From contig JAFDHD010000006.1 of the NCBI GenBank assembly GCA_019308995.1, positions 5,221-69,220 on the forward strand: DNA of 64,000 bases. The letters run 5' to 3'. The notes below the pieces were generated by a model that worked only from the letters and a program-made list of their open reading frames with translations, was not told the origin of the DNA and made no database searches. Both the position numbers and the translations under genes were made by a program. Source of the DNA: Deltaproteobacteria bacterium (lineage in GTDB: Bacteria; Desulfobacterota; Desulfarculia; Adiutricales; JAFDHD01). How positions within the stretch are numbered: position 1 is the first letter of the stretch; the number at the start of each line of letters is the position of its first letter. Below are positions 1-64,000 of this stretch, one piece after another.

Positions 1-1
1 C

Positions 2-1786
2 ATCAATACGGTTTCCAAGACCGGCGGACATTTAGCGCCGTCCCTGGGCGTCGTTGAGTTGACCATTGCCCTTCATTATGTCTATGACACCCCTCCAGAT
101 CGGATCATCTGGGATGTAGGCCATCAGGCGTATGCCCACAAGCTTTTAACCGGCCGGCGGGATGAATTCAAGAGCTTACGTCAGAAGGGTGGACTCTCTG
201 GTTTTCCCAAGCGGGCAGAGAGCGAATATGATTTCTATGATACAGGCCACGCCTCGACCGCCATTTCCGCAGGCCTGGGCATGAGTATGGCCCTGGAGTT
301 GAAAAAGGCTCCGGGCCGGGTCATCGCTGTGGTTGGCGATGGTTCTTTAACCGGAGGCATGGCCTTTGAAGGACTCAACCAGGCCGGAGAATTGCACAAG
401 AATCTGATTGTCGTTCTAAATGATAACGAGATGTCCATCTCCCGCAATGTGGGGGCCTTGTCCTCCTTTCTCAGCCGTAAACTCACCAAAAAAAAGGTTT
501 ATATTGCTTTTAAAAAAGAGGTTCAGAATTTCCTGCGCACCGTTCCAGGTATCGGCGAAAACATCATTCAGTTGGTCCGGCGCAGCGAGGAATCTTTTCG
601 TGGCTTCATCTCTCCGAGTTTCCTTTTCGAAGCTTTTGGCTTCGATTATTTAGGGCCGATTCGGGGGCATCGCTTCAACGAACTCCTTGAGACTTTTATC
701 AACAGCAAGAACCTGGAAGGACCGGTTCTGATCCATGTCATGACCCAAAAAGGCAAAGGCTACAGACCAGCAGAGAAGAATCCTGTTCATTTTCACGGTG
801 TCGGCGCCTTTGAGGTTAAGACTGGAAATTCGAGGAAACAGACCCAGACAGCGCCTACTTATACAGAGGTTTTTGGCCAGACCCTTCTCGAGATGGCTGA
901 GCGGGACGAGCAGATCGTGGCCATTACTGCGGCCATGCCTGAAGGAACCGGCCTTTTTTCTTTCCGCGAACGTTTTCCTGATCGGTTTTTTGACGTGGCC
1001 ATAGCCGAGCAGCATGCCGTCACCTTTGCCGCCGGTCTGGCCTTGGAGGGCTTTAAGCCGGTCATTGCCATTTATTCCACATTTATTCAGCGAGCCTTAG
1101 ACCAGATTGTCCAGGATGTCTGTCTTCAGAATTTGCATGTCATCTTTGCCTTAGACCGGGCCGGGCTGGTCGGTGAAGATGGGCCTACTCATCACGGGCT
1201 TTTTGACCTGTCTTTCATGCGGTTTATGCCTAATATGACCATAATGGTTCCCAAGGATGAAAATGAACTCAGGCAGATGTTAGCGTTGGCGCTTGATCTC
1301 AATGGTCCGGTTACTGTGCGTTATCCCCGCGGCCGGGGAACGGGCGCGCCCCTTGAAAAGGAAATCAGGCCCTTGACTTTAGGTCAGGCCGAAGAGTTGA
1401 GGTCCGGTCAAGACGTACTGATTCTGACTGTGGGGACCATGGTTTATCCGGCCTGTTTGGCCGCCGATACCCTGGCCGGTGAGGGTATCAATGCGAGCGT
1501 GATTAACGCGCGCTTTGTCAAGCCTCTGGATCAAGAATTGATTATTAATCAAGCCCGGATCGCGGGACGAGTGCTATGTGTCGAGGAAAACACCATCATG
1601 GGCGGCTTCGGGTCGGCCGTGTATGAACTTTTAGTTGAAAAGGGTCTGTCAGATATTCGCGTTAAACGTCTGGGGGTTCCGGATTTTTTTGTTGAACATG
1701 GCACGCAGACCGAACTGCGCCAGGACATCGGCCTTGATACAGCAGGCATCCATCAAGCGGTGCTGGGGCTGCTGAATGAGAAGTGA
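2..1786 (+). CDS. dxs: 1-deoxy-D-xylulose-5-phosphate synthase, 5' end cut by the window edge
   Basis: The frame stays open back to nt 2 ([26 protein letters not shown]...), so the TTG at 59 is internal. [18 protein letters not shown]-binding motif and transketolase-like middle and C-terminal domains, collinear with Dxs. Confidence 0.95.
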
Positions 1787-2535
1787 AAAAGGTTCGGGCC
1801 GATCAACTCACGGTCGAGCAGGGTCTGGCTGAGAGCCGGACTCAAGCCCGGGCTTTAATCATGGCTGGCCAGGTCCTGACCATGCACGATGGAGGGCTGC
1901 AGGGCCGTGTTGAAAAGGCCGGCCAGATGCTACCTCTTAAAACCGTCCTGGCTCTTAAGGATCAAGGGGTCAGGTTTGTCAGCCGGGGAGGTATAAAGCT
2001 TGACAGCGCCCTCGAGGATTTGGGGCTTGAGGTCCAAGGTCTGAGGGTCCTGGATGTCGGTGCTTCTACCGGCGGGTTCACTGATTGTTTACTCCAACGC
2101 GGCGCGGCTCACGTTACAGCCGTGGATGTCGGTTATGGCCAATTACACTGGCGGCTCAGGAAGGATTCAAGGGTCCGGGTTCTGGAGCGAACCAATGCCC
2201 GCTACCTGACCGCGGATCAATTTGAGAAGCCTTTCGATTTGGCGACAATTGATGTCTCTTTTATTTCATTGGCCTTGATTCTTCCACCAGTCAAGATGCT
2301 GGTCAGGCCTGGTGGAAAGATTTTGGCCCTGGTTAAACCTCAATTTGAGGTGGGCCGGGAGAAGGTCGGTCGTGGAGGTGTGGTGCGGGATACAAAGCTA
2401 CAGGCCGAAGCCGTGAATGGCATCGCCAGTTTGGCTTTGGAAATCGGGCTCGAGGTCTGCGCCCAAGAACCGGCTTGCTTGACAGGTCCCAAGGGTAACC
2501 AGGAATACTTTTTGCTGCTCAGGCGTCCAGCCTAG
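1783..2535 (+). CDS. tlyA: TlyA-family rRNA (cytidine-2'-O)-methyltransferase
   Basis: S4-like N-terminus ([25 protein letters not shown]) followed by an FtsJ-type SAM fold ([20 protein letters not shown]). GTGA start/stop overlap with dxs; dxs-tlyA linkage is common. Confidence 0.9.
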
Positions 2536-2681
2536 ACGGTGCTGTTATTTCTTAAGCTTTGAGAAAGAGACTTGAGGAGGGTTCTGGTCCTCTTTTCTTC
2601 TTTTTTCATGCGACGTGTTTCATAGACTACCGATCCGAACAGCACGGCCAGACAGACACCGGATGCGGCTAGAAATTCCAT
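2532..2681 (-). CDS. 49-aa single-pass membrane mini-protein (hypothetical)
   Basis: ATG at 2681 is preceded by AAGGAGAG with a 6-nt spacer. MEFLAASGVCLAVLFGSVVYE forms a hydrophobic helix followed by a K/R/E-rich tail. A sigma-54-like promoter lies just upstream. This is the shorter version of the 74-aa track ORF. Confidence 0.45.
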   Translation of the reverse strand: MEFLAASGVCLAVLFGSVVYETRRMKKEEKRTRTLLKSLSQSLRNNSTV

Positions 2682-2716
2682 AGAATCTCTCCTTAGCAGG
2701 TTTTGTTTCATAGGGG

Positions 2717-2732
2717 AGCAAAAAAGGTGCCA
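2717..2732 (-). promoter_or_regulatory. sigma-54 type -24/-12 promoter element
   Basis: The minus strand reads TGGCAC-CTTTT-TTGC-T, an exact match to TGGCAC-N5-TTGC. It is placed about 25 nt plus an SD upstream of ATG 2681. Confidence 0.5.
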
Positions 2733-2798
2733 AAGAGAGACCTGTTTGCTAATCACCTGAAAATATTTGATTTGTACGAAATAAACCGTTAACTTCTG

Positions 2799-2814
2799 TG
2801 CCAGATTTCTGGCA
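2799..2814. promoter_or_regulatory. dyad TGCCAGA-TT-TCTGGCA, candidate enhancer-binding-protein site
   Basis: Perfect 7-bp inverted arms with a 2-nt spacer, centred about 100 nt upstream of the predicted sigma-54 start site. Confidence 0.3.
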
Positions 2815-3117
2815 GCAGGGTCAAATAATTCCCAAGCGCCAGGTAAAAAGATGAACCTGATCCAACAGATGGACGAGATTGAACCGTTGGCGGCTCATTA
2901 TCCCGCTGTTTGGAAAAGAAATTATGGGGTTAACTGGCCTGGTTGATTTAATTAAGGAGAGAATGCTTCACTGCGCTCGCAATAACATATCATTGATCTA
3001 GCTATAAAATATGACCCGCGAGGAGCACTAGCCTGAAGCAATTCTGGACTTTTCAATCGGGACCTATTTTTGCCATTTGACTCTGATCGGAGAGCTCGGC
3101 TGGGGAAGGGAATTTTG

Positions 3118-3155
3118 TCAAAAAAATGGCACAGACTTTGTCAGCCTGTGCCATT
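3118..3155 (-). terminator. rho-independent terminator of the cysteine-rich protein gene
   Basis: Perfect 10-bp stem AATGGCACAG/CTGTGCCATT (3125-3134 / 3146-3155) with an 11-nt loop, followed on the minus strand by a T-run. It starts 28 nt after the stop codon at 3183-3185. Confidence 0.7.
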
Positions 3156-3182
3156 AAATGGAGAGAGTTATCAAGATATATT

Positions 3183-3461
3183 TTAATGGGCGAGCCGTTT
3201 AGAGGCCTTGAGCGGATTGAGCATCGCTTTCTTGCCCTTATTATCATTCTTGATGTGGGTTGCCAGGTTACAAACTCCCCGCCGCCATTTTATTTGCGGG
3301 TCGGGGACTGAGACGCAAAATACTCCAGTCTTGAATTCTCGAGCGCGTTCGCAGCCTTCACATTGGGGTACGATCATGTGGCATATACCACCGTTGAAAT
3401 CGCAACCTTTTTTGGTCATAAAGACACATTCCACTCCCTCTTTTATGGTTTGACAATTCAT
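3183..3461 (-). CDS. small cysteine-rich protein, PxxKW-like family
   Basis: 92 aa from ATG 3461 (SD GGGGGTGG upstream; the track start at 3470 is a GTG inside the SD). Eight Cys including CEGC, a PQIKW motif and a basic tail NPLKASKR. It resembles the family I recall as PxxKW cysteine-rich proteins of deltaproteobacteria. Confidence 0.7.
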   Translation of the reverse strand: MNCQTIKEGVECVFMTKKGCDFNGGICHMIVPQCEGCERAREFKTGVFCVSVPDPQIKWRRGVCNLATHIKNDNKGKKAMLNPLKASKRLAH

Positions 3462-3488
3462 TGGAACCACCCCCTTTCATTAAATTTT

Positions 3489-3509
3489 GGGGTGCCAAAT
3501 AGGCACCCC
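3489..3509 (-). other. 5'-UTR stem-loop of the cysteine-rich protein mRNA
   Basis: GGGGTGCC / GGCACCCC perfect 8-bp stem with a 5-nt loop, located between the predicted promoter and the SD. Confidence 0.4.
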
Positions 3510-3527
3510 TGCATACTCAAACGAAAT

Positions 3528-3557
3528 CTTATAGACTATTTATTTGGAAATTGTCAA
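3528..3557 (-). promoter_or_regulatory. sigma-70 type promoter with an A/T-rich UP-like tract
   Basis: The minus strand reads TTGACA, an 18-nt spacer, then TATAAG. It is preceded by AATAAAAATAATAAAAATACAAAAAAAGGA. Confidence 0.45.
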
Positions 3558-3794
3558 TCCTTTTTTTGTATTTTTATTATTTTTATTGGGAAAGGCTTGA
3601 AATTTTTTACCATTTGTACAGCATTCTTGTTTGAACAGATATTATAAATCATTGTGGCTTATCTTTACAGGAAAGCGTATTCTGATTGAAATTGCTCAGG
3701 AAAGAGGGGCCGGCTTTTTTTATAGGTGGTCTTTCAGGCGGGCCTTTCTATTTTTATCCACTCTTCTTGAAGGGGACCCTGTCCCTGATTTTTC

Positions 3795-3822
3795 TTGACC
3801 AAAAGGGTTATTTTTTTATAAA
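3795..3822 (+). promoter_or_regulatory. candidate sigma-70 promoter for pilC
   Basis: TTGACC (3795-3800), 16-nt spacer, TATAAA (3817-3822), about 40 nt upstream of ATG 3864. Confidence 0.35.
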
Positions 3823-3863
3823 ATACATATAATTATTTAAATTTAAACCGTGCGGAGGCAGCT

Positions 3864-5069
3864 ATGCCGTTTTATGTGTGGAAAGGTGTCAATTTTAAAG
3901 GCAAGAAAAGAAAAGGAAAAATAGAGGCCGATAACGAAAGGGCCGTTGAAGCCAACCTCAAGCGCCTGCGTATTACCCCGACCTCAATCAAACCTGCACC
4001 CAAGGATCTGTTTGAAAATATAGGTTTTTTAAAGCCCAAGGTAACGAATAAGAATATCATCATCTTTACCCGGAATTTTTCGACCATGATTGACGCCGGG
4101 CTCACCTTGGTTAAGTGCCTTGAAATATTATCAAATCAGGAAGATAATCCCACCTTTAAAAAGATCCTTTTAGATATTAAGGACAACGTAGTGACCGGCT
4201 CGACCCTGTCTGAAGCACTGAAGAAGCACCCCAAGCAGTTTGACGACCTGTATTGCAACCTTGTGGCCGCCGGGGAAGAAGGTGGCATTTTAGATATTAT
4301 ATTGCAGCGTCTGGCTACTCACATTGAAAAAGCCGCCAAGCTCAGGAGTAAGGTCAAGGGCGCCATGATGCTTCCGATGATCATCTTTGTGGTGTTCATT
4401 GTGGTTATGGTTTTCATGCTTTACTTCGTCATCCCGGTTTTTGCCGACATGTTTGAGGGTATGGGCGCGCAACTGCCTGCGCCGACCGCTTTTCTCGTTA
4501 ACCTGAGTAACTTCACTAAAAAGAACATTATCTACATCATCGTTGCTACAGCGGTCTTTATCTTTTTATTCAGGCGTTTTAAAAATACAGAGAGAGGGCA
4601 GGTTATTTGGGACAGGACCGTGCTTCAGGTCCCTATTTTTGGAGATTTACAACGCAAGATGGCGGTGGCTCATTTCACCCGGACCCTGTCTACCATGATG
4701 AGTTCCGGTGTTCCCATTATGGACGGTCTGGAGATTACGGCCCACACGGCCGGTAACAAGATTATTGAGGAAAGTATCATTGATACACGCCTGGCTGTTT
4801 CAGAGGGACGGGTTATTGCCGACCCGCTTGAAGAGAGCGGGGTTTTTCCGCCTATGGTCATCCAGATGATCAGTGTGGGTGAGGAAGCCGGGGCGCTTGA
4901 AACCATGCTTTCCAAGATTGCCGATTTTTACGACGATGAGGTTGACGCTGCCGTGGAGGCCTTGACCACGGCCATTGAGCCGTTAATGACCGTTATCATG
5001 GGCGTCGGGGTTGGAGGTCTGATGCTAGCCATGTATATGCCCATGTTCCAAATAGGCGATCTAATCTGA
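3864..5069 (+). CDS. pilC: type IV pilus assembly platform protein PilC (GspF family)
   Basis: 401 aa with two GspF-type repeats (TFTRNFSTMIDAGLTLVKCLEIL / HFTRTLSTMMSSGVPIMDGLEIT) and three TM segments. Collinear with PilC. Confidence 0.92.
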   Translation: MPFYVWKGVNFKGKKRKGKIEADNERAVEANLKRLRITPTSIKPAPKDLFENIGFLKPKVTNKNIIIFTRNFSTMIDAGLTLVKCLEILSNQEDNPTFKKILLDIKDNVVTGSTLSEALKKHPKQFDDLYCNLVAAGEEGGILDIILQRLATHIEKAAKLRSKVKGAMMLPMIIFVVFIVVMVFMLYFVIPVFADMFEGMGAQLPAPTAFLVNLSNFTKKNIIYIIVATAVFIFLFRRFKNTERGQVIWDRTVLQVPIFGDLQRKMAVAHFTRTLSTMMSSGVPIMDGLEITAHTAGNKIIEESIIDTRLAVSEGRVIADPLEESGVFPPMVIQMISVGEEAGALETMLSKIADFYDDEVDAAVEALTTAIEPLMTVIMGVGVGGLMLAMYMPMFQIGDLI

Positions 5070-5272
5070 TTCCACGCTCAATTGAAAATAAAGGGTTGTT
5101 GACCGCGGATTGCGAAGAGCTAAAAAATGAATGAAATAAACAGGATCACGCCTGGCGGTCACTATAAATTTACGATTTTAAAACTATTTTTTATGATTTC
5201 GGTAAACCTTGGGGTGAATGATCAACAAATCTCTCATTCAAGACCAGAGTTCGGCCTGAGGTAATTTATCTT

Positions 5273-6937
5273 ATGATCCAGGACATTACAATTTCAGATC
5301 CCAGACAGAACCCGGGCGCCAAACTGCGTTTGTTGATGTTTTTCCGGGTGCTCATCATCACCTTCCTGCTGGGTGCAACGGTCGTTGTTCAGCTTCGGGA
5401 CCCCTGGGGCATCATCAATATCAGCTTGACCGGGTTATATGCGCTTATCGTCATCGTTTACCTGCTCACCTTTTTTTACGCCCTGATTTTGCCTCGATTT
5501 ATTTCCGTGACCATCCAGGCGTACATCCAGAGTATCGGCGATGTCTTGATGATTACGGCGATCATCTACCTGACCGGCGGAATCGAGAGTATTTTTTCCT
5601 TTATGTATATTCTGGCCATTATCAACGCCAGTTTCATCCTCTACCGGAAAGGCGCATTCCTTGTCGCCTCATTTTCCATTATCACATACGGACTGATCCT
5701 GGATTTGCAGTACTACCAGTATATCACTCCCTTTTACACGCGTTTGGCTCTTCCAAGTTATAGCCTGGCCTCTGACGTTTTTTATCGCATCCTGATAAAC
5801 ATGTGCGCATTTTACCTGGTGGCTTACCTTTCAGGTTATCTTTCATATCAGGTTGAAGAAACGCGCCGGAAGCTTGTAGCCAAGGAGACCGACTTCAAAC
5901 GGCTGGAGGGCCTCAATGAGAGTATCATTAACAGTATTGACGCAGGTCTAATGACCTTGGGCTCAAACGGGGAGATCCTGTCCTTTAATCCGGCTGCAGA
6001 ACGTATAACAGGGTATGCATTTACTGAGGTGCATGATCAACCATTCACCACCATATTCCCGGACCTGAGACTCCCAGAGCTAAATATCTCGGGGCACCCC
6101 TCCAGCCAACCCTGGTCCTACACTTACACCAGGCCGGATGGTCAAATCTTTTACCTCGAAATGACCCTTCAGGGCCTGAAAGATAATTTGAACTTGAACC
6201 GGGACAGGCTGCTGGTTTTTCAGGACAAGACTCGCATTCATCAGATGGAGGAAGAGGTCAAGAGGGTGGGGAAACTGGCCGCAGCAGGCGAGGTGGCTGC
6301 TGGTATTGCTCACGAGATCCGGAACCCCTTGGCTTCCATGAGCGGTTCCATTCAAATGCTTGAGATGGAGTTGAAAGACAACTCGGATCATGAACCTCTC
6401 ATGAAGATTATCCGGCGGGAAATGGATCGTCTTGAAAATATTGTTCATGATTTTCTCATCTTTGCCAGGCCTCAAATCGGTAAACCGACTCGGTTTGATC
6501 TCTATAAAACCACTCAGGATATAATCAATAACTTCAACCGGCAGGGCGGGATGAATGAGGCCGTGACCCTGACTACGAACAATGATTCTGACATCTTTAT
6601 CCATTTTGACCCTTATCAGCTTGAACAGGTCATGTGGAATCTCCTGCTAAATGCCAGGGACGCCATAGTGCAGGGAGGGGAAATTTCAGTCGCATTAGAG
6701 GCGGACGAAGAGGATTCTTCAACGGTCAAAGTGATCGTCAATGATACCGGCGTCGGGATTGATGCTTCAGTTCTGCCTCATATCTTCGACCTCTTCTTTA
6801 CCACCAAGGAGAGAGGCACTGGGCTCGGTCTATCCGTCGTCTCTCGCATACTGGAGGGGGGAGGCGGGCGTGTCAAAGTTACTTCCGAGCCCAAGGTCGG
6901 GACCACGTTTACCATTTTTTTGCCGCTTTCTGGTTAA
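5273..6937 (+). CDS. PilS-like membrane sensor histidine kinase
   Basis: Polytopic N-terminus, one PAS domain, H-box GIAHEIRNPLASMSG, HATPase N/G boxes (NLLLNARDA, DTGVGI, GTGLGLS). It sits directly after pilC, as pilS does in Geobacter-type clusters. Confidence 0.8.
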   Translation: MIQDITISDPRQNPGAKLRLLMFFRVLIITFLLGATVVVQLRDPWGIINISLTGLYALIVIVYLLTFFYALILPRFISVTIQAYIQSIGDVLMITAIIYLTGGIESIFSFMYILAIINASFILYRKGAFLVASFSIITYGLILDLQYYQYITPFYTRLALPSYSLASDVFYRILINMCAFYLVAYLSGYLSYQVEETRRKLVAKETDFKRLEGLNESIINSIDAGLMTLGSNGEILSFNPAAERITGYAFTEVHDQPFTTIFPDLRLPELNISGHPSSQPWSYTYTRPDGQIFYLEMTLQGLKDNLNLNRDRLLVFQDKTRIHQMEEEVKRVGKLAAAGEVAAGIAHEIRNPLASMSGSIQMLEMELKDNSDHEPLMKIIRREMDRLENIVHDFLIFARPQIGKPTRFDLYKTTQDIINNFNRQGGMNEAVTLTTNNDSDIFIHFDPYQLEQVMWNLLLNARDAIVQGGEISVALEADEEDSSTVKVIVNDTGVGIDASVLPHIFDLFFTTKERGTGLGLSVVSRILEGGGGRVKVTSEPKVGTTFTIFLPLSG

Positions 6938-6996
6938 CCTTTGTCACAGCCATCTGATGATGGTAAAAATTTCTTTTAATTTTCATGGTTTTAACC

Positions 6997-7025
6997 TTGA
7001 CTAAGACCTCGAATTGGACTATAAG
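6997..7025 (+). promoter_or_regulatory. candidate sigma-70 promoter for lysS
   Basis: TTGACT (6997-7002), 17-nt spacer, TATAAG (7020-7025). Confidence 0.35.
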
Positions 7026-7134
7026 TCAATTCCCAAATTACACATCCTGTTTTCAAGGTTTGGGCCCGGACGCGCCTTAAACCTCAACAAGCATCGGATT
7101 AAATTTTCATTTTTTTTAAGGAAGTCCATGGACC

Positions 7135-8610
7135 TTGGGAGAAAGTAATATAGTCACACAGCGCCGTCAGAAGGCTTCTGCCTTGAGGATGGACGGTTTC
7201 AACCTATATCCCAACCATTTTCGCCCCCAGACACAGGTTTCTGTGTTGAGATCGAGGTTTGATCAGGCGGATGCTGAGTCCCTGGAAAAGGTTGAAGAGC
7301 TTTTCTGCCTGGCTGGCCGGATTATGGCCAGGCGTGATTATGGCAAGTCCGTGTTTTTTGATATCCAGGACCACTCAGGCCGGATTCAGGCTTATCTTCG
7401 CCGTCAGGATGTGGCGCCCGAGATATTTAACCTGTTTAAAAAACTGGATATCGGAGATATCGTCGGGCTTACGGGGCGAATTTTCCGCACGCGAACTGGA
7501 GAGCTGACCCTGTTTGTCTCCGACCTGGAACTAGTCTCCAAGTCACTCCTGCCTTTACCAGAGAAGTACCATGAGATAAATGTCGAGCTGAAATACCGGC
7601 AGCGTTACCTTGATTTAATCATGAGCGAACAAACCCGCGAAGTCTTTATCAAGCGGACTCGTATTATATCTCTCCTCAGGCAGTTTCTAGAACAACGGTC
7701 TTTTGTCGAGGTCGAAACTCCCATGATGCAGCCCATACCGGGCGGGGCCACGGCGCGGCCTTTTGAGACCTTTCATCAAACCCTGGACATGAAGCTTTAC
7801 TTACGCGTTGCCCCAGAACTCTACCTGAAGCGGCTCCTGGTCGGGGGATTCAATCGTGTTTATGAATTAAACCGCAACTTTCGCAATGAGGGAATCTCTA
7901 CTCAGCATAATCCCGAATTTACTATGCTGGAGTTTTATCAGGCTTATGCTACTTATGAAGATTTAATGGATCTGACGGAGGAGATGTTTCAATTCATTGC
8001 TCGGGAAGTAAACGGTTCTGAGACTCTGATCTACCAGAACCGGGAAGTCAAGCTCTCTTCGCCTTGGTCCCGATGCGGGTTTCTTGAGGCCCTTAAGGAG
8101 GTCGGCGAGGTACCATCCGATGTCCTTAAAAGCCGAGATCGAGCTTTGGCCTTATGTGCGGACCTGGACCTTGAGATATCCAGGGGTGAAGTTCATGGTA
8201 AACTCCTGGCAAAGATCTTCGATGTCCTGGTCGAGCCCAAGTTGAATGAACCGACCTTTATAACCGGCTACCCGACCGATATCAGCCCGCTGGCCCGGCG
8301 CAATGACGCCGATCCAAGTATTACTGACCGGTTTGAACTCTACATCGCCGGACGCGAGATGGCCAACGGTTTTTCCGAGCTCAATGATCCCATTGATCAA
8401 CAGGAAAGGTTCATGGCCCAGATTGCCGAAAGGGAAGCCGGGGACGAGGAGGCCCAGTTCATGGATGAAGATTATGTACGGGCCTTGATGTACGGTATGC
8501 CGCCGGCGGCTGGTGAAGGTGTGGGAGTGGATCGGCTGGTGATGCTACTTACTGATTCCGCTTCCATCAGGGACGTCATTCTATTTCCTCATTTACGACC
8601 GGAGCAATAA
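7135..8610 (+). CDS. lysS: lysine--tRNA ligase, class II
   Basis: OB-fold anticodon-binding N-terminus and class II motifs (FRNEG, ELNDP, GVGVDRLVMLL). TTG start with AAGGAAG upstream. Confidence 0.95.
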   Translation: MGESNIVTQRRQKASALRMDGFNLYPNHFRPQTQVSVLRSRFDQADAESLEKVEELFCLAGRIMARRDYGKSVFFDIQDHSGRIQAYLRRQDVAPEIFNLFKKLDIGDIVGLTGRIFRTRTGELTLFVSDLELVSKSLLPLPEKYHEINVELKYRQRYLDLIMSEQTREVFIKRTRIISLLRQFLEQRSFVEVETPMMQPIPGGATARPFETFHQTLDMKLYLRVAPELYLKRLLVGGFNRVYELNRNFRNEGISTQHNPEFTMLEFYQAYATYEDLMDLTEEMFQFIAREVNGSETLIYQNREVKLSSPWSRCGFLEALKEVGEVPSDVLKSRDRALALCADLDLEISRGEVHGKLLAKIFDVLVEPKLNEPTFITGYPTDISPLARRNDADPSITDRFELYIAGREMANGFSELNDPIDQQERFMAQIAEREAGDEEAQFMDEDYVRALMYGMPPAAGEGVGVDRLVMLLTDSASIRDVILFPHLRPEQ

Positions 8611-8624
8611 GGAGGTCGAGGGGG

Positions 8625-9866
8625 GTGGCGTTTGAGACCTTTATCGCCTGGAGATATTTTAAGGCCAAACGTAAGCAGGCCTTTATTTCTTTAATTACGA
8701 TCATTTCCCTGGCCGGAGTGGCTGTGGGCGTAACGGCCTTGATTGTGGTGTTGGCCGTGATGAGCGGAGTTCAAACGACCTGGAAAGATAAGATCCTGGG
8801 CGTTAACTCCCACATAGTTATCCTGAAGTACGGCCGGTCTCTGGAGAACTATAAAGAGGTACTGCCTGAGGTTGAGGAAGTCAAAGGGGTCCTTTCGGCT
8901 GAACCGTTTATTTATAGCCAGGTCATGTTGAGCGCTTTGGGCGGCGTCTCCGGGGCGGTCTTACGGGGAGTGGACCCGACTCTAACGGCAGAGGTTAGCC
9001 ACCTGAAGCACAGCATGATCTCCGGCCAAGTTTCTGACTTAGCCGCCCGCCCTGAAATTTCTTTCGGGCAGGCGGGCAATATTGTCCTCGGCCAGGAACT
9101 GGCCCGAACCTTGGGGGTTATTCTCGGAGATACCATTAACGTTATTTCCCCCATGGGGCAGATCTCTCCGCTGGGCGGCCGAATTCCACGAACCAGGAAT
9201 TTCAAGGTGGTGGGTCTGTTCAAGTCGGGCATGTATGAGTATGACTCGACACTGGCCTATGTGTCTCTTGACCAAGCTCAGGATTTTTTAAGCCTGGGAA
9301 CTGGGGTAACCGGGCTGGAAGTCATGGTTAAGGACATCTACCAGGCTAATAAGATTAAAAGAGATATTTTGGCGCGGTTGGGAGAGGGTTTTTGGGCCAG
9401 GGATTGGATGGAGATGAACCGGAACCTTTTCTGGGCTTTGAAATTGGAAAAGTTCGCCATGTTTATCATCCTGATGCTGATAGTCCTCGTGGCCGCCTTT
9501 AACATCATTTCGACTCTAATTATCGTGGTGATGGAAAAGGCCCGGGACATTGCTATCCTCAAATCTATGGGCGCCACAAACTTCAATATCATGAAGATAT
9601 TCGTTCTCCAGGGCCTGGCCATCGGTATCATTGGCACATTCATCGGGCTGATCGGCGGAGTGTTGCTTAGCAGTTTATTAGGCCAATATGAGTTCATCAA
9701 ACTGCCGCGTGATATTTATTATATAGATACTCTACCGGTGCATATGAAAGCCCTGGACGTGATCCTGGTTATTCTCATGGGCGTGGTGTTCTCTTTTTTA
9801 GCGACACTATACCCTGCGTGGCGAGCCTCCCGACTCAACCCGGTTGAGGCCCTCCGGTACGAGTAG
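8625..9866 (+). CDS. lipoprotein-releasing ABC transporter permease LolC/LolE
   Basis: 413 aa, MacB/FtsX topology with a large periplasmic loop and a C-terminal FtsX domain ending in PVEALRYE. Followed by lolD. Confidence 0.88.
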   Translation: MAFETFIAWRYFKAKRKQAFISLITIISLAGVAVGVTALIVVLAVMSGVQTTWKDKILGVNSHIVILKYGRSLENYKEVLPEVEEVKGVLSAEPFIYSQVMLSALGGVSGAVLRGVDPTLTAEVSHLKHSMISGQVSDLAARPEISFGQAGNIVLGQELARTLGVILGDTINVISPMGQISPLGGRIPRTRNFKVVGLFKSGMYEYDSTLAYVSLDQAQDFLSLGTGVTGLEVMVKDIYQANKIKRDILARLGEGFWARDWMEMNRNLFWALKLEKFAMFIILMLIVLVAAFNIISTLIIVVMEKARDIAILKSMGATNFNIMKIFVLQGLAIGIIGTFIGLIGGVLLSSLLGQYEFIKLPRDIYYIDTLPVHMKALDVILVILMGVVFSFLATLYPAWRASRLNPVEALRYE

Positions 9867-9881
9867 GGGACTTTTATAAAA

Positions 9882-10574
9882 GTGACTGAAGCGCAGGAGG
9901 CTTATATCCGTGTTGAAGGCCTGATCAAGACCTTCCTGACCGGTTCATCCAAGATCGAAGTTATAAAAGGCATAGATCTCACGATTAAACGCCGGCAGAC
10001 CTTGGCCGTGGTTGGAGCCTCAGGGGTGGGTAAGTCCACCTTGCTTCATATTTTAGGGACACTGGAAGAGCCGACTTCTGGTCGAGTTTTTTTGGAAGAG
10101 ATTGATTTATATCAGCAGGGCTCGAGGGCTCTGGCCCGGATCAGGAACCGAAAGATTGGGTTTGTTTTTCAATTCCATCACCTTTTGTCTGAATTTAATG
10201 CCTTAGAAAACACAGCCATGCCAGCCTTGATCCAGGGCTTGAACCGGAAGGAGGCTTACAACCGGGCTGAAGAGATTCTGGTCAGAGTGGGCCTTCAGGA
10301 GCGATTATTCCACCGGATTGGAGAACTTTCCGGCGGAGAGCAGCAGCGTGTGGCCGTGGCTCGGGCCTTGGTCGTTGAACCGGATCTGCTTTTAGCTGAT
10401 GAGCCTACCGGCAACCTTGATGCTCAAACCGGGAGGCGAGTCAATGAACTCCTGGTTCAGCTTAATGAAGAGAAAGGCTTGACTACAGTGGTTGCAACCC
10501 ATAACCTTGAGCTTGCAAAGATGATGTCGTCTCAAATTCGGTTGATCGAAGGTCGGGTTCAAGAGGAAAGATAA
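9882..10574 (+). CDS. lolD: lipoprotein-releasing ABC transporter ATPase LolD
   Basis: Walker [10 protein letters not shown], signature [15 protein letters not shown], Walker [13 protein letters not shown]. Confidence 0.9.
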
Positions 10575-10579
10575 AGCAA

Positions 10580-13225
10580 ATGGTGAAAAGAATCGTCCTG
10601 TTCACGTTCTTGCTCCTTTTAATTCCAACACTCGTCCAAGGGGCTCAAAAAATCAAGATCGGCGTTCTTCCTTTCATGGTTTATGGCAAGGAGGACCTGG
10701 GCTACCTTCAGGAAGGAATCCAGGAGATGTTTAACGGCCAGCTCCTTCAGCACGGTATTGAGGTTGCTTCCAAGACCGAGGTTCGGCGTGTTTTGGGCCG
10801 CCAGGCTCTAGCCGACTTGAGCGAGCAATCCCTCCGGAAACTGGGCAGGGCGCTGGATGTGGATTACATCATTTACGGCAGCCTTACCAAGATCGGCCGC
10901 AGTCTGTCCCTGGATACAAGAATCGTGGATACGGTTGGCCTTAAAAGAACTTCTGCGATCTTTGTTCAGGGAGAGGGACTTGAAACCCTTATGGCCATGG
11001 TCAGGGAGCTGGCGGTAAAGGCCACCTTCAAGGTCACCGGACGCGAAAAACTAGCCAAGATAGTTATTTCTGGAAACAAACGCATTGAAACCGATGCCAT
11101 CAAGGCCGTGGTTGAGAGCAAGGAAGGGGAGATCTTTTCCACGGACAGAATTTCTGCCGACCTGAAGCGTATCTATGCCATGAATTTTTTTGAGGATGTA
11201 AAGGTTGAGGTTGAGGATTCTCCTGAGGGGAAGGTTGTCCATTTTGTGGTAGTTGAGAAGCCTTCTGTCCGGCAGATCACATTTAAAGGTACACGGAATC
11301 TGAAAGAGGAAGATTTACTTGATGTGCTGGGGTACGCACGTTACTCAATTCTGGATACTAAAAAGATCGTGGAAAGTGTGGAAAATATCCATGAATTGTA
11401 TCGAGAGAAAGGATACTATAACGCTGAGGCAACCTATGAGATCGAAAATATCGGTCCCAAGATGGTTGCCATTCGATACAGGATTGAGGAAAACCGCCGA
11501 CTCTATGTCAAAAAGATCAGGTTTGAAGGCAATGAGAATATCAGTCGCAAGAAACTCCTCAAATTTATGAAAACGAAAGAAAAAGGCCTTTTCTCCTGGC
11601 TGACTGAATCAGGCAGACTCAAACGGGATAAATTGAAAGAGGATGTTTCTAAACTGCTGGCCTACTACTATAACCACGGTTACATCAAAGTTCAAATGGC
11701 TGACCCACACATTGAGGTCGAAAAGGACGGCCTTGTGCTTACTATTACAGTGAGCGAAGGGCCGCAATACAAGGTCGGTCAAGTCTCTCTTACCGGCGAC
11801 CTGATTGAGCCGGAGCAAGATGTATCCGCTTTGATCGAGATTGATAAGTGGCCTTTTTTCAATCGGGAAATCTTACAAAATGACATTAAGGCTATCACCT
11901 CCTATTATACATCTCATGGTTATGCATATGCTGTTATTACCCCCCTGATCCGTGAACATGAAGACAACCTAACGATAGACATCACTTACAAGATTGTTAA
12001 AAAAAGCCTGGTCTATTTTGAACGGATTGAAATCGTTGGCAATACCAGGACACGGGATAAGGTCATTCGCCGAGAATTCAAGGTCCACGAAGGAGACCTG
12101 TTCTCGGCAGATAAGTTACGAAAGAGCGTCATGAACCTGCACCGCCTCGGCTACTTTAAGGATTTAAAATTCTCTCAAAGTAAAGGCAGCACGGATGACA
12201 GGATGAACATCAGGGTTGCAGTCGAAGAACAACCCACCGGCGCTTTCTCTATTGGAGCCGGCTACAGTTCCTACAACAAGGTCTTCGGGGTCGTCCAGGT
12301 AAGTCAAAATAATCTTTTTGGTAAGGGTCAGAGCCTTCAGCTTCAAGCGAGCTTTGGGGCTCGAATCACCGAATATTCAATCAGTTTTACCGAACCCTGG
12401 CTCTGGGATATTCCCTTATCGGCCGGCTTTGATCTCTATAACCAAACCCAAGCCTATGATGATTACAATAAGTTTTCCACGGGCGGAGCCTTGCGGCTGG
12501 GGTATCCTATTATGGATTATGTTCGGTTATCCGGACGGTACAAATACGAGGATGCAACCATATCAGATGTTTCAGAATTTGTTTCGGCACAGGTGAAGGA
12601 TATGGCCGGACAATGGACAACCAGCAGTATTGGCTTAACGTTTCGTCGTGATACCCGTAACCGATTTTTTAACCCTACATCTGGATCAAATAACTCCATT
12701 TCCGTGGAATACGCTGGCGGTATTCTTGGCGGGACCAGTTATTTCAGTAAATACATCCTTAATTCAGGCTGGTTTTTCCCCTTGCCTTGGGGCGAACATG
12801 TTTTCTTTGCCCGTGGTAAACTGGGATTCATCAAAGCACTCCCTGGTGGCAAGGTGCCTATTTTTGAAAAATTTTACCTCGGCGGCATGTACAGCCTGCG
12901 TGGCTTTCAATGGGGAACGGTCGGGCCGCAGGACCCGGCGACCAATACCATGATTGGTGGGGATAAAATGGTTCTATTCAATTTTGAATATATCTTCCCT
13001 CTGATCAAGGACGCCGGTTTGATGGGGGTCATTTTTTTCGATACGGGCAACGCTTTTTTGGCTGAGGAAAGGATGGATCTTAGCAGTCTGAGGCAAAGCG
13101 TGGGATTTGGAATTCGTTTCTATAGCCCCTTGGGACCGATGCGCCTGGAATGGGGTTATGTCCTTGATCCTAAACCGGGAGAAAAAAAAGGCCTTTGGGA
13201 GTTCAGCGTCGGTACCTTTTTTTAA
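10580..13225 (+). CDS. bamA: outer membrane protein assembly factor BamA with an extra N-terminal domain
   Basis: Signal peptide, a roughly 140-aa non-POTRA domain, five POTRA-like units (IVISGNKRIE, ITFKGTRNL, IRFEGNENIS, VSLTGDL, IEIVGNTRTRD), and an Omp85 barrel ending EFSVGTFF. Confidence 0.93.
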   Translation: MVKRIVLFTFLLLLIPTLVQGAQKIKIGVLPFMVYGKEDLGYLQEGIQEMFNGQLLQHGIEVASKTEVRRVLGRQALADLSEQSLRKLGRALDVDYIIYGSLTKIGRSLSLDTRIVDTVGLKRTSAIFVQGEGLETLMAMVRELAVKATFKVTGREKLAKIVISGNKRIETDAIKAVVESKEGEIFSTDRISADLKRIYAMNFFEDVKVEVEDSPEGKVVHFVVVEKPSVRQITFKGTRNLKEEDLLDVLGYARYSILDTKKIVESVENIHELYREKGYYNAEATYEIENIGPKMVAIRYRIEENRRLYVKKIRFEGNENISRKKLLKFMKTKEKGLFSWLTESGRLKRDKLKEDVSKLLAYYYNHGYIKVQMADPHIEVEKDGLVLTITVSEGPQYKVGQVSLTGDLIEPEQDVSALIEIDKWPFFNREILQNDIKAITSYYTSHGYAYAVITPLIREHEDNLTIDITYKIVKKSLVYFERIEIVGNTRTRDKVIRREFKVHEGDLFSADKLRKSVMNLHRLGYFKDLKFSQSKGSTDDRMNIRVAVEEQPTGAFSIGAGYSSYNKVFGVVQVSQNNLFGKGQSLQLQASFGARITEYSISFTEPWLWDIPLSAGFDLYNQTQAYDDYNKFSTGGALRLGYPIMDYVRLSGRYKYEDATISDVSEFVSAQVKDMAGQWTTSSIGLTFRRDTRNRFFNPTSGSNNSISVEYAGGILGGTSYFSKYILNSGWFFPLPWGEHVFFARGKLGFIKALPGGKVPIFEKFYLGGMYSLRGFQWGTVGPQDPATNTMIGGDKMVLFNFEYIFPLIKDAGLMGVIFFDTGNAFLAEERMDLSSLRQSVGFGIRFYSPLGPMRLEWGYVLDPKPGEKKGLWEFSVGTFF

Positions 13226-13260
13226 TATGCAAGGATTTTTACAATATGGGGAGGATGAAT

Positions 13261-13800
13261 ATGGTCAACAGAAGTTTATCAATCGGCTTGATCCTGAGTC
13301 TGGCCTTTTTATTCGTTGTGGCTTCGATCCCTTGGCCGGCACAATGTGCTGAAGTCGTTAAAATCGGCGTTGTCAATGTTCAGCGGGTGATCAGTGAATC
13401 CCAAAAAGGCAAGATGGCCAAAGAGAAGCTCATCAAGAAGTTCGACCAGATGCGGAAGGAACTCGATCTGAGGCGTGCCGAGATCGAAAAGGCCAAGCTT
13501 GAACTGGAGAGGCAGGCCAGTATCCTTGCTCCTGATGTCAGGTATGATAAAGAAAAGACCCTGAAACGTAAAATGAGAGACTTTGAGGATCATTACCGGG
13601 ATATCAACGACCTGATGAAGAGGGAGGAGATAAAAAGTACCAGACCTATTCTTGAAGAGCTTTCCAGGCTGATTAAGAAATTAGGCCAAGAAAAGGGCTA
13701 TACCCTAATTTTGGAAAGCAATCGGTCCGGTATCATCTATGTGCCTGAGAGCGTTGATTTGACTGACGAGGTGATGAAACTCTATGACACAGCCAAGTAG
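13261..13800 (+). CDS. skp: periplasmic chaperone Skp/OmpH
   Basis: Signal peptide and K/E-rich coiled-coil body. Canonical position between bamA and lpxD. Start moved to ATG 13261, 6 nt after GGAGG; the track ORF start at 13195 lies inside bamA. Confidence 0.85.
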   Translation: MVNRSLSIGLILSLAFLFVVASIPWPAQCAEVVKIGVVNVQRVISESQKGKMAKEKLIKKFDQMRKELDLRRAEIEKAKLELERQASILAPDVRYDKEKTLKRKMRDFEDHYRDINDLMKREEIKSTRPILEELSRLIKKLGQEKGYTLILESNRSGIIYVPESVDLTDEVMKLYDTAK

Positions 13801-13877
13801 CTGCCAGCGGCCTTGAAGAATTTTTATTGGCAAAAGTGAAGATTCCGCAGCTTATTCACTATTAAAAGGGATTAGGT

Positions 13878-15029
13878 TTGAAACTCCCTCGCCCATACAA
13901 TCTTAGAGAACTGGCTGAGTTGGCCGAGCGAAAGATCAAATCCCGCCTGATTGAGCTTGGAAGCCCGGACTTGTCTTGCCATGTGGAGCTAGCCGGGGAT
14001 CTGGAGACCATGGTCCGGGCCATATCTCCGATCGAGTCCCTGGAAGCGGATTGCCTGACGTTTGCAGTTAAAAAATCATACCTTGTCCAAGCCGAGGAAT
14101 CTGACGCCGCGGCGATTATCCTCCCAGACTCGCTCGTGAGCCAGGTAAAACCTTACCTGCATACACCAGCGCCTCGACTTGTTTTTTCCGTACTTCTCGA
14201 GCTGACTATGGAGGAACCTTCCCTGGTTCCTGCTGTCGCTTCTCAGGTGCGATTTAAAGACCGCTCCAGCGTTGAACTGGGTAAGGATGTCATTATCGGG
14301 GACTGGTGCTATATTGGCGAAGATGTCAAGATCGGTCAGGGCTGTCGTATCTATCCACAGGTCTTTATTGACGATTATGTGGTCCTGGGTAAGGGATGTG
14401 TCATTTATCCCCGGGTGACCCTCTTCAGGCGCACCACCTTAGGTAAAGAAGTGATTGTTCATTCCGGAGCAGTTATCGGAGATGATGGCTTTGGATACAA
14501 TCAGATGCCGGACTTAAAGCGAGGCAGGCTGCTTCATCTTAAAAATGAGCATGCCGGCGGAGTCTTGATCGAAGATAATGTCGAGGTCGGCAGCCAGGTC
14601 TGTATTGATCGGGGTCTGGCCGACTTGACCGTGGTTGGCTCTGGAACCAAAATTGATAATCTGACTCAGATCGGCCACAACGTCAAAATCGGGCGGGATT
14701 GCATCATCGTGAATGCCTCGATTGCCGGGAGTGCAAAAATCGGGCATAGAGCTTTTCTGATGGGGACGAATGTCAGAGACGGAACTAAAATAGGTGACGA
14801 CGCCCTCGTTCTGGCAGGGGCGACAGTCTTGAGCGACCTCCCGGCCGGATCAGCACGCTGGGCCGGCTCTCCGGCTCACGATGCCGATCATGAATGGAGA
14901 ATCACGGCCATAGCCCGCAAAGAGCTGCCTCGTTTGAGGCAGTTCTTTCAGCTGTTTAAAAAGGCCGGGTCTTTTAATGAATTGAAATTAGAGTTCTTCG
15001 AACCAGAGACCAGAAAAGATCAAAAGTAA
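13878..15029 (+). CDS. lpxD: UDP-3-O-acylglucosamine N-acyltransferase
   Basis: LpxD-type N-terminal domain, long left-handed beta-helix hexapeptide region (GDDGFGY...), C-terminal helix. Lies in the skp-lpxD-fabZ-lpxA order. Confidence 0.88.
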   Translation: MKLPRPYNLRELAELAERKIKSRLIELGSPDLSCHVELAGDLETMVRAISPIESLEADCLTFAVKKSYLVQAEESDAAAIILPDSLVSQVKPYLHTPAPRLVFSVLLELTMEEPSLVPAVASQVRFKDRSSVELGKDVIIGDWCYIGEDVKIGQGCRIYPQVFIDDYVVLGKGCVIYPRVTLFRRTTLGKEVIVHSGAVIGDDGFGYNQMPDLKRGRLLHLKNEHAGGVLIEDNVEVGSQVCIDRGLADLTVVGSGTKIDNLTQIGHNVKIGRDCIIVNASIAGSAKIGHRAFLMGTNVRDGTKIGDDALVLAGATVLSDLPAGSARWAGSPAHDADHEWRITAIARKELPRLRQFFQLFKKAGSFNELKLEFFEPETRKDQK

Positions 15030-15039
15030 AGGGTGGAAC

Positions 15040-15498
15040 ATGAGTGACCCGATTGACATCGATGAGATCATCAACTTGCTGCCTCACCGGTATCCCTTTC
15101 TCCTCGTGGATCGTGTGGTTTCTTATGAGGCAGGTAAAACCATTTCGGCTTACAAGAATGTCACTTACAATGAACACTTCTTTCAGGGCCACTTCCCGGG
15201 GTTTCCAGTCATGCCAGGAGTTTTACTTATCGAGGCCATCGTTCAGACTGCCGGAATCCTGTACATGTTATCTGTAAAGGATCAGGCCAAGAACAACGTC
15301 ATGTATTTTATGGCCATGGATAAGGTTAAGTTTCGCAAACCGGTTGTGCCTGGTGATCGGCTCGACATTAAGGTGGATGTTCTTAAGTTTGGAAGCCGGG
15401 CGATCAAGTTTCGAGGGGAGGCCTTTGTGGGTGAATCTAAGGCTGCTGAAGGTGAGTTCCTGGCTTCTCCCCATCAATCCTCCATAAACATTGGGTGA
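15040..15498 (+). CDS. fabZ: 3-hydroxyacyl-ACP dehydratase FabZ
   Basis: LPHRYPFLLVDRV and FFQGHFPGFPVMPGVLLIEA hot-dog motifs. Confidence 0.95.
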   Translation: MSDPIDIDEIINLLPHRYPFLLVDRVVSYEAGKTISAYKNVTYNEHFFQGHFPGFPVMPGVLLIEAIVQTAGILYMLSVKDQAKNNVMYFMAMDKVKFRKPVVPGDRLDIKVDVLKFGSRAIKFRGEAFVGESKAAEGEFLASPHQSSINIG

Positions 15499-15520
15499 TC
15501 ACGGCATAAGGAATTGAGGT

Positions 15521-16297
15521 ATGGAAATTCATCCCACGGCCGTTGTTGATCCAGGGGCCAAACTGGAAGAAGGCGTTAAGATCGGACCATATGTTATTAT
15601 TAACAAGGATGCTCTCATCGGCGCGGGCACTGAAATAATGGCCCACGCACATATTGACTCTAACACCAGGATCGGCTGCAACTGCCGCGTCTTTCCTTTG
15701 GCCTCCCTTGGTACTGCGCCCCAGGATGTGACTTACGCCGGGGAAAAAACTCGGCTTACAATCGGCGACGAGGTGACGATCCGCGAGTTTGTAACGGTCA
15801 ATCGAGGCACGGCCAAGGGCGGCGGCGTGACCCGGATCGGCGATGGCTGCTATCTCATGACTTACGCTCATGTGGGACACGATTGCCAGATCGGCCGGAA
15901 CGTTACCTTGATCAATAACCTGGCCATGTCCGGCCATGTGACCGTCGAGGACGAGGCGACTATCAGTGGCATGGTCGCGATTCATCAGCATGTCCGCATC
16001 GGGACCCATGCCTACATCGGAGGAGTTAGCAGGGTGACTAAGGATGTCCCGCCGTATCTGCTGGGTCAGGGAGTGGGTGACTTTAAATTATACGGACCGA
16101 ATATCATCGGTCTGAAGCGCAAAGGGTTCCCTCGAGAGACCATCAGCGCTCTCCGGGAGGCTTTTCATCTCATCTTTCGTACCAACCGTCTCCTGGCAGA
16201 GACCCTCGAAGATGCCTTGGCCAGGTTCCCGGACGTCAAAGAAGTGAAGACCATGGTCGAATTTATTCAATCATCTAAGCGAGGGGTGACTCGATAA
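15521..16297 (+). CDS. lpxA: acyl-ACP--UDP-N-acetylglucosamine O-acyltransferase
   Basis: IHPTAVVDPGAKL start, hexapeptide repeats, helical C-terminal domain, 258 aa. Confidence 0.93.
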   Translation: MEIHPTAVVDPGAKLEEGVKIGPYVIINKDALIGAGTEIMAHAHIDSNTRIGCNCRVFPLASLGTAPQDVTYAGEKTRLTIGDEVTIREFVTVNRGTAKGGGVTRIGDGCYLMTYAHVGHDCQIGRNVTLINNLAMSGHVTVEDEATISGMVAIHQHVRIGTHAYIGGVSRVTKDVPPYLLGQGVGDFKLYGPNIIGLKRKGFPRETISALREAFHLIFRTNRLLAETLEDALARFPDVKEVKTMVEFIQSSKRGVTR

Positions 16298-16320
16298 GCG
16301 ATATTCATAAAATCGGGCTG

Positions 16321-17112
16321 TTGGCCGGCCGGGGCCAGTTTCCGTTTTTGTTTGCTCGCGCTGCCCAGAGGAGAGGTGTCAAGGTTTTTGCCGCCGCTTT
16401 TGAGGGTGAGACGTTGCCAGAGCTTGAACAGGTGGTTGATGATATCCTCTGGGTTAAACTCGGGCAATTTGCACCGATAATGTCCTTCTTCAAACGCCAA
16501 GGGCTTAAGGAAGCGGTCATGGCCGGCGGTGTCACCAAGGTTAATATGTTTGCTCGCTTTCAGCCCGACTCTAAGGCGCAGGCCATCATGACCCGTCTTG
16601 AGACCTTAAACGACGATAACGTCCTGCGGGCACTGGCGGCCGAATTTGAAAATGAAGGCATCACCATCCTTGCCTCGACCCTCTACACCCCTGAACTTCA
16701 GGCTCCGAGCGGAGTTTTAACGCATCGGTCCCCGTCCTCGGACGAGGAAACGGATATTGAGTTTGGTTGGCAGGTGGCCAAGGCCATCGGAAATCTGGAC
16801 ATCGGCCAATGTGTTGTCGTGCGCCATCGGGTCGTACTGGCCGTGGAGGCTATCGAAGGTACGGACGAAGCTATCAGAAGGGGGGGCAGGCTGGCTCGAG
16901 AAGGAGCCGTCGTGGTCAAGGCCATAAAACCCAACCAGGATTTTCGTTTCGACGTTCCATCTGTCGGACCGGGCACCGTGGCTGTTATGAGAGAAGTTAA
17001 GGCCTCGGTTCTGGCTATTGAGGCAGGGAAGACTTTGATCTTTGACTCCGAGGAAATGATCGCGGCGGCAGACCAGGCTGGAATTGCCATTATAGCCAGA
17101 AAAAGTGAGTAG
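16321..17112 (+). CDS. lpxI: UDP-2,3-diacylglucosamine diphosphatase LpxI (DUF1009); true start probably upstream
   Basis: DUF1009-type sequence between lpxA and lpxB. The conserved N-terminal KIGLLAGRGQFP strand begins upstream of the first canonical start codon (see finding). Confidence 0.85.
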   Translation: MAGRGQFPFLFARAAQRRGVKVFAAAFEGETLPELEQVVDDILWVKLGQFAPIMSFFKRQGLKEAVMAGGVTKVNMFARFQPDSKAQAIMTRLETLNDDNVLRALAAEFENEGITILASTLYTPELQAPSGVLTHRSPSSDEETDIEFGWQVAKAIGNLDIGQCVVVRHRVVLAVEAIEGTDEAIRRGGRLAREGAVVVKAIKPNQDFRFDVPSVGPGTVAVMREVKASVLAIEAGKTLIFDSEEMIAAADQAGIAIIARKSE

Positions 17113-18076
17113 ACGCTTAAAGGTCGGAGTAGTCGGTGTGGGCTATCTAGGCCGGTACCACGCCGAAAAGTATAAGGCCATTGACGAGGTTGATCTGGTT
17201 GGGGTGGCCGATACCAAGCCCGAGCGGGCCGAGGCTGTGGCCGCAGAGCTTGGGGTTAAACCTTTCTTTGATTCTCCTGACCTAATGGGATTGGTGGACG
17301 CGGTCAGTATCGTTGTCCCGACCAAAGATCACTTTGAAATCACCCGCGCCTTCCTCGCCCAAGGCGTGCATGTCATAGTCGAAAAACCTATCACGCGAAC
17401 CCTTGATGAAGCCGATGGCCTGATCGAGCTGGCCAAGAACAATGAGCTAATCCTGCAGGTTGGCCACCTTGAACGGTTTAATCCAGCTATGCGGGCTGCC
17501 TCTTCATTGATCGGCGTGCCGCTTTTCATCGAGGCTAGCCGCATCAGTTCTTTCCCGGAGCGGGGGACGGATGTAGACGTGGTTCTGGACTTGATGATCC
17601 ACGATCTGGATATTGTATTGAACCTCGTGGGTGAACTACCAGAATCAATTCAGGCCGTGGGCGCGCCGATGGTGACAGACCATGTGGATATTGCCAACGC
17701 CAGACTCGAATTCGCATCAGGATGCGTGGCCAATCTGACGGCCAGCCGAATTTCAGACAAGAGCCTGCGTAAAATTCGTATCTTCCAGAAGGACGCCTAC
17801 CTCTCCATTGATTACGATCAGCGTCAGGTCGTGGTGACCCGGCGGGCCGCTGACAGGCCTCCCGGGAGACCGGAGACCACTACCGAAGAATTGGTTGTCC
17901 CTCCTGGCGATGCTTTAGAAAATGAGCTCAAGTCCTTTGTTGCATCTGTTAAGACCGGATCCGCGCCGTTTGTCAGCGGGGAGGACGGCCGTCAGGCTCT
18001 GGCCGTTGCCCTTCAGATTATGACGGATATAAAATCCCGGTCTAGGGATTGGCCGGAAATCATGGGAGAAAAGTAA
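17105..18076 (+). CDS. Gfo/Idh/MocA-family NAD(P) oxidoreductase embedded in the lpx operon
   Basis: Rossmann N-terminus VGVVGVGYLGRYHA and an EKP motif (VIVEKPIT). 8-nt overlap with lpxI. Confidence 0.85.
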   Translation: MSRRLKVGVVGVGYLGRYHAEKYKAIDEVDLVGVADTKPERAEAVAAELGVKPFFDSPDLMGLVDAVSIVVPTKDHFEITRAFLAQGVHVIVEKPITRTLDEADGLIELAKNNELILQVGHLERFNPAMRAASSLIGVPLFIEASRISSFPERGTDVDVVLDLMIHDLDIVLNLVGELPESIQAVGAPMVTDHVDIANARLEFASGCVANLTASRISDKSLRKIRIFQKDAYLSIDYDQRQVVVTRRAADRPPGRPETTTEELVVPPGDALENELKSFVASVKTGSAPFVSGEDGRQALAVALQIMTDIKSRSRDWPEIMGEK

Positions 18077-18107
18077 GGGTGTCACTAGGCCTCACCGAAT
18101 TGCAAAG

Positions 18108-19289
18108 ATGGATCGTTCGAGGGATTCTATCTTGACCCGGATTATGATCGCGGCTGGTGAGGCCTCCGGCGATCTTCACGGTTCCAATCTGGTTCGCGTG
18201 GCCTTAAGTTTTAATCCTGACCTCAAGTTTTATGGGATCGGGGGAGAGAAACTCAAGGCAGCCGGGGTTGACCTGTATTTCGACCTGGAGCACCAGGGAC
18301 TCTTCGGTCTAACTGAGATTGTCACCAGCTTGAGAAACACCCTCAGGATTTTAAGGACTCTAAAGAAATCACTGCATGAAGAAAAACCGGCCGCCTTGGT
18401 GCTGATTGATTATCCGGACTTTAATCTCAGCCTGGCCAAGACGGCTAAACGGCTGGGGATTCCGGTCTTCTATTACATCAGTCCCCAAATCTGGGCCTGG
18501 CGGCGGGGTCGGGTAAAGAAAATCAAGCGATTCGTGGATCGGATGGCGGTTGTCTTTCCTTTTGAAGTGGACTTCTATCAACAGTACGGCTTAGAGGTCT
18601 CCTTTGTCGGTCATCCTTTGCTTGATGTTATGACTCCGCCTCGTCCCAAGGCGGAGGTCAAAGTCGAGCTCGGATTCGATCCCTCTCGTCCTTTGCTGGC
18701 CTTGCTGCCAGGCAGCCGCCTCACCGAAATTCGTCAGCATTTGGCCTTAATGCTTGAGTGTGCTTTTGAGGCCAGAAGACAGCGGCCCGATCTTTCCTTG
18801 GCCGTGGCTCAAGCCGATACCTTTAAGGACGGCGACTTGGCTCCATTTCTTGAAGATGGCCCGGATAAGGTGAAGCTGGTGATCGGGCGGACTCATCTGC
18901 TGCAAAACGCGGCCGACGTGGTTCTGACCGCTTCAGGAACCGCGACCCTCGAAACAGCCCTGATGCTGACCCCGATGGTGGTTATCTATCGAGTGCGTCC
19001 TTTGACTCACTTTTTTATAAAGCGGCTTGCTAAGGTTGATTATGTGGCCCTAGCCAATCTCATTGCCCGGGAGAGATTAGTTCCGGAACTCTTGCAAAAA
19101 GAGGCTCGTCCAGATAGAATTACGGCCGAGCTTATGCGTCTCCTCAATGAGCCTGAGAGCAGAGTTAAAATGATCGAGGGATTGAGACGCGTCCGGGAGA
19201 AGTTAGGCGCTCCCGGAGGCAGTCAGCGGGCAGCCCGCCTGCTTTTGGAAACTATGAAGAAAGAGCCTGACCAAGCGTATAACAAATGA
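18108..19289 (+). CDS. lpxB: lipid-A-disaccharide synthase
   Basis: IAAGEASGDLHG N-terminal motif, GT19 length and layout. Confidence 0.93.
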   Translation: MDRSRDSILTRIMIAAGEASGDLHGSNLVRVALSFNPDLKFYGIGGEKLKAAGVDLYFDLEHQGLFGLTEIVTSLRNTLRILRTLKKSLHEEKPAALVLIDYPDFNLSLAKTAKRLGIPVFYYISPQIWAWRRGRVKKIKRFVDRMAVVFPFEVDFYQQYGLEVSFVGHPLLDVMTPPRPKAEVKVELGFDPSRPLLALLPGSRLTEIRQHLALMLECAFEARRQRPDLSLAVAQADTFKDGDLAPFLEDGPDKVKLVIGRTHLLQNAADVVLTASGTATLETALMLTPMVVIYRVRPLTHFFIKRLAKVDYVALANLIARERLVPELLQKEARPDRITAELMRLLNEPESRVKMIEGLRRVREKLGAPGGSQRAARLLLETMKKEPDQAYNK

Positions 19290-21067
19290 AGAATTATCAA
19301 AAACTGCTTTCATATGCCAAACCTTACTGGTTTCGTTTGGTTGTGGCGATGATTTCCATGAGCGCCGTAGCTGCCTCAACAGCTGCTATTGCTTTTTTGG
19401 TTAAACCAATGCTTGACGAGATTTTTCTGGAAAGCGACCGGCAAAAACTCTACCTGGTTTCGGTTCTGGTAGTCGGAGCTTTCCTGGCTAAGGCGGTCTT
19501 CTATCTCAACCAGGCTTACCAGATGAACTATGTCGGACAGACCGTCGTCAACAATCTCCGGGTTGAACTTTACCGGCATTTGCAGACGCTATCCCTGTCA
19601 TTCTTCCACCGGACTCCCACCGGCGTACTTACCTCCCGAATCACGAATGATGTAAATATGATTCAGCATGCAGTGTCCGAAGGTATTACAGCCCTGATCA
19701 TGGACGCCTTTACCGCCTGCGGCTTGATGTTTGTTATCTTCTACCGGGACTGGAAACTGGCTCTGGCTGGTATCCTGATCATACCGCTGGGCGTTTATCC
19801 GCTTTACTATTTTGGCCGCAAGCTCCGTACTCTATCCAAGCGGGTTCAGATCAATATGGGCGCTCTGACAACCATCCTGCAAGAAACATTTCAGGGGATG
19901 CGCATTGTCAAGGCCTTTAATATGGAGGAGTATGAAAACAAACGGCTGGTTAATGAATGCGACCGGCTTTTATCCAATCGCATCAAGGTGGTCACAGTCC
20001 GCGCTGTGTCTTCGTCGCTTATGGAAATCCTGGCCGGGTTCTGTATTGCAGGCATTATTCTGTATGGCGGTATAAACGTGGTTAAGGGGCTTTCCACTCC
20101 CGGTTCCTTTGTCTCGTTCTTAACTGCATTAATCCTGCTTTACGACCCCATCAGACGTTTAAGCCGGCTGAACGTGACTATTCAGCAAGGTCTGGCCGCG
20201 GCTGACCGGGTTTTCGCCATTTTAGACGAGGAGCCTGAGATCAAAGACAAGCCTTCAGCCTTGGTCCTGCCGCCGGTCACCAAAGGGGTTGAGTTCAGAA
20301 ACGTTCACTTCGGGTATGGTCAGGAAGAAGTCCTCAGAGGCGTGGATCTTGTGGTCGAGGCTGGGGAAGCCTTGGCAATTGTTGGCGCTTCCGGTGTGGG
20401 CAAGACTACCCTGATCAATCTAATCCCAAGGTTTTACGATGTTCAGGAAGGAGGGGTCCTCATTGATGGCCATGACATCCGTGAGGTGACTCTTCAAAGC
20501 TTGCGAGCACAGATTAGTATTGTCAGCCAAGCCACGATTCTCTTCGATGATACAGTGCTGAACAACATTGCCTATGGCAGCCTGGACAGGTCCAGAGAGG
20601 AGATCAAGACTGCGGCTAAGGCCGCCTATGCTTATGAATTTATCATGGGGCTGCCTCAGGCTTTCGATACCCGTATTGGTGAGCGTGGCGTCCGGCTCTC
20701 CGGCGGGGAGCGTCAGCGTCTGGCTATGGCTCGCGCTATATTAAAGAACGCGCCTGTCCTGATCCTGGATGAGGCTACCTCATCGCTGGATACCGAGTCG
20801 GAATTGGAAGTGCAGAAGGCCCTGCTGAACCTGATGCAGGGCCGGACGACCTTTGTGATCGCCCACCGGCTCTCCACGGTGCGGAACGTCAATCGGATTA
20901 TTGTGCTTGCTAACGGTCGGATTATTGAGGAAGGTTCCCATGAAGAGCTTATGGCCCTGGGTGGCGAGTATCGGCGGCTCTATGAGATGCAGTTCCGGGA
21001 ATACGGACAGGTTCCAGGCAGCGACTCTGTTTTCGCTAACAATTTAGCCAAGACGGACATCCTTTAG
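19286..21067 (+). CDS. msbA: lipid A export ABC transporter MsbA (permease/ATPase)
   Basis: Six-TM exporter domain plus NBD (GASGVGKTT, LSGGERQRLAMARAIL, LILDEATSSLD). ATGA overlap with lpxB. Confidence 0.88.
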   Translation: MKNYQKLLSYAKPYWFRLVVAMISMSAVAASTAAIAFLVKPMLDEIFLESDRQKLYLVSVLVVGAFLAKAVFYLNQAYQMNYVGQTVVNNLRVELYRHLQTLSLSFFHRTPTGVLTSRITNDVNMIQHAVSEGITALIMDAFTACGLMFVIFYRDWKLALAGILIIPLGVYPLYYFGRKLRTLSKRVQINMGALTTILQETFQGMRIVKAFNMEEYENKRLVNECDRLLSNRIKVVTVRAVSSSLMEILAGFCIAGIILYGGINVVKGLSTPGSFVSFLTALILLYDPIRRLSRLNVTIQQGLAAADRVFAILDEEPEIKDKPSALVLPPVTKGVEFRNVHFGYGQEEVLRGVDLVVEAGEALAIVGASGVGKTTLINLIPRFYDVQEGGVLIDGHDIREVTLQSLRAQISIVSQATILFDDTVLNNIAYGSLDRSREEIKTAAKAAYAYEFIMGLPQAFDTRIGERGVRLSGGERQRLAMARAILKNAPVLILDEATSSLDTESELEVQKALLNLMQGRTTFVIAHRLSTVRNVNRIIVLANGRIIEEGSHEELMALGGEYRRLYEMQFREYGQVPGSDSVFANNLAKTDIL

Positions 21068-21712
21068 GTGGTGGCTCCAAATATGACCATATCCATTCGC
21101 AGGCGTAAAGGTAAGGTCATATTCACTTTGTGCCTGCTTTGGGTTATCGCCCTTGTGGCCGTTTATGACGTTCCGTTGTCGCAGGCTTTGAAAGCCAATG
21201 ATGGGCTGGGCGAGATCGTGGCTCGCTATGGCTACTGGATGGGCCACGGTAGTGTCATGATATCTCTGCTGGTTCTGATTTTGATACTCGGCTTTGTTTT
21301 TCCGCAAACTCGATTTAAGAGCGCCGGTGCCCGGGCCCTGCTGGCCTTTATCCTGTCAGGAGTTCTGGCTCAGATTATTAAACATCTTGTGGGACGCCCC
21401 CGCCCCCGTCTTCTGACAGAGGGGATCCATCATTTTGGCCCGACTCTGGCCTCGGGTCTGGATTCATTTCCCTCTGGACACGCCGCCTCCGCCGTTGCTG
21501 TAGCTACCGCTCTTTCTTTTTATTACCCCAGGGCTACGCCTCTGTTTATGTTCATCGCGTCCTTTATCGCTGCCTCCCGGATCTTTAGCGGCTCCCATTT
21601 CCCGATTGATATCCTCGGGGGAACAATCCTCGGCCTGAGTGTTGGCCTGATAATCAGTTCTTACGGTCGGCGTTCTAGAGCGATATCCTTCTATGGGGAG
21701 TCAGATCAGTGA
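21068..21712 (+). CDS. PAP2-family membrane phosphatase (LpxE/LpxF-like candidate)
   Basis: KHLVGRPRP, PSGH and SRIFSGSHFPID match the KX6RP / PSGH / SRX5HX3D triad. It abuts the msbA stop codon. The start is uncertain (GTG 21068 or ATG 21083). Confidence 0.8.
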   Translation: MVAPNMTISIRRRKGKVIFTLCLLWVIALVAVYDVPLSQALKANDGLGEIVARYGYWMGHGSVMISLLVLILILGFVFPQTRFKSAGARALLAFILSGVLAQIIKHLVGRPRPRLLTEGIHHFGPTLASGLDSFPSGHAASAVAVATALSFYYPRATPLFMFIASFIAASRIFSGSHFPIDILGGTILGLSVGLIISSYGRRSRAISFYGESDQ

Positions 21713-21782
21713 GATTCGAGGCGGGAAGGCCCGGGGCCTGCTGCCAGCGCCATAAGATTGAGTTGGATCATAAAAGCGAACG

Positions 21783-22928
21783 ATGAAGCGTATCATTCCT
21801 CATTACATCATTCGGGAAATTCTGCCAAACTTCTTTGTATCCCTTCTGGTATTCACCTTTATTCTTCTTCTGGCCAAGATTCTGGTATTAACTGAAATGG
21901 TGGTGGTCAAAGGGGTTAAACTGGAAACCATCCTCCGTTTCCTGTTATACAGCCTTCCTTTTTTACTTTCTTTGACCATTCCCATGTCCACGCTTCTGGC
22001 TGTACTTCTCGCTTTTCTTCGCCTCTCGGGCGATAATGAGATTACTGTCCTCAAATCAGCCGGGGTGAGCCTTTACAGGCTCCTTCCTTCAGTTATACTT
22101 TTTTGCCTCTGGACTTACCTGGTGACCAGCTACCTGGTTTTATATATGGTTCCTTCGTCCAATCGGGTTTTCCGGAATGAACTCCTGGCCCTGGCCAAGG
22201 TTAGCGCAGACATCGGTGTCAAGGAGGGGATATTCAATAATGCCTTTAAAGAGATGGTTCTTTATGTGGATCACATTGACGTGAGTAAAGGCTGGATGCG
22301 AGAAATCTTCATTCAGGACGCTCGGGAAGGTGAGGCGGCTAATGTTATTAACGCTTCCCATGGGCGCATTACCACTGACAAGAAGCAGCGCACTCTTGTT
22401 TTTGAGCTTTTCAATGGCGTGATTGACCACATCGAAGAGAGCATCGTTTTCGAGCGTTATGATCTCAAGCTGGATATGGAAAGCGCGCTCTCAGCGGAGA
22501 ACCTCAGACCACCGGATCAATTCGAGATGAACCAGGACGAGCTGTGGAGGGCGATTGACAACTTTGATCGGTCTGATGTTCGTTATTACCCGTATCTCTT
22601 AGAGGCCCATAAGAGGTACTCCCTGCCTTTTGCATGCCTGCTTTTGGGTTTGATTGCTGTGCCGCTGGGGGTTCAAGGCCGCGGGAAAGGACGAAACTGG
22701 GGCGTCAGTATGGGGCTGGGAGTTTTTCTTGTTTATTATATTCTTTTCACCGCTGGATTGAGCTTTGGTGAAACAGGGGCTTACCCACCGATCCTGGGAA
22801 TGTGGGTGCCCAATATCGTCCTTGGCGTTGCGGCCTTATATATGCTGCGTCAGGCTAATCACGAGGCCCCCCTGCATATCGTTTCCCTGCTCGATTTTTT
22901 TGAATCACGATTGAGGCCTGGTGAGTGA
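21783..22928 (+). CDS. lptF: LPS export permease LptF (YjgP/YjgQ family)
   Basis: 381 aa, YjgP/YjgQ topology with a periplasmic beta-jellyroll insert. Paired with lptG. Confidence 0.85.
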   Translation: MKRIIPHYIIREILPNFFVSLLVFTFILLLAKILVLTEMVVVKGVKLETILRFLLYSLPFLLSLTIPMSTLLAVLLAFLRLSGDNEITVLKSAGVSLYRLLPSVILFCLWTYLVTSYLVLYMVPSSNRVFRNELLALAKVSADIGVKEGIFNNAFKEMVLYVDHIDVSKGWMREIFIQDAREGEAANVINASHGRITTDKKQRTLVFELFNGVIDHIEESIVFERYDLKLDMESALSAENLRPPDQFEMNQDELWRAIDNFDRSDVRYYPYLLEAHKRYSLPFACLLLGLIAVPLGVQGRGKGRNWGVSMGLGVFLVYYILFTAGLSFGETGAYPPILGMWVPNIVLGVAALYMLRQANHEAPLHIVSLLDFFESRLRPGE

Positions 22929-22939
22929 GGCTCTGAAGC

Positions 22940-24019
22940 ATGAAGGTTGTTAATCGCTATTTACTCGAGGAATTCATTCGCACCCTTGGAATTATTCTGC
23001 TTTCTTTTGTCCTGATTTATCTCATCGTTGACTTTCTAGAGAAGATTGATAACTTCCTTGAAGCCGATGTGCCTCTCATAAGAGTGGTCTACTATTACCT
23101 GATGTCCATCCCGGCTATCCTCTTCAATGTGGCGCCGGTGGCTGTCCTGGTTTCGGTCATGATCTTCCTGGGTCTACTGGCCAGGCATAGCGAGATCGTG
23201 GCGCTGAAGGCCGGAGGGATCAGTCTGTATCGCGTTTCGATTCCTATCTTATGGATGGCATTATTTATGAGCCTGCTGCTGTTCGGGCTTTCCGAGACGG
23301 TGATTCCTTACACATCGGCGCAGACCAATGCTATCTGGAATGTGGAGGTGGAAAAGCGCCAGGATACTTCCTCCGGTCGCTATGAGGATGTCTGGTATAA
23401 AGGTGAAGGGATTATTTATAACTTCCAGGTTTACGACCAGCCGGCGCGAGTCCTGGAGGGTGTCAGTCTTTACCGCTTTGATGAAAAATTCGTAATCCAT
23501 GAGCGGATCGAGGCTAAAGAAGCTCGATGGATTGACGGCCGGTGGCTTTTTTTTCAGGGTCTGGTGAAAAGGTATCTTAATGACGGGGAGTTGCGACTGG
23601 AGTATTTTGATCAGGCCGTTTTTGAACTCCCGGAGATGCCCGAAGATTTTTCACGCGTCACGCGCTCTCCGGATGAGATGAACTTCGAGAGTTTATACCG
23701 TTATGCACGCCGAGTCGAGGCAGAAGGACATGATCCTGTTCGCTATTATGTTGATCTCAACCTCAAGATCGCCTTCCCCCTCATCTGTTTTGTCATGGCG
23801 CTCATTGGCCTGCCCATCGCCTTCTGGAGGGAAAAAGGCGGCGGTATCGCTTTGGGGATTGGTGCGGGAATTGGTCTGTCGTTCGTCTATCTTGTCCTGC
23901 TTGGCCTGTTCCGTTCACTTGGTTACACAGGCCTTCTTCCGCATGTAGCCGCCGCCTGGCTGCCCGTTTTAATTTTTATCCTGTTTGGATTTTTCTTGTT
24001 TACCCTGGTGCGCCAGTGA
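22940..24019 (+). CDS. lptG: LPS export permease LptG (YjgP/YjgQ family)
   Basis: 359 aa paralog of the upstream gene, with the same topology. Confidence 0.85.
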   Translation: MKVVNRYLLEEFIRTLGIILLSFVLIYLIVDFLEKIDNFLEADVPLIRVVYYYLMSIPAILFNVAPVAVLVSVMIFLGLLARHSEIVALKAGGISLYRVSIPILWMALFMSLLLFGLSETVIPYTSAQTNAIWNVEVEKRQDTSSGRYEDVWYKGEGIIYNFQVYDQPARVLEGVSLYRFDEKFVIHERIEAKEARWIDGRWLFFQGLVKRYLNDGELRLEYFDQAVFELPEMPEDFSRVTRSPDEMNFESLYRYARRVEAEGHDPVRYYVDLNLKIAFPLICFVMALIGLPIAFWREKGGGIALGIGAGIGLSFVYLVLLGLFRSLGYTGLLPHVAAAWLPVLIFILFGFFLFTLVRQ

Positions 24020-24037
24020 AAAAGGGTGGCAAATATC

Positions 24038-24512
24038 GTGAAAAAACCTGTCTTAAAGAGAAACTAAGGTTATCCTGGATAGAGACTTAGCCCAACTTTA
24101 TGGCGTGGAAACAAAAGCATTGAAGCAAGCAGTGAGAAGGAATATAAAGCGTTTTCCTGTTGATTTCATGTTTGAGTTGACAAAAGATTAATTTAAAAAC
24201 TTGAGGTCACAAATTGTGACCTCAAGTTGGGGAGGAGCAAGATATTCCCCTATGGCTTTTACCGAACAAGGTGTAGCCATGCTCTCAAGTGTCCTGAACA
24301 GTGAGAGGGCGATCCAGGTTAACATTCAGATTATGAGAGTGTTTATTTTCCTGCGGCGGAGGCTGTCTACAAATGAAGATTTGAGAAGACAAATTAAAAG
24401 GATGGAGAAGAAATACGACCAACAGTTTAAGGTTGTTTTTGAAGCCATTAAGCAATTGTTGGATAAAGAGAGGAAGCCTAAAAGAAAAATTGGTTTAACC
24501 AGCGGAAAGTGA
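24038..24512 (+). pseudogene. decayed ORF6N-domain (KilA-N-like) gene
   Basis: Reads [92 protein letters not shown]. There is an in-frame TAA at 24189-24191. The N-terminal segment from GTG 24038 is in another frame and stops after 9 codons. Confidence 0.75.
24198..24228. repeat. perfect 31-nt palindrome
   Basis: AACTTGAGGTCACAA-A-TTGTGACCTCAAGTT, 15-bp arms around one central base, lying inside the ORF6N remnant 7 nt after its premature stop. Confidence 0.9.
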
Positions 24513-24581
24513 ACTTACTATAAATTATTTAATTTAATTTGTATTGTATGATAAAAATAGCTAGACGGAGGATTTGATATC

Positions 24582-25460
24582 GTGTTTGGCTTCCGGCTCA
24601 TAGGCCGGCTGACGGCACGGGTGATGGACACGCTCTGGAGGTCTTTCCCGCCAATTGTCAGAATTGAAACCACGAATCGCTGCAATGCGGCCTGCACCTT
24701 TTGCCCGCACCTGTCCATGCAGCGGGAGACAGGCGTCATGGACCAGGCCCTTTACGAAAAGCTTGTGATGGAATGCACCCAGGGCGGCTGCCGGACACTG
24801 CATCTGCACAACTTTGGCGAGCCGCTTCTTGATCCTGATTTGGCAGAGCGTATTGCTTTTGCCAAAGACGCCGGTATGCGCCGCGTGAAAATTTTTACCA
24901 ATGGCAGCCTGCTTTCCGGTGAGCGTGCCGAACGTTTACTTGGCTCAGGCCTGGATGAGATCAAAATCAGCATTGATGGCAGGGATGCCGAGGAATTCGC
25001 CCGGTTGCGCAAAGGACTGTCGCTGGACATGATCCTCGATAACACACGCCGTTTTCGAGCCATGCGGGATAAGACTGCAGCGAAACGGCGTCCCACTATC
25101 ATCGCAGCCTGCACCCAGACCTCTGACCGCGGAGCAACCGACCGTTTCCTTTCCAGCGTGGTGGACCGCACTGATTATGGTGAACTTCATAACTGGGGCG
25201 GCATCATGAATCCCTTACAGGGGCGCAGGATCCGCAAGCCATGCTCCCGAGTTTGGCAGACATTTACTGTCCTTTGGAATGGTGACGTAGCCCTCTGCTG
25301 CCTTGATTACGATGGCAGTGAAATCTTAGGAAATGTCAGGGAAAAACCCATAAGGCAGGTCTGGCAAGAGGAACGCTACCAGGCGATACGCAGACTGCAC
25401 CGCTTATCCGAACAGGACGCCATCCCGCTTTGCCAGGATTGTTCTAAGAGTTTTTATTAG
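24582..25460 (+). CDS. radical SAM protein with a SPASM/twitch-like C-terminal Cys domain
   Basis: ETTNRCNAACTFCPH (CX3CX2C) and C-terminal cysteines (CSRVW, LCCLDYDG, PLCQDCSK). The start is GTG 24582 or ATG 24624. Confidence 0.85.
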   Translation: MFGFRLIGRLTARVMDTLWRSFPPIVRIETTNRCNAACTFCPHLSMQRETGVMDQALYEKLVMECTQGGCRTLHLHNFGEPLLDPDLAERIAFAKDAGMRRVKIFTNGSLLSGERAERLLGSGLDEIKISIDGRDAEEFARLRKGLSLDMILDNTRRFRAMRDKTAAKRRPTIIAACTQTSDRGATDRFLSSVVDRTDYGELHNWGGIMNPLQGRRIRKPCSRVWQTFTVLWNGDVALCCLDYDGSEILGNVREKPIRQVWQEERYQAIRRLHRLSEQDAIPLCQDCSKSFY

Positions 25461-25554
25461 CTTTTAATCCCTCACCCTGTTTCCCGACAAATTGACTCCT
25501 ATAAAAAGCTGGGGCTAATAGCCTTTAAAAGCAAGGGAATGGCTTAGGTTCACC

Positions 25555-25583
25555 TTGACTTTACGAGGGGTCTTTGATAGATT
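25555..25583 (+). promoter_or_regulatory. candidate sigma-70 promoter for the second PAP2 gene
   Basis: TTGACT (25555-25560), 17-nt spacer, TAGATT (25578-25583). Confidence 0.3.
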
Positions 25584-25633
25584 TTAGTAAAAATATGAGG
25601 TGGTTTGCTTAAATCTACTATTAGATTCTTAGT

Positions 25634-26239
25634 GTGATGCTCGATTCTTTGCTTAAGATTGACCGCATCCTTTTTTATGCCATCAACCAAGGCACCAGGA
25701 ATGCGGTTTTCGACTGGCTGATGCCTGCTGTTTCCTGGCAGTACCTGTGGGTTCCGCTGTCCTTGATTGTCCTTATTTTCTTAGTACGCTCCACATGGCG
25801 AACCAGATGGATTCTGATCATTTTAATCCTGGTTTTTGTTACGGGCGATGCCTTTAACAGCCGGGTTTTGAAACCATTATTTACTCGCCCCCGGCCTTAC
25901 AGCAGTTTAACGCAAGTTCATTTACATAAGAATCACTGGGAAGTGACACCGGAGCTCAAACCAAAAAATCCAAACCCGACCAGCTCTTTTCCTTCGACGC
26001 ACGCTGTAAACGCCGCCAGTTCCGCAACGGTGCTGATCTGTTTCTACCCGCGTTTCTGGCCGCTTATGGCGTTTCTGGCCGCGCTGATCTGCTACTCCCG
26101 TGTTTACATCGGCGTCCATTATCCATTTGATGTTTTGGCAGGGGTCCTGGTTGGACTGTTCCTGGCCGGATCGGTCTTGGTCGTTCAAGCTTTAATCAGG
26201 CGCCGGGTCCAGGTTCGTTTTTTTAATGGAGGCAAGTAG
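25634..26239 (+). CDS. PAP2-family membrane phosphatase, second copy
   Basis: KPLFTRPRP, PSTH and SRVYIGVHYPFD triad; polytopic membrane protein. Confidence 0.8.
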   Translation: MMLDSLLKIDRILFYAINQGTRNAVFDWLMPAVSWQYLWVPLSLIVLIFLVRSTWRTRWILIILILVFVTGDAFNSRVLKPLFTRPRPYSSLTQVHLHKNHWEVTPELKPKNPNPTSSFPSTHAVNAASSATVLICFYPRFWPLMAFLAALICYSRVYIGVHYPFDVLAGVLVGLFLAGSVLVVQALIRRRVQVRFFNGGK

Positions 26240-26375
26240 TGCTTCCCGTGAAGGAATTAAAGACGATTTGCCCAAAAATGAAATTGACAGCTCAAGAATC
26301 GGCTTTGTAATTTATGAAAAGCCAGACAGGTTTCTCTGCGATTTTTTCAATCTCAGCGAAGAGTAGTCTCCTGAA

Positions 26376-27674
26376 ATGATGTTTCCTCTTTACACATTGG
26401 CTTACTGTGGGGCAACCATGGCCTTGTCGCCTTATTACCTGGTCAAGGGTCTGGCTTCCGGAAAATACCTCTGGAGCCTTTCCGCCAGGCTGGGTGTGGC
26501 AGACATCAGTCTTGAGCCCAAGTCAACCTTTAGAATCTGGGTTCACACCTTGAGCCTTGGGGAGACTCTTTCTGTCTTGGCGCTCATCACCCGTCTCAAG
26601 AATGAAGGTTATGAAGTTTGTCTGTCCACTACGACCCGGAGCGGCCGCCAGATCGCTCGAGCAAGATTTTCGGAAAAAGCCAAAATCATACAGTTCCCTT
26701 ATGACTGGCCGCCGGCCGTAAGACGTGTTCAGGATAAGGTTCAGCCTGACCTGTTCGTGCTGGTGGAGACAGACATTTGGCCTAATTTTCTGGCTCGTCT
26801 TGAGCGCGAAAGAATACCGATCGTGCTCATAAATGCCAGGGTTTCCCCACGTTCTTATGCGCGTTATCGTCTGGTCAAGAGGTGGTGGCGACGGGTGCTG
26901 AATTTATTTACTTTCATCGGTGTTCAGACTGTCCTTGATAAACAGCGGATGCTCGATCTGGGAGCTGGATCGGATCGAGTCGTGGTGACCGGGAATCTCA
27001 AATTCGACCAACCTCAGCCTGAAGCCGGTTCAGGAGTTCTTGAGTCCTTACTGGCTGAGAGCGGCCTGCCTCGAGGCGTTTGGCTGGTAGGAGGCAGCAC
27101 TCATCCTGGTGAGGATGAGGCTTTACTTGAAATTTTTACTGAACTCGCCCCCAGTTTTCCTGAGCTAAAGCTTTTGTTAGCCCCGCGAAATAAGTCCCGG
27201 TTTGAACCGGTCTGGCGGCTGATTCAGCAACGGAATTTGAAGGCGGCGCGCCGGAGCGGTCCGAAGCCGTGTGCCGATATAAAAATATTTCTGCTTGACA
27301 CCCAGGGCGAACTGGAGAGGTTCTTTGAACTTGCTGATGTGGTTTTTATTGGTAAAAGCCTGCCCGGTTCAGGAGAAGGCGGGGGCCATAATCTGCTCGA
27401 ACCGGCAGCTCATTTCAAACCGGTCCTTTTTGGTCCCAGGATGCAGAATTTCAAAGAGATTGCTCAGTCAATACTATCAGCCGGGGGAGGTATTCAGGTG
27501 GCTGACCAGGAGGAGTTGAAAATGGTCCTGAGCACTCTTTTGGCCTGTCCTGAAAAACGCAAAGAGCTGGGACAGCAGGCTCGTGGTGTGGTCGAGGCTC
27601 ACCAGGGGGCGGTTGATCGAAACATGGACCTCATAACCCGGGCTCTTGCTTTGCGAGGTACAGTAGGCTTGTGA
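26376..27674 (+). CDS. waaA: 3-deoxy-D-manno-octulosonic acid (Kdo) transferase
   Basis: GT30 layout with an IWVHTLSLGE N-terminal motif, 432 aa. Followed by lpxK with a GTGA overlap. Confidence 0.9.
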   Translation: MMFPLYTLAYCGATMALSPYYLVKGLASGKYLWSLSARLGVADISLEPKSTFRIWVHTLSLGETLSVLALITRLKNEGYEVCLSTTTRSGRQIARARFSEKAKIIQFPYDWPPAVRRVQDKVQPDLFVLVETDIWPNFLARLERERIPIVLINARVSPRSYARYRLVKRWWRRVLNLFTFIGVQTVLDKQRMLDLGAGSDRVVVTGNLKFDQPQPEAGSGVLESLLAESGLPRGVWLVGGSTHPGEDEALLEIFTELAPSFPELKLLLAPRNKSRFEPVWRLIQQRNLKAARRSGPKPCADIKIFLLDTQGELERFFELADVVFIGKSLPGSGEGGGHNLLEPAAHFKPVLFGPRMQNFKEIAQSILSAGGGIQVADQEELKMVLSTLLACPEKRKELGQQARGVVEAHQGAVDRNMDLITRALALRGTVGL

Positions 27675-28747
27675 AACTTGCGGCCAGCCTGTATTCAGAG
27701 CGTCCGGGACTCATGCGGCGTCTGTTGACTTATGTTTACGGCGCGGGGGTCGGTTTTCGCCTTGAGCTTTACCGGTCCGGCCGGCTTAAGTCCGATCGCC
27801 TTCCGGCGCGGGTCATCAGCGTGGGTAATCTTGTGGTCGGCGGAACAGGCAAGACCCCGACCGTGATTTTCATTGCCAGACGGCTGCATTCAATGGGCGT
27901 CCGAACCGCCGTGCTGAGCCGAGGTTACCATGGCCAGGCCCGGCGTTCGATTAACGTGGTTTCTGATGGAGCGGAAGTGTTTCTCAGCCCGAGGCAGGCC
28001 GGGGACGAGGCTTATCTGATAGCTGAGTCACTGCCCGGCGTGGTTGTGCTGACTGGTAAAGATCGTTTACTCCTCGGCCAGCACGCTATTGATCGCTTTC
28101 AGACCCAGGCCCTTATTCTGGATGATGCCTTTCAGCACTTAAAACTGAAAAGGGATGTCAATCTGCTGCTCCTGGATGCGACTCAGCCCTGGGGCAACGG
28201 CTGGATATTACCGGCTGGTCCTTTACGTGAACCCAGGTCCCAGGCCAGCCGGACCACGGCCTTTCTTATCACCCGGGCCGAGCAGGAGCCTCAGCAGCTC
28301 AGAGAGGAGTTGGGAAAGGACTTTCCCGGCCGACCAGTATTTTCAGCGCGGTACCGACCAGTTTCACTGACCCGGCTTCTTGGCGGCGGGCAGGAGGATC
28401 CGGGCCGTATGGCTGGACAGAGGGTTTTGGCGTTTTGCGGTTTGGCCAGGCCTCACGATTTTCTTAATACTTTAACGGGGCTCGGCGCTGAAGTGGCTGG
28501 ATTCGTTGACTGGCCCGATCATTTTCAGGCCCGGCGCAGTGACCTTCTTTCCCTGGCGGCCAAGGCCAGGGAATTGGGTGTCACCAAGGCTGTGACCACG
28601 ACCAAAGATGCAGTGAAATTATCAACCAGGGAACTAAGCAAGTGGGGGCTGCCATTGGAGATATGGGTCTTGGGGGTAGAGCTTGAGGTCCTGGACCGAG
28701 AAGATGAATTTATGGCTATGTTGTATCCAAGTCAGGAGGCCTCCTGA
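27671..28747 (+). CDS. lpxK: tetraacyldisaccharide 4'-kinase
   Basis: P-loop VGNLVVGGTGKTP and LSRGY motif; size typical of LpxK. Confidence 0.92.
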   Translation: MKLAASLYSERPGLMRRLLTYVYGAGVGFRLELYRSGRLKSDRLPARVISVGNLVVGGTGKTPTVIFIARRLHSMGVRTAVLSRGYHGQARRSINVVSDGAEVFLSPRQAGDEAYLIAESLPGVVVLTGKDRLLLGQHAIDRFQTQALILDDAFQHLKLKRDVNLLLLDATQPWGNGWILPAGPLREPRSQASRTTAFLITRAEQEPQQLREELGKDFPGRPVFSARYRPVSLTRLLGGGQEDPGRMAGQRVLAFCGLARPHDFLNTLTGLGAEVAGFVDWPDHFQARRSDLLSLAAKARELGVTKAVTTTKDAVKLSTRELSKWGLPLEIWVLGVELEVLDREDEFMAMLYPSQEAS

Positions 28748-28752
28748 CTTTC

Positions 28753-29841
28753 ATGGATATTGACCCGCAAAACGTTCGGCGCATCCTGGTCCGTTCAACC
28801 AATTGGGTTGGAGACGCGCTGCTGAGTACGCCAGCTTTGGCCTCTCTGAGGGATAACTTCCCTGAATCTCATCTTTCCGTCCTGGCTAGAAAGTGGGTCA
28901 CAGCGATCTATAAAGATCATCCGGCGGTGGATGAGATCATGGTCTACGATGTTGAAGGGAGACACAAGGGCTGGTCCGGGTTCATTCGGCTGGCAAGTGA
29001 GATTCGCAAGCAGCAGTTCGATCTGGTGGTGCTCTTTCAGTACGCCTTTGGCGCAGCCTTGCTTACCTGGCTGGCGCGGATACCCGAGCGCATAGGGTAC
29101 AATACCGATGGCCGCGGACTTTTACTCAATCGGGCCGTCTCGCGCCGGTCTGGGGATAAGAAGATTCACGAGGTTGAGTCTTATCAGGGGCTTATTCACC
29201 GGTCCGGCTTGAGGATTATACAGTCGAGGCCGGTTTTTCATTTAAATCCTGTGGCTGAAAAACTGGCTTCCGCCAGACTGATTGAATTGGGTTTGAACGA
29301 TTCCTTTCTCTTGGGTCTTGCGCCCGGGGCCGCATATGGTCAGGCCAAACAGTGGCCTCAAGAAAAGTATGCCAAAGCGGCTCAGATTATTCTTGAGCAG
29401 AAAGGCGGGGCGGCCTTGCTTTTTGGCAGTCAGGGTGAGGCTGCGGTTACCAGGAAGTTGAAAGAGTTACTACCGGTACCGGTATATGATCTGGCCGGGC
29501 AGACCGACCTGGCCGGGGTTGCAGCCTTGATAAAGCGCTGTCACCTGTTTTTGACTAATGATTCGGGGTTGATGCATGTTGGAGCGGCAGTGGGCACGCC
29601 TCTGGTGGCCGTATTTGGCTCGACCACTCCGGTGACCACGGGCCCGGTTACAGGCCAGGCCCGCGTGATTTACCATCCGGTTGATTGCTCCCCATGCTTT
29701 AAGCGTGTTTGTGACCAGCCGAGCCATCTCTGCATGGACCTGGTCACAGTCGAAGAGGTTGCCGCAGCCGGACTTGAACTGCTGGAGAAAGGAGGCGAGC
29801 TTGGCAACGAAACTCAGACGGGCCGTTTTTCTGGATCGTGA
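28753..29841 (+). CDS. waaF: GT9 ADP-heptose:LPS heptosyltransferase (WaaF-like)
   Basis: GT9 N-terminal motif STNWVGDALLSTPAL and C-terminal NDSGLMHVGAAVGTPLVAVFG. The heptosyltransferase II assignment rests on resemblance only. Confidence 0.75.
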   Translation: MDIDPQNVRRILVRSTNWVGDALLSTPALASLRDNFPESHLSVLARKWVTAIYKDHPAVDEIMVYDVEGRHKGWSGFIRLASEIRKQQFDLVVLFQYAFGAALLTWLARIPERIGYNTDGRGLLLNRAVSRRSGDKKIHEVESYQGLIHRSGLRIIQSRPVFHLNPVAEKLASARLIELGLNDSFLLGLAPGAAYGQAKQWPQEKYAKAAQIILEQKGGAALLFGSQGEAAVTRKLKELLPVPVYDLAGQTDLAGVAALIKRCHLFLTNDSGLMHVGAAVGTPLVAVFGSTTPVTTGPVTGQARVIYHPVDCSPCFKRVCDQPSHLCMDLVTVEEVAAAGLELLEKGGELGNETQTGRFSGS

Positions 29842-30391
29842 TGGGACGATCAATGAGCAGATGGGCTATATTAACCACCTCGATCGTTTTGTACTTCTTC
29901 CCGGCGTTGCTCCAGCCATAGCCCGGCTTAACCGGGCCGGTCTGGTGGTGGTCGTTACGAGCAATCAGTCCGGAGTAGCCCGCGGCTACTTTTCCTGGGA
30001 CCTGGTTGAGGCGGTCACCAAGAGGATGAAGGATCTTTTAGCCCTGGATGGGGCGAGGCTGGACGGTATTTACTACTGCCTTCACCATCCGCAGGCTGAA
30101 GTGCCTGAATATCGGAAAAACTGCGAATGCCGCAAGCCCCGTCCTGGCTTGATTCAGAAGGCGGCAGCCGAATTGAAGCTGGACCCGGCTCGTTCCTTTA
30201 CTATCGGAGATAGAGTCTCTGATCTCATACCCGGCCGGGCCGTGGGGGCTCGAAATATACTCGTGCTGAGCGGATATGGGCGGGGTGAGCTGGAGTATGT
30301 CCTGCCAAAAGCTGATGTTAAGCCTGATTATGTGGCTGATGATCTTGCCCGGGCCGTGGACTGGATTCTTAATGAGATTGAAGCCGAGTGA
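29801..30391 (+). CDS. gmhB: D,D-heptose 1,7-bisphosphate phosphatase
   Basis: HAD motifs FLDRDGTIN, TSNQSG, CRKPRPG, GDRVSD and the Zn site C-x-H...C-x-C. Start set at TTG 29801, 5 nt after GGAGG. The track ORF start at 29681 lies inside the upstream gene. Confidence 0.88.
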   Translation: MATKLRRAVFLDRDGTINEQMGYINHLDRFVLLPGVAPAIARLNRAGLVVVVTSNQSGVARGYFSWDLVEAVTKRMKDLLALDGARLDGIYYCLHHPQAEVPEYRKNCECRKPRPGLIQKAAAELKLDPARSFTIGDRVSDLIPGRAVGARNILVLSGYGRGELEYVLPKADVKPDYVADDLARAVDWILNEIEAE

Positions 30392-30422
30392 ACATTAATC
30401 ATTTTAAGGGAAACTATTCTTT

Positions 30423-31454
30423 TTGAACATTCTGATAATCAAACTTAGCGCCATCGGCGACGTGGTTCTGTGTCAGCCCTTCCTGGACGCACTGCGGCAG
30501 ACCCATCCCCAGGCTCGCCTGACCTGGCTTGTCGAGGAGGCAGCGGCTGATATTGTCACGGATCACCCGCAGCTTGATCGCGTTCTGATTTTACGCCGCA
30601 AATCATGGCTAAGAGAAATCAGAAAGGGCCACATTAGTTCGATCATCAGGGAGGTGCGCTTTTTCCTGAAAGACCTGCGGTCAGAGAGATATGATCTGGT
30701 TATTGACTTGCAGGGGCTGTTCAAGAGCGGTGTTTTCGCTTTCCTCAGCCGCGGGCATCAAAGGATGGGTTTTGACCGGTCTCGGGAACTAAGCCACCTT
30801 TTTTACAACCAGCGCATGAAACCGTATGATCGTGACCAGCATGCCTTACTCCGCAACTTAGACGTGGCCGCGCTCCTGGGGGCCGAAGTTGACAAGAATC
30901 CTGAATTCAATCTGCCTTGCCATGAGACCGCGGCCAAGCTGGCGAAGCGGCTCTTAACCGGAGCTGACAAACCCAGGGTCGTAATCAATCCGGCCGCCAG
31001 GTGGGTCACCAAGCTCTGGCCCGTGCCGCGCTGGAGGGAACTGATCCAGCGGCTGGTCAGGGACCTGAAGGTCCAGGTAATACTTACCGGCGGGCCGGAT
31101 GACACAGTTTTAAATCATCAAATTATTCGAGGGAATCACGGGACTCTGGATGTAACCGGTCAGACCAGCTTGAAGGTTTTAACGGAATTGTTCCGATCTG
31201 CTGCCGTGGTCGTCTGTCCTGACACCGGGCCGATGCACCTGGCCGTTGGGGCGGGGGCCCCGGTGGTGGCCCTTTTTGGACCCACCGCCCCATGGCGCAG
31301 CGGCCCTTTTGGCCCGGAGCATCTTGTTTTAAGGCGGGACCTGGACTGCAGTCCGTGTTTTCGTAAAAAGTGCCCGGATCCGAAATGTATGACCGGTTTG
31401 AGCGTGGATGAGGTTTTTGAGGCGGTTCGGACGAAGATTGAGCAAGGCCGGTAA
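30423..31454 (+). CDS. waaC: GT9 ADP-heptose:LPS heptosyltransferase (WaaC-like)
   Basis: MNILIIKLSAIGDVVLCQPFLDAL resembles the WaaC N-terminus; C-terminal PDTGPMHLAVGAGAPVVALFG. Confidence 0.75.
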   Translation: MNILIIKLSAIGDVVLCQPFLDALRQTHPQARLTWLVEEAAADIVTDHPQLDRVLILRRKSWLREIRKGHISSIIREVRFFLKDLRSERYDLVIDLQGLFKSGVFAFLSRGHQRMGFDRSRELSHLFYNQRMKPYDRDQHALLRNLDVAALLGAEVDKNPEFNLPCHETAAKLAKRLLTGADKPRVVINPAARWVTKLWPVPRWRELIQRLVRDLKVQVILTGGPDDTVLNHQIIRGNHGTLDVTGQTSLKVLTELFRSAAVVVCPDTGPMHLAVGAGAPVVALFGPTAPWRSGPFGPEHLVLRRDLDCSPCFRKKCPDPKCMTGLSVDEVFEAVRTKIEQGR

Positions 31455-31594
31455 TGCTCGTAACTTCATCGTCTGCAAGCATAATAAGGGAATGAGACCT
31501 GGGCTTAAAAATGAGATCATGTGTGGTTATGAAAAAGGTTGCAAGATCTCTATAATTTCTGAGATAAATAGTTACAACTTTTAAGGAGGGTGAA

Positions 31595-31765
31595 ATGCCT
31601 ATCAGTCAGGAGCTTTTAGAAATTCTGGCCTGCCCCAAATGCAAGGGAGACCTCAAACTGACCGAATCGGAAGATGGTCTAATCTGTGAAAACTGCCAGC
31701 TCCTTTACGAGATACGGGATGATATTCCCATAATGCTCATTGACGAGGCGAAGCCTCTTAGCTGA
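31595..31765 (+). CDS. Trm112/YcaR-family zinc-ribbon protein (56 aa), absent from the ORF track
   Basis: MPISQELLEILACPKCKGDLKLTESEDGLICENCQLLYEIRDDIPIMLIDEAKPLS, with AAGGAGGG 6 nt upstream of the ATG. Two CxxC pairs and a DIPIML motif typical of Trm112/UPF0434. Confidence 0.85.
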   Translation: MPISQELLEILACPKCKGDLKLTESEDGLICENCQLLYEIRDDIPIMLIDEAKPLS

Positions 31766-31766
31766 A

Positions 31767-32570
31767 ATGGCAATATGGCCTTTCATCATTGCCTCCCTGG
31801 GCCTGGCCGGCGCCGGTCTGGCCGCGCGGTATACCTTCTGGCGTCCTAATCAGTCCGGGGTGCCAGCCTTTATGTATCATTATATTACCGATGAACTTGA
31901 AGGAACGAAGTTAAAAAAACTTCGGGTCAGCCCCTCGACCTTTGCCTGGCAGATGGACTACCTCAAGAGCAAGGGCTATCATAGTATCGGCTTGAGAGAA
32001 TATTATCTTCATCTGACTGCCGGTCAGAACTTGCCTGCACGGCCTTTCATGATAACTTTTGACGATGGAGCCCGGGATTGCCTGACCCAGGCGCGGGATG
32101 TCCTGGAGAGCCGGGGTTTCACGGCTGCGGTCTTCGTGGTCACCGATCTGGTCGGCCAAACGAATGCTTGGGATCGAGACAAGAATGAACCTCTGGTAAG
32201 CCTTCTTAACTGGGAAGAGTTAAAGGAGCTGATTGAAGCTGGTTGGGAGGTGGGTTCTCACACCAGAACCCATATGGATTTAACGACCTGCACGAACAAG
32301 GTCCTGGCCGAAGAACTTGCCGGGTCCCGTGATGCGCTGGGAGAAAAACTCGGGGTTGACGTCCTGGCCCTGGCCTATCCTTATGGCCATGTCAACGAAG
32401 CGGTAAAAGAGGCGGCGCTTAAAGCCGGCTACCGGCTGGCCTGGACTATCCAGGCCGGGAAGAACGAGGTCAGCGATGATCCGTTGGAACTGAAACGAAT
32501 CATAATCAAACGCAAGGATACTCGTCTTGACTTTGCCCTCAAGCTTAAAAAAGGAAAAAGCACCCTTTAA
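31767..32570 (+). CDS. membrane-anchored polysaccharide deacetylase (NodB/CE4 domain)
   Basis: N-terminal TM segment, ITFDDGARD, and H-x-x-x-H-type metal site (GSHTRTH). ATG 31767 lies one nt after the Trm112 stop. Confidence 0.85.
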   Translation: MAIWPFIIASLGLAGAGLAARYTFWRPNQSGVPAFMYHYITDELEGTKLKKLRVSPSTFAWQMDYLKSKGYHSIGLREYYLHLTAGQNLPARPFMITFDDGARDCLTQARDVLESRGFTAAVFVVTDLVGQTNAWDRDKNEPLVSLLNWEELKELIEAGWEVGSHTRTHMDLTTCTNKVLAEELAGSRDALGEKLGVDVLALAYPYGHVNEAVKEAALKAGYRLAWTIQAGKNEVSDDPLELKRIIIKRKDTRLDFALKLKKGKSTL

Positions 32571-32591
32571 GGCTTTATCAATAGTTATATT

Positions 32592-33344
32592 ATGGAAACC
32601 TTATCAGCAGCCATAATCACCTTAAATGAGGAGGCCAACATTGTTGACTGTCTCAGGAGTGTCTCCTGGGCTGATGAGATCGTGGTCGTGGATTCGGGAA
32701 GCGCTGATCGGACAATCGAACTGTGCCGTGAGTATACAGATAAAGTCTATATCCGGGAGTGGGCCGGTTTTGCCTCTCAAAAGAACCAGGCCTTTGACTT
32801 AAGTGCCGGGAGCTGGATTTTGAGCCTGGACGCGGACGAGCGCGTCTCGCCGGAGCTGGCTGCAGAGATCGCGGGGCTTCTGCAAAATCCGCAGGCCGAA
32901 ATAGCCGGTTACTTCCTGCCTTTCAAGGTTTTTTACCGGAATAAGTGGCTCCGGCATGGCGGCTTTTATCCGGAGAAACACCTGCGTCTGTTTCGGCGTG
33001 ATTGCGGGCGCTTCAGGCCGCAAGCCGTGCATGAAGCGATCCAGGTCGAAGGGAAGCTAGGGACCTTGAAGCATCATGTGGAGCACCATACCTACCACTC
33101 TGTCAGGGACTATCTTGAACGGATGGGACGCTATTCCACTTTGGGGGCTGAAGAGTATCTGCGTCAGGGCCGGAGCACCAGTCCCTTGAGGATGAGCGGA
33201 CATGCCGCTTTCACTTTTTTCAAGATGTTTGTCTTGAGGCGAGGATTCCTGGACGGGTATGAGGGGTTTTTAATGGCCTGCCTTTACAGCATCTATACTT
33301 TTGTCAAGTACGCCAAATTAATGGAGCTTACTCGAAACAGATGA
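32592..33344 (+). CDS. family 2 glycosyltransferase (WaaE/KdtX-like)
   Basis: LSAAIITLNEEANIVDCLRSV...VVVDSGSADRT...LDADE (DxD). Confidence 0.85.
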   Translation: METLSAAIITLNEEANIVDCLRSVSWADEIVVVDSGSADRTIELCREYTDKVYIREWAGFASQKNQAFDLSAGSWILSLDADERVSPELAAEIAGLLQNPQAEIAGYFLPFKVFYRNKWLRHGGFYPEKHLRLFRRDCGRFRPQAVHEAIQVEGKLGTLKHHVEHHTYHSVRDYLERMGRYSTLGAEEYLRQGRSTSPLRMSGHAAFTFFKMFVLRRGFLDGYEGFLMACLYSIYTFVKYAKLMELTRNR

Positions 33345-33363
33345 CGCACCTGGAGGACAGGGC

Positions 33364-34473
33364 GTGAAACTGGCCTTGATCCGCAAGCGCTACACCGATT
33401 TCGGCGGAGCAGAGCGCTATGTAAGCGCCTTGGCCCGCCGGCTGGTTGAGCAGGGTCATGAGGTGCATATCCTGGCCCGGGAGTGGGAGGCAGCTCAAAA
33501 TGAGGGCCTTGTCTTTGACCGCATTCCGCGGGGCAGAGGCCCGTCATTTATCAGTTTACTCACCTTTGCCCGGGATGTGGCCCGAAAGGTCTATGCAGGC
33601 GATTTTGATTTGGTGCATAGTTTTGAGAGGACATACTCGCAGGATATCTTTCGGGCTGGCGATGGATGTCACCGGGAATGGCTGGCCAGGCGATCCCAGG
33701 CCTTTGGGCGGGGAAAGGCCCTGCTCGATACTATTAATCCAAGACACAAGGCCTTTCTATATCTGGAAACCAGGCTTTTTTCCGATCCAAGGCTTAGATG
33801 TGTCCTTGTCAACTCGAAAAGGGTCCGGGAGGAGATCCTCCAGCATTACCAGGTACCTGAGCAGAAGATCCGGGTGGTTCACAACGGCCTGGACCGCGAC
33901 CGGTTTCATGCGGGTCTTTGTAATAAATACAGGGAAAGCGTTCGGCAGGAACTGGATTTGGCTCAGGACGAGCCGGTGGCCCTTTTCGTTGGCTCGGGTT
34001 TTGTCCGCAAGGGCCTGGCTGATGTGATTCGAGCCTTAGTCAAAATTGACATCAAAGTTCTGGTTGCAGGGCAGGGCCGAATCAAACCTTATGAATCCCT
34101 GGCTCGAAAGCTAGGGGTCATGAATCGAGTTTTCTTTCTGGGGCCCCGGCTGGACGTGGAACGGCTCTACGGGGCGGCTGATGTTTTTGTCCTGCCCAGT
34201 CTGTATGAACCCTTTTCCAGCGCCTGCCTGGAGGCCATGGCCGCGGGGCTGCCTGTAGTCACCACCGCAGAGACCGGCGCGGCCGAAGTCATCGAGTCCG
34301 GCCGCAATGGATATACCGTTGATTTTCCGGTTGAGACCGATGAGCTGGCTGAAAAGATCAAGCGCGGCCTAAAGATTGACCGGGCCGGTCTGCTCAAGAC
34401 CAACGAGAAGATTTTATCTCTCTTTGATTGGGAGAAGAATCTAGGAAAGACCCTTGAGGTATATGCCTTATAA
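33364..34473 (+). CDS. family 4 (GT-B) glycosyltransferase, WaaG-like
   Basis: C-terminal GT1/GT4 signature PSLYEPFSSACLEAMAAGLPVVTT...E. Confidence 0.85.
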   Translation: MKLALIRKRYTDFGGAERYVSALARRLVEQGHEVHILAREWEAAQNEGLVFDRIPRGRGPSFISLLTFARDVARKVYAGDFDLVHSFERTYSQDIFRAGDGCHREWLARRSQAFGRGKALLDTINPRHKAFLYLETRLFSDPRLRCVLVNSKRVREEILQHYQVPEQKIRVVHNGLDRDRFHAGLCNKYRESVRQELDLAQDEPVALFVGSGFVRKGLADVIRALVKIDIKVLVAGQGRIKPYESLARKLGVMNRVFFLGPRLDVERLYGAADVFVLPSLYEPFSSACLEAMAAGLPVVTTAETGAAEVIESGRNGYTVDFPVETDELAEKIKRGLKIDRAGLLKTNEKILSLFDWEKNLGKTLEVYAL

Positions 34474-34531
34474 ATACATTCTGATTTGACATGAAGTGTG
34501 ATAAACCGATTGAAATTATAAATAGGTTATT

Positions 34532-35230
34532 GTGTTTAAAAGTGCGAGAAAGACGTTAAAAAATATTATCAGCCTTCGATCGTCTCCTGATCCTGACTCA
34601 GTGGCTGGTATTATAGATCAGTTTCATAGGCTTTACTATGACGCCGGGAAGTTAAGGAAAACCTGGGTTGACACATTTTGGCTCGGTGTTCCAATACTGA
34701 AGTGTCCGCTGGATCTCTGGATTTACCAAGAAATTATTTTTGAGAAGAGACCGGATGTAATAATTGAATCTGGAACCGCCTCTGGAGGGAGTGCTTTGTT
34801 TCTGGCTTCCATGTGTGACTTGGTAAATAATGGGAAGGTTATTACGATAGATATTGAAGATCGAAAAGACAGACCTCAGCATGAAAGAATAGTCTATCTC
34901 CTGGGCTCATCTATATCAAAGGAAATTGTATCACAAGTCAAAGGCTTAATAAGCGATAAGGATAAAGTGATGGTGATTCTGGATTCGGATCATCATAAAG
35001 AACACGTGCTAAATGAGATAAGAATCTACCATAAATTGTTAACCAAAGGGAATTATCTAATCGTGGAAGATACAAATATAAATAATCATCCGGTCTATCC
35101 AGAATTCGGTCCGGGCCCGATGGAGGCAGTTGAAGAATTCCTGAAGGAAAATAGGGAGTTTGTGGCGGATAAAAACAGAGAGAAGTTCTATTTGACTTTT
35201 AACCCCAAAGGTTATTTGATAAAAATATAG
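34532..35230 (+). CDS. CmcI/cephalosporin-hydroxylase-family SAM-dependent methyltransferase
   Basis: WLGVPILKCPLDLWIYQEIIFEKRPDVIIESGTASGGSALFLA matches the CmcI-type class I MTase fold. Low-GC gene. Confidence 0.75.
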   Translation: MFKSARKTLKNIISLRSSPDPDSVAGIIDQFHRLYYDAGKLRKTWVDTFWLGVPILKCPLDLWIYQEIIFEKRPDVIIESGTASGGSALFLASMCDLVNNGKVITIDIEDRKDRPQHERIVYLLGSSISKEIVSQVKGLISDKDKVMVILDSDHHKEHVLNEIRIYHKLLTKGNYLIVEDTNINNHPVYPEFGPGPMEAVEEFLKENREFVADKNREKFYLTFNPKGYLIKI

Positions 35231-35337
35231 ATAATGGAAACGTTTTAATAAATCAACTATATTTGTTATCTAAACAGCGGCTAACAAGGCAGAAATTATC
35301 AGAGCATTTGTAAAAAATACTTTCCTTAAGATCAAAG

Positions 35338-36324
35338 ATGAATAAAAAAGTTCTGTTTCTAATTCAGGATGAGAAGATGCCGAGCAGCCGCGTCAGGGTT
35401 GTGAACCTCCTGCCTGAATTGAAAAAACAAGGCATTCAAACGGAGACAACTAAGTATCCAAAAAAAAGCCTTGATAAAATGAGGATGTTAAAAGAATGCA
35501 GGCAGTTTGATATTGTTTATGTACAGAAAAAATTACCATCACCATTTGATGTAATAGGTCTTAAAATATTTTCCAGGAAACTGTTCTTTGATTTTGACGA
35601 TGCTATTTATTACAGACATGATCTGAGTGAATCTCTTATTAGCAGGACAAGATATATCAAATTTAAATACATTGTAAAGAATGCAGATATAGTAATCGCA
35701 GGCAACAGAATATTATCTGAATATGCCAGCCAGTTTAACAAGAACGTGGTTGTCATACCATCCAGTGTGGAGATTAGGGATGTCCCATCCAAAGACCATG
35801 AAGTTTCTCATGATAAGATTGTTATTGGATGGGTCGGCGGCGAAGTGAATTTGCACCACCTTAGTGAATTAGCTCCGGTTTTCCAGAAGCTCTCTCAAGA
35901 ATTTAAAATTCAAATAAGAATTCTCAGCAGTAAAAAGATAGATATCCCTTCAGTAGAAGTGCTTCATATCCCCTGGAGACTTGAGACACAGGAAAAAGAG
36001 ATAGCTTTTTTCGATATAGGCGTAATGCCTTTACCAGGTAACAAACACGCTGAAGGAAAATGTGGATATAAGGCCTTACAATACATGGCGGCAGGAGTGC
36101 CACCCATTGTCTCCGATGTCGGTATCAATAAGGAAATTGTTGAACATGACAAGGAGGGATTTGTGGCGCCGACTAAAGATGAATTTTACAATTTTTTGAA
36201 AATTCTCATATTAAATAAAGACCTGAGGAAAAAAATGGGATATTATTCGCGCCAGAAAGTTGAAAACTATTTTTCTATTCCTCTAGCAGGGAAAATGCTT
36301 GCTGATACCCTGAGGAGTTGTTGA
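35338..36324 (+). CDS. GT-B glycosyltransferase (group 1)
   Basis: C-terminal EGKCGYKALQYMAAGVPPIVSDVGINKEIVEHDKEGF motif. Low-GC gene. Confidence 0.75.
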   Translation: MNKKVLFLIQDEKMPSSRVRVVNLLPELKKQGIQTETTKYPKKSLDKMRMLKECRQFDIVYVQKKLPSPFDVIGLKIFSRKLFFDFDDAIYYRHDLSESLISRTRYIKFKYIVKNADIVIAGNRILSEYASQFNKNVVVIPSSVEIRDVPSKDHEVSHDKIVIGWVGGEVNLHHLSELAPVFQKLSQEFKIQIRILSSKKIDIPSVEVLHIPWRLETQEKEIAFFDIGVMPLPGNKHAEGKCGYKALQYMAAGVPPIVSDVGINKEIVEHDKEGFVAPTKDEFYNFLKILILNKDLRKKMGYYSRQKVENYFSIPLAGKMLADTLRSC

Positions 36325-36493
36325 AATAAATAATCGTCCGGGATTATCTATTATCCTGGCCAGATACAGACATCTTGCCTGCAATCGCCAAGGCGGATCA
36401 GCCTGTTTATAAATTATTGACCTTCGAGGTGCAAGGAACTCAAAGGGATTCCTGGTGGATATTACCTAAAGAATCGAGTATAAAGGTGGGAAG

Positions 36494-37489
36494 ATGAATT
36501 CAATGTTTGATACTTCTAAGCTTGTTGAGGCCATTGATCGCTTTTCTGAGGTCAAGATCCTGATCATCGGAGATGTCATGATGGATGAGTTCATCTGGGG
36601 CACGGTCGAACGGATATCCCCGGAGGCCCCAGTCCCGGTGGTGAATGTGACGCGTGAAACTAGGGTTTTGGGCGGAGCGGGTAATGTGATCAATAATGTC
36701 GTTTCCGTGGGAGGGCAGGCCATGCTTGCAGGCGTGGTCGGGCCGGACAGGATGGGCCGCAGAATCATCAGTATGCTTCAAGATCTAGGCAGCAGCCCTG
36801 ATGGTATCTTTATTGATGAAAACCGGCCGACTACCATCAAGACCCGTATCGTGGCTCAGGCACAGCAGGTGGTTCGTTTTGACCGCGAAAAAAAGGATTC
36901 TTTAAAATCGAAAATGACCGAAAAAATCCTTAATTTCCTTAATGAGCTGGCTGATTCTCTGGACGCGGTCATCATCTCTGACTATGGAAAAGGTGTGATC
37001 TCACTCGAATTGATGGACGGAGTTCGGCAATCCCTTGAAGGGCAGAATGTTATCATCACCGTTGACCCCCAGATCAACCATTTTTTGTTTTACCGAAATG
37101 TTACAGCCATAACCCCTAACCACTATGAAGCCGGAGCGGGCGTGGGGGTTAAAATTGATTCGGAAGAAAGTCTCGAACAGGCAGGCAACATGCTCATGGA
37201 TGGGCTTAACCTGGCCTCAGTGCTTATCACCCGGGGCGAGCAGGGAATGGCTCTTTTTGAAAGAGACCTCTCCCCGGTGCATATCCCGGTCGTAGCCAGG
37301 GACGTCTTTGACGTTTCCGGAGCTGGTGACACGGTTATTGCCGCATTAACCCTGGGTTTGGCTGCCGGGTTGTCCTTTCAGGAAGCGGCCGCCTTGTCCA
37401 ATTTCGCCGCAGGCATAGTGGTTGGTAAGATTGGGACGGCTGCAGTTACAGCCGAGGAACTTAAGGCGGCGGTTATAAATATCGAGTAA
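36494..37489 (+). CDS. D-glycero-beta-D-manno-heptose-7-phosphate kinase (HldE/RfaE domain I only)
   Basis: PfkB-family sugar kinase: ILIIGDVMMDEFIWGTVERISPEAPVPVV and C-terminal DVSGAGDTVIA. No fused adenylyltransferase domain. Confidence 0.88.
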   Translation: MNSMFDTSKLVEAIDRFSEVKILIIGDVMMDEFIWGTVERISPEAPVPVVNVTRETRVLGGAGNVINNVVSVGGQAMLAGVVGPDRMGRRIISMLQDLGSSPDGIFIDENRPTTIKTRIVAQAQQVVRFDREKKDSLKSKMTEKILNFLNELADSLDAVIISDYGKGVISLELMDGVRQSLEGQNVIITVDPQINHFLFYRNVTAITPNHYEAGAGVGVKIDSEESLEQAGNMLMDGLNLASVLITRGEQGMALFERDLSPVHIPVVARDVFDVSGAGDTVIAALTLGLAAGLSFQEAAALSNFAAGIVVGKIGTAAVTAEELKAAVINIE

Positions 37490-37670
37490 CTAGTCGCCTC
37501 TGAGGCCGCCATGAACCAATCCATAAAAAAAGAGATTTATTGGAACACGTAATACCCTTATCTGACTTCAAATACAGGCAGTGCTGTCTATTGTTGACTT
37601 TTCGACTTTGAGGGGATATTTTTTGATTCTATTTTTTAGAAATCCTGAATGAAAATCTTGAGGGCATTGA

Positions 37671-38969
37671 ATGAATATCTGTGTAATAGGTTCAGGCTAC
37701 GTGGGATTGGTTACCGGAACTTGCTTTGCTGAGTTCGGATTGAATGTTATTTGCCAGGACAAGGATAAGTCCAGGATCAGCGATCTAAAAGCTGGTCGGG
37801 TGCCAATTTATGAGCCCGGCCTTGAGGAGCTTTTAAACAAGAACCTTCGTGAAGGCCGGTTGACTTTTACGACTGATATTAAATCAGGAGTTCAGCAATC
37901 CCTGGTTATTTTCATTACTGTGGGCACTCCATCCACCGCTACAGGGGAGGTGGACCTGGAAAGCGTCAGGGAGGTTGCCGCCCAGCTAGGCCAGAACATG
38001 AACGATTACAAGGTGATCGTAACCAAGAGCACTGTCCCTGTCGGCACCTGTCAGATGATCGAGGACATCATTAAAGAGAACCAGGTCGAAGAGCATTCCT
38101 TTGATGTCGTTTCCAATCCGGAGTTCCTCCGTGAGGGCTCGGCCATCGAGGACTTCATGCGGCCCAATCGAGTCGTGCTTGGCGCCAAAAGAGAGCAGGC
38201 CTTGGCCATTGTCAAGGACCTTTACCGGCCGTTATATTTGATTGAAACCCCCTTTGTTTTGACGACTATCGAGACCGCGGAGCTGATCAAGTATGCGGCC
38301 AACGCCTTTTTAGCGACCAAGATTTCCTTCATCAATGAGATAGCCAATCTTTGTGAATTGGTCGGAGGAGACGTGCGCCAGGTGGCCAAGGCCATGGGCC
38401 TGGACAATCGCATCGGGCCGAAATTTCTCCACCCGGGTCCAGGTTATGGAGGTTCTTGTTTTCCAAAGGATACCCGCGCCTTTGCCCATCTGGCTCGATC
38501 AAAAGGGTACGACCTGAAGATCGTAAACGCCGTTATCGAGGTGAATCAGAGCCAGTGGGAGCGCATGGTAGAAAAGATCGAGATGGCCGCAGGGGGCCTT
38601 GCCGGCTGTCATATTGCCTTTTTGGGTCTGACCTTCAAGCCGAATACCGATGATATTCGTGAAGCCCCGGCTGTCTTTATCATTCAGAAGCTGATTGAGA
38701 AGGGAGCGAGGGTCAAGGCCTTTGATCCGGCTGGTATCCCAGACGCCCGGCAGTTTATGCCCGAGGTTGAGTACACGGATGACGCCTATGAGACCATGAG
38801 CGGGGCCGACCTCCTGGTCATCGCCACGGAGTGGAATCAGTTTCGCAACCTTGACTGGGAAAGGATTAAAGGCCTGCTCAAAAAGAATACCGTGGTTGAT
38901 CTCCGTAATATCTACGAGCCGGTCAGGATGCGTGAACTGGGCTTTGCTTATACTTCCATCGGTCGGTAG
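37671..38969 (+). CDS. ugd: UDP-glucose 6-dehydrogenase
   Basis: MNICVIGSGYVGLVTGTCFAE Rossmann start and catalytic GGSCFPKD motif, 432 aa. Confidence 0.93.
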   Translation: MNICVIGSGYVGLVTGTCFAEFGLNVICQDKDKSRISDLKAGRVPIYEPGLEELLNKNLREGRLTFTTDIKSGVQQSLVIFITVGTPSTATGEVDLESVREVAAQLGQNMNDYKVIVTKSTVPVGTCQMIEDIIKENQVEEHSFDVVSNPEFLREGSAIEDFMRPNRVVLGAKREQALAIVKDLYRPLYLIETPFVLTTIETAELIKYAANAFLATKISFINEIANLCELVGGDVRQVAKAMGLDNRIGPKFLHPGPGYGGSCFPKDTRAFAHLARSKGYDLKIVNAVIEVNQSQWERMVEKIEMAAGGLAGCHIAFLGLTFKPNTDDIREAPAVFIIQKLIEKGARVKAFDPAGIPDARQFMPEVEYTDDAYETMSGADLLVIATEWNQFRNLDWERIKGLLKKNTVVDLRNIYEPVRMRELGFAYTSIGR

Positions 38970-38976
38970 GTCACAG

Positions 38977-39522
38977 GTGAGCCAGCTTAAAGACCCGGCG
39001 CCGGTTAAGCCCATGGTCGCTATGTTTTCGGCGAGCCGCAGAGCCATGGTGGAAGCGAGCCGGATGCTTGAAAGCGAGATTGGCCGGATTGACTTTATCA
39101 GTCAGGAATTTCCCTTTGACCAGACAACTTACTATCAGGAGGAGATGGGTGGGCCGCTCAGAAAGAGATTTTTTTCAGCGGAAAAATTGATAGACCCAAA
39201 TGACCTGGTTGATTTAAAAATTTGGACCGTTGAGCTTGAGGCCAGATTTTCCGATGATATGGCCAGGCGCCAGGTGAACATTGATCCTGGATATATCTCA
39301 ATCGAAAGGCTGGTCTTAGCCACCGGTAAAAATAATGTTCATCGCATTTACCTCGGCCGGGGCGTCTGGGCGGACCTGACCCTGATTTTCCAGCAAGGTG
39401 AATTCAGGCCACTGCCTTGGACTTATCCTGACTATGCTTCTGAAGCGGTGCGCACGGTAATGCAAGACATAAGAAGGAAGTACCTGGATCAGCTTCCGCC
39501 TGAGGCAAAGGAGCGCAAATGA
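38977..39522 (+). CDS. DUF4416-family protein
   Basis: PVKPMVAMFS...FPFDQTTYYQEEMGGPLRKRFFS...NIDPGYI matches what I recall of DUF4416. GTG 38977 lies just after the ugd stop. The track start at 38851 lies inside ugd. Confidence 0.7.
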   Translation: MSQLKDPAPVKPMVAMFSASRRAMVEASRMLESEIGRIDFISQEFPFDQTTYYQEEMGGPLRKRFFSAEKLIDPNDLVDLKIWTVELEARFSDDMARRQVNIDPGYISIERLVLATGKNNVHRIYLGRGVWADLTLIFQQGEFRPLPWTYPDYASEAVRTVMQDIRRKYLDQLPPEAKERK

Positions 39523-40397
39523 TTTTGAGCATGACCGCTTTTGGTCAAGCTAGAGGCAGGATTCTGGATCGTGATGTGACCATAGAAATACGCTCGGTCA
39601 ATAACCGTTTTCGTGATATAATCACTCGCGTTCCCAAGCTTCACGCCTCACTGGAGGATCAGATCAAAAAGATTGTCGCCAACCGCGTAAACCGGGGCCG
39701 GGTGGAGGTTCGGGTTCAGGTTGACGAGTCCTCGTCAAAAAGACAGAATCTAAAGCTCGACATGGACCTGGCGCGGGTTTACCACGATTTGCTGCTTCAG
39801 CTCAAAGAAGAAATAGGTCTGGCTGACGAAATCCAGTTGGCGCATTTTATGGATTTGGGTGATATCATCGTTTGGCAGGAAGAGGAGATTGATCTTGACG
39901 CTTTCATGGCCGGGTTGGTTCCTGTACTCAATGAAGCCCTTGACCACCTGATTCAGATGCGTTCTGCCGAGGGGGAGGCAATTGCTGCCGATTTTAAAGA
40001 GCGCCTGGATGTGATTTCATTGCACCTTGGTGAGATTGATCTCCGCCGGGAGTCCCTGCTTCTTGAGACCAAGGCCCGCCTGGAAGAGAGGGTGAAGGCT
40101 CTGACCAACGGGCTTGGACTTGACGAGGCGCGTCTTTTGCAAGAGGTGGCCTATCTCGCTGAAAGGAGCGATATTACTGAGGAGATGGTTCGTCTCAGGA
40201 GTCACCTCGATCAGTTTCGATCATATCTCAGCCATGGGGGAGTTGTCGGTCGGCGTTTGGAATTTCTTCTTCAGGAAATGAATCGTGAGGTTAACACCAT
40301 TACTTCAAAAGCCGGGGACGTGGCCGTTACCAGCGGGGCCATTGAAATCAAAAGTGAACTCGAGAAATTCAGAGAACAGGTTCAGAATCTAGAATAA
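39519..40397 (+). CDS. yicC: YicC-family stress-induced protein
   Basis: SMTAFGQARG N-terminus and C-terminal EEMVRLRSHLDQF...GRRLEFLLQEMNREVNTI (YicC_N plus DUF1732). Confidence 0.88.
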   Translation: MILSMTAFGQARGRILDRDVTIEIRSVNNRFRDIITRVPKLHASLEDQIKKIVANRVNRGRVEVRVQVDESSSKRQNLKLDMDLARVYHDLLLQLKEEIGLADEIQLAHFMDLGDIIVWQEEEIDLDAFMAGLVPVLNEALDHLIQMRSAEGEAIAADFKERLDVISLHLGEIDLRRESLLLETKARLEERVKALTNGLGLDEARLLQEVAYLAERSDITEEMVRLRSHLDQFRSYLSHGGVVGRRLEFLLQEMNREVNTITSKAGDVAVTSGAIEIKSELEKFREQVQNLE

Positions 40398-40412
40398 AAC
40401 AGAGAGAGGGCT

Positions 40413-40850
40413 ATGAGCGGGAAATTGATCAATATCGGATTTGGCAATTCCATCGTTTCTGATCGGATTGTGGCCATTGTTTCACCGAGTTCGGCGCCGA
40501 TGAAACGGCTCAAGGACGAAGCCAGGGAGCATCAGCGCCTGGTTGACGCGACTCATGGCCGACGAACCAGGTCAATAATCGTTACGGACAGTTATCACAT
40601 CATTCTCTCTGCGGTCCCGAAAGAGAAGATTATGAATGCAAAATTAACCGATATCGGATTTGGTAATTCCATTGATTCCGATCGAATTGTGGCCATAGTT
40701 CCGTCGAATTCAGCGCCAATGAAACGGCTTAAGGACGAAGCCAGGGAGCATCAGCGCCTGGTTGACGCGACTCATGGCCGACGAACCAGGTCAATAATCG
40801 TTACGGACAGTAATCACATCGTCCTTTCTGCCGTCCAGGCGGATACGATT
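40413..40850 (+). repeat. 219-nt tandem duplication inside remA
   Basis: Copy 1 is 40413-40631 and copy 2 is 40632-40850. An 81-nt core is identical between copies (40512-40592 = 40731-40811), while the 5' thirds differ at many synonymous sites. Confidence 0.9.
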
Positions 40851-40889
40851 GCCCAGCGTTTTGCCGGTGACGGACAATCCAAGGAATAG
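40413..40889 (+). CDS. remA: RemA/DUF370 protein with two tandem RemA domains in one ORF
   Basis: aa 1-73 and 74-158 each carry INIGFGN..DRIVAIV....[39 protein letters not shown]. Canonical yicC-remA-gmk context. Confidence 0.85.
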
Positions 40890-40898
40890 CTCACAAGC

Positions 40899-41504
40899 AT
40901 GCCTCGACTGATGGTCGTATCAGCGCCTTCGGGCGCTGGTAAGACAACTATCTGCCGCCGACTGGTCGAACAGGTCCCTGATCTTTTTTACTCCGTCTCG
41001 TACACCACACGAAAGCCGCGTCCCGGAGAAAAAGAAGGCGTTGATTATTTTTTTTGTGACCGCTCCCGCTTTGAGGCCATGATTGAAGCAGGGGAGTTCT
41101 TAGAATGGGCTGAAGTTTACGGACATTACTATGGCACCGGCCGGCAAAAGGTCCTCCAACAACTTAAAAACGGGCGGGACGTCCTGGTGGACATCGAGAT
41201 AGTCGGGGCCAGGCAGATCAAGGCCGCCTTTCCGGAGGCGGTTTTTATTTTTATCCTGCCGCCGACTTTTCAGGAGCTGGCTCACCGGCTTGAGCTTCGC
41301 GGCACGGAGGACGAGGCTGAACAGGACAAAAGGCTTAGCCAGGCCCGAACCGAAATCGAAGCCCATCAGATGTATGATTATCTGGTTATAAACGATGAGG
41401 TTGACCGGGCCGTAGAAGACTTGATCATGTTAGTTCGGGCCGAACGTCTTCACCTTCCAAAAGATGATCAATTCTGGAGACGTTTCTTTCAGGATTCGAA
41501 ATAA
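40899..41504 (+). CDS. gmk: guanylate kinase
   Basis: P-loop SAPSGAGKTT, TTRKPRPGEKEGVDYFF, EWAEVYGHYYGT. Confidence 0.95.
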   Translation: MPRLMVVSAPSGAGKTTICRRLVEQVPDLFYSVSYTTRKPRPGEKEGVDYFFCDRSRFEAMIEAGEFLEWAEVYGHYYGTGRQKVLQQLKNGRDVLVDIEIVGARQIKAAFPEAVFIFILPPTFQELAHRLELRGTEDEAEQDKRLSQARTEIEAHQMYDYLVINDEVDRAVEDLIMLVRAERLHLPKDDQFWRRFFQDSK

Positions 41505-41600
41505 CTCCGGCGAAGTTTTTATAGTTTTTCCCCTGAAGAGATTGCGGAAAAAGCTGGAAGGGTTTTGCATCGGTCTCTTCAGCTTTAATGGTGAAATAAC

Positions 41601-42338
41601 ATGTCGGAAATCATCGGCGGCCTGAATTCGGTCCTGGAGGCTTTACGTGCCCGCGCCGATTCATTCGAAAGAATCTACATGAGTCAGGGCCGCTTGAGGC
41701 CGGCTTTACTAGAACTTTTCAAAGCGGCTCGGGCCGCGGGAATTAAAGTAACCCGCGTGGAGAGGTCCCGATTGGATCAAATTTACGACGACCGAGGCCA
41801 TCAAGGGGTGGTGGCCCGGATTGGCGTTTACCGCTACTTTTCTTTGGAACAGATACTGGATAGGGCTAAAGGTCCGCGCTCCCTGGTTTTGATCTTGGAC
41901 GGGATTCAGGACCCAATGAATCTGGGATCACTGCTCAGATCGGCCGAAGCCGCTGGCTCAGCCGGAGTGATTCTGCCACGGGAAAGGGCCGCTCCAATCA
42001 CGGCCGTGACCCTGAAGGCTTCAGCCGGGGCGGCGGAGCATGTTGCTGTCGCCCGGGTGGTTAATCTGGTGCGGGTTATCGAGGAACTCAAGCAAGAAGG
42101 GTTCTGGGTGCTCGGGGCTCATCAAGACGCTGAAGCCAGCCTGTATGATCAGGATCTGAGTCAAAGACTGGCCCTGGTCGTGGGAGGCGAAGGCAAGGGG
42201 CTCAGACGCCTGGTCGCTAAATCCTGCGACTGCCTGGTCTCCATTCCGCTTCGAGGTCAGGTCTCATCACTTAACGCCGCCGTGGCCGGGGCCTTGGCTA
42301 TGTTTGAGTACGTCCGTCAGACTCGTGAGCAGAAATGA
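41601..42338 (+). CDS. rlmB: 23S rRNA (guanosine-2'-O)-methyltransferase, RlmB/TrmH group 3
   Basis: SpoU substrate-binding N-domain plus SpoU methylase motifs (LDGIQDPMNLGSLLRSA, VVGGEGKGL, IPLRGQVSSLNAAVA). Confidence 0.88.
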   Translation: MSEIIGGLNSVLEALRARADSFERIYMSQGRLRPALLELFKAARAAGIKVTRVERSRLDQIYDDRGHQGVVARIGVYRYFSLEQILDRAKGPRSLVLILDGIQDPMNLGSLLRSAEAAGSAGVILPRERAAPITAVTLKASAGAAEHVAVARVVNLVRVIEELKQEGFWVLGAHQDAEASLYDQDLSQRLALVVGGEGKGLRRLVAKSCDCLVSIPLRGQVSSLNAAVAGALAMFEYVRQTREQK

Positions 42339-42415
42339 CAACCTATCTTGCCGAAGCTAACATGCTCCTTACCTTAAGCTTTAGTTTTAAAATATTCATA
42401 TAGCAGGTATTAAAA

Positions 42416-42925
42416 ATGGACACTATCGAGGCCATCAAGACCAGGAGAAGCATTCGGTCCTGGAAAGACAGACCGGTGCCGGACAATCTGGTCAGGGAGA
42501 TTCTAGGAGCGGCCATGTATGCGCCATCAGCGGTCAACAGGCAACCCTGGCAGCTGGTCATGATCACCGACCGGCAGCTATTGGATAAAATCCCTGAGAT
42601 TAACCCTTATGCCGCTATCGCCAGAAAGGCCCCCATGGGGATAATGGTTTGCGGTGATCTGCACCTGGATATGTATGGGGGTTACTGGCCTCTGGATTGT
42701 TCCGCGCTCACCCAGAACCTCCTCCTGGCCGCTCATGCCAAGGGTCTGGGTGCGGTCTGGACCGGGGTCTATCCCGGAGAAGACCGTGTTCAAGGCTTCC
42801 AGCGGCTGCTCAACCTGCCCCAGCATGTCGTTCCCTTGGCTCTGGTCCTTTTGGGTTATCCGGCTGAATCCCCTGGGCCGGAGGATCGTTTCAGGGAGGA
42901 CCGCATTCATTATAATCAATGGTAG
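42416..42925 (+). CDS. nitroreductase-family flavoprotein
   Basis: IKTRRSIRSW, APSAVNRQPW and the C-terminal dimer-swap region, 169 aa. Confidence 0.85.
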   Translation: MDTIEAIKTRRSIRSWKDRPVPDNLVREILGAAMYAPSAVNRQPWQLVMITDRQLLDKIPEINPYAAIARKAPMGIMVCGDLHLDMYGGYWPLDCSALTQNLLLAAHAKGLGAVWTGVYPGEDRVQGFQRLLNLPQHVVPLALVLLGYPAESPGPEDRFREDRIHYNQW

Positions 42926-42959
42926 CGCATGTGTTTAATTGCATCAGGATGGCAGGGAA

Positions 42960-45900
42960 TTACATCATGAGCGATTCGATCACCCTGGGTAAGATTTCCG
43001 GGAGAGAGTGAATGTCCTGGATGACAAGATAGCTCCTGGGATCGCACATCTTTCTGAGGTAGTCGTTTCCGCTTTGATCAACCGTAATGCAGAACGGCTG
43101 GATGCCTTTTTTTTTAGCCTCGAGCAGGGCCAGCATGGTGTCATGGAGGCCGTATTCGTTTGAACGCCTGTCCTCACCGTAATCATGATCCTGGGGAAAT
43201 CCGTCACTCAGAAGGATAAGGAGGCGCTGGTCCGACTCAATCGGCTTCAGCTTTTCAATGGCATGTCGAATGGCCGGCCCCATACGGGTGCTTTGTTTGG
43301 GCTGGATGCCGCCGATTCGTTTCTTCATTGTTTCTGTATAGGAATCTGAAAAATCCTTGATTCGATAAAAATCAACACATTCTCTTCCATAGCCTGAGAA
43401 CCCGAAAATGGCGTAATCATCGTCAAGGGCGTTAAGGGCCTCCATAATGACCACCAGGCTCTCTATTTCGATATCTATAATCTTCTTGTCTTTGCTCGCC
43501 ATTTTATGCAAGGCGGGCTCCCGGGCCAACTCAGTCCCCGAGTTACTATATTTTTCTATATAAGGCACCAGCTCGTCTGTCGAGGCGCTCATGTCTATCA
43601 GGAGCAGGGTTGATATCTTCCTGATCTTTTTATCTCTTCTGGAAAAGATTCTATCCGAGGGGCTGGCGCTGGCCCTGCGATCCACCACCGCCTCTATCAT
43701 TGGCGGTAAATCAATCTCATCCCCCCACTCCACTCTCCGAACAACCTCGATAACATTTGGCCGGATACGCTGAAACTGTTTTTTCACCTTCTGAATAAGG
43801 TCGTTGTAATTGGCGTAGATCTCGTCAATGCGTTCGGATTCAAAAGGCTCGACCACCCTCTCCCTGAGACAGCACCACCTGGGACGATAAGCCTTGGCCA
43901 GATAATCCCATTCATCGTAATAAAAGGGGCCCTCCTGACCAGTTGATCGGTTGAAAATTGAAACAATCGGATGTTCCTGCTCATCGTAATCTTCCGCATT
44001 CTGATCATTTGATGCGCTCTTGGCCCTGATTTCATCAGCGTCCGTAATGAAAAGCCCTTGGGAAAATGGTTCTTTTGCCTCCAGAAACTTCAATTTCGAA
44101 GGATCAACGGTTTTGAGAAACTCTTTAAGCTCGTCCATGGACATGGGGATAACGCCTTCACTATCTAGGCCATCATTTATGATTTCATCAGGAGGGGCCT
44201 TCCAGGGGCCTGAACCGGGCAGAAGTTCAGGGTCAAGCCTCCCTCGGAAAAAAAGAGGAACAGAAGGAATATAGGAGCGGCTAGCCGGCAGCCTGCTTAA
44301 GTATTCGTAAATTGTAAGAGTTTTGAAAAAACAGTCCCACACGCCTCGGGCCTTTTCATAGAATCCGGAAAGGGTGTCCTTGAGAAAAGCGACGTGTTTT
44401 AAAACGGCCGGTGGTATTTCCGTTTCATCCAGACATCCAATGGTTAACCGTAATAGGACCTCAACAAGGGCCTCCTGAAAAGGAAGGTCCTTAAAAAACG
44501 GCCTTCGGCTCATGGTTCTTGAAAAAACCAGCTCGATTTCCTGCCTGAGGCCGGCGTATTCCTGCATGAGCATTCGATCAATCCGGCCGTCCTCTAAAAT
44601 AAAGAAAATATCCTCGGCCAGTTTTTTTAGGGGAAAGAATTCGAGAACGGTCAGGATAGAGGTGAGTCCGGATTTAAAGGTCCCAAATTCAATATATCCA
44701 GCCTGATGAGCCGCGGCTACTTTGTACTCGCGGAAGTTTTCTTTACGAGTCTGCTCGCTGGCGATAAATGGTGGAAGGTAGATCGTTTGACCATCACCGG
44801 TCGGATAATGTCTGACAATGGGCTTTTCATCGGAGTCAAGCTCTTCCGTGCTTTTAAGACGCAGTTTCTGACCGGCGAGTGCATGGGCGAAAATGGCAAG
44901 AAGACGACGATGATCTTCAAGAAGAACGGCTTCCTTCCATCTTAAAAGCTCATGACAAGACTCTTGAGATATGAGGGTAAAGTAGCTGATCCCGGCTTGC
45001 TCATCCTGAAGAAGGAAAGAAAGCCCTTTCTCGATCCAATGGTCGAGAAAAACCTCAGGCATTTCCTCAAGGACGCGGCTGATGTTTTTCAAATAGGTCC
45101 AGGAGGCCTGGATGGAAATTTTTCCTAGGGCTGCTTCATATGTCATGACTTTGTCTTGGGCCGGGTATGAGAGAGAGGCGATACTCGAGACGATAGCATC
45201 GAAGGCTGACGGGATTCCCCCGGGCTGTTCCGAGGACAACGTTCGAGTCGTTTCGAGGGCCGCAGCCCGAACGGTTGGGCTGAGAGTAAGAAGGGCCGTT
45301 GGACATCGCTCGTAAAACTCAATCGCCTTTTCTGGGCAGGCTTGGGTCAGGATGGAGACAAGCTGAAAAACCGTGAGACGTTCGGAGGGATATAGGACAT
45401 CCAATCCTTCTGGTATCAATGTGAAATAAGTTGACGCCAGATCGGCCGCATGTTGAGCTAGCTTGAGGCCCGTAGCATGCCAGTCCTTCAGTTCCCGGAA
45501 CGATATGAATTGGATGATCTCAACACTCGATTTCAGAAAGGAGACTGCAGCCTTTTCGCTTGATTTGCCAGCAGCCAGGATTTGGATGGCATATCCAGCC
45601 CAGGACCTGAGATGAACGATGTCTCCGTGTTTGAGAAATACTGGTGTGGATCGAAAAAAATAAATAGCTGTCAAGGGAGAGTGTTCGGTCATTTGCAGAC
45701 CCTGCTCCACCCATCCTTTCAAGTAGTGAATCGAACCCGCTGACAGGAGCGCCGGGCTTGACCGGAAATATTCCTGGCATAAACCGGACGCCTGTGCAGG
45801 TTCCTTCATGGTCTTTTGCCCCAGGATCATCCATTGTAAAAATTCTTCTCTTGACAGAAAGGGAAGGACGGCGGGGGAGGTCTTCATGAAGGCGGCAGCC

Positions 45901-46037
45901 CCTTCAGTCGAGCGGTCAAACAGTTCCCCGGCCAGGTCAATGATTTCATGACCGGATAAATCGTTAAACCACTGGTTTTCCGCAAATGGCTCTTCTTCTG
46001 TGAATAAGGCCTTTAAAAATTTTTTATCAAGCTTCAA
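42960..46037 (-). CDS. 1025-aa VWA-domain protein, CbbO/NorD-like partner of the upstream AAA+ ATPase
   Basis: C-terminal VWA domain with MIDAS LLLIDMSASTDE ... LLILLSDGFPQD. The central region resembles NorD/CbbO (HQAGYIEFGTF). The N-terminal third is a repeat array. It lies 21 nt downstream of the ATPase gene. Confidence 0.85.
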   Translation of the reverse strand: MKLDKKFLKALFTEEEPFAENQWFNDLSGHEIIDLAGELFDRSTEGAAAFMKTSPAVLPFLSREEFLQWMILGQKTMKEPAQASGLCQEYFRSSPALLSAGSIHYLKGWVEQGLQMTEHSPLTAIYFFRSTPVFLKHGDIVHLRSWAGYAIQILAAGKSSEKAAVSFLKSSVEIIQFISFRELKDWHATGLKLAQHAADLASTYFTLIPEGLDVLYPSERLTVFQLVSILTQACPEKAIEFYERCPTALLTLSPTVRAAALETTRTLSSEQPGGIPSAFDAIVSSIASLSYPAQDKVMTYEAALGKISIQASWTYLKNISRVLEEMPEVFLDHWIEKGLSFLLQDEQAGISYFTLISQESCHELLRWKEAVLLEDHRRLLAIFAHALAGQKLRLKSTEELDSDEKPIVRHYPTGDGQTIYLPPFIASEQTRKENFREYKVAAAHQAGYIEFGTFKSGLTSILTVLEFFPLKKLAEDIFFILEDGRIDRMLMQEYAGLRQEIELVFSRTMSRRPFFKDLPFQEALVEVLLRLTIGCLDETEIPPAVLKHVAFLKDTLSGFYEKARGVWDCFFKTLTIYEYLSRLPASRSYIPSVPLFFRGRLDPELLPGSGPWKAPPDEIINDGLDSEGVIPMSMDELKEFLKTVDPSKLKFLEAKEPFSQGLFITDADEIRAKSASNDQNAEDYDEQEHPIVSIFNRSTGQEGPFYYDEWDYLAKAYRPRWCCLRERVVEPFESERIDEIYANYNDLIQKVKKQFQRIRPNVIEVVRRVEWGDEIDLPPMIEAVVDRRASASPSDRIFSRRDKKIRKISTLLLIDMSASTDELVPYIEKYSNSGTELAREPALHKMASKDKKIIDIEIESLVVIMEALNALDDDYAIFGFSGYGRECVDFYRIKDFSDSYTETMKKRIGGIQPKQSTRMGPAIRHAIEKLKPIESDQRLLILLSDGFPQDHDYGEDRRSNEYGLHDTMLALLEAKKKGIQPFCITVDQSGNDYLRKMCDPRSYLVIQDIHSLPEILPRVIESLMM

Positions 46038-46058
46038 TGGGGCATTCCAAAAAAATCG

Positions 46059-46925
46059 CTATGGAAAAATTGTGGATATGACTTCTGAAATGGCTTTCTG
46101 GACTTCCCTTTCATCAGTCAGTGAAGCGGCAATGGCGATCTCGCAAGCCCTCCTGGCCGTTATGCCTTCCTTGATCAGCCTCCCGGCATAAATCAGCAGA
46201 CGGGTACTGACCCCTTCGTTCAAGGCATGTCCCTTCAGGTTTCTTATTTTTTCTCCTGCCTTGGCTAGTTCGTAAGCAATCTCACTGTTGACTGAACTTT
46301 CATGCTGAATGATCTGGGCCTCCTGTGTTCGGGAGGGGTAATAGAAATCAATCGCCATAAAACGCTGCCGGGTGCTTTGCTTTAAATCCTTGATCACACT
46401 CTGATATCCTGGATTGTAGGAGATCACGAGCAGGAAGTTATCATGGGCCCTGACAACTCTTCCGGTTTTGTCTATTGTGAGAAATCTTCGATGATCTGAG
46501 AGGGGATGGATGATGACGGTGGTGTCCTTTCTTGCCTCGACAATTTCATCGAGATAACAAATGGCTCCGATCTTGACTGCTTTGGTTAGTGGTCCATCTA
46601 CCCAGATGGTTTCATCTCCTTTTAAAAGGAACTTCCCAACCAGATCAGTCGCTGTTAAATCCTCGTGGCAGGCCACTGTTATAAGTGGAATGGATTGCCC
46701 GTTGCCTTCTTCCGAGACGCCAAGCTCATGGCCAAAAGTGTAGGCCATGTATTCAATAAACCGTGTCTTTCCCGTTCCGGTCGGGCCTTTAAGGAGCACG
46801 GGGATCTTTGAACGAAAGGCCGCCTCAAATAGCTTAACCTCATCCCCAATTGGGAGGTAATAGGGCTTCTCCGTAATTCTATACTCCTCGACCTTGAATT
46901 CTCGAACTTTTTTAGATAAATTCAT
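46059..46925 (-). CDS. CbbQ/NorQ/NirQ-family MoxR-type AAA+ ATPase
   Basis: Start set at ATG 46925 ([11 protein letters not shown]...); the track start at 47147 overlaps yggS. Walker [12 protein letters not shown], Walker [11 protein letters not shown], and a CbbQ_C-like tail. Confidence 0.88.
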
Positions 46926-46949
46926 TTTTAATTCCTTTTTCAGGTTGGA

Positions 46950-46978
46950 ATAATAAGGAAAAGGCGTCTTTAGGTCAA
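46950..46978 (-). promoter_or_regulatory. candidate sigma-70 promoter for the AAA+/VWA pair
   Basis: The minus strand reads TTGACC, a 17-nt spacer, then TATTAT. It ends about 25 nt upstream of ATG 46925, leaving a short leader. Confidence 0.4.
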
Positions 46979-47076
46979 GGATGGAAAAAGATGGCGGGGA
47001 CAATCGAATAAATTCCCTGCTTAAAAAAGGTTCTTCATATCCTCCTTTAAGTCCCTGACAGGAATGTTTCAACAGA

Positions 47077-47754
47077 TTATGATCGAGGTCCGAAGATGGC
47101 CGTGCCAACGCGAACGATGGTCGCGCCTTCCTCGACAGCGACCTCAAAGTCGCCGGACATCCCCATGGACAGCTCGGTCAGCGAGGGGCTGATACTTTCC
47201 TTGAGCTTCCTCAATGCCGTAAAGTAGGGCCTGGCCTTGTCCGGCTGGTCGAAGAAAGGAGGCATGGTCATAAGGCCCCGCACCTCAAGATTCGGTAGCT
47301 CGTCCAGCTCGGCTACAAGGTCGGCGGTGTGGGCCTTGTCCACTCCAGACTTGGATTCCTCCTCAGAGATATTGACCTGGACGAGAATGGGTATGCGGCG
47401 GTCTATATTTTTTGCCCGTTTGTTCAGCTCATTGGCAAGTTTTATACTGTCCACGGTTTGGATCATGTTAAAGAGCTTGACCGCATACTTGGCCTTGTTG
47501 GTCTGGAGATGGCCGATAAAATGCCAGGTGGCAGAAGGGCCAATCTCCTCAATCTTTATGCGGGCTTCCTGTATGTAGTTCTCCCCAAAGACTTTCAGCC
47601 CGGCATCAAGTCCAGCCCGGACAGTGTCGCTGGACAAGGTTTTCGTCACAGCAACCAGTTGAACCTCTGCCGGCTCCCGGCCGACCCGAAGGCAGGCCTC
47701 CTGGATTCGGTCAATCACCATTGCGAGGCGTTCCTTGATTGAGGATGAGGTCAT
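47077..47754 (-). CDS. yggS: YggS-family pyridoxal-phosphate homeostasis protein
   Basis: VQLVAVTKT (PLP lysine), [29 protein letters not shown]. Confidence 0.93.
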
Positions 47755-47765
47755 ATATCGTTCCT

Positions 47766-49010
47766 TTATGATTGGAAATAGATGGACAGGTCCAACCCCA
47801 GAGGTTTGGGATCAAGCACCTCGACCACCTCCCGGTCCAGATATTTCTTATCACTGAGATCAATGGTCTTTGGCCCGGTATGGGGGAGACCTCTTGAGTC
47901 AAAGATGATCTTGATTCTGGGCCGGAGTAAGGTGGCGCGGTTGACGTTTATGACCACAGCGATCTCACCACTGTTAAGTTTGATCAGGGTCCCGGCCGGG
48001 TAAATGCCAAGGCATTGGGTAAATCTTTCCACCCACAGAGAGTTAAACTGTATGTCTCTCAAGGCAAAGATAACCTTAAGAGCCTCATGCGGCAGTATGC
48101 TTGTGCGGTAAACCCGGTCACTGGTTAAAGCATCATAAACGTCTGACATACCAGTAATGGCAATGAAATCATCAATTTGATCCCCGGAAATACCATCCGG
48201 GTAACCTGACCCATCAATCCGTTCATGATGATGGCGGGCCACCAAGATGGCCTCCTCGGGGATTTTTTTTGTTTTCTCAAGCATATGAGCCCCAACCACC
48301 GTATGGGACTTCACGGCCCTGAATTCCTTCTCGGTTAATGTTGATCGCTTGTTCAGGATTTTCAGCGGCACCTTGGTTTTTCCGATGTCGTGAAGAATGG
48401 CCCCCAGGCCTAACCGACGAATTTTGCTGCGGGATAAATTTACGTGGCAGCTCATGCCGATGGCCAGCACGGCCACATTCAGGGAATGGGTCAGGGTGTA
48501 CTCGTCATATGTTTTCAGTTTAATCAGGGCCAGCGAGGCGTCCCGGTTCCTGAAGGCAGACTCGATAATATCCTCAACGTTATCCTGAACCTTGGGCACA
48601 TTGATTTCCCGTCCGGCCCGGGCGTCAGCCAAGAACTCCCGTGTCGTCTCAAGGGCAGTGAGATATGTCTCGCGAGCGCGGGGGAGTTCTTCTTCAAAAG
48701 TAACAACGTCAGGAAGGGCTTCCGGCTCCTTCTGGATTTGGTTTTCGACCTGTTTACTTTTCTGGGATTTTTTCAGACTCTCTTTGGTTCGATCGTCTTC
48801 CTTCGGGCGGGAGGCGCTGCGGGTCAGGTCTATGGTAACCTCTTTGATGCCGTATTCTATGAGCTGCTGGATATCCTCGATCGAGGCGACCAGTTTACTT
48901 TTTCTGGTCCAGGGGTGGTCAAACCATTTTCGTCCCACATCATGAACATACATGCCCACTGTCAGGTCTTTCGTTTGAATTTTCTTCAGCTTTTTATTAG
49001 GCTTGTCCAC
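47766..49010 (-). CDS. HD-GYP domain c-di-GMP phosphodiesterase, paralog A
   Basis: N-terminal DUF3391-like region (LTVGMYVHDVGRKWFDHPW), ILHDIGK and HHHERIDGSGYP motifs. Confidence 0.88.
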   Translation of the reverse strand: MDKPNKKLKKIQTKDLTVGMYVHDVGRKWFDHPWTRKSKLVASIEDIQQLIEYGIKEVTIDLTRSASRPKEDDRTKESLKKSQKSKQVENQIQKEPEALPDVVTFEEELPRARETYLTALETTREFLADARAGREINVPKVQDNVEDIIESAFRNRDASLALIKLKTYDEYTLTHSLNVAVLAIGMSCHVNLSRSKIRRLGLGAILHDIGKTKVPLKILNKRSTLTEKEFRAVKSHTVVGAHMLEKTKKIPEEAILVARHHHERIDGSGYPDGISGDQIDDFIAITGMSDVYDALTSDRVYRTSILPHEALKVIFALRDIQFNSLWVERFTQCLGIYPAGTLIKLNSGEIAVVINVNRATLLRPRIKIIFDSRGLPHTGPKTIDLSDKKYLDREVVEVLDPKPLGLDLSIYFQS

Positions 49011-49146
49011 TTCTTCCCTGAAGCAGAATTTGGATATCTAGGATATGTCCCCTAGGACAAGAGCCTGCCTGGAGGCGCGCTTTCTGTATTCAATCAGCCC
49101 CGGCCAAGACATGTATATTTGTGTCGGCTGAACTCATGAACAGTTC

Positions 49147-50379
49147 TCACAGATACCTGGTAAGGTCCAGGCCCAGGCTTTTAGGGTCTAGAACGTCAAC
49201 AACCTCCTGATTCAGGTGCTTTTTATCATTAAGATCAATGATCTTGTGCCCGGGTATGGGGAAGCTTTTTGAATCAAAGAGAAGCTTGACTCTTGGTCTG
49301 AGCAGGCTGGTGCGGTTGACACCTAAGACCACGGCCACTTCACCGGTATTGAGTCTGATTAAGGTGCCAGCCGGGTAAATGCCTAGACACTGGATAAACC
49401 TTTCAATCCAGAGCTGGTCGAACTGTATGTCCCTTAAGGCGAAGATGGACTTGAGGGCCTCATGCGGGAGTATACTGCTGTGGTAAATCCGGTCACTGGA
49501 CAGAGCGTCATATACGTCTGATATGCCGGAAATGATCATGAAAGGGTCAAGCTGATTTCCAGACAGCCCGTCCGGGTAGCCGGTGCCATCAATTCGCTCG
49601 TGGTGGTGTCTGGCTATAGTGATGGATTGGTTGGAGATATCTTGGGTTTTTTCAAGTATCTGGGCTCCGATTACCGGATGAAATTTGATGGTCTTGAACT
49701 CTTCCTCAGTCAACTGACTTTTCTTGTTGATGATTTTCGAGGGTATCTTGGTTTTTCCCAAATCGTGAAAGATGGCTCCTATCCCTAACTGGCGGATCTT
49801 ACCCCGGGGGTAGTTTATATGACAGCCCATGCTGATGGCCAGGACGCCCACATTCAGTGAATGTGTCAGGGTGTATTCATCATAAGTTTTCAGTTTGATC
49901 AGGGCCAGGGAGGCGTCTCGGTTCCTGAAGGCACTCTCGATCATTTCTTCAACATTGTCCCGCACCCTGGCCACATTGATCTTGCGTCCCGCACGCGTAT
50001 CAGCCAGGAATTCTCTTGTGGTTTCCAGAGCGTCTAAATAAGTCTTCCGGGCTCGAGGCAGCTCCACTTCCAAGGGCACGGATTCCGGCTGGTCTTTTGC
50101 CTCATCTCCAATTCGATCCTGGAGTTCATTGATTTCTTGATCTTGTTTTGCGCTTTCTTCGTCTTCAGGAGCTTTCTTTTTTGCTGGGACCTCGCGGGCC
50201 AGGTCAATGGTGACTTCCTTGATACCGAACTCCTTAAGCTGCTCGATGTCACTAATCGAATTGATGAGTTTGCTCTTGTGCGGCCAGGGGTGGTGGAACC
50301 ATTTGCGCCTCACATCGTGAACAAACATGCCGACCCTAAGGTCTTTGGTTTGAATTTTTTTCAATCTTCTGGCTGGCAT
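49147..50379 (-). CDS. HD-GYP domain c-di-GMP phosphodiesterase, paralog B
   Basis: Collinear with paralog A (LRVGMFVHDVRRKWFHHPW, IFHDLGK, HHHERIDGTGYP). Its start is 2 nt after the PilZ gene stop. Confidence 0.88.
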   Translation of the reverse strand: MPARRLKKIQTKDLRVGMFVHDVRRKWFHHPWPHKSKLINSISDIEQLKEFGIKEVTIDLAREVPAKKKAPEDEESAKQDQEINELQDRIGDEAKDQPESVPLEVELPRARKTYLDALETTREFLADTRAGRKINVARVRDNVEEMIESAFRNRDASLALIKLKTYDEYTLTHSLNVGVLAISMGCHINYPRGKIRQLGIGAIFHDLGKTKIPSKIINKKSQLTEEEFKTIKFHPVIGAQILEKTQDISNQSITIARHHHERIDGTGYPDGLSGNQLDPFMIISGISDVYDALSSDRIYHSSILPHEALKSIFALRDIQFDQLWIERFIQCLGIYPAGTLIRLNTGEVAVVLGVNRTSLLRPRVKLLFDSKSFPIPGHKIIDLNDKKHLNQEVVDVLDPKSLGLDLTRYL

Positions 50380-50381
50380 GC

Positions 50382-51026
50382 TTAAGCCCTGACGCGCAGC
50401 AGTTTCAGATTTTCCAGATACGCATTAACCCTTGCATGGACTGGCTGAAGACTGTCCGAAAAACTCAGACCCATGTGGTATATGTCCTCGATTTTTTGAC
50501 AATTTTTCACTTCACTTTCAAGATCAACGGCCAGCCCGTGCTCAGGGAAAGGGATGACAAGGTATAAAATGGTCTCTACGGAGAAGGACTTGGGTGAACT
50601 AAGCAGGCATCCGCTGCTGGAAAGGTTGAGTATCTCGCCTTTGACCCGCTCATTCTTGTCGTCTGACTCCTTATCCGTGGAAAAGGCTAGATTGAGCCTG
50701 ACAGGGTAGCGCTCTTCCCTTCTAATGTTTGAAGATTCTATTGACTCAGGATATTTCAGAAAAACCAAAGGAAACGGGCGCCTGGCAAAACCTAAAACCT
50801 CGGACATAAACCCGCACGCTCTCCCGGCTTCTATAAACCGAACCATACAAACAATGCCTTCATCTAGCTGAACCGGCAGACTGTTGTGTATAGGGTGGTC
50901 TATGATAACGTATTGGTTTTGTTTAAATCCTCTAAAAAGTGAGTTGAACTTGTTATTGAAAATAGAGGGGAATTCAACGATAAGTCTCAGACCCGGAGAA
51001 AAAGTAGGTTGTCCTTCCACTTCCAA
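50382..51026 (-). CDS. PilZ-domain c-di-GMP receptor (YcgR-like two-domain layout)
   Basis: RREERYP (RxxxR) and NLSSSG (D/NxSxxG) PilZ motifs in the C-terminal half. TTG start. Confidence 0.8.
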   Translation of the reverse strand: MEVEGQPTFSPGLRLIVEFPSIFNNKFNSLFRGFKQNQYVIIDHPIHNSLPVQLDEGIVCMVRFIEAGRACGFMSEVLGFARRPFPLVFLKYPESIESSNIRREERYPVRLNLAFSTDKESDDKNERVKGEILNLSSSGCLLSSPKSFSVETILYLVIPFPEHGLAVDLESEVKNCQKIEDIYHMGLSFSDSLQPVHARVNAYLENLKLLRVRA

Positions 51027-51284
51027 TCTCTACCTTTCATTATGGGTTGCTACCGGCCATTTTAAAGACAAACTGTTTCTATTGGAACCAGGTTACAGAA
51101 AAAGATATCAGAAGTTCTTCTATGTTCAAGTTTTTCCTTTCCTTTATTTTATTTTATCACATCAGCTCTCCAGGGGATAGTTAAAAAATATTATCCGCGA
51201 AGTGAGGCGCTCACCACTGCCAAGAAAAATCTCCTTATCTGTCAACGCTTTTCGTGGCCAGGACAGATTTAACGCAGCCTCAAT

Positions 51285-51863
51285 CTAGGGCGCCAGATCA
51301 AATCGTCTCAGTAGTTCGATTACCTCAGCCAGAGGCAATCCAACCACGTTGGTGTAAGAGCCGTTGATTGTACTGACCAGGGCGGCCCCCCGGCCCTGGA
51401 TGGCATAAGCCCCGGCCTTGCCGATCGGTTCCTTGGAATCGAGATAGTTCTCGATGTCTGAAGACGTGAGCCGCCTGAATTCAACCTCAGTCCGGACGCA
51501 GTTGCACTGGCATTCATTCAGCTTCCTGTTTAATAAACAGTAACCTGTTAATACTTCATGGCGTCGGCCGGAAAGTCCTTGCAGCATCTTGGCCGCTTCG
51601 GCCCTGTTCCTTGGTTTACCCATAATCTTACTATCCAGAACGACGATGGTGTCAGCACCCAGAATCCAGGAAACGGGATTATGATCCGCGCACCATTCTG
51701 CTTTGGCTCGAGCCAGGCGGAGCACATAAGCTGATGGGGTCTCGCCGGGCTTGACTGTTTCGTCCACCTCACTCGGCTGAATCTCGAAATCAATCCCGGC
51801 CAGCGTCAGGAGTTCTCTTCTCCGGGGCGAATTCGAGGCTAGGATTAAACAGAGACCGCTCAT
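51285..51863 (-). CDS. maf: Maf-family nucleoside triphosphate pyrophosphatase
   Basis: LILASNSPRRRELL, GADTIVV, GKAGAYAIQG motifs. Confidence 0.92.
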   Translation of the reverse strand: MSGLCLILASNSPRRRELLTLAGIDFEIQPSEVDETVKPGETPSAYVLRLARAKAEWCADHNPVSWILGADTIVVLDSKIMGKPRNRAEAAKMLQGLSGRRHEVLTGYCLLNRKLNECQCNCVRTEVEFRRLTSSDIENYLDSKEPIGKAGAYAIQGRGAALVSTINGSYTNVVGLPLAEVIELLRRFDLAP

Positions 51864-52651
51864 AAACCTGACCTTGGAGGTTCGGGGAGTTTAAAAAGGG
51901 ACCTGACAGCTGCCGTGGTGATTGCGGCCACTTCTTCAACAGACACCCCCTTGATGCGGGCTAGTTCGGCGGCAGTAAATCTGATCAGGGCCGGTTCATT
52001 GCGCTTTCCTCGTTTGGGCGCCGGGGCCAGAAAGGGGCAGTCCGTTTCCAGGAGGATAGATTCCAGGGGAACTTTAGCCACAACCCGGCGCAGGGTTTCT
52101 GCCTTGGGAAAGGTGATCGTGCCCGGGATGGACAGGTGAAACCCCAAATCAAGAAAACGGCGAGCCAGGTTGTAGTCGCCGGAAAAACAATGAATCACCC
52201 CCCTCTTCAGGCTGGACCGAACGGCTGAGAGGTGGCTATAGATTTTCTGATGGGCCTCCCGGTCATGAATGATCAGAGGCAGATCCAGCTCCAGGCCCAG
52301 ATGAATAAGATCGTCAAAGGCCTTTTCCTGGAGGTGGTGCGGTGAGAGGTTTCTGAAAAAATCCAGGCCGATTTCACCGAAGCCGACCACCTGCTCGGAC
52401 CGGCCCAGGTCTCGAAGCCGGTCAAGCCCGGCCGGTGTGAGGCTCTTGGCGTCATGGGGATGGAATCCGACCGTAGCTGAGATGAAGTCGTTTTTTGCAG
52501 CCAGGTCTATGGCGCGGGCTGAACTTTCCACATTGATGCCAATGGTTATGATGTGAACCAGCCCCGCTTCTTTGGCTCTTTTCAGAACATCCTTTCTGTC
52601 TGAGTCAAATTCTTTCAGGTCCAGATGTGCGTGACTGTCAATTAGGTTCAA
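51860..52651 (-). CDS. tatD: TatD-family metal-dependent hydrolase/DNase
   Basis: LIDSHAHLD, GEIGLDF, HDREAH, ETDCPFLAP motifs. 4-nt overlap with maf. Confidence 0.92.
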   Translation of the reverse strand: MNLIDSHAHLDLKEFDSDRKDVLKRAKEAGLVHIITIGINVESSARAIDLAAKNDFISATVGFHPHDAKSLTPAGLDRLRDLGRSEQVVGFGEIGLDFFRNLSPHHLQEKAFDDLIHLGLELDLPLIIHDREAHQKIYSHLSAVRSSLKRGVIHCFSGDYNLARRFLDLGFHLSIPGTITFPKAETLRRVVAKVPLESILLETDCPFLAPAPKRGKRNEPALIRFTAAELARIKGVSVEEVAAITTAAVRSLFKLPEPPRSGL

Positions 52652-52928
52652 TCTGCTTCAACTCCTGATTCCCTGAAGATTTTGGTGATTGTTCATTCTC
52701 AGAACCACAAAAGCCCCAGCAAGTTGATTTCGATTTTCATTTAAGGGCCTTGAAATGGGTGGGAGAATGAGGACAAATTAAAACGCTTTTATTTATTTTT
52801 CTTAAATTGCTGTAATTTCTGGTAATTGCTTCCAATTTGCAGGTGGAATTATAACCGTTCAGGCCAGTCACCGCAAGGCTTGATGCAAGCAATCCTTCTT
52901 ATTGGCGTGTTTTTCTTTTCAGGATTTA

Positions 52929-52957
52929 TTGCTAAACCAGAAATCATGTCCTATAAT
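52929..52957 (+). promoter_or_regulatory. sigma-70 promoter placed for a near-leaderless transcript
   Basis: TTGCTA (52929-52934), 17-nt spacer, consensus TATAAT (52952-52957). The ATG at 52969 is only 11 nt beyond the -10 box and has no SD. Confidence 0.4.
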
Positions 52958-52968
52958 CTTTATCTAGT

Positions 52969-54135
52969 ATGGGTTCAGAACTGATAGAGTTGCGTGATAA
53001 ATTGGATGAAGACGAGGCTCGAACGCTTTCACCCCGGGCCTGCCTGAGCCGTGAAGCGCTTCGACGACGCCCGGATAAAACTGCTGCTCAAGATCACCGC
53101 CAAAACTATGCCATTGATGTTGATCGTATCCTGCACTCCCTGGCTTTTACAAGGTACATTGATAAAACTCAGGTCTTCTATTTAATCAAAGACGACCATA
53201 TCTCCCACCGGGTTCTTCATGTACAGTTCGTTTCCCGTATCGCCCGAACCATAGGTCGGCACCTGGGCCTGAATCTGGACCTGATCGAGGCCATCGCGTT
53301 GGGGCACGATCTGGGCCATGCCCCTTTTGGCCATGACGGCGAGATATACCTCTCCCGGCTCTGCCAGAGGCATCACATAGGCCATTTCGTTCATGCGGCC
53401 CAAAGCGTTGAGTTCTTGGAAAAGATTGAGCGCAAAGGCCAGGGCTTGAACTTAAGCCTCCAGGTACTTGACGGCATCCTGGCTCATGACGGAGAGGTGG
53501 ACATTAGGTCTTTAGGCCCTGAGCCGAGTCTTTCCTTTGACGAGCTTGATCGCCACATGGAGGGGAAAATAAAGGATCCTTCGGTTGATTTTGCACCTAT
53601 GACTTTTGAGGGGTGTGTAGTACGGCTGGCCGACACTATCAGCTATATCGGGCGAGACATAGAGGACGCCATTCGACTGGAGTTGATTCGCCGGGCCGAC
53701 CTGCCTGCTGATTGCGTCCGCGTCCTCGGTGACACCAATGGGAAGATTGTCTATACACTGGTCACTGACTTGATTCAGACCAGCATCAGGGAAAATATTG
53801 TTGGCTTTAGCCCGGAGCGGGCGCAGGCCCTGGTCAAGCTCAAGGATTTCAACCGCGAGCGAATCTACTTTAATATAAACATTAAAACCGAAGCCGAAAA
53901 AATCGAAGCGCTTTTTAGGCTGATTTTTGAACGCCTTCAAAATGATCTCCAGTCCGGTCAGGAGAATAGCCCGATTTTTAAAGAATTTCTTCAAAATATG
54001 GCTCCAGGCTATTTTGAGGGCCGACCCTCGGCTGCAGTGGTCCGGGATTTTGTGGCCGGCATGACGGATGAATACTTTTTGGCCGAGGGGAGACGAATGC
54101 TTCTGCCTCAATACCGGGTCCGAGGGTCTGCTTGA
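52969..54135 (+). CDS. dGTPase-like HD-domain triphosphohydrolase
   Basis: HSLAFTRYIDKTQVF, HRVLHVQFVSRIAR, GHDLGHAPFGHDGE, ADTISYIGRDIEDA. Confidence 0.88.
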   Translation: MGSELIELRDKLDEDEARTLSPRACLSREALRRRPDKTAAQDHRQNYAIDVDRILHSLAFTRYIDKTQVFYLIKDDHISHRVLHVQFVSRIARTIGRHLGLNLDLIEAIALGHDLGHAPFGHDGEIYLSRLCQRHHIGHFVHAAQSVEFLEKIERKGQGLNLSLQVLDGILAHDGEVDIRSLGPEPSLSFDELDRHMEGKIKDPSVDFAPMTFEGCVVRLADTISYIGRDIEDAIRLELIRRADLPADCVRVLGDTNGKIVYTLVTDLIQTSIRENIVGFSPERAQALVKLKDFNRERIYFNINIKTEAEKIEALFRLIFERLQNDLQSGQENSPIFKEFLQNMAPGYFEGRPSAAVVRDFVAGMTDEYFLAEGRRMLLPQYRVRGSA

Positions 54136-54590
54136 AGTCAGCATACATCCATACAGGAAACGCGATTTAGACCGTTATCAAACTCGCGCTCCTCAATTCA
54201 ATTTTCCGCATTGTCTCATGAATTGATCTTCTTCATATTTACACCTCTCCCATATAAAAACATTTTCTATTTAAGCGCCAAATTCTGAGTGGCTGCCAGT
54301 CAAACTATAAGTTTATACTCTAGAAAGAATTAAAAATTGAATCATAGCGCCCGCGCTTACAGGAGCAGGCGATGGGGGTGGAGAGTAATTTGTTTTATTT
54401 CTTTATGTTATAACGATCGGCTCTTTGATCGCTGACAGGATCATAACTTTGACCCCATGCCTCGGCCTTTTCGAAAACGATGGGCGCAACTGGTGATAAT
54501 CGTCTTATGATCGAAATCGTTGCCCAAAGTATGCTGATAAACGAACGGCAGGCTGGGGAATCAGAACTTTATTGAAATTTGGAGGTATTC

Positions 54591-56999
54591 ATGAACGAAC
54601 AAACAAGCAATATCTTGCTTGTTGAAAATGAGAAAGCCCATATTGAGCTGGTGGACCGTGCCTTTAAGTCCTGCACCGGGAAATTTCGCCTCAGAGTGGC
54701 AAAGAGTCTGAAGGAGGCCCTGGATTTTTTAACGGAGTTTGAGTTTGATCTTGTTATTGCCAAACTGTTTTTACCTGACGGCCTGGGGACGGAATTAATA
54801 AAAGAAGAGCGCCGTGTTCCATTGGTGTTGATAATTTGCCACGGAGACGAGCAGGTGGCTGAGGAGGCGATGAAAGCCGGCGCCTTGGATTACGTAGTCA
54901 AGTCTGAGGTTACCCTGGCCGATATGCCTCACATCGCCGGGCGCGCTCTGCGTGAATGGAATTACATCATTGAACGCAAGCGCATGGCAGAGGAATTACG
55001 CAAGTCGGAACAGAAGTATCGCCATCTGGTTTATGAAATAGGTGAGGTGATTTTTATCGCTGACACGGAGACAGGCATTATTTTGGATACTAACAGGCAA
55101 GCTGAGTTGCTCCTAGGGCGAACCCGTGATGAAATTATAGGTATGTCGCAGACTGAACTTCACCCGGCTGATAAGGTTAAGGAGTATCGAGAAAAGTTCA
55201 AGACGCACATCGAACAAGGACATGCTGCAGATTATGACGGTGAGATAGTGAGGAAGGATGGCCGAGTTGTTCCGGTAGCAATCAATGCAGCCGTTACCAG
55301 CTTGAACAAGAAACAGGTTATTATAGGTCTCTTCCGCGATATTACTGAGTTCAAGCGGGTTGAGGGGGCCTTGCGGGAAAGTGAAGAAAAATACAGGAAA
55401 TTCGTGGAAACATTACCTGACATGGTTTTCAGGCTGAGAGTCTTCAGGCCGGATACCGCCTTTGAAGAGCAAGAGAAAATAATGAACGGTATTAATGAGA
55501 TAAGGCGAGCAGATGAAAACACTCTCGATGAAGTTGTAACGAAAGTTATTGATCAACTGCTTCCGTTCGTAGATGGAACAATAATAGATTCCAACCAAAT
55601 GGCCACAAATCTACTGGGGTATTCGCTTGACCGGTTGGGGAGTATCACCATGGCAGATATTATTGCTCCTGAATATTTTGATCTAGCCCTAAAAAATATG
55701 CTGAAAATATTTGCGCAAGAAAGTCAGGCCAGATTGGAATATGAGTTAATCACTGCGGATAAAAAGAGAGTTGCTACAAGTATCAACGCCAGGCTGATAG
55801 AACGAGAATTCCCTTTTATTATTCACGGGGTTGTGAGAGATACCACCGAGCACAAGCGCCTTGAAGCTCAACTCCGGCAGGCCCATAAAATGGAAGGAAT
55901 CGGCACACTGGCCGGCGGTATCGCCCATGACTTCAACAATCTGCTTATGGGCATTCAGGGAAACGCTTCTTTGGTTCTTTTAGATCTTGATCCGAATCAT
56001 GAGCATTATGAGAAATTAATGACCATAAAAGGCCTAGTCAAAAGCGGAACGGGTCTCACCAGGCAGCTTTTAGGCTTTGCCAGGGGCGGAAAATATGAGG
56101 CAAAGCCGACTGACCTGAATGAACTGGTAGCTAGGAGTTCCAGGATGTTCAGTCGCACCCAAAAAGAGTTAAGAATTCACCAGAAGTATCAGGAGAACAC
56201 CTGGACGGTAGAAGTAGATCAGGGGCAGATTGAGCAGGTGCTTTTAAACCTTTATGTCAATGCCTGGCAAGCCATGCCTGGCGGGGGGGATCTGTATCTT
56301 GACACAGAAAATGTAACGCTCGATAAGTCCTATATTAAGCCCTTTCATGTGGAACCGGGCAGATATGTGAAGATTTCTGTCTCAGATACTGGCGTGGGCA
56401 TGGATGAGGCGACCATCCAAAGGATATTTGAGCCGTTCTTTACCACCAAAGAGATGGGCCGGGGAACAGGGTTAGGGCTTGCCTCGGCTTACGGGATTGT
56501 CAAGAATCATGGGGGTATCATAAATGTTTACAGTGAAAAGGGGGAAGGAACCACATTTAACATCTACCTGCCAGCATCTGAAAAGGAAGTAATCGAAGAA
56601 AGGAAGCTGCCTGAAGAGCTCGTAAAGGGAGAAGAGACCGTTCTTCTGGTGGACGATGAGGATATCATTATTGACGTTGGGTCAAAGATGCTGGAAAGAT
56701 TGGGTTACAAGATCCTGCTGGCAAGAAATGGAAAAGAGGCTGCCGAACTTTACTGGAAAAACAAGGAAAAGATTGATCTAGTCATTCTGGATATGATCAT
56801 GCCTGGCATGAGCGGTGGTGAAACTTACAACCATCTCGTCAGGATCAACCCAAATGTAAAGGTTCTTCTTTCCAGCGGATACAGCATCAATGAACAGGCA
56901 ACCGAAATACTGGAACGGGGCTGCAGCGGCTTTATCCAGAAGCCGTTCAATCTAGAGACGCTGTCACAGAAAATGAGGGAAATTCTGGATGCTGCGTAA
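54591..56999 (+). CDS. hybrid sensor histidine kinase: pseudo-receiver, PAS region, HisKA, HATPase, receiver
   Basis: ATG 54591 lies 5 nt after GGAGG. H-box GIAHDFNNLL; HATPase NLYVNAWQA / DTGVGMD / GTGLGLA. The C-terminal REC has a canonical DLVILDMIMPGMSG. The N-terminal REC-like fold has Lys at the acceptor position. Confidence 0.88.
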   Translation: MNEQTSNILLVENEKAHIELVDRAFKSCTGKFRLRVAKSLKEALDFLTEFEFDLVIAKLFLPDGLGTELIKEERRVPLVLIICHGDEQVAEEAMKAGALDYVVKSEVTLADMPHIAGRALREWNYIIERKRMAEELRKSEQKYRHLVYEIGEVIFIADTETGIILDTNRQAELLLGRTRDEIIGMSQTELHPADKVKEYREKFKTHIEQGHAADYDGEIVRKDGRVVPVAINAAVTSLNKKQVIIGLFRDITEFKRVEGALRESEEKYRKFVETLPDMVFRLRVFRPDTAFEEQEKIMNGINEIRRADENTLDEVVTKVIDQLLPFVDGTIIDSNQMATNLLGYSLDRLGSITMADIIAPEYFDLALKNMLKIFAQESQARLEYELITADKKRVATSINARLIEREFPFIIHGVVRDTTEHKRLEAQLRQAHKMEGIGTLAGGIAHDFNNLLMGIQGNASLVLLDLDPNHEHYEKLMTIKGLVKSGTGLTRQLLGFARGGKYEAKPTDLNELVARSSRMFSRTQKELRIHQKYQENTWTVEVDQGQIEQVLLNLYVNAWQAMPGGGDLYLDTENVTLDKSYIKPFHVEPGRYVKISVSDTGVGMDEATIQRIFEPFFTTKEMGRGTGLGLASAYGIVKNHGGIINVYSEKGEGTTFNIYLPASEKEVIEERKLPEELVKGEETVLLVDDEDIIIDVGSKMLERLGYKILLARNGKEAAELYWKNKEKIDLVILDMIMPGMSGGETYNHLVRINPNVKVLLSSGYSINEQATEILERGCSGFIQKPFNLETLSQKMREILDAA

Positions 57000-57312
57000 G
57001 CCCTATCTTTGAGGATATTGTTTCTCTTTTAGGGGAATATTACCGCATAGCTTATAGGTAAACCGGGCGAAGGCTATCTTTAGACAGCTTCACTCAGTGT
57101 TACCCAAGTTTGTTAATACGACAAATTTTAGAACAGATTTCCTTGACAAATGATACGTTTTGAGACAGTCTATGTCATAACGTCAATAATTGGGATGATA
57201 ATGGTTCCTTAAGGAAAGGAGGTGAGTGTCGAGAGAGGGACCTGAGTGGTCTAGTTGCTAGTGTTGTTCAGTTTATTTTCTTAAAGAAAAAAGATGCTAA
57301 GGAGGAAGGAGC

Positions 57313-57837
57313 ATGAATAAAGTATCGAGAATTCTGTTGGTGGTGTTTTTTATGGCGGCAACCTTTATGGTCGGAGCTATGGTGCTTCCCACCCTGGCAT
57401 CTGCCGCGGAATATGTCAATGCATCACCCGCTTTTACCGTGACTTACGGGGATGAGTGGAAATCAAAACCAACCACCGGCGAAGCGGATGTCCTCACGAG
57501 AAACCATACTGATGCATCTAGGGGTTTCTCAATTTCCGTTGCTGATATTCCTGAAGGCCTGAAGCTTGAAGGCCATGCCAAATCTTATGGTGAAGGCCTG
57601 GTAGCATCCGGGATCGGCTCAGAATTCGAAATTATTTCGAATGAGGCCACCAAGACCAAAGACGGTTCCCCAGCTTACTTCGCCGAAACCGAGTGGATGT
57701 ATGGTGGAAGCACGCTCATCACCACCGGTATTATGTCTGCCTTCAAGGGCGGAAAGTGGATTTATGTCCATCTCTGGACTCTTGGCGCGTTGGAAGATGA
57801 AGAGATGGACATTTTAAACAGTTTGAACTTCAAGTAG
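57313..57837 (+). CDS. exported hypothetical protein (174 aa)
   Basis: Strong SD AAGGAGGAAGGAG and a signal peptide ending LASA-AE. No motif that I recognise. Confidence 0.7.
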   Translation: MNKVSRILLVVFFMAATFMVGAMVLPTLASAAEYVNASPAFTVTYGDEWKSKPTTGEADVLTRNHTDASRGFSISVADIPEGLKLEGHAKSYGEGLVASGIGSEFEIISNEATKTKDGSPAYFAETEWMYGGSTLITTGIMSAFKGGKWIYVHLWTLGALEDEEMDILNSLNFK

Positions 57838-57889
57838 CTGTTGAAATGAGCTGAAATCAGTAATAATCAACAACTTTCGCTTTTAAGCC

Positions 57890-57983
57890 AGGTAGTGTGC
57901 TGGAGTAATTGAAGCCTTCTTAGGCTGGGTCTTACTTCAATGAGAAGGCCGGATCAAACTCCAGCATACTACCTTGTTTTTTT
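57890..57983 (+). terminator. long compound hairpin with a U-tract
   Basis: 16-bp outer stem AGGTAGTGTGCTGGAG / CTCCAGCATACTACCT (one G-U pair) encloses 53 nt and is followed by TGTTTTTTT. It starts 53 nt after the stop of the upstream ORF. Confidence 0.6.
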
Positions 57984-58091
57984 ACACGATTGACTGGATA
58001 TTAAAGACCTTTGCTTTAAATCCCGTATTAAATATCTAATCAGCTTGATAATTTATTCAATGTTCTTTGAAGTAAACCGGATCGGGGAACG

Positions 58092-59399
58092 ATGATGACC
58101 GCGGGAAAGACAACCGTATCCATTGCCAAAGGCCACAGCAACCTCTCTGAACAAGGGGTTGAAACTCTGGTGAGAGAATCTCTGAACCGTCTGGGAAATC
58201 TGGATGACCTCATCAGCCCGGGCAAGAAAGTCCTGGTTAAACCAAACGTGGCAGACACCTATACCATCAGGGCTGAGGTAACAGACGTTCGAGTCACCAG
58301 GGCCGTGGCTGAAATGGCCAGGGAAAAAGGAGCTCAGGTTATCATCGCTGAATCGGCAGCCGTAGCCATGGATACCGAGAAGGTGTTCGAGATATGCGGT
58401 TATTATGATTTGCGGGAAGAAGGATATGAACTTGTGGATATGCACCAAACAGAGTCGGTAAAGGTTCCTGTCCCCAGGCCCAGGGGTAAGATAAAAGAAC
58501 TGGAAGTTTATAAGCTCTTATTTGACGTGGATACCATTATCAGCGTCCCTGTGCTCAAAACCCATATGTCCCTTGTGGCGACATTGAGCATCAAGAACAT
58601 GAAGGGGAGCCTCCCGGACACGGAAAAGAGAAAATTTCATCTGAAGTACGGTGTCGAGGAGGCGATCGCCCAGTTAAACACACTTGTCCGGCCCCACCTG
58701 ACCGTGGTTGATGGTATCTGGGCTGGTGCGGGGTGCATGGATAGCGCGCGCATTCTTGAAGAAATGAATCTGATTGTGGCTGGCCGGGACCCTGTAGCGG
58801 TTGACACTATTTGCTGCCAGATCATGGGCATTGATCCTCAAAAGGTACTTCATCTCAAGTATGCGGAAGAGCTTGGAGTTGGGACTATGGACCCTGAAAA
58901 GATCGCGGTCGTTGGGAAATCCGTGCCAGAAGTTAGCAAGAGATTTGTTTTGCCTACCGAACGGATGGAGGAGCTTACTGAAGGACTGGACATCAATATT
59001 ATCACGGATGATCGCACCTGCACCGGCTGCCTGACGGCTATATTTTCTACCCTGGGTATTATCGTTCAAATGGGGCATGCCCAAGCCTTGAAAGGGTTGA
59101 CGCTGATCTCCGGCCTGGGGATTGAAGAACCGCCGGATGTGCCCAGGGAAAAACTCATTCTCATTGGGAACTGCACGGCCAGGTTCAAAGATCGCGGCCG
59201 GCATGTTGAGGGCTGTCCTATCTGGCCCAATGAAATGATTTATGAAATTACTGGAAAGGCCGTGCCAGAAACGATCATGGGAGATCATGTGGAAAGCGCT
59301 TATAAGATATACCAACAAAAGATCGCTGAGGGCGGACAGGAGGGCTTTCCCTGGAATGAACCGCCTGATGAAAATGAAAAGAGCAAATATACAATATAA
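58092..59399 (+). CDS. DUF362-domain protein
   Basis: GKKVLVKPNV, VLKTHMSLVATLSIKNMKG and the Cys cluster CTGC...GNC...GC resemble the DUF362 family. Confidence 0.7.
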   Translation: MMTAGKTTVSIAKGHSNLSEQGVETLVRESLNRLGNLDDLISPGKKVLVKPNVADTYTIRAEVTDVRVTRAVAEMAREKGAQVIIAESAAVAMDTEKVFEICGYYDLREEGYELVDMHQTESVKVPVPRPRGKIKELEVYKLLFDVDTIISVPVLKTHMSLVATLSIKNMKGSLPDTEKRKFHLKYGVEEAIAQLNTLVRPHLTVVDGIWAGAGCMDSARILEEMNLIVAGRDPVAVDTICCQIMGIDPQKVLHLKYAEELGVGTMDPEKIAVVGKSVPEVSKRFVLPTERMEELTEGLDINIITDDRTCTGCLTAIFSTLGIIVQMGHAQALKGLTLISGLGIEEPPDVPREKLILIGNCTARFKDRGRHVEGCPIWPNEMIYEITGKAVPETIMGDHVESAYKIYQQKIAEGGQEGFPWNEPPDENEKSKYTI

Positions 59400-59525
59400 A
59401 ATTCCGACCAAACCTTACAGTAGATTTTTAAGTGCTAAGGGGAACCTCTTGGCACAGAGACCCCCCCCACAATCCACTAGAAAAAAATTTCCACTTTCGT
59501 TTCGCTCGGGAAGTTTCTTCAGCTT

Positions 59526-60851
59526 TTAAATTGCGCCCTTGGCGCGAACTTCGCCAAATGACTTCTTGAAGGCCTCAATTACCTGGTCAATATCATCTGG
59601 AGTGTGTGCGGCGGAGACGAAAAATAAGTGAATACCGGGCACAATCACACCGTTTTTATGAAGGTGATTGTAAAACAAGACTTCAGTCTGCCACGTCTTC
59701 CGGCTGACCTGCCATGCGCTTTCGATCGGTTCTTTGGTGAAAATCAGGTGAAACATTGATTGGGCGTTCATGAGGTTGGCCGGGTAGTCTTCCTCCTTCA
59801 GGAAGGTATTTACTTGGCTGGCTAACCGCTCCGACTGTTCGGTCAGATAAGGATAAATTTCGGGGTGGGCCTTAATGTATTTCATCACGGCGGTGCCGAC
59901 CCTGCTCGTCATGGGGTTGCCGTTAAAGGTGCCGCCGGAAAAGATGGTCGTGCCTTCACCGTGAAAGTTGAAGACCTCCATGATATTTGCCGAAGCCGTT
60001 ATGGCGCCGATAGGCATGCCTCCGCCAATGGCCTTTCCATAAGTGGCCATGTCACAGGGGACGTCAAAAAATTCCTGGGCGCCATGAAAACCGCCGAGGC
60101 GGACCCCGGTGATAATCTCATCCATCATGAACAGGACGTCGTTTTCCTTGCAAACTGCACTTAGTTTTTGCAGAAACGGGCCCTGGTCCAGGCGCGGGTT
60201 GGAACTCTGTACAGGCTCGATCATCACAAGCGCCAGCTCGTCTTTGTGTTCACGAATCAGATCGAACGCCGTCTCATGGCGATATGGCAGCATAAAGACC
60301 TGGTCAGTGGTTTCCTTTGGAACTCCTCTTCCCATTGATTTTAGCTCCGGCCTGTTGGGATCGCTTTTCTTGTCCGCGGTTACCGTCACATAGTCGTGCG
60401 CGCCGTGGTAGGAACCGACAAAGACTCCGATTTTGTTTTTCCCGGTAAGGGCCCGCGCGGCTCGTATCGCATACATAGTGGCTTCGGTGCCTGAATTACA
60501 GAAAACCACCTTCTGGCCGCATGGCGCCGCTTCAACCACGAGTTCAGCGAGTTCGCCCTGAAAGGGATTGGTAAGGCCAAAGTGAGAACCCAGGTCTGCT
60601 GTTTCCTTGATGGCGTTGACCACTACATCCGGGTTATGCCCGAGCAGAATGGGGCCAAAGCCCATGGTCAGGTCAATGAAATCGTTGCCATCTACGTCTG
60701 TGACGCGGGAGCCTTTAGCTTTCTTGACGTAAAAAGGGTAGGGGATGTTAATCGTGCCCACGACCTCTTGAGCCAGGACCTTGCTGTTGCGCACGGCGAC
60801 TTCATGCGAGGTCGGCATCATGGCTTGAAGTTCTTTGAGGATTTGTTCCAT
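59526..60851 (-). CDS. class III (HemL/GSA-like) PLP-dependent aminotransferase/aminomutase
   Basis: Start set at ATG 60851 (SD GGAGAAGG). FCNSGTEATMYAIRAAR, MDEIITG, and PLP lysine in YGKAIGGGMP. Collinear with HemL but clearly divergent. Confidence 0.85.
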   Translation of the reverse strand: MEQILKELQAMMPTSHEVAVRNSKVLAQEVVGTINIPYPFYVKKAKGSRVTDVDGNDFIDLTMGFGPILLGHNPDVVVNAIKETADLGSHFGLTNPFQGELAELVVEAAPCGQKVVFCNSGTEATMYAIRAARALTGKNKIGVFVGSYHGAHDYVTVTADKKSDPNRPELKSMGRGVPKETTDQVFMLPYRHETAFDLIREHKDELALVMIEPVQSSNPRLDQGPFLQKLSAVCKENDVLFMMDEIITGVRLGGFHGAQEFFDVPCDMATYGKAIGGGMPIGAITASANIMEVFNFHGEGTTIFSGGTFNGNPMTSRVGTAVMKYIKAHPEIYPYLTEQSERLASQVNTFLKEEDYPANLMNAQSMFHLIFTKEPIESAWQVSRKTWQTEVLFYNHLHKNGVIVPGIHLFFVSAAHTPDDIDQVIEAFKKSFGEVRAKGAI

Positions 60852-61363
60852 GGCCTTCTCCTTCTCTATTCCGCAATGTGAGGCGCTGCTTCGTAATGCA
60901 AAGTCGCACCGTGCGGTCAAATAGGAAATTGTTTTAAATTCGCAATATGGCGCTTGGCCTTTTTCTTCTGAAGATCAAGTTGAATGCTTAAGCAGGGAAC
61001 AATGCTGGCTTGTAATTAACAGAACCATGGTTCATGGTCAAGTGAATTAACAGGCTTCTGAAAGCCATCAAAATACAGGGGATGAATCCTTTGATTGAAC
61101 GTTTCAAATTCCCGGGAACACGGGACTGCCCGGATAAAGCATTAAAAGCGAAAAGTTTAGAGTCTTTATGGTCATGAAATGAAGTATCCGGGTCAGATAT
61201 TCAATCCCTTTACCTTTTTCTTGACTTCATTAAAATGAATGTTATCCTGGCTTTATACTTAAAAGACATAGCTGGAAGAAATTGAACGGCAGGCGAGAAG
61301 CATGATTTCCAGTTTATCCTATGTTCTTTATAAGAATTTTTCATTAAATAAAATAACCCATGA

Positions 61364-62980
61364 ATGATGACTGAAAATATCCTTTATTATGGTGACAACC
61401 TGGACGGCCTTCGCCGTTATGTCAAAGACGAATCAGTCGCTCTGATCTATCTTGATCCACCTTTTAACACCAGCCAAAATTATAAAGCTCTTTTTCGCGA
61501 ACAAAACGGAAGCAGATCAGCCGCCAGAATAGAGACCTTTGAGGATAGTTGGCGCTGGGACCGGGCCGCTGCGTCTGCCTGTCAAGAAATAGCGGATTCT
61601 AGCGGCAGGGTCGGTGAGGTTATGCAGGCCTTGCGGTTGAGCATTGGCCAAAATAATCTGCTTGCCTATCTGGCCATGATGACTCCAAGACTGCTGGAAC
61701 TTAAGCGTGTCCTCAAGCCGACCGGCGCTATTTATCTGCACTGTGACCCAGCGGTCAGCCATTATCTTAAGATGCTCATGGACGCCGTGTTTGGTCCTTT
61801 AAACTATAGAAACGAGATTATATGGAAACGTGCTCAAACGAAATCCCGTGTCAAAGGCCGTCTTTCTAAGGCCCATGATGTGATTCTTTTATATGTAAAA
61901 TCACGAAGGGCCAGGTTTGAGCGTCAATACAGAAAGCATGATCCGGAATATGTAAAGAAGTTCTATCGCTTCATCGAACCGGGCACGGGCAGAAGATATA
62001 TGCTGGATAATCTGGCTCACCCAAACAAGAATCAGCCAGATCTGACCTATGAATTCCCTCCAGGAAGCGGCGTCGTCAGGGTTTGGCGCTGGACAAAAGA
62101 AAGAATGACCAAGGCCTGGGAAGAAGGACGCGTCGTGATCCCTGAAAAGGGGAAAGTGGCGCGATACGTCCGCTATCTCGACGAAATGCCTGGAATCCCG
62201 GTTACAGACATCTGGGATGACCTTGAGCCCCTGAAGGGTTCCGAGCGGGAAAGCCTGGGGTATCCCACACAAAAGCCTGAAGCCTTACTCGAGCGCATTA
62301 TCAAACTCAGCAGTCATGAAGGGGACCTGATATTAGATCCGTTTTGCGGCTGTGGAACCGCTATCGCCGTGGCAGAACGTCTAAAAAGGAAATGGATTGG
62401 TATTGATATTACTCAGCTGGCTATTACCCTCCTTAAAAACAGACTGTATCACGCTTCTGGAGATGAGGCGAAATATAAGATTATCGGAGAGCCGACTTCC
62501 CTTGCAGAGGCTCAAGCTCTAATGAGACAGGACCCTTTTCAATTTCAGTGGTGGGCCTTGGGTCTGGTGAGCGCTTGGCCTGTGGGGTCAAAGGAAGACC
62601 TTGAAAACGGCCCCCACGGTCGGCTGGATTTCCATGATGATCCTAGAGGCAGGAAAAAGCAAATCGTCTTTTGGGTAAAAGCAGGTCCGATAAGCGTTTC
62701 CCACGTTCAGGATTTAAAAGAACTCATTGAACAGACAAAGGCTGAGATCGGCGTCTTGATGACTCTCCAAGAACCAGCCCAGCCTCTGCGCTCCGAAGCG
62801 GCCGAAGCCGGGTATTACGAATCCCCATGGGGTAAACATACCCGGCTGCAAATACTTTCTATAAGCGATCTGCTGAAAGGCAAACGAGTTGACTGCCCGC
62901 CTGCTCACTACGTCAGCGTGACCCATAAAAAAACTCCCAAAGCAAAAATAAAAGACAAAGAGCAGTTGGAGTTGCTCTGA
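61364..62980 (+). CDS. beta-class N6/N4 DNA methyltransferase with a C-terminal nuclease-fold-like extension
   Basis: Motif IV IYLDPPF near the N-terminus, then motif [11 protein letters not shown] near aa 330 (the IV-then-I order of the beta class), [15 protein letters not shown], and about 170 further residues. Confidence 0.85.
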
Positions 62981-63062
62981 ATAAGTTGATATATTTACTT
63001 AAGTGAAGCACTCCATATAAAATAGTGATTGTTGCGTGATATATGATAAGGAGTAAAGAGAC

Positions 63063-63803
63063 ATGGCACACTTCAGTAGGCAGATCCTTTTAGGGTTATC
63101 TCTGCTTGTATTATCTACGGTTTTTTATCTCATTCACTATGCCATCTTCCGGGATCCACACCATATCTTCATTTACATGATCGGGGATATCGCCTTTGTC
63201 TTCATTGAAGTGCTGCTGGTTACGCTGATAATCCACCAGCTTCTGGTTGAAAGGGAAAAACGGGCCCAGTTAAAAAAGCTGAATATGGTCATCGGGGCTT
63301 TCTTCAGTGAAGTCGGGACAGAGCTGTTAAAATATTTTTCCGACCTTGATCCTGCGCTGGATAAAATAAGAAATGAGCTTATCGTAAACGACCATTGGTC
63401 GGACAAGGAGTTTTCCGATGTCAGTAAACGTCTCAAAAATTATGATTATAGCGTTGAGATTCAAAAAGATATATTAAAGGAACTAGGCGGTTTTCTTATC
63501 CGGAAAAGGGAGTTTTTGCTCCGATTACTGGAAAATCCGAATCTACTGGAACACGAATCCTTTACGAAACTGCTTCAGGCCGTTTTCCATCTGACTGAAG
63601 AATTGGAAAACAGGGAAGACGTTATGCATTTACCGGATAATGATTACAAGCATCTTGCCAATGACATCAAAAGAGCCTACACCTCGCTCGTCCATCAATG
63701 GTTAGATTATATGAGGCATTTGAAAGCTGAATATCCCTATCTTTTTTCTCTGGCCATAAGGACCAATCCATTTGATCAGAGCGCCTCGCCGGTATTAAAA
63801 TGA
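63063..63803 (+). CDS. hypothetical membrane protein (two N-terminal TM helices plus a helical cytoplasmic domain)
   Basis: 246-aa ORF with SD-like AAGGAG upstream. Coding-like composition but no recognisable motif. Confidence 0.6.
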   Translation: MAHFSRQILLGLSLLVLSTVFYLIHYAIFRDPHHIFIYMIGDIAFVFIEVLLVTLIIHQLLVEREKRAQLKKLNMVIGAFFSEVGTELLKYFSDLDPALDKIRNELIVNDHWSDKEFSDVSKRLKNYDYSVEIQKDILKELGGFLIRKREFLLRLLENPNLLEHESFTKLLQAVFHLTEELENREDVMHLPDNDYKHLANDIKRAYTSLVHQWLDYMRHLKAEYPYLFSLAIRTNPFDQSASPVLK

Positions 63804-64000
63804 CTAATCGAGAGTTTTATGATAATTTTATTAACCTATCCTTTTAAAATAGATGATTAACGGGAAGTTTGAGATCTCCTCAAATTTACCTGGGTTAAAA
63901 AGATAAGTATCTTGTTACTGCTTTGAGCCGGTTTATTCTGATCCTGCAACTGCAAGACCAATGATGGCAGCCGCTGCGGCAGGAAGGAGGGGAATATCAT

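Follow-up and report, generated by a model that had tools for sequence, protein, structure and literature searches.

We propose that the radical SAM gene (rSAM) lying among lipopolysaccharide (LPS) genes in the window, i.e. the whole stretch of 64,000 nucleotides analysed here, encodes a BtrN-like enzyme of the LPS inner core, which most likely acts on heptose and oxidises or epimerises a carbinol, with a probability that we put at about one half. Extended to the family as a whole, the proposal, which we hold tentatively and just short of even odds, is that these proteins may carry out a so far unrecognised radical SAM step, acting as twitch epimerases or dehydrogenases with nucleotide-activated heptose, or else the first core sugars on Kdo-lipid A, as substrate, and serving either as a substitute for HldD or to make a new heptose or Kdo variant, in Planctomycetota, Desulfobacterota, Verrucomicrobiota, Nitrospirota and other phyla. 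To our knowledge, no reaction of canonical lipid A and core biosynthesis is of the radical SAM type, and full-text searches of the literature showed none either.

The radical SAM protein and its characterised relatives

The gene is located at 24582..25460 on the + strand, has a GTG start with GGAGG about 10 nt upstream, and encodes a radical SAM / twitch-domain enzyme of 292 aa; identical copies of the window proteins are present in the NCBI MAG records P0001 and P0121, labelled Deltaproteobacteria. The Pfam matches bear out that both this reading frame and that of the second PAP2 phosphatase are real, as had been claimed in the preliminary description. The latter had also looked to a profile search to place the radical SAM protein in a subfamily. 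Pfam gives matches to Radical_SAM (PF04055; E 1.6e-17, 64.6 bits with a cutoff of 29.5) and SPASM (PF13186; E 1.8e-16, 60.6 bits with a cutoff of 21.5), but no NCBIfam model is reached at its cutoff, the best being W_rSAM_matur (102.7 vs 380); among the 25 matches listed, the NCBIfam models of SPASM peptide or cofactor maturases are far below cutoff.

The CNAACTFC cluster noticed earlier corresponds to residues 34-41 and holds the CX3CX2C motif (C34, C38 and C41; 24681..24704, + strand) of the SAM-binding [4Fe-4S] cluster, with C34-X3-C38-X2-C41 showing no variation across the 20 + 14 sequences of the alignments (A1 and A2). The extra C-terminal cysteines, noticed as well, are C221, C239, C240, C284 and C287, which are invariant across 20 relatives and are also kept in the paralogues. 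From the cysteine alignment, they define a twitch (truncated SPASM) domain, C221-X17-C239-C240 ... C284-X2-C287, at 25242..25442 on the + strand. The hallmark of the twitch domain is a CX9-15GX4C hairpin plus a CX2C pair, which provide the four ligands of one auxiliary [4Fe-4S] cluster. Here the hairpin C221-X12-G-X4-C239 and the pair C284-X2-C287 coincide in the alignment with the C-terminal cysteines of BtrN, and the C-terminal domain, with 5 Cys only, lacks the CX2CX5CX3C block found in full SPASM domains. Judged from this cysteine pattern, the protein is of the BtrN-type twitch subclass, with one predicted auxiliary cluster.

The AF2 model of the protein (pLDDT 86, pTM 0.85) shows alternating strands and helices, and a fold search with it returned 115 PDB matches at E <= 0.001, with 50 of 50 among the matches listed being radical SAM enzymes. 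On the basis of the model, the protein is a member of the radical SAM superfamily with a predicted partial (beta/alpha)6 TIM-barrel fold. Preceding a conserved FP motif, an amphipathic cationic helix is predicted at the N-terminus (residues about 2-20; 24585..24641, + strand), spanning residues 2-18 in the AF2 model, with a hydrophobic moment of 0.75 that is exceeded in 0 of 500 shuffles and a net charge of +3; the amphipathic trend is also present in most relatives and absent from the rSAM2 paralogues. Moreover, thirteen Arg, Lys or His residues are invariant in the family alignment, which suggests an anionic substrate. Note that C177 was considered as a catalytic cysteine and rejected, as it is not kept in the members at loci L133 and L134.

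The preliminary description likened the protein to small twitch/SPASM enzymes of the BtrN type, and this likeness holds both in sequence and in fold. BtrN (PDB 4M7T/4M7S), the 2-deoxy-scyllo-inosamine dehydrogenase of butirosin biosynthesis, is the top PDB match by sequence (E 1e-25, over both domains) and by fold (Foldseek E 4.8e-14, TM 0.75 over BtrN's length), and is thus the nearest characterised relative. The two proteins have in common the small size (250 aa for BtrN vs 292 aa), the partial TIM barrel and the single twitch domain. They differ in that the family has an extra invariant Cys beside the second ligand (the CC motif), the amphipathic helix at the N-terminus and numerous basic residues that do not vary, in that the context is the LPS core rather than aminoglycoside biosynthesis, and in that the expected substrate would be acidic or phosphorylated rather than an aminocyclitol. 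With only about 22 % identity and with LPS genes as neighbours, an orthologue of BtrN (a DOIA dehydrogenase) is rejected, and neither the window nor any of 160 related loci shows aminoglycoside genes. Among the other close structures, SuiB, which modifies a peptide, ranks second by Foldseek, above the sugar-acting enzymes, and most of the others (BlsE, DesII, viperin and SpeY) act on sugars or nucleotides. In the full-text literature nothing was found that describes the family, including in the contexts of LPS, heptose and Kdo, the candidate matches concerning hopanoid HpnH/HpnJ or unrelated loci. The protein thus belongs to an uncharacterised but widespread family that is claimed by no curated model.

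Gene neighbourhoods in the window and in other genomes

In the window, all the genes considered here lie on the + strand. Upstream of the radical SAM gene are lptF (21783-22928; TIGR04407 above cutoff) and lptG (22940-24019; TIGR04408 above cutoff), which are its conserved upstream partners in the window's clade. The gap between lptG and the radical SAM gene, which is 43-50 bp in L001 and L088, is filled here by an ORF6N-domain pseudogene (24030..24512; PF10543 match) that has an in-frame TAA at 24189-24191, has lost its N-terminus and has 39.6 % GC. A first PAP2 phosphatase gene (21068..21712; PF01569, E 3.2e-25), in an msbA-PAP2-lptF arrangement, has counterparts in matching position in L001, L093 and L099. 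Downstream follow waaA (26376-27674; PF04413), so that the location between lptG and waaA is as first described, and then lpxK (27671-28747; PF02606, TIGR00682 above cutoff), a waaF-type GT9 gene (28753-29841; TIGR02195, 222.8 > 134.6), a gmhB-like HAD gene (within 29681-30391; HAD domains), a waaC-type GT9 gene (30423-31454; TIGR02193, 193.5 > 185.3) and a gene for D-glycero-beta-D-manno-heptose-7-phosphate kinase (rfaE domain I; 36494..37489; TIGR02198, 382.9 > 345).

The preliminary description had counted a lack of conservation with LPS genes in other genomes as damaging to its idea. For the radical SAM gene the contrary is found, because the family is LPS-linked in many genomes. Within 300 bp of the gene, a GT9 (WaaC-type) gene occurs at 41 of 81 non-redundant related loci and lptF or lptG at 12, so that 53 have one or the other and 28 neither. 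As most of the sampled loci come from Planctomycetota MAGs, many of the 41 GT9 adjacencies share ancestry. The linkage is seen in downstream, upstream and divergent orientations, and in Planctomycetia, Phycisphaerae, Verrucomicrobiota and Aegiribacteria. The recurrent partners are the WaaC-type (heptosyltransferase I type) gene, genes of heptose-nucleotide synthesis and lptFG, and the position inside the LPS cluster varies: after lptG, before waaA, after waaC or before lptF. In the window's clade the order is lpxB-msbA-PAP2-lptF-lptG-rSAM (L001, L099, L100 and L088). Collinear with the window, L134 reads waaA-lpxK-lpxL-waaF-gmhB-waaC-rSAM-rSAM2, with the same waaF-gmhB-waaC string as in the window and the radical SAM gene directly after it. 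An operon hldE-gmhA-gmhB-rSAM-waaC-waaF is present in L083, and in L125 and L133 SDR, HddA-like, HddC-like and GmhA-like genes, several of these heptose-pathway assignments scoring below curated cutoffs, are followed by rSAM-rSAM2-GT4. The gene is not obligatory in the cluster, because the syntenic loci L093 and L094 have no such gene at that position, and in L010/L090, L067, L073 and L076 no recognisable LPS gene lies nearby. Paralogues of the protein occur as fusions with WaaA, GT4, methyltransferase or GNAT domains. A methyltransferase was also considered as a partner and set aside, as the Zn-ribbon Methyltransf_23 of the paralogue-fused type adjoins the family proper only in L019. Taken on gene neighbourhood, the family has a strong link to the LPS inner core and would be a component of the heptose pathway.

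The gene order of L083, with the radical SAM gene between gmhB and waaC-waaF, resembles the position of the gene for HldD/GmhD, the ADP-L-glycero-D-manno-heptose 6-epimerase, which in E. coli stands in the order hldD-waaF-waaC. By analogy, the protein of L083 is possibly a functional analogue of HldD, to which, as an NADP-dependent SDR, it is not homologous. As a weak test, a query with an E. coli HldD sequence gave no match in 95 loci (pieces of about 20 kb) and the window. In L133 an SDR weakly similar to the heptose epimerase stands beside the radical SAM genes, so that the data do not call for a replacement of HldD.

Proposed reaction and competing explanations

Based on our proposal, the enzyme would be cytoplasmic and possibly membrane-peripheral, and its CX3CX2C cluster would cleave SAM reductively. 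The 5'-deoxyadenosyl radical would then take a hydrogen from a core-sugar carbon that bears a hydroxyl, and two outcomes can be envisaged. The first is that the sugar radical is converted to a ketone via the single auxiliary [4Fe-4S] cluster, as in BtrN. The other is that a cysteine thiol quenches the sugar radical from the opposite face, giving the epimer. The most likely substrate would be a heptose, either ADP- or GDP-activated or already attached to Kdo-lipid A, and the modified heptose would enter the core via the WaaC-type GT9 transferase. The substrate, the site of attack and the outcome (dehydrogenase or epimerase) are those that we infer. HygY, NeoN and AbmJ are radical SAM enzymes, likened to the present protein by description only, that invert a sugar carbinol centre, and they belong to antibiotic biosynthesis in actinomycetes, unlike the LPS-linked family. 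HygY is, according to a title cited in PMC10991966, a twitch enzyme in which one cysteine decides between the epimerase and dehydrogenase outcomes, and AbmJ epimerises C3 of a heptose (PMC9978623). By analogy, an enzyme that is directed at heptose and has a spare invariant cysteine could plausibly follow the mechanism of these enzymes.

An alternative explanation is that the enzyme modifies Kdo or lipid A after the WaaA step and before that of WaaC, for instance by oxidation or epimerisation of a Kdo hydroxyl at the inner membrane face, which we consider unlikely. One paralogue (P0358), which is 33 % identical and retains every signature residue, forms a fusion with full-length WaaA, in L097 a gene for a WaaA-methyltransferase fusion runs into the beginning of two rSAM/SPASM genes, and in P0490 WaaA is fused to a Kdo/WaaP-family kinase domain (a family assignment only), the last implying that WaaA fusions to LPS-modifying domains recur. 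Moreover, WaaC, whose gene is the commonest neighbour, uses Kdo2-lipid A as its acceptor, and the radical SAM gene adjoins lptFG but no GT9 both in the window's clade and at the 12 loci. A substrate bound to the membrane would also match the amphipathic cationic helix at the N-terminus, and in the window only the second PAP2 gene separates the radical SAM gene from waaA. Both the fusion to WaaA and the proximity of lptFG speak for Kdo-lipid A no less than for heptose. By contrast, the WaaA-rSAM fusion is a singleton cluster from one contig, in which the fused domain is a distant paralogue and which resembles a nonulosonic-acid glycan locus (NeuB, CTP_transf_3 and Epimerase_2), and three lineages put the family proper directly among heptose-nucleotide genes. 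KdoO and LpxO, which are Fe/2-oxoglutarate dioxygenases acting on Kdo or lipid A acyl chains, would resemble what is proposed for the present protein in being accessory enzymes that alter Kdo2-lipid A at the cytoplasmic face, but they have an unrelated fold and O2-dependent chemistry; we know of no radical SAM counterpart of these enzymes, and full-text searches showed none either.

It is also conceivable, and we judge it improbable, that the family has a role unrelated to LPS, for instance a housekeeping reaction on a cofactor or metabolite, and shows no more than loose synteny with envelope genes. This would account for the 28 loci with neither GT9 nor lptFG and for the neighbourhoods that contain tRNA synthetases, MutY-like, TsaD or phospholipid genes. 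With few GT9 genes per genome, however, a random gene is estimated to stand beside one in well under 1 % of cases, as compared with the adjacency observed at about half of the loci. In addition, the gene shifts its place within the LPS cluster yet stays inside it, and the paralogue fusions are to glycan enzymes.

Still less probable is that the protein is a maturase of proteins or peptides, i.e. an anSME-like formylglycine-generating enzyme or a RiPP maturase, with an LPS synteny that is inherited and functionally meaningless. The name 'sulfatase maturation enzyme AslB' is given to members of the family in some database records, the radical SAM gene of L074 has a sulfatase-family gene 6 bp upstream and the WaaA-rSAM fusion of L096 has another beside it, and the rank of SuiB in the fold search is in keeping with such a role. 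Note also that the dehydrogenation by anSME is of the same kind as BtrN's, both being two-electron oxidations, and that Planctomycetota are rich in sulfatases. The anSME enzymes (AtsB/anSMEcpe), SuiB, AlbA and PqqE share with the protein the radical SAM core and the Cys-rich Pfam-SPASM C-terminal domain. These maturases, however, have 7-8 Cys for two auxiliary clusters, 350-450 aa and peptide-binding regions, as compared with 5 Cys, 292 aa, and no RRE domain, precursor peptide or sulfatase linkage for the present protein. The stretch ahead of the cluster motif is only about 25 residues long and so includes no peptide-recognition domain. In 82 loci the small ORFs that recur near the gene are antisense or out-of-frame coding shadows, none being a conserved ORF, and a sulfatase-family ORF occurs within +/-10 kb at only 4 of 81 loci and is adjacent in only 1. 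The LPS linkage, moreover, has been rebuilt in several different arrangements and phyla, which argues against mere inheritance.

Finally, the radical SAM protein and the second PAP2 phosphatase had been taken in the preliminary description for a functional pair. The PAP2 gene (25634..26239, + strand; 201 aa; PF01569 with E 4.4e-23, 81.9 bits vs 27.2) shows in translation the motifs KX6RP, PSGH and SRX5HX3D as K-PLFTRP-RP, FPSTH and SRVYIGVHYPFD, and its product is 33 % identical to the first PAP2 protein. No NCBIfam model is reached at cutoff (SepP-type UPP phosphatase 69.6 vs 250; PRK11837 42 vs 229; LpxE 18 vs 177), and an assignment as an LpxE/LpxF lipid A phosphatase or as BcrC/YbjG/SepP was rejected, the curated cutoffs not being reached; the gene position suggests that the substrate is a lipid A or carrier-lipid phosphate. 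Its orthologues (48-60 % identical) head waaA-lpxK with no radical SAM gene in L093, L094 and L095, the last having arn-like genes downstream, while the closest radical SAM relatives (68-71 %) follow lptG without it in L001, L088, L099 and L100. The co-occurrence in LPS loci that was expected of the pair is thus seen for the radical SAM gene and not for the pair. Nor does the proposed promoter of the PAP2 gene stand out: the hexamers TTGACT-17-TAGATT (25555..25583, + strand) are a single 9/12 match to consensus, and the 2 matches found in the region compare with 2.9 +/- 1.6 in shuffles, i.e. chance level. PAP2 active sites are normally periplasmic and radical SAM enzymes need cytoplasmic SAM and reductant, which makes a tightly coupled two-step modification unlikely. 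That the two form a co-evolved pair specifying one lipid A or core modification, by dephosphorylation plus a radical step, is hardly credible: the genes are adjacent in the window (same strand, 173 bp apart), and in L052 and L072 PAP2 genes of the other strand lie less than 1 kb from the radical SAM gene, but three orthologue loci lack the radical SAM gene, at least four close radical SAM loci lack the PAP2 gene, the latter tracks waaA-lpxK, and the expected topologies of the two enzymes differ. Going by gene order, the PAP2 gene, predicted to code for a lipid-phosphate phosphatase, is a separate conserved module with waaA-lpxK that apparently merely abuts the radical SAM gene in this genome.

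Implications

The distinction of PAP2-waaA-lpxK as a separate conserved module is one consequence of the analysis. If the proposed role of the radical SAM protein as an inner-core sugar enzyme is true, it would add a new chemical step, present in multiple phyla, to one of the best-studied envelope pathways, and would predict that Planctomycetota and many anaerobes have a core sugar structure not known so far. It would also imply the re-labelling of thousands of records now carried as 'radical SAM/SPASM domain protein' or 'AslB-like', and in the family, primary metabolism would have a counterpart to BtrN, HygY and AbmJ, the twitch enzymes of antibiotic pathways.

The radical SAM protein and its gene cluster

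The rSAM gene (24582-25460, forward strand; 292 aa; Radical_SAM E 1.6e-17, SPASM E 1.8e-16) and the second PAP2 phosphatase gene, PAP2 #2 (25634-26239, forward strand; 201 aa; PAP2 E 4.4e-23), are present exactly where the preliminary description placed them. They belong to a long outer-membrane biogenesis cluster, all on the same strand, with the order lolC/E-lolD, bamA, skp, lpxD, lpxA, lpxI, a GFO/IDH/MocA oxidoreductase gene, lpxB, msbA, PAP2 #1 (21068-21712), lptF, lptG, an ORF6N remnant, rSAM, PAP2 #2, waaA, lpxK, a waaF-type GT9, a gmhB-like HAD, a waaC-type GT9, a polysaccharide deacetylase, GT2, GT4, a CmcI-type methyltransferase, GT1, a heptose-7-phosphate kinase (rfaE domain I) and ugd. 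Proteins identical to the rSAM and PAP2 #2 products are on deposit from 'Deltaproteobacteria' MAGs. The lptG-rSAM gap, 562 bp here versus 43-50 bp in close relatives, is filled by the decayed ORF6N-domain gene (24030-24512), which has lost its N-terminus, has an in-frame TAA (24189-24191), contains a perfect palindrome with a 14-bp stem (24198-24228) and is AT-rich (39.6 % GC versus about 51 % in the surroundings); it is probably the leftover of a mobile-element insertion.

It is also noted that the cluster uses the LpxI version (16321-17112, with LpxI_N and LpxI_C domains), no lpxH being seen in it. The oxidoreductase gene between lpxI and lpxB (17105-18076), conserved also at 1164-2144 of L001, the locus of a 68 % identical rSAM relative, has UDP-GlcNAc 3-dehydrogenase as its top NCBIfam match (207 bits, under the cutoff of 450) and may perform a GnnA-like step towards GlcN3N-type lipid A. 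The heptose pathway is split, with gmhB and the rfaE domain I kinase present and with gmhA, the adenylyltransferase and hldD not recognised among the window ORFs scanned. In their translations both GT9 heptosyltransferase-like genes (28753-29841 and 30423-31454) end in CSPCF-X3-C-X5/6-C, a possible metal-binding C-terminal knuckle.

The rSAM protein combines a radical SAM core with a single auxiliary cluster site whose ligands are all cysteines. An alignment covering 20 relatives at 48-70 % identity shows no variation in the cluster motif C34-X3-C38-X2-C41 or in five C-terminal cysteines, C221-X17-C239-C240 ... C284-X2-C287, predicted to be the ligands of one auxiliary cluster plus one spare cysteine. 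The protein lacks the CX2CX5CX3C block that full SPASM domains carry, so that 'twitch-like', as proposed before, is the right label. In a profile search of all PDB sequences BtrN is far ahead (E 1e-25), with the core and the Cys-rich domain both matched and the four BtrN cysteines of the latter aligned, followed by MoaA (4e-11) and BlsE (2.6e-10). A confident AlphaFold model built on the alignment (pLDDT 86, pTM 0.85) again gives BtrN as the top Foldseek match in the PDB (E 4.8e-14, TM 0.75 over BtrN's length), above SuiB, BlsE, DesII, viperins, anSME and SpeY, and no NCBIfam model comes near its cutoff. Residues 2-18 form, in most members, an amphipathic, mostly cationic helix that could be an interfacial membrane anchor. 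When 1.84 billion cluster representatives were searched exhaustively with an HMM, the tight family reduced to about two clusters at 50 % identity (about 420 bits), part of a large superfamily of 4,129 clusters at E <= 1e-30, with the same architecture and 300-350 aa.

Genomic neighbourhoods, paralogues and fusions

We fetched 80 loci from species-representative genomes, 80 from metagenomes and a dozen via exact-protein look-ups, and scored the ORFs in them against the LPS proteins encoded in the window. Of 81 non-redundant loci in the first set, 41 have a GT9 gene within 300 bp of rSAM (on the same strand in 39, namely downstream in 29, where the gap is often 3-10 bp, and upstream in 10; divergent in 2), and 12 have lptF-lptG within that distance. 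These counts overstate independence because Planctomycetota make up the majority of the sampled loci. The partner GT9 is of the heptosyltransferase I (WaaC) type: the partner in locus L083 and the window's 30423-31454 pass the TIGR02193 cutoff, and for the planctomycete partners TIGR02193 is the best-matching model, with scores under the cutoff. Further recurrent neighbours are BamB-like and GT4 genes; a Desulfobulbaceae MAG has an ELM1-type GT-B and a GT4, and a Syntrophobacteraceae MAG has MlaEFD. In L001, the next gene after rSAM, on the opposite strand (9010-9840), encodes a phospholipase A of the outer membrane (PLA1/PldA family) and is thus a further gene of lipid homeostasis in that membrane.

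The stronger argument for a linkage to LPS is the diversity of arrangements and phyla. The rSAM gene lies 3' of lptG in the window's clade (L001, L088, L099, L100), 5' of lptF in some Pirellulales-labelled MAGs as well as in Phycisphaerae and Aegiribacteria, on one side or the other of waaC in Planctomycetia, and divergent from GT9 in Verrucomicrobiota. Especially telling are three lineages, with the orders hldE-gmhA-gmhB-rSAM-waaC-waaF-GT4 (L083), waaA-lpxK-SDR-HddA-like kinase-HddC-like nucleotidyltransferase-GmhA-like-rSAM-rSAM2-?-GT4 (L125 and L133, where several scores behind the heptose-gene labels are under curated cutoffs) and waaA-lpxK-lpxL-waaF-gmhB-waaC-rSAM-rSAM2 (L134), the last being collinear with the window's waaA...waaC string and having rSAM at the opposite end. 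From these varied positions it follows that the gene is mobile within the LPS core cluster, yet retained there.

A paralogue in tandem, rSAM2, is about 280 aa long and 34-36 % identical; it lacks the N-terminal helix, has the same five C-terminal cysteines and accompanies the family proper in L079 (917-1747), L123, L125, L133 (6895-7767) and L134 (6870-7709), directly 3' in several lineages; the window has a single copy. When family and paralogues are compared, no cysteines other than the cluster ligands and the CC pair are invariant, C177 being lineage-restricted. Fusions, taken together, place the superfamily among glycan-tailoring enzymes: P0311 joins rSAM to a Zn-ribbon Methyltransf_23 domain, P0368 joins GNAT to rSAM, P0505 joins GT4 to rSAM, and P0358 joins a full WaaA to a full rSAM/twitch domain, which shares 33 % identity with the window's and keeps the FP, HNW, CC and CX2C signatures. 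The closest relatives of its WaaA part are WaaA-methyltransferase fusions; the gene for one of these, in L097, overlaps by 4 bp with what comes next, two rSAM/twitch genes and then a further methyltransferase gene. Since P0358 is a singleton in what resembles a nonulosonic-acid glycan locus, it is suggestive only. Note also that metagenomic WaaA is found fused to a methyltransferase, a Kdo/WaaP-family kinase or a radical SAM/twitch domain (P0391/P0393/P0396/P0397, P0490, P0358), that B12-binding radical SAM genes occur in L096 and L097, and that L096 has NeuB/CTP_transf_3/Epimerase_2 genes.

The second PAP2 phosphatase

PAP2 #2 shares 33 % identity with PAP2 #1, and its catalytic motifs are intact. 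Its close relatives are few (48-60 % identical), and all three with known placement lie directly upstream of waaA-lpxK: in L093 (lptF-lptG-PAP2-waaA-lpxK), in L094 (PAP2-waaA-lpxK-waaF-gmhB-waaC-deacetylase, with proteins 51-65 % identical to the window's) and in L095 (lptG-PAP2-arnC/arnA/arnD-like-waaA-lpxK). In L095 (3183-8977) genes similar to arnC, to arnA (its formyltransferase and dehydrogenase halves) and to arnD come between the orthologue and waaA-lpxK, which suggests that this PAP2 works together with lipid A or carrier-lipid chemistry of the aminoarabinose type there. Scores assign PAP2 #2 neither to LpxE/LpxF nor to undecaprenyl-diphosphate phosphatases; going by where its gene lies, it may act on a phosphate of lipid A or of a carrier lipid.

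The rSAM gene is absent from all three of these loci, and rSAM relatives at 68-71 % lie 3' of lptG and precede unrelated genes. Because of this reciprocal absence, the window is seen to join two modules, msbA-PAP2#1-lptF-lptG-rSAM and PAP2#2-waaA-lpxK-..., and the partnership of the two genes in a lipid A or core modification, as earlier envisaged, falls. The PAP2 promoter proposed with it, one 9/12 consensus match at 25555-25583, carries no weight, since shuffled sequence of the same region yields 2.9 such matches. The two other parts of that interpretation stand: BtrN-like chemistry, by PDB sequence and by fold, and an LPS role, by the GT9, lptF-lptG and heptose-gene loci.

Substrate and chemistry

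A twitch radical SAM enzyme acting on a carbohydrate is a kind already known; we found no description in the searchable literature of its deployment in the LPS core, and to our knowledge no such enzyme is known in LPS core biosynthesis. By the proposed mechanism, the 5'-deoxyadenosyl radical would take a hydrogen from a carbinol carbon of a core sugar, and the resulting alpha-hydroxyalkyl radical would either be oxidised via the auxiliary cluster to a ketone, as in BtrN chemistry, or take up a hydrogen from a thiol, yielding the epimer, with the spare invariant C240 as candidate hydrogen donor. For the epimer, radical SAM sugar epimerases are precedents: AbmJ is a heptose C3 epimerase (PMC9978623), and in the twitch enzyme HygY, according to a title cited in PMC10991966, a single Cys mutation unmasks dehydrogenase activity.

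As substrate we favour a heptose, nucleotide-activated or the first of the core, because rSAM is embedded among heptose-nucleotide genes in three lineages and its commonest neighbour is WaaC. The main alternative is Kdo or Kdo2-lipid A, for which the WaaA fusion, the lptFG adjacency and the amphipathic helix speak. A housekeeping role outside LPS may hold for some clades, 28 of 81 loci having neither GT9 nor lptFG within 300 bp, but it leaves the repeated re-creation of the LPS linkage unexplained. An anSME-like sulfatase maturase was considered in view of loci L074 and L096 and of the 'AslB' names on some database records; however, only 1 of 81 loci has a sulfatase gene next to rSAM, and the number of cysteines does not fit such an enzyme. 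A RiPP maturase is unlikely, with no peptide-recognition domain in the protein and no precursor peptide found in the rSAM loci.

For the favoured heptose, a weakly HldD-like SDR adjoins the rSAM genes in L133, so that a radical analogue of HldD is not the sole possibility. The enterobacterial operon has the order hldD-waaF-waaC, and in L083 rSAM occupies the position of hldD; that the enzyme is a radical counterpart of the ADP-heptose 6-epimerase is thus a specific hypothesis that can be tested.
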